From: Harriotta raleighana
Lineage: Eukaryota
Reading direction: 5' to 3'
DNA length: 64,000 bases
Assembly (NCBI GenBank): GCA_050575255.1
Contig: JBNZDD010013489.1
Location: 221,440 to 285,439, forward strand
Position numbers and translations under genes: made by a program. Below are positions 1-64,000 of the stretch, piece by piece. Numbering within the stretch: the stretch's first letter is position 1; every line of letters starts with the position of its first letter. Below the pieces are notes generated by a model. That model was not told where the DNA came from. It did not search any database and was given only the letters and a program-made list of their open reading frames with translations.

Positions 1-371
1 AAGGTGCTGACCTGTGAAGTGCTTGCTTTGAGACATCTCGAAAATGTAACAAGGCACTATAGAAAATGCAAGGATTATTATTAGTAAATAATAAATATAT
101 TATTATTTAATCGTTATTATCATATATTATAATTCCTCATTGTACCTATTATATCTACCTGTGATAGCGGGAAGGATATCATTAATTTATCACATTCAAT
201 TTACTTTATAAAATATTCTGTGAAGCACTTTGAGATGTGTTAACAACTTGATATGGTGATACATCAAATGCAAGGATTACTATTATTATCCCTTTAAGTG
301 AGCGCAGATGTGCAGAGGAATTTTACACGGAAGTAACAAGACACTTGGTAGAGAGAATAAATTAGCAGCAA

Positions 372-451
372 GTATGCAATCTGTGAATTTCCAAGTCTGG
401 GTGAAACGTGCCACACCCACAGGAAATTCCATATGTGCAAGGGTATACAAA
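372..451 (+). promoter_or_regulatory. Putative IL1B proximal promoter (NF-kB-like sites, C/EBP-like sites, TATA-like box)
   Basis: GTGAATTTCC (383-392) and GGAAATTCC (422-430) resemble kB sites; TATGCAAT and TGTGCAA are C/EBP-like; TATACAAA at 444-451 lies about 85 bp upstream of the ATG at 533. Function is inferred from the known NF-kB/C/EBP control of IL1B. Confidence 0.5.
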
Positions 452-532
452 GGCAGAAGCACTCAGCAGACAGTCAGTACACAACAGCTATCAACTGAAT
501 AACACAAGCAGAGCAGTCAAGATACAAATAGA

Positions 533-3500
533 ATGAGGACTGAAAGTGGATCAGTGTCAATGAAATCCAGTGCCAGGAGTGAGACTCTCAGGTAAGCTGC
601 TATTTTATGTTGAGACTCCGCTGCCTATATTCTCACCCACACTAAACTCTGGACTCTAATAATAATCATTTGGTCACTCAATCCACGACTGTTTGTGGGA
701 AACTGCTGTGCGCACATTGGCTGCCTTGTTTCGCTCACAAAATCCACGGTCACTACATTTTACAGAATAGCCTGTGAATCTCTTTATTGAGATGTTTTGA
801 AGATGTGATGAAGTGTGACATAAAATGTAAGGTTTTTAAAAAAATCGTTACTCTCATCAGCCCAGTCCTCGCCAGACTCCCCTGGTTACCTAATATAGAA
901 ACCATTGATTTTGAGATCCTCTCAATCGTCTACAAATCCTTTCGTGTCCTAACTCTCTGATTTGCTACCTCCACTCAGCTGGCTCTGGCCTCCTGCTTTC
1001 TGTAGTGGGTGAAGTTCTGTTTTGCTTCTTAAAGCAAAAACGCATTTGTTGGGTCCCGACAAAAATAAACTGCAATAAACAACCCTTTTAAGAACCCATG
1101 TGTTGTTACGGAATAACAGAGATACATAAAGTGACTTAACTAACTGGAACTCTCTCTTTGTTTAGGAGTCCAACTGACCTCACCCTGACTCACAAATCCA
1201 TCTCTTTACCCTTTTTGATCAAGGTAAGATCCAACACCCCTGGTTATACAGTTTAAGATTTTGTTTGCTAAATGCTGATAATGGTAGATGTTAAAGATCA
1301 TGACAACAACAATTTGTAAGAGCCTCGGGATGTGTTTAGCATGGCTGAGTGGGTCGCGATATCACCTCAAGAGTCGAAAAGTTATGCGTTCAAGCCCCAT
1401 TTCAGGATTTTGGAGGAAGGGAGAGAGTTTCACATTATGAGAGAAGCCGTCCTTCAGATGAGATGTTCAACTGCACTCACTCCCGGTTTATGCCTGTTAG
1501 ATCAATGTAAAGCTATTTAAAAGGAGAAAGGAATTTCTCTCTCCTGTCAACAATCCCTCAAATAAATTTAGTCACTCAATCCACAACTGTTTGTTGGAAA
1601 CCGCTATCCACAATTGGCTGCCACGTCCCACCCATAAATCACAGTCACTACACCTTACAGTGCATCCTGTGAAGCACTTTGAGACGTCTCGACGAAGTGA
1701 TAATTCGGCAGATATTAAATATGAAGATAAGTATTAATAACTATAACAAAATTACATTAGTCTAATAATAATTATAAAGAATTTGAGAAGTAAAATGGGA
1801 TGAGTTGGGAGGCAGTTTGTGAGAGAGGTATGTGTGTGGATGTATGTGGTGAAGGACCAAATCTGACTGTTCTTCAGTCAATGATAATAATCATGTTTCA
1901 CGTTTCAGAAACCCTCAGGGGAGAGGTCCATGGCTGTCCCTGATAGCAGTCCTGAGATGGAAAGCTATCGATTGAAGATACAAGAGGCTCCTTGTCCAGC
2001 CTCCACGATCATTAAGCCAGCTCACTCCCTTCAGAAGATCTTCATTATGGTCCTGGCTGTGGAGAAGTTTAAGAAGAGGATAAAGGCCACCTTCAAGGAT
2101 ACTGATCTACTGCATTTTGATCTCAAAATTAAGGGTAAGAATTTTCTCTTTGCTTTATTAATCGTCTTAGGATTTCCCTATCACTGAGTTCCTACTAACC
2201 AGAGGCAATGAAAGCTGGAACAATCATCTTAAAATTAAAGATGGGCAATAGGTTGGGTATCAATGGATACAGGGTAAAGGCAAGTAAATGGACTTCAGGT
2301 ACAGATCAGCTATGATCTAATAACTTTGTAGAACAGGCTTGAGGGTTGAATGGCCTCCTCCTGTTTCTATGTTCCTATATCGGGAAGAAATCCTGGAAGC
2401 TACCCCTGGTGAAGGGTTCTATATAAATGCAAGTTGTTTTTGTGGTTGTTCACCCTGTGAATAACTGTTCTTGTCCTTCCTGTAGAGGTCATCACCAAGA
2501 TGAGCTATGATCACACAACAATGTCCAGCAGTTCTTTCAACTTTATGTGGAGCGAAGCTCAGAAGTTGAGAGACTATGAAGATAAATGTCTGGTCCTCTC
2601 CCACAACAGCAAGCTCATTGCTGTCGCCTTACAAACCCCTGGATCCGAAGGTATGTTTCCTTTGCTCTCTTCCTATCATACCTAATGATGAAACTTTTTA
2701 GTTATACCCTTGCTAGGAGTCCTGCAGTTTGTTTAGTGGTTAGAGCTCTTGCCTCATAAGTGAGTGGACATGGGTTCTATTCCCTACTGGGCAGGGCAAA
2801 ACCTGATGCAAGTTTCTCTACTAAACACACACGCCTCTGTTTGCCTAGCAGGAATGTAGGAACCCGCTTGTTTGTCGCTTGGCAAATTGCTTTTCTAATC
2901 CCTTCAAAGAAAATATATATGATAATAATAATTTGGCACTCCATCCACGACCATTTGTGGGACAATGGCTGCTGTGCTACGCAATTGGCTGCTGTCTACA
3001 GTGTAGACAGCGAAGGGCTTTCCGACATCTCGAAGACTAGATAAAGCACTATATCAAATGTGTCTCTTGCTCTGACCACCGTGTAACTCTCTCTTATTGT
3101 GATTTACAGTGACCCTGGACATCCGTCATTACAAGTCATTTTCATTTGGCCAGGCAGTGGTCCTGGGAATCAAAGGCCAGAACAAGTTCCTATCATGTAC
3201 ACAGCAAAATCACAGCAACCCAGAGCTGCAAGTGGAGGTAAGAGTTCACACTCGTTCACACTAATTCATGCTTGTTCACACTTAATCACGCTTACTGTGA
3301 AGACCAGTAGCATTGTGGTTAGCGCGCTCGATTCCCGAATTGGTCGGGGCAAAACCTTAGCCAAGTTTCCTTCCTCCACACACACCTCTGTTTACCTAGC
3401 AGAAGTAGGGACTTATTTGTTAGCCATTCACTCCACTGAATCCACGACTGTTTAGCGGCCACTGCTGTGAGCAATTGGCTGCTGCATTTCACCCACAAAA

Positions 3501-3961
3501 TGCTGTACTTTATAGAATACTCTGTGAAGAGTTTTAAGATGAGACAGCAATATGATCAGGTGCTACTTCAAATGCAAGGATTATTATTATCATCATTGTT
3601 ACTGCACATAAATCATCTGTTGCGTTTGGAAGCATTGTAAAATCCCGTGCGATGCTTTGAGATGTCTCGCCAATGTCAAAACGTGAATGTTATTCTTATT
3701 CTTATCGTCATTTGTAAAAGTGGTCTTTTGCATCCTTCCACCTAGGAATGGGATAAAAACCTGAACAACATCAGCAGCACAACCAAGCTCCTTCGATTTG
3801 TGTTCTACAAGAAAGTATCGGACGGGGGATCGTTCTTAGAATTTGAGTCTGCCAATCGCCCTAGTTGGTACATCAGTACATCAACCCAAAATCGCCAGAT
3901 TGTGGAGATGGGGATGAAAGAGAAAAAAAGAATAACTCTCTTCACAGCCACTGACTCCTAA
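533..3961 (+). CDS. IL1B: Interleukin-1 beta precursor, 6 coding exons, 283 aa
   Basis: Exons 533-591, 1166-1223, 1909-2134, 2486-2650, 3110-3237 and 3746-3961 are all GT-AG, with intron phases 2,0,1,1,0 and 852 nt in total. Pro-domain motif SLQKIFIMVLAVEKFK, beta-trefoil motif AVVLGIKGQNKFLSC...PELQVE, and IL-1 family signature RFVFYK...FESANRPSWYISTS. Adjacent to CKAP2L. The first two short exons are less certain than the last four. Confidence 0.9.
2716..3062 (+). mobile_element. tRNA-derived SINE (Deu-type core, L2-like tail) in IL1B intron 4
   Basis: Head GGAGTCCTG...AGTGGTTAGAGC...GGTTCTATTCC, core GCTGTGCTACGCAATTGGCTGC, tail AAGCACTATATCAAATG. Dozens of related copies occur across the window. 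Confidence 0.8.
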
Positions 3962-4349
3962 GAATCCTAAAACCCAAAATCAGGCAATGTTGATTTAGAG
4001 AGCATATGTATGTACTAAGTACACGATTCTCAATACGCTTTAGGTACGGAAAGTATATTAACCCACATAAACTCCCCTCCACCACCCCACACACACCCAC
4101 ACAAAAACACTCCTACTCACACCCCACACAAATGTATGGTCAGTAACTGATTCAAATGTATGGTCAGTAACTGATTCAAAAAACTTAATAATAATCTGGT
4201 CACTCAAACCATGACTGTTCGTTTCGCCCGCAAAATATACAATCACTACAATTTACAGTATTTTCTGTGAAGCACTTTGAGGCGTCTCTACGATGTGATA
4301 AGGTACTATGGGAAATTGTTGGATTATTATGAGATTCTTCAATTTGAGT

Positions 4350-4727
4350 TCCATTTTATTTATTGAAAGGTTATTTTTTACCATGGTGTCTAGCAATATT
4401 TGCCACTTTTTCACTTCTAAAGAGCATATATATGTATTGAATATATGTAATTAACTTATTTTGTCAGCAAGGATTGTTGAATACAGGGATTGTTATTTAT
4501 TGTTAATTTACTGAAGATCTGTCAAGCATTAGCCATACTAAAACTTGTTATTTATATTATTTAATATTTATTATTTATTGATCAACTCTACAATATTTTG
4601 TTGGACAAATTATTGAAGTACAAAAAATAGATATGATAAGTGATTATTGATATTTATATTATTTTATATTTTATTATTATTTATTTATAAATTCTGCCTT
4701 GTTGGCATAAATTATTGATTGAATAAA
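4350..4727 (+). promoter_or_regulatory. IL1B 3' UTR AU-rich element cluster and polyadenylation signal
   Basis: Many ATTTA/TTATTTAT motifs between about 4355 and 4690, then AATAAA at 4722-4727; typical of unstable cytokine mRNAs. Confidence 0.75.
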
Positions 4728-4929
4728 TTTCTGAAACAAATTATTACTGAGTTTGAAGTGATGTTTTCGGAGCGATGTGGAAGTTGAAAAAATCAATTGC
4801 AGGGACATAGCAGCGCTTGATAATAGGGCGACAAGGACGATCGAGGGGATGGAAAAACCAGACGATGAGGAGCAATTAAATACTGTAAAACTAGGCACTG
4901 GAAAAGAGAAGGGTGATATGGTTTATAAG

Positions 4930-5290
4930 CTTCCAAAGGGTTCAAATCCTACCTTTCGCACCGTCTCCCCTTTGCCTCGACAGACAGCTTCTGCTCCAGC
5001 ACTTTCCCCGTCCAGTGCGACATTCCTCAAGGCTCTGCCTTGTTCCTTAAGACGCTGGCCTTGACCCTCAAGGCTCTGTCCTTGGTCCTTAAGTCTCTGT
5101 TCTTGGGCTTCTTCAACATGTACACGTTCCTTCGTGGTTCCTTCATCCTCTGCGGACATGGGGGTCAACTTCCACATGACATGTGGATGTGGCTGACATC
5201 CAATTGTATCTCTCTGCCTCCACCCTTGACTTCAGGAGCACTGCTGTCCTGATAACATCATGTCCGTCAGACATCAAGTCCTGCCTGGGT
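4930..5290 (+). mobile_element. Degenerate L2-clade LINE reverse transcriptase fragment
   Basis: Translates with disruptions to FKSYLSHR...DIPQGSA / PQGSVLGP...FFNMYT...HG.NFH...ADIQLYLS, matching L2 RT motifs (PQGSVLGP, YADDTQLYLS). Confidence 0.75.
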
Positions 5291-5419
5291 GAAAGGTAAC
5301 TCACTCCAGTTGGGAACGTCAACGAGAGCGATTCAGTGAGGTGTCGAGGGCGCCCACAGATGATGGTGATGATGTTGTCAATCAAGTGCCTGAGGTGTGG
5401 AGGCCAGGACAGAAACCAA

Positions 5420-5800
5420 TCAGGAGGGCCTCAGACTTATTATGGGGTGTCCGGGTTACCAACCGGTCTATCCCCACCGCTCGGCGGGCTCCGGACTGAT
5501 CCATGTCCCTCGCCATCAGCTTCCCTGCCGTCCTCTACCACCCTTTGGAAATTCCATCCCACATTCCCTCCGCCCCGTCCCCTCCCGCCCTCCCTCACGG
5601 TCCTTCGAGACCCTCCTCTTCCACCAACAGCGCCTTGAGTCAGTCAGTCGGTCACCCTCCCCCCTTCCTCATCCCGACCCCCAGCTCGGGTCCATATCCC
5701 TGGCTGTCCATCCAGCCCAGGGCCGCGAAAAGTCTTCCTGAGGTAAAAGGGCGCGGTTGGTTTGAACGTCACGTGTTGTTGTTGTTGTTGTTGTTTGTTG
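5420..5800 (+). mobile_element. L2 LINE 3' end with (TTG)n tail abutting the CKAP2L promoter
   Basis: Same C-rich 3' region and (TTG)n terminus as the other L2 ends in the window (37290-37720, 54080-54400, 63590-63990). Confidence 0.6.
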
Positions 5801-6023
5801 ACGGAACAGCCGTGAGGAGGCGACGCCCTCAGCGCGCAGGAATAATTTTTAAAAAGAATGAGAGGACCGCTGCGATTGGTCAGTTCGAAGGTAGCGGACT
5901 CCGAGCGTCCAATCGGACGGCGCGTTCCATGGAGGCGGCGCTGGGAGCGGCCAATCAGGGGGCGGCACGCGCGGGCTGTTTTGAACAGTTTCGGCGGTTG
6001 GTGGGGGTGAAGCTCGGCGCGAG
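5751..6023 (+). promoter_or_regulatory. CKAP2L CpG-island promoter with three CCAAT boxes and CDE/CHR elements
   Basis: ATTGG 5875-5879, CCAAT 5909-5913 and 5951-5955; CHR TTTGAA at 5761-5766 and 5980-5985, each 4 nt after a GC-rich CDE-like motif; CHR variant TTCGAA at 5884-5889. This is the known architecture of G2/M (DREAM/MuvB, NF-Y) promoters. Confidence 0.75.
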
Positions 6024-9000
6024 ATGATGGCGGCGGCGGCACCTCAGAGCACGATTCGCAGCGCAGGTAAAGGCCGCGACCGGCCACCCTCTCACACTCC
6101 CCGCGGCTGTGACCTACCGGGGGTGGGGGGAGAGCCGACCCGACTCGACGGCCGGCGGGGCTTGTTGACAGCCGTCCCAGGCCAGCTCGCAGCAGCTCAG
6201 GCCCAGACATCCCCCCCCNCCGCCACCCCCCCCCCCCCCCCCCCGACGCCGCAGATTTACACTGACATTGTCTGGTCTGTAGCCCCCCCCCCCTCTTTCC
6301 TCCAGCCTCAAATAAAGCCGTAATAATTGGAATTTATAATAATAATACAATAATAATAATTTCTAACATGAATTATGAGACCCAGGGAATACTAGTGAGC
6401 GAGACCAGTCGGTAACAAACTGCTGCAGTTCACCTTACTTGGCGTGTAAGATCAACACACTGTTGATTGATAACGAGAATATAATTCCTTGTTGCACTTG
6501 TATTTATTATACTATTGCACTCGATACAGCGCGTCCTCAAGGCGCCTCAAAGCACTTCACACAAAATAAGACTGCAAAGTGGATTCGGATATGTTTTGTG
6601 GCTTGAAAAGCGGCAGCCAATTTAATATCTGATAATAATAATAATAATAATCCTGGCATTTGATCCAGCGGCTTCTCACGTCTTCTCGACTGTGTCTCAA
6701 AGCGCTTCACAGGATATACTGTAGAGTGAATTAACTGTATATTTGTGGGAGAAACGTCCCACGAGCCGTCCGAATAATTTGAGAGCCCAATTTTTATTAT
6801 TATTGTGTTTTTTTAAGGGATTTTTTAAGAAAGCAATTACCCGCCCAGAAAGCAATTACCCCCCCAATCGACTAACAACCAGGCTCCTACTTACTGCTAG
6901 GTGAACACAGGCTTGTGGAGTAAGGAAACATGCCCAACATTTTGCACGCTGGTCCCCTCGCTTGTGAGGAGAGCGCTCTAACCATTTCAACTGAAAAGGA
7001 CTCTGCAAAAGTTCCTGTGGGTACTGCTGTAGGTACAGATTGAAATGGTCCTGTGTTTTTATTTCCCCTTGGATTTCTTTGTGAAAACAGAACTGAGAAG
7101 ACAGCAGCTTGAAGAATATCTTGTGAGAAAAGGGAAATTGAAAAGCCAAGGCTCCAACCCCAGGTTTGTTTGCACAAATCCTCCTTGGGTCTAGGGTTGT
7201 AGCATGATAACTTTAATGCAATTGGCTCTCATTGTCAAGAATATAAATATTTGGCGCCTGTTTCTGTTTGTAAGCCGGTGCACATTTTCTAATGGGGTTT
7301 TGTTTTAGCCTCAATGGGTAGTTTTTTGATATATGATCCAGAAAGACAACCCAACAGTTTTAATTCTTCTATCTCACCGTCCCAACAGTTCTAGCATATA
7401 TATCCCTTGCTTAAATGTTTTATCTGTAGACCTAGAAGAAGTATTTCATTACCTGCAAACCAAGCAAGATTTTTATTGCCTTAATGCTTATTTATTAATT
7501 AACAAAAATATCCCATGGCAAGTTATTTGTATTCACGCAAAATCTCATTTTTTTAAAAAAAGTAACATCTGGATGTGTAATATATAGTAATAGTCTTTGC
7601 ATTTAATAAAGCGCTTTTCACGTCTTCTAGCGCTTCACAGAATATATTGTAAAGTGCTTTGACTTTACATTGGTGGGTGAAACATAGCAGCCAATTGTTC
7701 ACAGAAGTCCCAGGAACACTTGTAGATTAAAATGACCAATTAATTACTTTTTTTTCCCGAGGGATTATTATCAGTGGTGTAGAGTAAGAAAACTTGCCCA
7801 AGATTTTGTCCTGCCTGGAATTGAACCCAGGTCTCTTGCTTGCAAGGCAAGTGCTCTACAGGACTCCACTGAGCTACAGGACTCCACTGTAGTTCATGGC
7901 TCATAGATGCTAGACCGCGTGAAGGTTGCTACATAAACACAAGTTATTGTTGTAACTTCTATTTAAGTTTTTTTTTAATGGGGTCAGTTTCTTTTTAATG
8001 GGGTCGGTTTAATTTTTCTTCCTCCAGAATACAATAACTACATGGTCTGCTGAGTCTGAATTCCTGGTGTAGATTGTTGTATTTTTAAAAATTATTTTAA
8101 TTTCTAGAAGTAGTTGTGGCTTCAATTGGTATATTAAATTTAAATTACTGGAATAATAAAGTTTTGATTGTTAGTGTTGAAATGATATTGTTAACTCGAT
8201 GCCTCAAAGCAACACTTTATATTTAGTGTGATGGGTGGGAGCTGAGTTTTTTCCTTCTATCTGTAATGCCCTGAAGCTGCCATTTATGTGTTTCAATTTT
8301 ATTTCAGTTGTCTTTGAACTCAGACTTGCTGAGCTTAACGTAGATGGGAACTTTGATAAACCCATAGACCCCCGGCTGAAATTTCTCGCTTGGGGCGGGA
8401 GGGGTGGGTTGAAGTTCAGAGAAGCTAAAAGCCTCAAATCCACCTACTCTCTTAGACTCTTTTATACAGTTCTGTATAAAACTGTAATGTGCCACTTGGG
8501 AACATCATTGAGTCATGCAAAGCTCTATCATTCAGCATTTTTACTTGTAAAATTTTGACCCAATAAAGTGACTCTTGTATTTCACATTGCTTTTCTCTCG
8601 CCTGCTGTCTGCATACTAGGTGTTATTTGGCGGACAGGACTAATCACAAGATCCAGCCTCCAGCACCTCAACCCAAGGTTACATTGGTAAGCAAGGAGTT
8701 TTTTCAATGTTGTTAACTTATGCAAGAGATTAGTTTGGTACTGTACTTAAGTAGCCATTCATAACTTTGGTTAAATAGCTTGGTTAACTTTGGTGACATG
8801 ATGGGTGAGCCTGTTCCTGATAGACAAGTAAAGCTCCATCCCTCCCTCTCTCACCTCTTTCTTGTCTCAAGACCTTCCTGTTTGACGATGCTTTCAGTCA
8901 TCTTTCGGCTCCCATCCCAGCTAAGGCTCTTCGTCCTGAAGTGAAAGGCCTTGTACAAACGTCAATGTATATTAATATAGTTGATCTCACTGATGGGTTG

Positions 9001-12000
9001 AGTTTGTTTCATTATGACTGTTTATTTGCTGTTTAATTTTCTGATGAGCTGATCAGAACACAGCCTGAAATCTGACTATTTTGCACAAAATTTAAGGTAT
9101 TTTCTGTTGCCATTTCAGAAAGGTAACTTGAAGGGTGTTGTTGCCCCACAACCGAAAGTCAAAGTCACAACTAACCAATTAGCCACCAACCATGTCCGAC
9201 CTGCTGCCAGATCCCAGGCACATGGGAATACTGCAACCAGGAAAGCCCTTTCCAAAACTCTGTCAACCGATGAGCAAAAGCCTACAGTGATTGTTTTCCC
9301 TCAAGCAAGGAATACTGTTGCTCCCATCAAAACTGAGGACCATGCATTTCCAGCAGAGTCCAAGGAAACTCAGGCTGGTGCAGAGATTGGTGCCAACCAA
9401 TGCAAGCAGCCAGCAGAGTGCCAAAGTGACTCTAGCCTTGTGGCTGGCATGTCAACACATGCCAACAATCTTCACGGATCAAGCGGACAAGCTAAGCAAC
9501 GGAAAGGCACTACGCAAACTCTTGACCAAGGCAAACCAGGTGCTCGGTGCAGGAACAACACAGCGGCTTTCAAGCCTCCAAAACAACAAGCATTAAAAAT
9601 CGGCCTGGTCAGATTAAACCAAACCAGCAGCTGGCGACAGAAAGTCGGGGCGCACAGAGCGACCACTAGTGCAAATACAAACCGAGTCATTGGCACAGCC
9701 AGGGAAAATACGTACAAAGCCGTTATTACAACTAAAGTGCCCCCTAGGTCAAAGACAAATGGAACCAGCACTACAGCTAAAGTGCCCCTCAGGGCAAATA
9801 CAAGTAACAGTGGCATAGGTAAAGTGGCCTCTAATGCAAAAGCACACAGAGTCATTGGCCCAGCTAACAAGGCATCCAGTACAAGTCGTGCCATTGATGG
9901 GGACAGAGTGAACCCCAGAGCCAATAGAAATGAAGTGGAGGACACAGTTCCCAAACACAGCATCACAATCTCTGAGCGTGCCCAGCAGCCTGTAACTGGG
10001 GTATCCACTAATGTATCGAGGCAGACCATCGGAGGAACGAGCACTCGCCCATCTGCACAGGCCATGAGAACCAAGGCTGAAGCCTCAGCCATTTCCACTG
10101 GGAAACGACTGGTGAGAGAGCTGAAGCCTGTTGCAAGGCCTAATGTAAACTCAGCACGCAGGATAATAGGAACCCCAGCAACCAATGTAAAGAGAAGAAA
10201 TGGGCAAGCCAAGCCAACAGGAGCAGCAACAGAGCCTGTCAAAGTGCACCAAGGCCCTAGTACTGGGAGCAAGCTATCACAAGCACAGAACGACAGGAAG
10301 TAATACTTTTTAAATCTTTCATCAACTAAAATGGTTCTGTGTACATTATTGATTCTGTACATTATTATCAGCTTTTATCGATTTTCCCCAAACTGAAGTT
10401 GTTCACCATTGATGTTTTGCCAACAGGAAAAAACTTGAGGAGTGGTTAGCTACCAAGGGGAAGACTTACAAACGGCCGCCTATGCTAATCCCATTAAGAC
10501 AGGTTTCCACATCTGTGATTAAGAAACTTGAGGATTCCTTCTGGGAGGCCATCGAGGAGGAGGAAGAGCAGAGAGGTCTGGCCGATCAGGTGGACTGTAT
10601 GCTGGATAACTGTCTGAAGCTACTTGACCAGGTAAATAATAATATTATAATAATCATTGCATTTGATAGGGCGCCTTATCACTCCTTCAAGGAGTCTTGA
10701 AGCGTTTCACAGAGTATACTGTAAAGTAAATTGACTGTACATCTGGTGGACAAAATGCGGCAGCCAATTTGTGCACAGCAGTTTTCCACAAAAAGACATG
10801 GATTGAGCAACCAATTAATTTTAGTTAATTAAGTTAATATAGTTGGTTAGTCAGGATGTTCCTCCTATGATTGTCTATTGGACTCTACTGTCCCTCGTTA
10901 TGACTGAAATCTCTGGTTTGCTTTGGTTTGTGTCAGGGCCACCCCACTGAGGGGGTGTGGGCTGTGCTGGAGAACATTCCCAATGGGGAGAAGTTTGCTA
11001 AGTACTGGATCTGCCGAGCACGTCTGCTGGAGCTTACTGACACCATAGACGCTGTCATTGCCTTGTTTGAGCAGGCTGTCCACGCTGGTGCGCAGGTAAC
11101 TATACTCACAAGCCTGAACCACTGAAAGATTGCAAGTGTTTCATACCTGAGAGCCTCACTGTCCGGACAGGCACGCAGAAAATAGAAATGCTATCATGGA
11201 ATGGAAGGCCATAACTGCCTGACATTTTTTTTCCAGCCTGTGAACCAACTTCGATCTGCCCTGGTCGATGTCCTCATGAGAAACATAAACTCACAAGCAG
11301 CCAATACAGGTATGTTCATAGCCTCACAGTCTGTTATCCCCCCAGGTTTCTGCCCAGTGCGTTACAGAGAAATAAAGTGAGCTGTTTTCCTAGTGATTAT
11401 TAGATACAAATAGCCCAAATGCCCTAAAGTTTTGTTTAAAACCTGCAATCTCCTACCCCACACAATGTGTCTCCTGTTAGTGAAAACTTACAGCTGCATA
11501 TGGTTTATGGAGCAACAACGTATATTTATTTAGCCAGCAGCCTTCATGTAGATAAGATCTCGGAGTGCTTCACAGTACTCTGGATGGATGGCAAGCAAGG
11601 AGGCATATGTGAAGGATAGGTTTAAACAAACTTCTAGTCACAATTTTCCCAAGAGTAATGGGATGTGATTCTCTGTGTCTCTGTTCAGCCCTGGCTGCCC
11701 CTGCTTCGACAGAAGTTAGTGCACCTGAGCAGATCGCGCGAGTGGTAGGGGAGATGCCAGGTGGGAGTGAAGAGTTTGTGTCTGAGACACCACATACAGC
11801 AACACTGGGCATCCTGACCGGCAACAAAAGCCAGCATGGTTCCTGCATCATCAAGCACCGAGTCACTGCCACACCCCGGATTCAAAGGTAAGAGAATCCG
11901 AGGTTCAAACCCTCAATTGTCCAGCGTCTTGGGATAAATTATCCTTGCATTTGATACAATTCCTATCACGTCTTCCAGACGTTTCTCTTGCGCTTCACAC

Positions 12001-12469
12001 AATATACTGTAAAATTAATTAACAGGATATTGTGTGGGCTAAGCGCACAGCANTCACGTCTTCCAGACGTTTCTCTTGCGCTTCACACAATATACTGTAA
12101 AATTAATTAACAGGATATTGTGTGGGCTAAGCGCACAGCAGTGTGGGCTTAGCGCACAGCAGTGTGGCAGAAACTTATTGAGATTCAGTGAGCTGGTTCA
12201 GTGAGCAGGATCAGTTTCCCTTCACACGGAATGCTTGTCCTTACAGAGGGAAACAGAATCTGGCTACGAGTCAAACCGCTGGCCGGCAAAACCTGAAGTT
12301 CCTGACTCCTGTCCGTCGTTCTGTCCGAATCGAGCACTTGTCTACCTTGTACCCCATCGAGCTGCAAGAACATGATCCCTGTGTGACCTCCTTGGGTGAG
12401 CTGTTGGCAATGGAGGACGTGGCCATGTTTTTTTACAGAGAGAACGAGGCTTTGCAGGAAGAATTGTAA
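6024..12469 (+). CDS. CKAP2L: Cytoskeleton-associated protein 2-like (Radmis), 9 exons, 740 aa
   Basis: Exons 6024-6066, 7091-7163, 8620-8686, 9119-10299, 10427-10631, 10937-11095, 11237-11309, 11689-11887 and 12247-12469 (2223 nt, phases consistent). Motifs ELRRQQLEEYLVRKGKLK, KKLEEWLATKGKTYKRPPM, EKFAKYWICRARL and LKFLTPVRRSVRIE...LQEHD match the CKAP2/CKAP2L family; adjacency to IL1B favours CKAP2L. AATAAA at about 12823 and 12834. Confidence 0.9.
7594..7885 (-). mobile_element. Near full-length tRNA(Ala)-derived SINE in CKAP2L intron 2
   Basis: Reverse complement begins GGAGTCCTGTAGCTCAGTGG...CTTGCAAG...GGGTTCAATTCC, followed by the conserved core and tail. Confidence 0.8.
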
Positions 12470-13509
12470 AAAAAATCTGTATTATGTATATATATATATA
12501 TATATTTACTGAATATATATATATTCAGTTGGTGTGTGTAATATACAGTAAACCTGGGGATGCAGAGGTGTATAATCCAGACCATAGACATAATAGGAAT
12601 AAGCTTGGTGCTCAGGGCTTTTGAACTCAACACAGAAAGACTGCACTTCAAAACAAATCGCCATTAACAGGCACGTTGCTGATTTTCTGAGCAATGTCAA
12701 AAGTTTAGAGTTCCGATCACACTATAAGTGAAGCTGCGTTACAATTAACACATAACAGAGTATACTCTATGTCTCCAGGCTTTAGTGTCTTGTCTTTTTT
12801 ATGTAAAAATATAAACTTTTAGAATAAACCAATAATAAAGTTTGACATTTTTTACAAACATCACTCTTCAGATTAGTATGCTTGATTAGTATGCTTGAAA
12901 ATGTTGTATTATCTGGATTGCAATGTGCACTCTTCCCTCTGGAAGGAAACCATCCTGTTTACTCAATCCTTACCAGGCACTGACTGGCAAGACCAAGCCA
13001 AGCCAAGGTCCTGGGTCCCCAGAGCATGTGTTGGGGGTACTGCTAGAATTCAACCAGCTAAAACCTCATCCAGGTAATGTGGGGCTTCGGCAAATAGACA
13101 TATCTATTGAAAGCTGACTTTCAAGGAGGATTGTGTGACAGAACCCACCCCCTTAGCCGAATGTTATCTGGGGGATTGATAGCCAGGCCTTGCATTTGAT
13201 ATATCTTGGTGCAAAGTATGCGTACTCTGAACAATAAATTGTATCTAGTGGCTTATCATGTCAATGTTTCACAGGATGCACTGTAAAGTGGACAAGCTGG
13301 AGCTGGCAAGATGTGTTCACAAATGATTCCCTGAAACATCTCCCTCTTGTGGCTCTTATCCTGAAAAGCAGCTAATTTGTCAATTAATAATCCTTTCCAG
13401 CATTGGTTCTAGACAGGAAGATGTCTCGAAGAGCTTCACAGGATTTATTGGAAAAGGTAGTGGGTGCATATTTTGTAGGCAACTTCAGCTGCAATACTTG
13501 TCCCCCAAT

Positions 13510-13625
13510 CCGGCTCAGTTATTAGCATTCACCTCCGAGTCAGAATATTGTGAATTCAAGTCCCACATCGGGATTTATGTCTAAGCTGACTCCAATGCAT
13601 CACTGGAGGGGTGGCATCTTGCAAT
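13510..13625 (+). mobile_element. Head of a second tRNA-derived SINE family (SacSINE1-like)
   Basis: GGCTCAGTTATTAGCATTCACCTCCGAGTCAGAATATTGTGAATTCAAGTCCCAC; related heads occur at about 1340-1480 (+) and 36500-36630 (-). The family name is from memory. Confidence 0.55.
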
Positions 13626-13892
13626 GGTTGGCAATCAGGGAAGGGAGAAATTGCACAGCATCTTTCACGTTACGAGGACCTCCTAAGGCGCTGGGCGGGC
13701 GGACAGCATTAATGCCATAGTGACAGTCATTAACAACAGCGACAACGCTCACGGCGAGATGATCTGGCTGTGTAGCTAAAGCCAGTGTTGTTAATGTTAT
13801 TAATAATAATAATTCTTGCATTCAACATAGCGGCTTTTCTAGACGTCTCGAAGAGCTTCACACAATACACTGGAAAGTGAATTGACTGTGTG

Positions 13893-13925
<33 letters not shown>

Positions 13926-14209
13926 TGGTGGGCAAAAGCCAATAAATTGCGCATGGCAGCGTCCCCACCAACAGTCATTGTAATGATGATGATAATAATT
14001 CAAATCATCCACCTCAACCGTCTCCCATAAACCACAAGTGTGCTTGTCTAATGGGTGTCCTTTCTCCCAAGGGACATGTTCCAAGGTTTGGGAGGGAAGA
14101 GAGAAAGGGGCGGGTGGGGGGGGGGGGGGGGNTCCCAAGGGACATGTTCCAAGGTTTGGGAGGGAAGAGAGAAAGGGGCGGGCGGGGGGGGGGGCGGTAA
14201 TGAGTGTAC

Positions 14210-14404
14210 TCTCGCGAGAGCAGGGACTGAAGACTCGTTGGGGGTTGCAATCTCGCGCGATTTTGTGTGTGTGTGTGTGCGTCGCGTAGTGTCGCGAGAT
14301 GTAAGACTGACGCCACGCGGGATTTAGCGGGCTGAAGTCTCGCGAGAGGTTGCCCGGGGAGGGCGGGCGGGAGGGAAGGAGAGGCGGCTGAGCTAAGATG
14401 GCGG
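14210..14404 (+). promoter_or_regulatory. PURB CpG-island promoter with four TCTCGCGAGA-type motifs and a YY1 motif over the start codon
   Basis: TCTCGCGAGA 14210-14219, TCTCGCGCGA 14251-14260, TGTCGCGAGA 14290-14299, TCTCGCGAGA 14338-14347; AAGATGGCGG 14395-14404. Confidence 0.7.
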
Positions 14405-15645
14405 AGGGCGACAGCGGGAGCGAGAGAGGCGGCGGCGGCGGCGGAGGAGGGAGCGGCGGGGGTGGAGGAGGGAGCGGCCTGTTGCTGCAGCAGCAACAGC
14501 AGCAGCAGGAGACCCAGGAGCTGGCCTCCAAGCGGGTGGACATCCAGAACAAGCGCTTCTACCTGGACGTCAAGCAGAACGCCAAGGGCCGCTTCATCAA
14601 GATCGCCGAGGTGGGGGCGGGCGGCAACAAGAGCCGCCTGACCCTGTCCATGGCGGTGGCCGCCGAGTTCCGCGACTACCTGGGCGACTTCATCGAGCAC
14701 TACGCGCAGCTAGGCCCGACCGACACCTCGGACTCGGCGGCGGGGGGAAGCGGCGGGATGAACTCGGACGAGCCGCGGAGGGCGCTGAAGAGCGAGTTCC
14801 TGGTGCGGGAGAACCGCAAGTACTACATGGACCTGAAGGAGAACCAGCGGGGCCGCTTCCTGCGCATCCGGCAGACGTTAAATCGAGGCCCAGGCTTAGG
14901 CGGCGCGCAAGGCCAGACCATCGCTCTGCCGGCCCAGGGGCTGATCGAGTTCAGGGACGCCCTGGCCAAACTGATCGACGACTACGGGGTGGACGAGGAG
15001 CCGTGCGGTCAGGCCGAGCTGCCCGAGGGCACGTCCATCACGGTGGACAGCAAGCGCTTCTTCTTCGACGTGGGCTCCAACAAGTACGGCGTGTTCATGC
15101 GGGTCAGCGAGGTCAAGCCGTCGTACAGGAACTCCATCACCGTCCCCTACAAGGCCTGGTCCAAGTTCGGCAGCGCCTTCAGCAAGTACGCCGAGGAGAT
15201 GAAGGAGATCCAGGTGAGGGGGTGAGGATGGCGGGGGGGGGGCTTGGTGATCTCTGCCCCTGATAATAATATATAATTATTAATTCAGGATTAATAAAAA
15301 ATAATGATAATGATTAATATTATTATTAATCATTAATAATTATTATTGGTGATGTTGATTATTAATTATATGTTGTTATTATTATTACCTCAGTGGTTAG
15401 AGCTTTACGAGCGTCGAGACCCGCGTTCGAATCCTGGCAGGTCAGAGCGAAATCTTGGGCAGGTTTCCTTACTCCACGCGCACGAGCGAGGGAGCGCAGG
15501 CCTGATAATAATCCGTACCAAAAAAAAAACACGATAAGAAAAATTGGGTCGTTTTCCATCCGTTGGGTCATTTTCCCTCCGCGGCTGTTCGTGTGGGGGA
15601 CGTTGCCACTGTACGTAATTGGCTGCCGCGTTTCGCCCACAAAAG

Positions 15646-15678
<33 letters not shown>

Positions 15679-17582
15679 GTTCGATTCACTTTACGGTATA
15701 TTTTGTGAAGCGTTTTTTGAGACGTCGAGAAGACGCAAGTATCAAAATATTGATATTAAATATTATAATATTAAAGTATTATTATTTGATGTGGAGCCTT
15801 TATGAGGTTCGGTTCCATGTTGTGTTCAACCCACCACATTCCATGAATTCAGTGAAGTGCATTGAGACGTCCTCCGGATCTGAAGGGCACTGTATGGAAA
15901 ATAATAGTCAGAATAGTCATCTTTGCATTAGATGTAGTGCTTCACCATGTCATCGAGAGGTCTCAAAGCGTTTCACAAAATATTCTGTAAAGTGAATTGA
16001 CTGTATATATGTGGGCGAAACGCGGCAGCCACAAACAGACGCGGATTGAGTTGACCAATTTATTATTGTGTGGTTTTTTTGAGGGGTTATTGTTATTAGG
16101 AGTAAGGAAACTTGCCCAAGGTATAGCCCTGCCTGGAATCGAACCCAGGTTTCTCGCTTGTAAGGTGAGTGCTACAGGACTCCGGTAATAGTAAGAATCA
16201 TCCTTAGATTTGATAAGAGAGTTTTATCACATCATCGATGCAGATGCTGGGTTGGAGTGTATCAAAAGCTGAAATAGTAAAAAAGCTGCCATTTGATGCA
16301 ACCGTATCATGTTGGATGTATACTAAAGTGTAGTGACTGTATTTTGTGGGGGAAAAGTAGAGCCAGTGTCCCGCAATGCCCCACAAACTGGCATGGAGGG
16401 AGTGACCAATTTTATTTGGGAAATTGTCAGCCAGGAGACCGGGAGAGAGAAATAATGCCGTGGGATTTTTATGATAACCTGAATTGGCTCAGGACAGAAC
16501 TGTAATGTCTAAAGACTGTATATTTGGTAAGGAATGAATAACAACTCTATATTTGTTAGTCAAACGTGATCCAAAATTAAATTTATACAAATGTACATTG
16601 ATATGGATCTTTTTCATGTGGGTAGGATTTGATTACGCTTAACATTTAATTAATCTTTAAATAAAGTTTTCTGATACGCCAAAGGGCTTTCTAATCCCTT
16701 GCCTTTGATATCATGTCAAAAGCGCTTCACAGGATGTAGTGTAAAGAGAATTGACTGCATTTTATGGGCGAAACACGGCGCATAGAGGTGTGCCACAAAT
16801 AGACGTGAAATAAGAAAACTTCTAATATTTCGCCCTGCTCGGGAATCAAACCCAGGTCCACTCACTTGCGAGGCGAGCGCTCCGACCACTGACCTACAGG
16901 ACTCGAGGGCAAAATTTCAAAAGGGCAAATAGCCCAAATAATCCTACCATGTTATAAACTACTGGTGTGACTGCACTTGAAATACCATGTGTAGTTCTGG
17001 TCAGCTCCGCATGAACAGGATATTGCAGCGAATAAGAGGATACAGAGGAGGTCAACCAAAATGATTGAGGGGGTGGAGGGATGGGAATACGAGAAGCCAT
17101 CAGGTAAACTGGCCATGTTCGTCCTGGAGAATAGATGGTTGAGGGGCGATTGTGATCTTGGTAAGACACTGAACGGATCATGATACGGTTTTTTATCTGG
17201 TCGGAGCAGAACCAGAGGACACAGCCTGCGATTGAAGGGAGATAAATTTAATATAAATCTGCTAATGAACTCCTTCAGTAAGCGAGTGATAAGCATATGA
17301 AACAGGCTGACTTGGTGGAAGCAGAAAATGTTGTTTGTTTCAAGAACAATTTAAATGGAGAATAATGTCTGGGTATACCATGGATAGTTTGGGACAGGAC
17401 AATGTGAAGCGACTGGCAGGATGGTGGAAGGTGAACAGGATGGACGTTGGGCTTCTTTCATCTAACAATTCTTCATTTATGTTCTTATCCAGGACAAACA
17501 CCGGGATAAAATGCTGTTCGATAGGCGAGGAGGGGGTGAAGGAACCGAGGATTCCGATGGAGAAGATGCGGATGACGATTGA
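14398..17582 (+). CDS. PURB: Transcriptional regulator Pur-beta, 2 coding exons, 301 aa
   Basis: Exon 1 (14398-15213) holds the three PUR repeats ([20 protein letters not shown]...) and ends at donor CAG|GTGAGG. Exon 2 (17493-17582) encodes [29 protein letters not shown], matching the PURB acidic C-terminus. The N-terminus [14 protein letters not shown] and the motif TSITVDSK are PURB-type. Confidence 0.88.
15918..16183 (-). mobile_element. tRNA-derived SINE in the PURB intron, inverted relative to the copy at about 15388-15760
   Basis: Tail, core and head consensus in minus orientation, ending CTACAGGACTCC. Confidence 0.8.
16905..17486 (+). mobile_element. CR1-clade LINE 3' portion (ORF2 C-terminus plus 3' tail) in the PURB intron
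   Basis: Degenerate translation [40 protein letters not shown]...[13 protein letters not shown]...FSKRVI matches the CR1 ORF2 C-terminus; it ends in a TATGTTCTT-type tail at the splice acceptor. Confidence 0.8.
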
Positions 17583-20289
17583 AAAGGAGAGGGGGGAAAA
17601 ATGAGTAACGGTCTTTTTACAAATGCTTAAAAGATAAAAATTTAAATGAAATCAATCAGACAAAACAAGAGAAAACGCAACAAAAAAAAGAAAGAAAAAG
17701 AAATCGAGAGAAAGAAATAGAAATCAGATAATAAAGGAGTACAAAAAAAAATTGGGGTTTATTCGGGACGATTCGATTGTGAAGAAAAAGAAGACGTTTT
17801 ATTTTTTTAAAAATTGGGTTATTGGGTTGATTTGATTGCGATTTTTTGATTCGATTGGAAAGACGAGAAACTTTTAAACTGGCACACACACAAAAAAAAG
17901 GAAAGTTGAAGACAAATTAAAGAGGGAAAGAGAATGAAAAAAAGTGAAATCACATCGATAGTTTTTTTTTGTTGGGGATAAACCGTTATATCACTGATTT
18001 GAGCAGTCAAAAAGTCATCATTTTTTAAAAAGGAGGAAATGAGAAACGACTTGCAACTTAAAACAGATAATAAATATATATTATTACGAGCGAGAGAGGG
18101 AAAAAAGAAAAAAAAGGCGAGTTATTCGGAAGGAAGATGTGGATTCGTGCAAAATACACACTGTTGTTTGTGGAAAAGCGTCGTTATCACTGAAACATCA
18201 GCAATTCAGACCAGAAAGAGGATAAACATGAGTTTCAATAATAATAACACAAAAATAAGAGGAAAGTTCCTACGGGGGGGGGGGAAACGGAAGATAAAAA
18301 GAAGCGACAAAATATGACCTGAACAGGAGAGAGAAAATGAATCGGATCACTGAAGCCAGCAACAATTCAAGAAGATATCTTTTCATACAAGAAAAAAAGG
18401 TCTTATGAAAAAAAAATGTTTTAAGTTTATTTTAAATACTGGACAATCGAGACGATTTTTTTAAGACAAAAAAAATTGTTTTCGTTTCTAAAATATTTCT
18501 TTATATCTTTTATGATTAAAAAAAACACAAATCTTGTTTCTTACGTGGAAAAAAATTGCAACGGTTTTTGAATTAGTGAGAGGGAGGGAGGGAGAGAGCA
18601 ATAAATTTATAGCGGTTTAATTGCTTCCGTTAATAGAATGCGGAAGGACAGTCCTGGTTGCAGATGGTTCCAGCTGTCAGGGTTAGCATGCAGATAAGGA
18701 GTGAGGTGAGTTCAGAATAAGGAGAATAACGTGGCTTGTTTCTGTTTGTGAACTTGTTCCTCAAGTCGTGCAGTTTACAGTATTTTGGGCTATGTTAAAT
18801 CGCCGCAGTGTGGAAATTCTGCTGCTAGTCTGAACATGTTAACCTCGTTAGTAAAGACTTATTGTAACTAGCTCTGGAGCTACTGTGCAAAACAGAGAGA
18901 TGAGACAGCATGTCAAGCCTTGTAAGACATACTTTTTTGTTGTTGTTTTTTAAGTTTATTTTTTATTAACTGATATCCAGACAGTACGAATTGACTTTTC
19001 CAGATATGAGAATGTGCATTTGCTTTTAAAATTGAATTATTGTATCGCAAAGTTACTTCGCTTACTTAAACACCCCCCTTCTATTTCCCAAGAAAGAAAA
19101 CATTTATGTACTGCACACCACAAAACGATTTAGATGTTGGATAAGATAGGCAACACAATTGATCTGTTTAACCTTAGCACAAACTATTGCTATAAAGGGA
19201 TCAATAATTTTTTCCTTGTGTTTTTTTTATTTCAAATAGTGCAGGAATGTTAGTTTGATTTATTTTTGAGTTTTTTGTTAATTTTTTTTCTGGCTGCCTA
19301 TTTATTTATTATTTTTTTTGCAGTATTTTCCCTTTGGAAAAAGCTCTCAAAGGGTTTCATTAAGAGTGGAGACATTTCCTGCCTGATTGTGTGAGTTGCT
19401 GGTTTAGATGTGAATCGTTGTGCAAAGAAACACCCGTCTCTACGAGACAACTTACCTTTCGCTGTTTTTTCCCCTCAAAAAAAATCTGCTCCTTTTAAAA
19501 CTCAACAACGTACCCACTTCCTTCCCACCCTTCCCCCCCGAGCAAGCTCTCTATAAGTTGTGTTCTGCGTTGTAGACTAAACGTGTAGGAGCGAGAGTGG
19601 GGTTACGTTTCAGGATTTGTGCACCTCTCGTTTCACAGCTGATCGGCTTAAGAGTTTGAATGTTGAGAGAAAAGGAATGTTGACACCTCTGAGAACATGG
19701 ATACCATTTAGAGGCTGTTTTGGGGTGGGGGGCGAAAACTTGGGACGTTGTTGTATATCTAAATCATCCACATAGGCTCTTGCCAGAGTCATGTGTTGGT
19801 GGGTGGGGTGGGGGTGGGTCCTATTCGCATGGGGTATGTGGTTGGGAATTTTGAGGCAATAAAGTCTACAGGGAGGGAGAGTGTTGTGGGGGGGAGGGGG
19901 GGGGGGGGTGGGGGGGAGGAAATGGGGTTAAGATCTACAATTGGCCAGGGACAATTTAATGCGATGTAAAATCCAGTCTGAGAGAACAACACTTTCTTGG
20001 CTGTGGGAGATGTGGTGATGGATGTGGAGGTCAGTGCCCCCCCCCCCATCACCCCCCGCATGACATAGCATAGCACCCGTGTGTTCCTGTCTCTTCCGCC
20101 CCCCCCCCTTATTGGGAGGTGGGTGAGATGCTGTACGAATGGATGGACCATGGGGGTCTGGTAGAAGGTGCTGTCACTTTATCCTCTTGTCGACAATGTG
20201 AGAGTTTTCTACTGCGTTTGGTTTGTAGGAGGGACGGACGGATATGGGGGGATTGAATTTGTTTCACTTCAACTGTCATCTGTTTTTCC

Positions 20290-20670
20290 ATGCTCTTTCC
20301 TTCACTCTTTCCCATCCTCTCTTTCCCCCCCTCCCATCATCTCTCTTCACCCCTCCCATCCTCTCTCTTTCCCCCTTCCCATTCTCTCTCTTTCCCCCTT
20401 CCCATTCTCTCTCTTTCCCCCTCCCATCCTCTCTCTTTCCCCCTCTCACATCCTCTCTCTTTCTCCCCTCCCATTCTCTCTCTTTCCCCCCCTCCCATCC
20501 TCTCTCTTTCCCCCCTCCCATCCTCTCTCTTTCCACCCCCTCCCATCATCTCTCTTTCTCCCCTCCCATCATCTCTCTTTCTCCCCTCCCATCAACTCTC
20601 TTTCTCCCCTCCCATCCTCTCTCTTTCCCCCTTCCCATATCTCTTTTCTCCTTTCCATCCTCTCCTTACT
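20290..20670 (+). repeat. Polypyrimidine minisatellite, unit about CCCTCCCATCCTCTCTCTTTCC
   Basis: Tandem degenerate units of about 23 bp, nearly purine-free on the + strand. Confidence 0.9.
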
Positions 20671-23181
20671 TTACACATCCACTGACTGAACCATAACCCC
20701 CACTCCAACCCCCCTTGAGTATTTCCTTTAACCCGGATGAGTTTCTGTTGTGTAAATCCCACCAGTTCTCCACAGCAAAGAAAGTGTTTTCTCTCAACAC
20801 AAGTGCAATAGACTCCTTTTCCCAATGGGATTCGTTTGAATTGATTGAGGTGGGGCGGGGGGGGGGGAGGGAAGGGAGGGGGGGGGGGGGGGTGGGGGCT
20901 ATACTTACATAGACAGCGAAGCCGCTGTTTCCTAATCTCTTGGTCACTTTGTGGGGGTTCCAGCCCCCAGTGAAAATTATGTTTGCTTTTCAAATTGTTC
21001 ACAGCAGCTGATCAGATCTCAAAAGGCCTGGCTTTACTGTCGAGAGATTTTAATCTTCCCTCCGCTCGGAGAGAGAAGCCCTTCACAAGGATATGTGTGA
21101 CAAGGCTGATGACTTCAAACTCTGCTGATTATCGTGTCAGTTATCTGGCTAGCCAGCATTTTTTTCCACCCACACTCAGGGTGTGGAAACACTCCATCTT
21201 GGGGGCATTTGCCCCCCATCGTAACCACACTCCAATTCCACACTGACGTGCCCTGCAGTGCCCGGTACAGCAAAACTCTACTGGCAAAATATGGAGGTCA
21301 AGACTTGGGTGCTACCAACTCCCAATGCAAGTCGCTTATGTGTTTTTTTTGTGCCTAAAACAGATCGATTCCAGCACACAGAGACACCAAAGGAGGATAT
21401 TTTGACCAATTCTAAATTCTTTTTTTTATATCCTTCTTAAACAAAAAGGGCCCAAATTTGATAGGTTTTTGCTCCCACAAACCTGGATGTCATAGTCACA
21501 TCGTGTTAAATGTCCGACTCAAGTCAGGCAGCTCTTGTGAAAACGCTTCTATTGTCAGAAGGATCCGAAGCAGAAGGAAATTGAATTCTCTCTATATAAC
21601 GTGGCCTTTCCAGATTTCATGCTGCAGATTAGATTTATTTACTCAAATATGGGAGGTGGGTGGGGGGGTGTATGGGGTGGGGGAAGAGATTACCAAATCC
21701 TTTAGATTGATGTTCTCGAGGCTGAAATTGAAATTAAGGTGTATTTCAGAAAATACGTGGTCTATGTTATGCGGAGAGCTAATGTATAGAAAAGGAAAAA
21801 AAATACTCACTATAGGCTTCTGTGCTGGTTGTCAACACATTTCTCAGCTATCTTATCACTGGACGAAGTGATTGGAACATAAATTGAACTAGCTTTACTA
21901 GTGGAACCGGTAGACTGGCACCTTCAGAAACCCTCTTCAGTAGCTGGTAGCCCTAAGCTATCAGCTCACCGTACTCTTTCTGTCAACATCTTTTTAATGT
22001 GGTCACTCAACCCACAACTTTTTGTGAGACGCTGCTGTGTACAATTGGCTGCTGCGTTTCACCCACAAAATTTACAGTAGGTTTTATTTACAGTATATCC
22101 TGTGAAGCGCATTGAGATGCCTCCCAAGACGGGATGAGACGCTGTATCAAACGTAAGGATTATTTTTATGTTAGTATTCCTCTCCCACTACCCAAAAAGG
22201 TTATTCAGTTAACCAATACTTTAAATTTGTTTTGAGTTACACCTTGGTTTTTGACACCATCGTAACTGCCAGGAACTGTTTTGGACAATCTAATCAACCA
22301 ATCATTTGGGTTACATGTTAAGGGCGGAGGTAGGAACTTTGTAGCTGTAATTTAGAGGTGGTCTGATCTGCAGCCATTAGTTTTTATAAGAATTTGCTCT
22401 ATATAAGGCGATCACCTAATTGACCTTCCACCGTCCCGACAGTCACTTGATGTGTGGTGTCCCAAACTATACAGTAAGTTGTTAGTCTATGCGGGGGCTG
22501 TTTGACTGAGCTGCCATTGGGCTGTGACTGAAGCAGGCTGCTTAAGTTCCACTAGTAAAGCTATAACCTGATGATTCTGTGCCCTGCGGATGTGACTGTT
22601 TCTCTGTGGGGGTGCAGGCAGGGTGGGCGGGCACACCCAATTGAGGATAGGCTGTGGATAGACTTTGATTCAACGAGCAGGCCGGAGCTTGGAATGTCAT
22701 GATATGAAACTGCAGTGGGTTATCAATCCAGATTACACGCAAACTCTTTCCTCCCTCACTTCTATCCAGGGTTCAACCTGTTTCCCAACAGCCTTGAATA
22801 TAACATCCAAACCAAGACACCCTTGAATGCGTGACCTTGCTGCTCCCACTTACAGAAGATTTTTGCCTCTTGATTAAAAACACTTTGCTAATCGGGCCCC
22901 AGGATTCTGTGCTGTACATCCCCACTGTACTGGTCTCTGATTCTACCAGTTTTAAACACAGTGCCTGCCCCTCCATCAGTATTTTGTTACTTCAAATGGC
23001 TCAGGTGTTAGATCCAGAGTGTGGAGGTGTGCAGCAATACCTATAATGTGTCCAGGTTAGCTGGGAGAAATGTTCCAGTCAGCCTTTGAGCTCTACACCC
23101 GTCGTGTTGGTGTAATAACCACACTAAGAATGATAGGTTCAATTTGTTTCCATTAACAAAAGTGAAACTTCTTCTCTCCCC

Positions 23182-23250
23182 NNNNNNNNNNNNNNNNNNN
23201 NNNNNNNNNNNNNNNNNNNNNNNNNNNNNNNNNNNNNNNNNNNNNNNNNN
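23182..23250. other. Assembly gap (N run)
   Basis: 69 consecutive N. Confidence 0.99.
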
Positions 23251-26200
23251 ACCTTCGCCTCCCCCCCCCCCCCCCCCCCCAACCACACACCCAATGTGTA
23301 TAATTGATTGATGTTATCTTATACGCACGCTAAAGGGGGAAAAAAAACAATAAATACCGCCATCAAATTCTAGATATTTTTGTAACAAATTTTTATAATC
23401 AAAATTATACTATTTTGCTCCTGGATATTTTCAGTAATTAAAAAGTAATGAACTATTTTCCTTCTCCCTCCCCCCGGTCCTATCTTCCCTACTTTCTCTC
23501 TTGACTGAGAGGCTACACAGCTGATCTGCATCTCACGCTCTCTAAAGGAGGCAGTGAGAGCAATTACTAGTAGAGGCGATTGGCTTGCTTGAGTCGGGCT
23601 GTAGAGAGGGCCCTTGGCCTTCTCTGCGCCTTATGTTTCACCCAAAGGAGATGGTCTTGTGTGTGTGGGGTTTGCAGCATAACAGAAACAGAAGGCATGG
23701 CTTAAATTGGCCAGGCTCGCAGTGAGATAGATAAAGGTGCTTTTGGTTTACTGGAAAGCGTTTGATTCCTGGCAGATGCGCGAGTGCTCCTCCCTACTGT
23801 CTACCTCTGTCCCTGACCCGGGTCCCCAGTCGAGAGGAAACGTAACGCTAACTAACTCATCACTCTTTGGGGAGATTGCTTTCTTCCTCAATTTGGTGCT
23901 AAAACGTTCTCACTCACTGCAGCTATTCCCACCAATAATCATGTTTTTAAACAGTCGAAAGTACAAAACGGGATTCCCAGGGTCAGTTCCACAGTCACCT
24001 CCGTGTTTGGGAAGCATTTGGTTTCCACTGAATAGGTGGGGGGGGGGGGGAGTGAGGAGTAGGCCATTTTGCCCTTCGAGCCTGCTCCACCAATCAATAA
24101 GATCATGGCTTACCCTCTGACCTAACTCTTAATTACCTGCCCTATCCCCATATCCCCCGATCCCTCTATTTTTGTCTGTGTGTAACACAGTCCAAAATAT
24201 CTTCCACTCCCTGCAGCGATGTGAGCATTGTTACGTATATATAAAAACCCTGCTGTGACATTTATTCCCGCAGAAAATAGGGACAGCTTCCATTACTAAA
24301 AACCCGCCAGGCGCTTGAGTATGGCTATGTTTTTTTTTAAAGTTTTAAAAAACGCAAATTGTGTTAAGCCGTGAGTGTAGAAAATCTTAGTGTGTTTAAA
24401 GCAATACAGCAGGGAAAATGACACAGTGGGTGGGGTGGGGGCAACGTAGCAATGATTCTCATCTCTGTGTGTGTATGTGTGTGGGGAGGGGGTCTGGGTG
24501 ACCATATTAGGGAAGGGGTGGGTGCAATCACGGAACAGACAGAAACCACTTTGGCCCTTCTCGGAGGTGGCGACCTTTCCAATCTCCCGTTTCCCATCAT
24601 TGTTGATGTACCATGACATCCCCAGTTCTCTAGGCCTTTCCCCAGCTGACTTGCTTTTTGTAAAGCTGTGTGCCTAGCTACCTCTCTGATCTGAAATATG
24701 TTATATTTCACTTGAAAACAAAACTGTACAGACGCGCCTGCTTGTATTTGTTTTGCTCTTGTACATTAGGCTCATACTCAGATGCAGTTCAAATTAGTGA
24801 TGAGATTTTGTGACAAGTCCATAGTTGCTTTGGTCGAAGACGCAACACACGACCGAATCTTTGCCTAATATAGTTCGATATGTACTGTGAGTCTTTTTAT
24901 ATAATAGATTTTTAAAGAAATTTATGCGTTTAGTTACCCACTTCCAATCATTAAGTGGCAACTGTATTAATGGTCCCATGTTGTTTGGGAGGTCAAGGGA
25001 AAAGGAGGGGAACAGAGCCTTTGGTGGGAACAGTGTGAATGGGAGGACAGGGACGGGGGGATTGGCTGGGTTTGGATGAAATTTTGTTGCCCTTCCCCCC
25101 GCCCCCCAACTTCGGATTGACAATCAATGGGACAACAAAAATTTCCACAGGCCATTCCTGCGGCAGTTTGTTCACTAAAAGCTCTGGGGGAATCTTCACA
25201 CCAAGGGTTCAGTGCTTCACATTGTGGGGTTTGTTTTTAGAAAAGGGGATTTGGACGTGGGAAGGACACATGACCATGTGCCTTTTTAAGACCTGACCTG
25301 GGCAGGTGGAGTGTGGCTGCAGTGCGAGAGTCAGGAGGGGAGTTGGCCATATAGACGTCACACGTGTGTCTGCCAATTGGCGTGAGACTTCAGGCGGCGG
25401 GAAACCATTCAAGCCGATGCGTGTGTAAGTTGTGAAGGCAGCTTCCTGCATGTCAAAATGGTGGCACTGTGTTGGCCTGTGGGTGGGACGGCTCCCGAGT
25501 GGTTTGCTCATCCTGCAAAGCTAAGGGGTTGCTCTGGAGTTTGAACAATTCGGGTGGGGGTGGGTGGGGGGGGTGGAATAAGGCAAAAAAAAAAAACCTT
25601 TTACTTGACCTCGAAAGCGGATATTTCTCTTTATCACCTATTTTTTTTCTCCCCTTCGGAAGGATAAACGAAACATTAGTCAATATGAAAGTTTCTGTGT
25701 GAAACTTATTTCAGGAGTGGGGGGGAACTCTGACTATAAAGACTTTTGTTTTTAACTCGATGGCCTTCTGAATTTCTAATCTATCTAATCTATCTACTCC
25801 CATGTTATGTTTGCTTGTTATGTTTCAAGTGCCTGTTGAGCTGAATGGGCGATTTAGGCTTCCATAAAGGCTTTGATGCATTAGAGGAATAATAATCGAA
25901 TCTTTCTTTCTGTTTAGTCGCTTGGTTCCCGCACTCACTTTTCAGCTTGATGTAAGAGATGCTGTGATGACATGACTATCTCTAGTTTTTAACTGTTCAT
26001 AGTGTGGTGACGTAAGTGTAATATAATACAAAGCATGAGCTAAGACCCTCATGTGGAGGAGGGAGGGAGGGTGGGTGAGCGTGAAATATTCAGGATTTTC
26101 CATCTTCCACCATTTGAAAGTACTCAGCACAAGACAGCTGTCAAATTGCCCCACTAATTTACTTACACACTTGGTATATTTCACCGGCAAGGGCTAGTGT

Positions 26201-27995
26201 ACTCAATGGTGAGGTTAAATTATTAATTTTTTTTATTATTAAAAAGGGCCCAATTAGAAACAGAAATATAGGAATAGGAGGAGGCCAGTCAAGCCCCTCA
26301 AGCCTGTTCCCGCCATTTTATAAGAACCCATGGCTGATCTGTACCTCAAGGATAATTTCTTTGTTAACATCCAGGGTCACGTTTGACTGGCAACCGTTTT
26401 AAGATCAATTGGGGGAAAAGTTCCAATTCTATTGGCAGAAAGGTTGCTAAAATTTGCAGAACTTTTTTTTTCTCTCTCTCACTCTCTCTCTTAAGCAGGT
26501 TTTAATCTTCCCGTTCCCCTCTCCATCCCACTCCATTCACACTCACACTCCCACTCCCATCAGCCCGCCATTGGTTTTGGCAGGAATCAGTGACTAATTG
26601 GCTCCTTAGCCTAGGAATTTCTCAACACTATAAAACATGGCCAGTAATCGGACACTCACACACACACAAGTGGGAAGCAGCTATTCTCTGGATTGCATTG
26701 AGCGTCTTTGCACTTTAGTGTCACGTCACCTCCCCCGTGGCGCCCCTCACTCCCCCTGATCGGTCCTGTCCTCACCTTGTCCTGCCTTCACCGTACAGGT
26801 TAGTGGCCGGGATCTGCCCATCTGAACAGCTGAACAATAAAGAGCACAAGGAAAGGCAGTGGACAATAGAATATGTCTTACCAAACGGCAGGGTTGCGAG
26901 TCAGTGAGTGAGTGAGTTCAGTTGAGTCGCAAAAGGGAGGCGACATATTTAAAGGCACAAGCCGGGGAGAAATGTTTATTTTTTTATACATAGAAGCGCT
27001 CGAAATTGGTGCGCAAAATATTGTATTCCACTTGAGATATTTTAAAGGAGAGGGAGAAGGGTGGGGGGGAAAGAAACATTTTACTGCATTTGTGTGGGGT
27101 GGTGGGAGGGGTTTGGGAATTGGAGGCAGTTTTACCGTATAAATCGTGGCCCATACTTAATCTGCCCTCGGAAGTGTAGTGACTGTTGTATGGGGAACAG
27201 TAGGTAGGTCAGAGCAACCATCTCCACTGAGACTGAAGTATGGGGGCAATAATAGAAAGGTGGCAATGGGTTTACCTCCATTGCTGTGTAAAGATGCCTT
27301 TGTTCAAAACTGACACTAAGATTGAAAAAAAAACCAACACGGGTTTAAGAGTCTGATTTTATTCCTTTCTTCCATTGGGAGGGGATGGGCAGGTTTAACA
27401 GACATGAATCTCATCCTTGTCAGACAAACATACACACTTGACTGACTGACTGACTGAACTGACTTGATTTGACTTGACTGAACGACTGACTGACGTAATC
27501 AAATCTTCACTGTATGTTTCTTTCGGCTACAGTGTCATTGAGGATTCTAACGTGAGGGGGGGCGTTTGAGACCAAAGGGATTAAATATTGGTAGGTGGTG
27601 GGAGAGGGAGGTAGGTGGGAGGGGGGGAATCCTTATGACTTCCACCGGTTGCATCTGTTTCCTGGTTGATGTGGTTTATTAATGTGTTGCCTCCACACAA
27701 AAAAGGTCTTAACTGGAGCAGTGACTTACTTGCTGTTTGTAAAAGTATACCTGAAGTGTTTGTGCATGATGTTGCATGTGAGTGAGCAGATAATTTTGGG
27801 CTTGAGCCACCAGTCGGTGTATATGAGTGCTGCTGCCTGTCGAAACAGTTTGCAGTATTTATTCCAACTCCATTTTTTTTGTTAACAATGAAACCCAACC
27901 TTATTTGTTACTAATAAAAAAAAGCGGCATTACAAAGATGTTTCATTTCAAACCCGTGTCGTAATGGAAAGCCATTTTCNGGGGGGGGGGGGGGG

Positions 27996-28070
<75 letters not shown>

Positions 28071-29242
28071 TTGTAGAGGTGAGAGTGTGTGTCCATTGAT
28101 CAATCCTACCACAGCCCCCTCCTCCCTCACCCACTCCTTTCTCTTTCTCCCCCACGCACATCGCAAGCTCTGAATTCACCACTTGCTTTACAGTTCAGAG
28201 CAAAGAGCTATATAGAGATGACAACACAAGGGAACACACTTGTCCTGTTGGAACCTAGACTGGTGCTAACTCACTCACCTGTTAACTACTCTCAGCTGTT
28301 CGCTATTAAACTTTTATATGACATTTTTAAAATCCTCGCATTTGATTGTATAGAGCCTTACCACATCTTTGAGATATCTCAAAGAAAGTGCAGTAACTAT
28401 ATTTTATGGGCGAAACACAGCAGCCAATTGCGTGTACACAGCAGTGTCCCACAATCAATCGTGGATTGAGTTTTAAAATTATATAATTTTTTCAAGGGAT
28501 TATTACCCTCGGTAAAGTGATTCCATTATTTAAGTAACAACCATGATCCTACTTCTAGGTAAACAAAGTTTGTGTGGAGTAAGGAAACTTGCCTAAGGTT
28601 TCAGCCTGTTCTGCCCTGCCTGAGATTCGATCCTAGGTCCTCTAGCTTGCAAGGCATGTGCACTAATCAGAACTCCTGTGTGTGTTTGTGTATAATATAT
28701 ATATATACATATATATGTATATATATATATATATAAGTGTGTATGTGTGTACACCACATGCTTGCTCTGTCTACAGTGCAAGGCTGTTAAAAACGTGAAA
28801 CGTTGAATGGAAAATATATACCAAAAAAAGCCATACGTCAAAAACAGCCGTTAAAAGAGAAGGAACAGCTGAGTGCAGCCTGTGTGAAAATATCAGTGGA
28901 CCTGTCCCAAACTCAAGTAACAGTCTTAAAAAGCTGTGAATGCATTCCTTACTGACTGCATTCCCTTCCTACGGCTTAAACACATCAAAACTCCACACAT
29001 TTTTTCAGAGTGCGAAACACACACTAATCCGCTGATTGTATTATTTTTTAACTAAATGATAAAGTCTGGAAGTGAGCAACTTAAAAAGAGAAGTGGAAAA
29101 AGAAGTATAAAGCAACATCACAAAGCTCTTTCCATATACAGTAAAAGTTGCCATAATTCTGAACTATATAAATCGTTCAGATCACAAATCTGACCCAATT
29201 CAAGAGTTCATTTTCTTTTGATGGTTTGACATAAGTGCGTAT

Positions 29243-29275
<33 letters not shown>

Positions 29276-31117
29276 TTGTCAATCATATTAAATGTATGGT
29301 CCCAACTGTTATGACTTATAACTGCTCGGCATTCTGTTCGTAGGCCAAAAATCCCCCCACAAGGTCACCATACTGGGTATGACCTTCTCTCCTGTCAGAG
29401 CCAAAACGTTTGTCTGGTGAGAAATCTGTTCAGGATAGGAGCAGATGAATTCCCCCCGCCACCCCCACCCACCCACCCATGTTTTAAGCAACAACAGTCC
29501 TTTGCATTGCACGAAAAACACCTTAACACGTCTTCCAAGACTAAAGATGAGATTTTCCTGAGTTGGTCCCCCCTACACATGGGAATCACGCGGGTGGATT
29601 GTTGGAATGGAATGCAATCCTCTCCCTAGCTGGAGGGATGGTTCCTGCTTACCTAAATCCAGAGAGTTTTAGGCGCAGGTTGGCAAGGAGTCAAGGCTTG
29701 GTGGAGAGCCCAGAGTGTTTGTTGAGGGTGAGAGCGCATGTATAGATAATCTGCTAACCTGGAAACGCTGATATAGCACTAATCCTCCCTGTAATCTGCA
29801 CACCATGCCGTCTCTCAATTGTGTGTCAATCAATGATCTCTCCAGCTGCCTGGAATAGTATATTTCCCTCTCCTCCACACCCCCCCCCCACACCCCCACA
29901 CCTCCAAACACATCTTATCCTCAACGCTAGCACATTCTACTCACTGGCAGGAGATTTAAGTGAATGTAGCTCTCGGGGCACATTTTCTCCTGTGAGCAGT
30001 GATTAGAAAGAGAGGGGAGTTGGTGCAGAGGATGGACTTATTAAGACTCTGGATGTAAACCAAATTCTCTTCTTCCCACCCCCCCTACCCCCCACCCCCT
30101 TCCTCCCGCTCATCCAACCTTCACTCACACAAACATTCGCACAGTGATTGCTTTCCCATACCGACTGTTGTGTTAACTCTGCGTGTGCATGCGAACACTT
30201 GTTAAAGTTAATTTGTTAAACACTAACTCAGCCATTCGGGAGAGGCAGCAAAGTGAAGCTGCGGCTTTCTATATTTAGCTCTGTTGCTATGGCAGGAATC
30301 TGCCTCCAGCAGTCTCTCTCTCTATGTCTTTAAACTAGAGTTCCAATGGGTTAGCCCCCCCCCCCCTTTTCGCATCAACCCAGATTTCTGGGGTAAAATG
30401 CTGTATCGTGTGCAGGAGCAAAGCCGGACAACAGAATACATCATTTTTTCTAACAAAAAAATCAACTTTGTAAAAGTGGATAAAAATGGGGGCACTATTC
30501 GATCTCTGCGACATGTCAGCTGCAATTGAATGAATGAATGAATGAAGGGAGGGAGGGAGATTTATTGAACTATAAAATCACAGGGAGCTTTGTTTCTTTT
30601 CCACCTACAAAACACATAATCGATTCACTTCGGGGGCTGATTTGAGACGTCTCGACGACATGATAAGATGCTGTATCAAATACAAGGATTATTATTAGTA
30701 TTATTGTACAGTCAATCCATTTTACAGTATACTGTATAATAATAATATTCCTTGCATTGCACTCTATTGAATGAAGGGCTTTGCGACTACTCAGAAGACA
30801 TGATAAAACAATATCACATCGCAAAGATTATTAGTATATTTCTTTAGGCAATAGATGTACAAAATTAAAAATTAATCGGATCTAATTCCCTCAACCCAAG
30901 GCTGTGCGCAATTGGCTGCTACATTTCATCCACATTATTTCCAGTCAATTCACTTTACAGGGTACAGTATTCTGTGAAGCTCTTTGAGACGTCTAGATAG
31001 AAGACGCGATAAGAAGCTGAATCAGATGAAAGGATTGAGCACACACACACACAGCCACACACACAGTGTGTCTTCAAGCCTATTGAGGGAGTTTGGTGTG
31101 CAGTGAGGCTGGCGCTG

Positions 31118-31241
31118 CTGCAGGTGGCGCTGTGGGCTGCTGTAACACAGCAAGAGAGTCTATCTCCCACAATGCCCTCGGGCGAGGAGTCACGTGCACA
31201 CCGTTGCTCGCCGCTGATTGGCTCTGGAGCTGCTTCCCGCC
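31118..31241. promoter_or_regulatory. Orphan CpG-containing promoter/insulator-like element
   Basis: CTCF-like CTGCAGGTGGCGC 31118-31130, ZNF143/Staf-like TCCCACAATGC 31165-31175, GTCACGTG 31189-31196, ATTGG 31217-31221, E2F-like TTCCCGCC 31234-31241. Confidence 0.5.
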
Positions 31242-31265
31242 TTTTTGCTGTCTTTCGCCTCGTGC

Positions 31266-31590
31266 AGGGAGAGAGTGATAGAGAGATAGTGAGAGAGAGG
31301 GGGAAGGAGGGGGAGAGTGATAGAGAGATAGTGAGAGAGAGGGGGAAGGAGGGGGAGAGTGATAGAGAGATAGTGAGAGAGAGGGGGAAGGAGGGGGAGA
31401 GTGATAGAGAGATAGTGAGAGAGAGGGGGAAGGAGGGAGAGAGTGATAGAGAGATAGTGAGAGAGGGGGAAAGGAGGGAGAGAGTGATCGTGAGAGAGGG
31501 AAAGGAGGGAGAGATAAGAATGCTAGTGAGAGAGGTAAAGGAGGGAAAGATGTGAGAAAGGAAGGAGAAAGAGAAAGAGATAAAGAAAGG
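31266..31590 (+). repeat. Purine-rich 42-bp minisatellite (GAGAGTGATAGAGAGATAGTGAGAGAGAGGGGGAAGGAGGGG)n
   Basis: About 4.5 near-perfect units starting at 31271, 31313, 31355, 31397 and 31439, then degenerate GA-rich sequence. Confidence 0.92.
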
Positions 31591-33546
31591 CGATAAGACA
31601 GGACGGCGTCTCCGACACATCCCCCCCATCCCCTCCCAGCGCCAAAGGCAGTCGGGGGGAGCCTTACCCTCAGAACCAAGGCTAATGGCCTCGTCACTGC
31701 ACCCACCTACACCTGTTGGGACCAAGCATTGGACGGAGAGGATGCGGTTCGCTCAGCAACTGTACGTACGCATGATTATTATTATCATATGAAGTAAAAC
31801 TCAATGCACAAAGTGGGGTGGGGGCGGTTGTCGTGACTAAGGTACAGTATATATTATAAGGTTTGGGTTTGCTATGAAACGCCAAGTCCTATGAATATAA
31901 TTTTTTTCTTTGACTACAAGTTCAATTATCTTAATGGTGACAGAAGAATTCAGTGCTGGAGAGCATCGGATTATCAGAGGGGACATTGGATGGAGACATT
32001 AAATCAAGATTCCACAATCTTTTCCAGCTGCCTTCATTTCCCCCTGACCGACCCCCCTCAATATTCTCGGGAGTGCCTCCCTTGGAATCGTTTTGAAATT
32101 CCACCAGCGATCTGTGAGATCACATACACATGACCCTGATCCACCAGATTAAACTTAAATTGTACCACAGCCAATTTCTACTAAAGTGGCTGAGCAGAAA
32201 TGGAAGAATTCTCTGGTTTATTATCTTAGGCTTTTACACATCTGTTACAGATAAATATCTCATTTCAAAATATCTCATTTGCGATCACCCACATCACAAG
32301 AATCAAAATCCCCACATTCGTTATAGCGCCTTATCGCGTCTTCGAGACGTCCCTCAAAGCGCTTCACGGAGTATACGGTGAAGTGTAGTGAAGGTGTGAT
32401 AAAAGACTTGAAAAACAGCACAGAAAATTGTTAACTCCCCGACAGTGATGTATGGTTACGTACATATTTTTTGCATTAACAGTGGCAAAATCTAAAAGCC
32501 ATTATCGGCACTTTAATAACTCATTTGTGACATGAAAATCAATACACATTGAGAACATTCCATTGCTGTGAACTAATAAAAGAGAGTTGCCATTAAGCCT
32601 TTATTCAATGTTTAAAATACAATCCAAAGCTCTGAAAAATAAACGGGTCTTGTGCCAAATTTTTTCTTCTCAGTTAAATATTCAGTAACTTGTCAGACGT
32701 GGTGGCACTTTCTACAAATGAAATAAACTTTGTTGGATGTTGAGTGAGAGGTTGAGCCTTCAGCCTCTCTGCCCCCATCCTCTGGAACTCCCATTTTACA
32801 GTACCTTTGCCTCGCCCACTCCCTTGCCTCCTTCAAGACANACCCCCCCCCCCCCCCCCCACTCTTTGACCATGCCTTCGGTCACCCTCCTACCCGTCCC
32901 TGCCTTCCACCACGCCTGATCCTAAACCCCAGGCTTAGGTTCAAATCCCGGATTGTCCAGCAGCTTGGGACATCCTCCCGATGTGTAAGGCGCCGTGTAA
33001 TTGTAATTTGTTGTTTGTTGGTTCCAGTTGGGATTGTAGCTAAAGTCATGTGAGATGAGTGAGACTGGCAAGAATTGCCAATACACCATCCTTGTTAAAG
33101 TCACACATCTGCAAGGTTGTCTCAGCATTGTATTATGAAAATGGTCCATTGGTAAGGCAAAAGGATTTAAGGTGGAACTATCCCTCCTCTTCGACTTCTT
33201 TCTTTTTAGTTTGTGAAATGGCTCTGCAGGCGATATCGATTCCGCTTTCAGGAATGTCAAGAGGTTTATCATATAATTCCCCAAATCTACTTTCCATTGG
33301 AAAAATATCTCCTAGTCTATTAGAACAGTCCTTAGCGAGTCAGACTGTGCTGAAAGAGCTTTGAGATAACAGAGGTACTCTACATTGCTTCAACGGACTA
33401 GACTTTTTTTTAGAAAAAAGTTCTTTGATAATTTCCACACTCTTAATCCTCTGGATTCTCACTGTATACAAAATTGTGCGTCTGACGATCGTTTTTGTTT
33501 TTAATCAGGTTCTTGACCAGGGCTCTCCTGTTCAGTGTAGGATAAA

Positions 33547-36500
33547 CTAAATAACATTCTCAAAGAGTTGCATTGATTTCATAATGTTTTCATCCTGTAA
33601 CAGATAGAGAGACAGAAAGAATGAGTGATTAGAAATGATAATCCTGGCTTGGCACCCAGCAGAATTTGAGGGAGGTAGAGGGGAAATGACCAAAGTACAA
33701 TAAAAATAATATAATAATCCTCGCATTAAAATTCCTTATCAAGTCATTGAAACATCTCAAAGTGCTTCACAGATATACTGTACAGTGAATTGCGTATTTT
33801 GTGGGTGAAATGCAGCAGCCAATTGTGCACAGCACAGCACTGTCCCACAAACACTCGTTGAATAAGTGACCAATCCATTTTTGGGGGTGGGCCTTGAGAT
33901 GGACCTTGAAAGAGATGATGGAGGGAGTGAGCAACACACAGGCTGAAAGTCAGACCAAAGTGGGGCTGTTAGGGCGGAGGACATGAAGCAGGCTCGTGCG
34001 TTTGAGGATGAGGCAGAGTTTAGATATAGATTCTGAGCAGCTCCTACCTTTTGGCATGTCTCCAGGAACTCATCAATGGTCACCACTCCATCTTGATTCC
34101 TGTCCATTTTCTGTGGGATGAAAATATCGGTTAAGTTTTCAGCACGGGCTGCAAGTACCGAGCAGTAAAGAGGATTCAAGCATTGCACTACCTGGAAGAA
34201 CTTTTCCACGTGTTCAATCGGATCATCTTCGTGCACAATGGGTTTTGTGTATCTACCCATCATATCATAGATAGATTTAATGATAGCCAACATTTCCTGC
34301 AAGCAGAACAAGACATCCATCTGCAACAACTTGCATTTATATAGCAAATAATAATAAATCTTTGCATTTGAGGTAGCGTTTTTCATATCTTCTAGATGTC
34401 TCAAAATGCTTCGCAGAACATACTGCAAAAGTGAATTGACGTATATATGTGGGTGAAACATGGCAGCCAATTGCGCACAGCAGTGTCCCACAAACAGTAG
34501 TGGATTGACCAACTCATTATATTTTTTTCCCGGGGGATTTTTATTATGCGTGTGGAGTAAGGAAAGTTTTGCCCTGTCGTGAATTGAACCCAGGTCTCCT
34601 GCTTGCAAGGCGAGTGTTCTAACCACCGAGCTACAGGACTCCACTTTTGTGTTAACGGTATTTTTTTCAAAGACTGAAAAGTATTCTTGAGAATTAGGGA
34701 TTTTACAATGGTTTGAATACTGACTGTACCTCCTTTGTGATGTAACCATCACTGTTGATATCATACAGGTTGAAGGCCCAGTTAAGCTTTTCATTTACAG
34801 TTCCACGTAGTAACAAAGACAGCCCGATGACAAAATCCTGCGGCAGACACAGATTTCTATCAGTTGTTTACATTAAAAGATTGAGATAATAATAATCATC
34901 CTTGTATTTAATAGAATGCCTTAACGTGCAGTCGAAAATTACTGTAAAGTTTAGTGACTGTGTATCATGTGGGTGAAACGTGACAGCCGATTGCACATAG
35001 TGGCATCCCACAAACAGCCATGGATTAAGAGTTGGAGAGTTAGTTCTACAATTCACACTTTGATCTATCGTTTCCACTTGTCTCTCACCTCAAACCGGAT
35101 TGCTCCTCTTTTGTCTGCATCAAATGCATTAAACAGGAAATGTGCATAAGTGGTAGCATCTAAACAAGAGAGCAAAGTGTTTGTTTATAACAGAAGGAAA
35201 TGTACAATAGAAATGCATATAAGGCGGAAGAAACAGACTTCATAACCAGCTGAAGAACGCTGTACCTATGTACTGTGTAAATAGGTATGGTCTTTAGATT
35301 ACCTATTTTAATATTCTCTTACCTCCTTGGGGAAAGAATTGTGAATAAATGGCTTTAAATGTTTCTTCATCCACCATTCCACTAGGGCACTCCTATAAAA
35401 ACAGATATATTTTGTCATGCGCTGTAAATCAGCCAATCATTAAATTAAAATCATGAAAAAAAATCACTACATTGATTTGAGGATCTGGTTAAAGTACAAG
35501 GGTGTGTGGAAGCTACAAACAGATCCTTTTAAATTAACAGCAACAACAAAATTATATTTATAGAGCGTCTTTCATGTCGGAAGGGCTCCAAATTTAAAAT
35601 GTTCAAACTTAAGGGGAGTTTTGATCGAACTATCCTTTGGTGGGTGGGTCGGTAGGACACAGGTTTAAGATAATTAGCAAAAAATTCAGAGGGGAGACCA
35701 GACCAGGAGCTTACAATAACTTACAATAAAGAAACTATTCAATCAAGACAATTTATTTCAAAAGGTTTTAGCTGCTGCCGATATAGGCTCTGGAATCAGC
35801 CACTTACATTAAGTGCTGATTAACAGTCTTCTCCACAGTATAATAAATACCAACATTAGTTGCAGGAAGATTGAGTTACTTGCGTACATTTTTGAAGCCC
35901 CTGTAAAGTGACTGAAGTTCTTTCTTGGTAAATTTGGTCTGTGCTTGTAGCTCCTCAAGCCCTTCTGGCTGGTGTCTCACAGTTGATAGCTCCAGATCAA
36001 TTTCACTGTTGTCTGTGAATGGAAGAACTATAACACTTAACACTGCATACTGTCTTATTGAACCAGACCACCATAAGACCACCCACAAATTTCATTGAGT
36101 AAGCTCAGTGCAGTGATTTTGTGTCAAAGTACTTTATCCAACTTGAAAGATTTTCCAATAACAATAATAAACCTTGCATTGGATATAGTGCTATATCACA
36201 TCCATAAAGTGCTTTACAGAATATATTGTAAAGTTGACTTGAGTTTTTTTGGAGAGAAATTCAGTAGCCAATTGCGCAAAGTCGTGCCCGACAAACAGTC
36301 ATGGATTGAGTGACCGAACAAAAAGGTATATATTTTTTGGAGGAATTATTACTCCCTGAAATCAATTGGCCAATCAATTTACAACCGGGTTCCTACTTAT
36401 TCAATTTCACATAGTATCTTAACACGTCTTCAAAACATCCCAGTGTTTCACAGAATATACTGTAAAGTGAATTGACTCTATAACCTCTTACTTGAGGATG

Positions 36501-50500: not shown

Positions 50501-50765
50501 GCTTTTGCGCAGATTTGTTGTGAATGTTACCCCCATTTCGATTGCAGGCCATGTCCTCAAAAGGCTTTGAATGTGCTGCTAGCAGCGGGAAGGGTCTAAC
50601 ATTGACTTGGCATTGAGAATTGAATCATTTCTAAACGAGCAATGTTTCCATCGAGGAAAGGCATGAATACAGTATTTCTGTGCATTATATTTCCAACTTT
50701 ACACTCTAAAATCTATGCTGCCGCCAGTGATAAACAAAACAAAGTAATTTACTTACTACAGACTG

Positions 50766-53700
50766 TTAAGGTGCACTGAACTGCGCACGAGGTAGTTTAA
50801 AGTTGGTCATCTCTGAGGAATGCACTCTGTAGAAGGTACAGTTATTTTAGTGCAATGAAATTTGAGCATACTTACTCTATTAGGAATGATTTCAACAACA
50901 GCAACCTATAAAGCGCTTTTCACATAGGGCAGCATTCCCAGAGCAGTTGCACAGAAGTATATTTATTCGTTAAAGCAGCCAGCACCTTGAACTAAATTAT
51001 AATAATCTTTGCATTTAATATAATGTCTTTGAGATATTTCAACCACGTGATAATTCGTTACATCAAATTGATGGTTATTATTTTTATAAAAAGTAATGAC
51101 TGAAATTAGTTATACCAACAGCAAGTGCTCTGGTTTTAATAATATTCCTTGTATTTGATTAATAATTACCTTTGTATTTGATATAGCACCTGATCACATT
51201 TTCGAGATGCCTCAAACAGCTTCACAGATTATACAGTGAAGTGACTGTATATTTTGTGGGCAAAATTGACAGCCAATTGTGCACAGCAGTGTCCCACAAA
51301 CAGTTGTGGACTGAGTGGCCACATTTTTGTCATACTTTGCTGATTGTAATGAGAACATTTTTAAAAACTCAATGGACGAAGGGCGGGACAAACTACAACA
51401 GGATACAAATGAGCGATGTTGAGATGACAGACTTGTCTCTGAAGGGAGACTGAAAGGAGACAAGCGAGGTCAGAGTGAAGCCAGTATCTTTCTTTCTCTC
51501 GGGCTATATGGCTGACATACTTGTTTATGCCTTTGATGGGCCGGAAGTGTTTGGCTGTCTTCACCGCGAAGATGATGCTGGGAATGAGGAAAAGCGTACA
51601 CCAGCCCAGGCAGAACCAGAAGGCATTCTGTGAGGCAGAGAGTTTAACAGTTAGGCACCAAATCCTTGTAATTGATATAGCAGCTTTTCACATCTTCTAG
51701 ACTGTGTCTCAAAGCACTTCAAGGATATACTGTAAAGTGAATTGACTGTACATTTTGTGTGCAAAACGCAGCAGCCAATTGCGCACAGCGCTGTCCTTGC
51801 AAGTTATTTTGTTATTGTGATGAAAACCTTATGTTGTGCAGTGACTGAGCCAAGTAACACTCACAGCCACTAACAATCAGATGCACAACTTGAAGCACTT
51901 GAAGCTTGAGCTACTGAGACTCTAGTTCAACATTCAGTGAGCCTCAAGCAGTCGGGACGATTGATTGACGGGAAATCTTACCCAAGGATTGAGGAGGAAT
52001 TCGCAACTGATGACTCGAGAGTTGTCAAGAATAACAGTGGCCACGTGGCAGGCTAGGATATCCTCAGTGATCTGGGGAACAAAACGCGACACAGAGTAGA
52101 GTCTCAGTCATCATTTTTGTAAGTGTAAGAGATAAGGGGAAGGCAAGACAAGGACAGACAACAGTAAGACTCAGACAAGAGTTAGAGAGGTGGTTCCTAA
52201 GAATGGTTTTAGGAACTCTGAGATTAGACTTGTTTATGAAATGGCTGGATTGTGTGATGTTGAGAAGCTGTTGTTGGCATTTCAAGAAGATCAGGTCAAA
52301 GGGACCAAAATGCCTTCTGCCTATTATCAACTGGAGTAACCCAGATATTGTGTGTCTTGCACGTCACAGCCACAGGGTGACAATCACTGAACAACAACCA
52401 AACCACAACAACTTGCATAGTTCTGTCTCCCCTGGTATAAATGCCACCAGTTGTATATACAGGATTCCAAAACTTTTTGTGCTATTAGTGCAACTCCCTT
52501 TTTTTCCTCTTGACTCTTTATCACGGTATTTTTTTCCCCACACTCTCTCTGTCCACCCTCCCGCAGACTTAGATTGCTGCAGAGTGTGGTTTGGCTATTC
52601 TCTGTATTTTGTACACATGACCATTTCTTTATAAAAATAATATTTGCATTTGATACAGAGACATTTCAAAGCGCTTCACAGAATACACTGAAATGTGGAG
52701 TCACTGTATTTTGTGGGCAACATGTGGCAGCCGATTGCTCACAGCAGAGTCCCACAAACAGTTGTGGATTGATTATTATTATTCATGTATACATTTATTT
52801 TATCTTTTGGTAAGGGAATGTTAGCTCAGGAAAGCGATCCACCGATCGACTACTAAATCCGCGTACCTAATCACTGCTTCGTAAATGAGAAATCTTTATG
52901 TTGAGCTGAGAAATTGAATGTTAGCTGATTTGAAGTTGCTGTTTACCCCGTGTGAGTCTGTGTTTTCATGTGTACTTCCGCACAGACTGTGTCGCCATTG
53001 CACTTACCACTTTTCTGACCCATTTCAGATAATCCTCAAAGAATCCTTTCTCTTTAGCAATGAAACAGTCAGTTATCTGAAAATGAGAAAAGTCTGGTTT
53101 TCAATCTGATAATGTAATAATAATAATAATCCTTGCATTTGTATCGCGTCTTATCCTCTGGTTCACTCTCTTACTTACCTCTTTGACCACTTCCCCCCCC
53201 CCCCCCCCCGCGCACCCCCTTCTCTCACTCCCCACCATTGTACAGCACTCTGAAACACTAGCTTCCGTGAAAGTGGTAATATAAACACAAGTTGTTGTTC
53301 TCAGAATTACGTCTCTCATTTTCTTAGAAGCTATACGTAGAATATCTTCCCCTCCCATTGCTATAATTCTCAGAATTTCTCTCCCACTCTTCTGTCTGCC
53401 TCTTCACCATAATCGCTCGTGTTTTTTTCTTCTCCATGTAACAGCTCAAACAAAACAAAATATTTTTACAGCTTAAACTCACATTTCCTAGAAGTGGCCC
53501 TGGATCGTTTTCCAGCCTTAACTGTGCAGCATCAACCTTGTTCAATGTCTCATTCACTAAGGCCTGTACAAATGGAGACATGAAAATCAAACACACACTT
53601 ATAATAATAGCAATCGTAGCATTTGGTATAATGTCTTATCACGTCATCGAGACGTCTCAAAAGACTTCACAGAATATACATATTGCAAAGTGGAGAGATT

Positions 53701-56700
53701 GTGTTTTGTGGGCGAAAAGCGACGACCACAACAGTGTTTCAGAAACAGTTGTGATCAACCAAATTATTTTTTTGAAGAGATTATTACATTCCAAAAGTGA
53801 TACGCCAATTGACTTAACAACTGTGTTCTTATAGCTAGGCAAACACAGGTAAAATGTATATTGCATAAAGTCAGGGATCAAAGTGAAATACCTCCACATT
53901 AGAACCAATTCCTTTGAGAACGGCAAGGCTTTGTGTCAGATTCACCTGGAAACAGCAGACAGACAGTAAGATCATCTTTCTCATTAAAATCAGTAAGACG
54001 CTTGTTCCCAATTGTCCACTCTTCGCCCATGATAATCACATCAACAGGACTAAGTTAAGGTACAATAACCCCTTTCACTCTGCTCAGCGGCTCCAGCCTG
54101 TTTCACGTCCCCCCAGTTCCCCCCACCCCCGCCATCGATGGTTGTATCTTCAATCTCTCTGCTCCCCTATGCTCTGTAACTCTCTCCCACAGCGCCTTCG
54201 CCTCTTGCCCTCCCTCACCTCCATCAGGGCACATCTCAAGAACCTCCTCTTCGACCTTGTCTTGGGTCATTCACCGACCCCCCTGCCCGTCGCCCCCCGC
54301 ACCTCCCCACCCCACCGATCCCAACCCCCCAGCTCACATCCAAATCCCTGACTGATCAGCGCCTTGGGACGTCCTCCTGAATTGAGAAAGACAATGTTAA
54401 AAAAAGCAGCAACAGAAGTGATTTGAACACAGCGCCACCCTGTGGTAGATACTAAAGTATAAACTGCAAATGGAACCATTTGGCTGAGGATGTTTTGAGC
54501 TATCTCCTTCTGATAACCCTGGTCAGAAGAGCAGGGGAAATGTTTAGTCACACATACACATGTGCACACACACACGCACACGCACTCACACTCTCCATTA
54601 ACAAGGCACGACAGGGCTCAGCACTCACCACAAGCTGCTTCTGTTTCTTCTCTAAGTTTTTTAGACTCTGCATCTGGGCATTCAGACTGTTGTTAATGTT
54701 AGTATCGTTCTGAGAGGAGAAACAGGAACAAGAGAGACCGTGATCAGTTCAGTGCTGGGTCACTAGCAATGACAAACTTAGCCCTCTTGTCACCTGCAGT
54801 GAATTTTTTTTAACCAGTGAATGTAATCATTGTGTACAGTGTACAATTCTGGTCGCCACACTTCAGGAAGGATGTTAAGACATTGGAAAGGGTGCAGAGG
54901 AGATTTACTAGGATGGTACCAGGAATGAGGGTATGAAGAAAGGTCAGAGAGGCTAGGTTTATTCTCATTGGAACAGAGAAGGTTGCGAGGAGACCTAATA
55001 GAGGTTTTTAAGATCATGAGGGGATTCGACAGAGAAGATAAGGAAAAATGTTTCCACTGGTGGGCGTATCAGTGACTCATGGTCACAGATTTAAAATAGT
55101 TTCAAAAAGAAGCAGAGGGGAGGTGAGGAAAAATGTTTTTCACTCAGTGAGTTGTTCGGATCTGGAATGCATTGCCTGAAGAGGTGATGGAGGCCGATTC
55201 GATAACAACTTTTAAAAGGAAAGTAGACATTTATTTGTGGAGGACGGGTTTACGAGGTTATGGGGAGAAAGATGGAGAATGGGATTAAATTGTTCTTTTT
55301 AAAGAGTTGGCACAGACTCGATGGCCTCCTTTTGTGCCGTAAGACTCTATGATTGCTGAGTTAATACCAGCAATATTCTGCTGCCTGAACCATTCCTGCA
55401 ACTGTGCAGCCATGTGGTGGGTGAATATCCAGGACAGAGAGAGTGTCGTCAGTGCTCACCTGTCTGAGAGTGAGAATCTCTAGAGCTTTAATCACCGCCG
55501 CCAAGTTTTGGATCTCTAAATTCGATACCTACAAGAAAGCCACACGGGTTTACAACTAGAATATTAAGAATAATCCACGCATTTGTTATAGGGGCTTGTC
55601 ATACCTTTGAGATGTCTTAAGGCGCTTACGGGCTATACAGTAAAACCCAGTTTATCCGGCACCTACGGGATCTGGCCAGTGGAGATTAAACAGCTTTCCA
55701 ATTAAACTTTTTTTTAAACATATTTTTTAAATGAAAAATTATTTTAACACATAGCATATAAATAATAGACTAAATACAAACAGAATATTGTATTAATACT
55801 TTATTATTTATACTTAACTTCGCAATGGCAACCCCTCACCCGACAGAGGTAAAAAAAAAGGGACTTTTAAAAGGAACAGGAGCGAGTTTAGACCCAACTA
55901 GTGGCCAGCCGTGGGTACCTGCACCAGTACTCGCGTGCGTCAAGCGATTCATTAAATGTGTCATCACTATTTGGCGGATAACTTCTAGTTCGTCGAATCG
56001 GGACTTTTTTTGAGATGGTGGTTGAATAGGTTTTCCGATTCATCGATAAATGAGGTTTTACTGTACTGTAATGTGAATTAAATTTATTTTATAGGCGGGA
56101 AATGTGGCAGTAATGTCCCACAAACAGTCGTGGATTGAGTGACCACATTATTATATATTTATTAATATGTATTTTTGAAGGGATTATCACCCCCAGTAAA
56201 AGTGATTCGCCAATCCAGTAACAACCAGGTTTCGATTTACTGCTGGGAAAATAAGAGGATTGCGTGTGGAGTAAGTGGAGTAAGTTTATCCCCATTGTCT
56301 TCTCGCTTGCGAGCCGAGCGCACTAATCACTGAGCTACAGGACTCCGAGGCAGCCTGCAGGAACTGTTCTGTTCTGGCTTGTTCTCAAACCTCCTGCCCG
56401 CCCCCATATGAAGCATTGCTAAGTTTCCTACCTGATTGTCAATGTCTGTAATACCACTCTTCGCAAACTTCTTCAGGCCGTCCCTGCCAATGCTATTCAG
56501 CAAGATAATGCTGCTCAAGTTCACCTTCAGGCTTTTAAGTTTAGACTCAAATTCACCTGTGTACTGAGGTAGAGAGAGAGATGACACCACTTGCCCACAC
56601 ACACACACACACAAAGACAAACACACACTTACACACATATCCCATTCATTGCTTCTCTGTTCAAGAACGCAGTGTTTCTTCTAAACTAGCATTTGGACAT

Positions 56701-59700
56701 CTTAAACCTCTCCCACAGAGATGATACCATCTCCCATCCCAAAACTGAGGTTCTCAAACCGTCATAGCGTGAGTGAGCTCCTGCTCCACCCTCGTTGTCC
56801 GTCCCCCTACCCACCACCACGCACATGTGCACACATACATATATATGCACACATATAGGTGAGATAGGGAGCAATATCTCCTTGTTTGATAAAGCAGCTT
56901 TTCACATCTTCTAGACGTTGTGGTTCTTGTAGTTATTATAGTCTCAAAGCGTTTCACGGAATATACTGTAGAGTGAATTGACTGTATATATTTGTGGCCG
57001 CAACGTGGCAGCCAGTTGCGCACAGGAACATCCCCCACAAACAGTCATCCTAAGTGTGTCTTCACAGAATATACTTCTTTGACGAATTATTATTAGGCGC
57101 ATGAATGTGTGTGGAGTAAGGAAACTTGCCCAAGGTTTCGCCCTGACCTGCCTCGATTCGAACATGAGTCTCACACTTATAAAGCGAGTCCTCTAACCAC
57201 TGAGCTATAGGATATATATATACACATACACAAACAAACACCCACGAGCACACACTTTCAATACAACAACAAAATTATGTTTATATGTTCTGTTGGCACT
57301 GGGATTCAGTCTATAGTTGAAAACTTTCAAAAGGGAATTGGATAGTTACTTGAAAAAGAAAAATGTGAGGCTGTAACAACAATGTCATAAATGAACGATG
57401 TGTTTTCCGAGCTAGAAAGTGGGAGAATGGTTGTGAGAGGGGGAGGTGGAAAGATAGAACACATACCTTATTCACATCGAGTTTCTCATCCAAGTTAATC
57501 ATTCGATTTAGCTGGAAAATAGTCCACAGTGAGCCCCCACTCTTACAGCCACTGAGATAGAGAGAAAGAAGCACAAACTCAGACTAAAGCTGTGTTGGCT
57601 CGGAGTACAGCTCAGAAGACACATTCATTGAGTGAAGACTTATTCTTCACACAGCTGGGTGAAGATTAGCACTAGAGACAGTGAGATAGCTTTCTATTGG
57701 CTCTCAGCTCTGTGAACACAGCAGAGGCTGGAGACCAGGGTTAACGATGTGGTGAAGCCTGGGGCAGTCATGCATCTTACTTAATAATAATAATAATCCT
57801 TGCATTTGATATAGCGCTTTTCATGTCTTCTAGATGTTGTGGTTCTTGTTGTTATTATAGTCTCAAAGCGCTTCACAGAATATACTGTGAAGTATATATA
57901 TATACTGGAAATATAAAGTATATATACTGTATATATATATATACATGTATATATACTGTAAAGCCCCTATCCTTTTCCCCCATTCCCTCTTTTTTCTCCC
58001 TACACCGACCCCTCCCCACTGCTCTGGTCTCTACTTTGAGACACTGTCGTATTCTGTAAAGCACTTTGGGACGTCGATAAGATGTGGAAGCGCTATATAT
58101 AAATCTAAGGATTATTATTATTATAAAGTGAATTGACTGTATATTTGTGGGTGCAACGTGGCAGCCAATTGTGCACAGTAGCGTCCCCACAAACAGTTGT
58201 CCTAAGAGTGTCTTTACTGACCTGTAAACCTCAGTGGCTGAGATGGACACATTAAGCTTGAACGCGGCGGAGATGTTGAATTGCTTGTCCCGGCTTCCAA
58301 TTTTATCAATTAACTGCAGAAGTGAAACCACAACAGAACCTACGTTAATTCCTTCCCACTGGATTCCCCGTGTTCAAATACCAGTACGAAAATACGTCAG
58401 GTGAAATGTCTGCATGTTCTAAAGCGATTAAGGCTTCTGCTCGACTGGATCTGGCCTACTGCTGCTTGTCCCTTGTCCCTTCCACCATTGATGGCCTCAT
58501 TTTCAGCCACTATGCCCCCAAAACTCTGGAATACTTTCCCTCAATCCCTTTGTCTTGTGCCCCCCTTTCTCCTTATCCATCTTCAAATAGCGCTTGAAAA
58601 CCTTCCACTTTGAGTGTACTTAAGATCGGCTCCCTCCAGCTGTCTTGGGAAGTCCTCCCGACGTGAATGGCGCTCTATAAATGCAATTTTGTTGTTGTCG
58701 TTGTTGTTGTAGTGCTCTGAGGTGCTGCCTTGCTTGAGGGGCGCTGTGTAACTTCTTGTTGAAAAATGCAAAAAATATGAAGAATGCTCGCACTCACCGT
58801 GTAAATATCCCCGTTCGCCCATGGCTTACATGCTTCAGTGTAGGCCAAACCTCCCACGATAAAGGTAATAAACACCAAGAGAATCAACAGCCAGGAGAAC
58901 AAAAAGCTGAATCCAACACCTCTGTAACAGATAGAAATCACCCCCCCAAACGGGTCAGGATTACTGTTGAGAGATACTCGAGACACAACTCACAAATTCC
59001 CAACTTTGTCATCTTCCTGGGTCCTCTCGCTCACCTCACAAGCCAGATGATCAAGGTTCAATTCCCGGCAGGGCGGATCAGAGCAAAGCCTCAGGCTAGT
59101 TTCCTTACTTACTTACTTGCAGCAAGCAGGAACCCAGGCATTAACCAATTTACAGCTCACTTTCCAGGTTTAATAATAATAATAATAATACCCCCTTTCA
59201 AAAATAATAACCATAATTTAGTCACTTAAATTCATAACTGTTTATGGGACAGAGCTCTGCACAATTGGCTGCCTCGTTTTTGGCCCATAAAATACAAAGA
59301 AGTCACTTCACTTTACAGTATGTTCCATGAAGGGCTTTGGGACAGCTCGAAGATGCCATGAGCAGCTATGTCAAACACGAGGATTACTATTGAGACATCT
59401 AGTGAGGCAGCAACTTGTTGTTGCTGGGAGAGGCCAAGATTGGACTTACGCCATTAGGAAATTGGCTCCAGATTGTGAACAGCCGTTGCCACTGTAGGGA
59501 TCATCCCTGAGAGCAGTTCCTGTGGTTCCCAGCAACAACCCCAGCAAGTTGCATGCGATGATCAGCAGAATGATACAACACAGCACAATGCTGACAATCC
59601 ACCTGTAGGGACAGATGACACAACGTACTGTACATCAGAGACATAAACACGCCACCACCACAAATTAAACTGACACATCGGGGGGAATTAGGATCACAAG

Positions 59701-62700
59701 GGATCACAAGCCTAATAATCCCTCGAAGAAATAAACAAAATCAGTAAAAAATTGATCACTTCAATCTGCCACTGTTTGCATGGGGACGCTGCTGTGCGCA
59801 ATTGGCTGCTATGTTTCGCCCACAAAATATTTAGTCAATTCTCCACTTTACAGTATATTCTGTGAAGCGCTTTGAGACACAGTCTAGAAGACGTGAAAAT
59901 GCGCTATATGAAATGTAAGGAATATTGTCATTCTATATCTTACATCATATTAAGAAAGAGAGGAAACCCAAGTAAGGGCATGCGTTGGACTAGAGCTCTG
60001 ATCACAGACAATCAGAAATGCTCAGGAGGCGGGTGTGTTGGAGGGATGTGAGGTGGAGGACAAGCAGAATTATGGGGCTACCATTTACTTGCCCACGAAA
60101 CATGCAACATAACACGTAACAGGCTGCTCAGCGCATATCTCAATAAACCTCACATCATTTTGTGTACCTGTAGTAATCATACTGCTTCAGTTCCCCACCA
60201 AATGTTGAAATGCCATTGTCTAAAGTGACAAACTGTCCGCTGACCGATGGGAGAGAGTCCAACAGAGGGAGGGAATTTGTGATGTTGGAAATTTCTCTCT
60301 CGATGTTGTCCAGAATTGTGTTAGAATCTGCAAACAGACATACACTGATTGACTGAGGACAATATTCCCTCGTTGTGATATTCAGACACGGGCGGCTGGG
60401 GGTGGGGCTCAGTGCACTGTTAGCGAGGTCAGCTTCACAGCGGGAAAGTCAATGTTCCAAAGCTTCTCACACGGGAGGAGGAGAAGCTGGGCCTGGTATG
60501 GATTGGAATTTGATCTCAAGCACAACAAATTACATTTACACAGGGCAGGGAAACTGTGAGAAACTGAGGGAATAACAAGGGTGGATCCACTTTGTGATCC
60601 TTGACAGATCAACCCTGGGAATGGCTGATCATAATCTCGCTGGGAGCTCAACGGTCTGAGCTGTAACAGCCCAGTGAGGGCTCTCCTGGTTGGAGGAAGT
60701 GGGAATAACTTGCCTATTGTTTCATCTACTGTTGGGGAAGTCACTGCAAAATGCACCAGGAGTCATTTGTTTGCACTGTATTTAGAAATCATCTTGGGAC
60801 AAAATTGGGAGTGGATGGACAGATCACCCAGAGTCTAACAGAATGCTGGAACAGACTTGAGGGGCTGAATGGCCTCCTTCCTAAAGCCCTTTGGCTTTTC
60901 GACAATCTTTTCAAATCCCTTCAGCCCCCTCTCTTCATATTCACCTGACAGTAAAGGAACCAACTGTGTCGACACTTTTTGGTGTATTAAGTTGACCTTG
61001 CGCTTTCCCTGGGAGAGAAACAAACACAACAAGCTTCAGAGATTCAACCAACCTGCGAGTTTTCAGAACTTTTGCAGATCAGGATATGAGAAGATCAAAG
61101 AGATTTACCTCCTCAACAGCAAAGCTCAGATTGTTTTGAGCCAAATCCAGGATGCTGATGATCACAGGCGAGAAACTACCCAATATCTGTGGACAGTCAA
61201 AACACATTATCCACCCAGGCTTTCTCAACCTTCTTACACAAACACATCACAATATGATAATCAGGTGTTTACCAAGCGGTTTGCTTGGCTGAGCACTGGA
61301 CTGCTCCATGTCCGCAGCCCGGACCCAACCCTACCATTGGCTGTTGGGCCTTTAGTCTCTCTGACCCTCTGGAATGCCATCCAGGATTCCCTTCTCCTCG
61401 CCTCCTTCATGTCTTACCGTGCTATAGGAATCATTGAGCTGCAGATCGTTAACCAGCTTTGTATCACAGTCAACACAACTTGCATTCTTCAGCGTCTTGT
61501 TAATATCCAATCGCAAGTTGTTCAGATCACGCTCTATCTGCTCTAGGGAGGCCTTTGTGGAGTTCACAACGAGTAGATGGAGTTTGGAGGTTTGGATATC
61601 TGTTTGAACAGAATAAAGGGACTAACAACAACAACTCGTACTGACTACAAAGAGCAGTCACACCTCAATACAACTCTCACAGATTCACTCACAGGGACAG
61701 GAGGAGGCCATTCAGCTCCTCAAGCCTGTTCCGCCATTCTGATCTGTACGTCCCCGTATCCCTTTGATACCCTGACCTCACAAACAGCTACCACCTGTGG
61801 CCTTGAAAATTTCAAAATAGATCCTGCTGGTCTATGCAGTTTAGGGAAACGCCATTTCAGCGCCTTCATCCATTCGGTCCACACGACTGTTTGCCGCAAA
61901 CGAAATGTACAGTCACCACACTTGACAATATAATACGCGAAGCTCTTTGAGACGCCACCAAGATGTGGTGAAGCACTTTATCACAAGTGCGGGGGTTATT
62001 ATTATTCGTATTATTGGCCATCAGTGGAATCCAGTAGAACCACCCAAGGACCCGATCTGTCATTACTTTTAACGCAACGAGTCCTGGCTGTGGTATTTAA
62101 TGTATGGGTTTACAATTGCTGAACACTCGCTAACTGCCTAAAGGCTGAACATTCATTGTTTACCGGTAAGCAAGTATTAGGCAGCAAAAAGATGCTATGA
62201 ATATGATTTACCTTGTTGTCTGTCAGACACCAAATCCAGCGAATTAACAATAGGCTCTTGCAAACGCTCTAGCAGCTGTTGTCCAGCGATCTGATGAAAA
62301 TCTGCCAGAGATCAAGTCAGAGACGGAGGCTGAATTATTGGGACAATACTGTGCCCAAAATAGCCGACAAACACTTTTTACTCCCGGTTGTTAAGGCGGT
62401 CGATTGGCAGATCACCTTCTGGGGGATAATAACCCTCTCCCACCTCCCCAAAAGTAACAGTAGTTTGGTCACTCAATCCTGTTTGAGTGACCAAACTACA
62501 ACTGTTTGTGGGACACTACTGTATGCAATTGGCTGCATGTTTTACTCATAAAAACACGCAGTCACTAGAGTATATTCTGTGAAGCACTTTGAGACGTCCT
62601 CCCAACGTGAAAGGCGCTCTATAAATGTAATTTTGTCGTTGTTGGTTGGTGCCTCGAATACGTGAAAAAGGTGTTATATCAAATGCGAGGATTGTTATTA

Positions 62701-64000
62701 TTATTCACTGTTATTATGCCCCTGATAAATCCCATCAATAATGGCTGCCGTTTTATACTTACCAGCAAGATCGTTGGCCACCACACGCTTTGGAATTGCA
62801 AACTGTTGTTTGATTGTATCTACGTTCTGAAACAGAGAAAAGGGAATGTGGTGTACATACAGCAAACATACCCAATTGAACCTGAGAGGATGTAGAAGTA
62901 GTGAATGCAGAGAAAAATGACAACATTAGAAAAACTCCCTCCCACCCTCCCCCTAAGTGTCTCCCACCCTCTCCATATGTCATTGGATCCCACTTTAAAA
63001 CCCATCTCTTTGACTTATTGTTTCCTCCTCTCCCCTCAATGTCTGATCCTAACTCTGAGACACCCTGTGTATCCCTGAATGTTCAGCATCTTGGGGCATC
63101 ATTCCAACTTTAAGATGTAATTTTGTTGCTGTTGGTCAAAGGTGCTATCTAAATGCTAATAATTGCTGTAGGGAATAATCCCTTAAAAAAACAATAATTT
63201 GGTCACTCAATCCCCGACTGTTTGTGGGGACGCAGCTGTGTAACAATTGACTGCTGCGTTTCTTACACAATGTATACAGTCACTGCACTTTACAATATAT
63301 CCTGTGAAGCGATTTGAGACGTCCGAACGTCATGTATGAGTTGCTATAAGGGAGTACGATTGTTATTCTCAGTCTCCTGGTATCACTGTTTATCGAGCCC
63401 TGACAAAAAACGCAGAGTGTAGATGGTGAGGGAGCTTAGTTATGTTGTCCTTCATGGTTGCGTTGCTTTGCTGCCCACACTGTACAGGCTGCTGAGTCAA
63501 CATTAACTATTTGGGAGAGAAACTGGAGGGTTTAGTATCGAGGCCTGTAACCTGTTAAGGAGGAAACTGTTGGAGAAAAACAACAACAACAATCACAGAA
63601 AATGACATTTGCTCAGTGATCTTCATGTTCGGAGGATGTCAAAAGGTGCTGGACAGTCAGGTATTTGGACCTGAACTGGGGGTTGGGATCAGGAAGGGTG
63701 GAGGGCAGGGAGGCTGGGGGTAGCAGGCTGAAGGTACTGTTGAAGAGGAGGGTCCTTGAGATGTGCCTTGAAGGAGGCAAGGGTGGAGGTGAGGCCATGG
63801 GACTCTGGGATGGAGTTTCATATAGGATGGGGGCAGACAAACCACCGATGGTGGGCAGGCAGGGTCAGGTAGGGGACTGGGAGCAGGCCGGAGGCCGCTG
63901 AGCGGAATGGAGCGGACAGGTTGCGTATGGAGTTAGCAGGTCACAAAGGTAGGGAGGAACAAGGCCATCAAAAAACATATCACGTGCTCACCTGGACAAT
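50766..64000 (-). CDS. PROM2: Prominin-2, partial (5' exons lie beyond the window end)
   Basis: Exons (minus) >64000-63992, 62826-62763, 62301-62212, 61599-61418, 61186-61109, 61008-60945, 60327-60168, 59602-59450, 58921-58798, 58313-58222, 57551-57467, 56563-56432, 55528-55460, 54709-54629, 53945-53892, 53563-53483, 53076-53008, 52071-51982, 51627-51521 and 50826-50766, with consistent phases. Motifs [26 protein letters not shown]...[33 protein letters not shown], and C-terminus [18 protein letters not shown] non-coding last exon is likely at about 50240-49490. Confidence 0.92.
54820..55350 (+). mobile_element. CR1 LINE ORF2 C-terminus and 3' tail in a PROM2 intron
   Basis: [28 protein letters not shown]...[27 protein letters not shown]...GHRFK; ends ACTCTATGATT. 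Confidence 0.88.
55638..56063. mobile_element. Tc1/mariner (pogo/Tigger-like) non-autonomous element inserted in a SINE
   Basis: Terminal inverted repeats CAGTAAAACCCAGTTTATC / GATAAATGAGGTTTTACTG with TA duplication (55636-55637 and 56064-56065); SINE sequence continues on both sides (55570-55637 and 56064-56346). Confidence 0.78.
63590..63990 (-). mobile_element. L2 LINE 3' end in a PROM2 intron
   Basis: Same L2 3' region as 37290-37720, with a (CAA)n tail on the + strand at about 63580. Confidence 0.65.

Follow-up and report, generated by a model that had tools for sequence, protein, structure and literature searches.

A predicted intron in a PURB gene of Harriotta raleighana with its 3' splice signals in a CR1-like LINE: a candidate intron gain by insertion

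To our knowledge, mammalian PURB and PURG-A are intronless. In the 64-kb stretch of Harriotta raleighana DNA analysed here (hereafter the window), a PURB coding sequence appears to be interrupted just before its acidic tail, and the questions raised by this locus are whether the interruption is a genuine intron, whether it was gained, and whether the retrotransposon that abuts its acceptor created it. The original prediction, that a 2279-nt phase-0 GT-AG intron splits PURB between EIQ and the acidic tail, holds in its coordinates, and the parts of the gene that concern us are as follows.

14398-15213, plus strand: PURB exon 1, coding part; 272 codons with the entire PurA domain, last residues EIQ
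15214-15219, plus strand: splice donor GTGAGG, near the U1 consensus
17493-17582, plus strand: PURB exon 2, coding part; 29 codons with the acidic tail, then a stop at 17580-17582

The PurA domain of exon 1 was matched by Pfam PF04845 (E=2e-103), GC3 in this exon is 93%, and the closest named relatives of its product are shark proteins. In a tree of the spliced product (35 rows, with 34 named matches out of 120), the product clustered with PURB-like sequences from catshark, bamboo shark, and sevengill shark (support, 100/99); among these 34 named matches the shark PURB-like clade joined that of bony-vertebrate PURB with a support of only 88/85, whereas PURA of C. milii took another place in the tree. 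The C-terminal tail could be aligned with PURB but not with PURA. Upstream lies a CKAP2-like gene (6024-12469, plus strand; nine exons, 740 codons, open once spliced, with a CKAP2_C domain; the CKAP2L exon found no counterpart in the structure atlas), and downstream lie the 3' exons of a KCNIP gene (33550-35950, minus strand), for which calsenilin/KCNIP3 was the best match; H2A.Z-type motifs were looked for within the 64-kb window and none was found. In teleosts, CKAP2L adjoins PURB (PMC7144542). Based on the tree grouping, these CKAP2-like and KCNIP3 neighbours, and the teleost adjacency, the locus is very probably the PURB orthologue of a cartilaginous fish.

The cartilaginous-fish PURB (14398-15213) combines a PURA-like core with a PURB-like tail, hence the name "Pur-alpha-like" for the catshark orthologue. 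A hake protein (P0010) is a similar mosaic and has a tree position between the clades; such mosaics could reflect gene conversion or the retention of an ancestral state. Two PURB-like copies that differ strongly from each other (P0006 and P0029) lie on different large contigs of the sevengill shark, both without the N-terminal extension and both with the tail lost a few residues past the intron position. Upstream of the CKAP2L promoter, a coding-like stretch at 4950-5510 had no Pfam match on the minus strand and is possibly a decayed repeat.

The intron extends from 15214 to 17492, with GT at 15214 and AG at 17491-17492, and contains no N bases; the unspliced reading frame stops after EIQVRG. 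The sequence features of a U2 intron are present (GT donor, branch-point motif, pyrimidine tract, AG, and a preserved frame). Eleven of the first 12 residues of exon 2, and six of the last seven, are identical to those of catshark PURB (P0003), while the adjoining LINE piece has four in-frame stops and approximately 40% identity to its best relatives; since the tail matches that of the catshark beside a decayed LINE, exon 2 is, on this comparison, under selection. We consider that the intron is very probably both real and, judged from the sequence, spliced. It is very improbable that there is no functional intron, either because an unspliced insertion truncated the gene or because the assembly is wrong. 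The spliced product is predicted from protein conservation, a short transcript could end at an AATAAA at 15293, and artefacts of overlap occur in the window where there are N gaps, among them a 68-nt duplication at 14065-14194; however, exon 2 is open and conserved next to a LINE that is not, and the N-free intron has two canonical splice sites that are in phase.

Two minor observations concern this region. The AATAAA (15293-15298) lies 80 nt into the intron and could give rise to a short isoform that ends in EIQVRG and has no acidic tail. Sequence is also duplicated on either side of single N gaps at 14065-14194 and around 12053, probably as unmerged contig overlaps.

The 3' end of the intron is occupied by a LINE, in the sense orientation.

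16905-17489, plus strand: 3' end of a CR1-like LINE, decayed and 5' truncated; ORF2 C-terminus at about 16935-17312 with four in-frame stops, then the 3' UTR and a T-rich tail
17462-17466, plus strand: candidate branch-point motif CTAAC within the LINE 3' end; its A is approximately 27 nt before the acceptor
17470-17488, plus strand: pyrimidine tract, formed by the T-rich LINE tail; the AT that closes the tract also opens the right repeat described below

When translated with its stops as X, this piece had 1961 protein matches at E<=0.001. Six of the eight matches scanned have RVT_1, and four of those six also have Exo_endo_phos, which identifies the piece as LINE ORF2; the protein homology covers about 16935-17312 and the whole piece scored 105 bits against a profile, while a search for named proteins gave 0 of 236 candidates. 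The element is provisionally assigned to the CR1 clade from motifs typical of that clade and from the T-rich tail. A hairpin and an octamer microsatellite are described for the CR1 3' end (PMC4316615); the tail here is degenerate and T-rich, and a hairpin scored no better here than in shuffled sequences (z=-0.43).

The LINE tail ends approximately 5 nt or less from the acceptor, CTAAC is the sole branch-point motif in the last 90 nt of the intron, and no competing AG lies between 17440 and the acceptor. Because the LINE 3' end holds both CTAAC and the pyrimidine tract, with no rival AG, the present acceptor signals are, by sequence, LINE derived, whatever the origin of the intron. The original prediction had already recognized a sense CR1 3' end that reaches the acceptor and a T-rich tail that serves as the pyrimidine tract, and the ORF2 homology and tail found here bear this out; the LINE end also holds the branch-point motif, which it had missed. 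None of the 11 other annotated introns in the window ends in a LINE-ORF2 match, and only three LINE-ORF2 pieces were found in the 64 kb. Decayed 3' pieces of CR1-like type, their T-rich tails related to this one, also lie at 54830-55355, 41230-41450, and 2310-2380.

The remainder of the intron, 5' of the LINE, is composite.

15215-15385, no strand assigned: segment U1; 50 G-rich nt, then an AT-rich microsatellite of tandem repeats, with AATAAA at 15293
15386-15736, plus strand: SINE S1, from tRNA-like head to tail; matches other copies in the window and is inverted relative to S2
15737-15895, no strand assigned: AT-rich, unassigned DNA (15737-15846), then the short remnant of a repeat (15847-15895) that has one other copy, at 62574
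15896-16183, minus strand: SINE S2, tRNA head at 16124-16181
16184-16313, no strand assigned: segment U3, without LINE homology
16314-16449, minus strand: SINE S3, partial; matches other copies in the window
16450-16693, no strand assigned: segment U4, without LINE homology even after in silico removal of S4
16694-16904, minus strand: SINE S4, tRNA-Ala head at 16831-16902; abuts the 5' edge of the LINE piece

The four SINEs have 73 to 81% mean identity to other copies in the window, which is rich in tRNA-Ala-headed SINEs, and an Rfam search matched only tRNA-like SINE heads. SINEs headed by tRNA-Ala have been described for C. milii (PMC5499810), and their abundance here fits a holocephalan host. 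With four SINEs in 1.5 kb, 15386-16904 is approximately three times as dense in SINEs as the window on average, which has 52 segments over its 64 kb; SINE-free stretches of 585 nt, the length of the LINE piece, are ordinary in the window (671/1269 positions tiled). By the profile and copy tests, approximately 650 nt of the intron belongs to neither element type; U1, for example, lacks both LINE homology and a second copy in the window. This remainder could consist of elements that such tests do not recognize.

It had been suggested that the CR1 might continue into 16400-16690; the searches of the 5' segments found no LINE there. These comprised tblastn with 27 of 150 matches and a profile built from 79 of 150 matches. 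Against that profile, five LINE pieces of 130 to 251 nt that served as positive controls scored 25 to 78 bits; the best scores of the four non-SINE segments (U1 to U4) were -5.3 to -2.0 bits and did not leave the range of their shuffled nulls. Removal of S4 in silico at 25 trial junctions did not extend the LINE alignment at any of them, and the single Pfam match in the six frames of 15214-16904 (E=0.23) was taken as noise. Continuation of the LINE 5' of S4 was rejected on these negative tblastn, profile, and S4-removal results. LINE homology thus reaches its limit at about 16905-16935, and the LINE accounts for approximately 585 of the 2279 nt, about a quarter of the intron.

At the two ends of the intron is a short direct repeat.

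15208-15214, plus strand: left ATCCAGG copy, comprising the exon-end CAG and the G of the donor
17487-17493, plus strand: right ATCCAGG copy; it holds the acceptor AG (17491-17492), and its last G opens exon 2

Both copies are where the original prediction had placed them, but its reading of them as a duplication that flanks the LINE is not supported. The left copy is separated from the LINE by 1.7 kb that holds the four SINEs and approximately 650 nt of other DNA, and because the LINE is absent 5' of about 16905 the left repeat does not flank it; between the two copies, the intron is only partly LINE. A target duplication is expected directly beside its element, which is not the case for the ATCCAGG pair, and this speaks against the simple model.

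The repeat consists of six identical bases to the left of the junction and one to the right, a register that gives precise splicing, and at 7 nt it exceeds the junction repeats of all 11 other annotated introns in the window (1 to 4 nt), which speaks for an origin by insertion. Among acceptor-like YAG sites in the window, 3 of 216 read ATCCAG, a chance level of 1.4%. CAG/G is what splice sites generally have at this place, and the Q-D/E codons fix it as well; the LINE tail itself may supply the first two bases, AT, so that only one to three bases of the repeat are informative. The original prediction had likewise counted only about three extra bases as informative, and had noted that CR1 elements often leave no clear duplication. 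Duplications of comparable length are known from CR1: in the coelacanth, 13 of 16 CR1-containing insertions were reported with a target duplication, one of them of 7 nt (PMC4255032).

Two other candidate matches were examined and set aside. At the LINE's own 5' edge (16904-16913), the best candidate for a duplication matched the acceptor flank at 8 of 10 positions; it is one of three equally good matches in the intron, overlaps the end of a SINE, and might belong to the LINE coding region, so that it is at most weak evidence for a rival account. A 10-mer common to the intron start and the LINE at 17066 was equalled in 0 of 500 shuffles, but also in 11 of 207 real tiles, and was dismissed as a G-rich chance match.

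Human PURA is described as a single-exon, intronless gene (PMC7990775, PMC2992531), and pur-alpha, like pur-beta, is listed among the single-exon genes of the sea bass (PMC8207432). Because these relatives are intronless, a gain is favoured, and by parsimony the PURB intron is likely to have been gained, as had been proposed. Of the earlier account of a LINE that inserted and was later expanded by SINEs, the LINE-derived acceptor and the probable gain stand; the several hundred bases that are neither LINE nor SINE are left unexplained by it.

We favour, at a probability of about 0.45, a reading in which a staggered cut was filled by an insert that ended in a CR1 tail, and this insert became the intron. 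It can be envisaged that the cut fell in exonic ATCCAG/G and that the resulting target duplication supplied CAG/G for the donor and CAG for the acceptor; the first base of the insert would have provided the T of the GT donor, and the LINE end would have provided the branch point and the pyrimidine tract. Splicing of the insert would then have restored the mRNA exactly. The original insert would have been larger than today's 585-nt LINE piece: either it was already chimeric, with non-LINE sequence at its 5' end and its RNA copied through the CR1 tail, or later insertions of other kinds filled the 5' part, all of them 5' of the LINE. The four SINEs would be later arrivals. A chimeric insert is possible because LINEs of the stringent type copy RNAs whose 3' end is the same as their own (PMC3747384). 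The more specific proposition, that a CR1 LINE, or a chimeric RNA using a CR1 3' end, entered a coding exon of an intronless gene and was precisely spliced as an intron at once, is put forward tentatively. In a weighing that holds only to an order of magnitude, the coincidence of a probable gain, an abutting LINE tail, and a repeat longer than those of the control introns tips the balance slightly toward an insertion origin, against which it must be set that a survey of 3,325 genomes reports no Introner pattern in vertebrates (PMC9860276).

Taken jointly, the rival accounts in which an older intron had its acceptor captured later by a LINE are serious contenders that fall short of even odds. 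In the first, the intron was gained in cartilaginous fishes by some other route and the CR1 landed later, either across the acceptor or within a few bases upstream; such an insertion would have survived since its 3' end provides a branch point and a pyrimidine tract, and the repeat would be splice consensus plus LINE tail, its AT continuing the tail unit. This account directly explains why the LINE occupies only the 3' quarter of the intron beside some 650 nt of non-LINE DNA, and the partial match to the acceptor flank at the LINE 5' edge is weak evidence for it. However, it needs a sense LINE end to have arrived within approximately 5 nt of the AG, though LINE-ORF2 pieces are so few in the window, and it also requires the extra repeat bases; on its own we consider it unlikely.

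In the second, the intron dates to the jawed vertebrates or earlier; bony vertebrates and the paralogues would have lost it, this slowly evolving lineage would have retained it, and the LINE would be a later passenger. Of the vertebrates in one comparison, C. milii is reported to show the fewest changes in introns (PMC3964593), and the PURB described here retains PURA-like residues and is basal to bony-vertebrate PURB. A sharp fall in GC3 at the junction, from 30 of 30 codons before the intron (15124-15213) to 13 of 29 after it (17493-17579), would fit a long separation of the exons, but could merely mark the edge of a CpG island. Independent losses would be required in PURA and in bony-vertebrate PURB, and we regard an ancestral intron as rather improbable.

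Less probable still is that double-strand-break repair caught a genomic fragment ending in an old CR1 3' end and left the 7-nt repeat as its footprint. Short direct repeats at the splice sites of new introns are reported from Daphnia, Drosophila, and Aspergillus (PMC3020277), and capture would account for the non-LINE 5' part; nonetheless, it would need a fragment that stops precisely where the LINE tail does, an end point that reverse transcription predicts and DNA capture does not. An origin by tandem duplication of exon 2 is extremely unlikely, since the resemblance of the intron start to 17530-17543 (6/500 shuffles, 29/1362 tiles) is weak and exon 2 begins with GA, not GT.

The insertion reading can be compared with described cases of intron gain. 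Like the PURB intron, Introners obtain splice sites partly from a target-site duplication and leave mRNA length unchanged; unlike it, they are multi-copy and mostly bear DNA-transposon signatures (PMC9860276), whereas the PURB intron is single and old, ends in a LINE 3' end, and is only a quarter LINE. Intron 3 of notothenioid slc26a2 likewise interrupts the coding sequence of a vertebrate gene and is ascribed to the insertion of a transposon, NTE-1; its GT-AG lies within the direct and inverted repeats, and a further element lengthened it later (PMC12357937). That report describes inverted repeats, a 4-nt duplication, and the element at both intron ends, whereas in PURB only the 3' end matches the element, which is a retrotransposon. 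Repair-mediated gains share with PURB a short direct repeat over both splice sites, but their inserts are not described in the cited account as ending in a LINE tail (PMC3020277). Intron gain is also reported for mammalian domesticated genes (PMC3257199). Overall, the PURB intron resembles a transposon-created intron, but the element does not span it, and it is a candidate variant of that class.

Within the Pur family, PURG A and B have alternative C-termini, the downstream exon giving a different tail. PURB is similar here in that a Pur-family C-terminus is able to come from a downstream exon; it differs in that exon 2 encodes the normal orthologous tail, so that ancestral coding sequence has been interrupted. 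Among the top-ranked matches in the open-access literature, there was no report of a cartilaginous-fish PURB intron, nothing on Pur intron positions in invertebrates, and no title that concerned a vertebrate intron created by CR1.

Vertebrates seldom gain introns, the elephant-shark lineage least of all (PMC3964593), and the transposon-made introns cited here are mainly of DNA-transposon type (PMC9860276, PMC12357937). If the insertion reading is correct, a LINE-born intron in a conserved, otherwise intronless gene would add retrotransposition to the routes of intron gain, sense CR1 ends would be a general source of new introns in CR1-rich vertebrates, and a sense CR1 tail at an acceptor together with a junction repeat would be a signature searchable genome-wide. 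Even if a rival account is correct, a conserved gene has come to draw its 3' splice signals from a LINE end.

The PURB intron is also a possible phylogenetic marker for chimaeras or for all cartilaginous fishes. When read-through forms with EIQV as their end were sought in other species, 11 short protein matches came up; none exceeded 90% identity, and no cartilaginous fish was named among them. The bamboo shark protein has a Q-to-H change at the junction, which would weaken a donor there and gives a very weak hint that this species may be without the intron.
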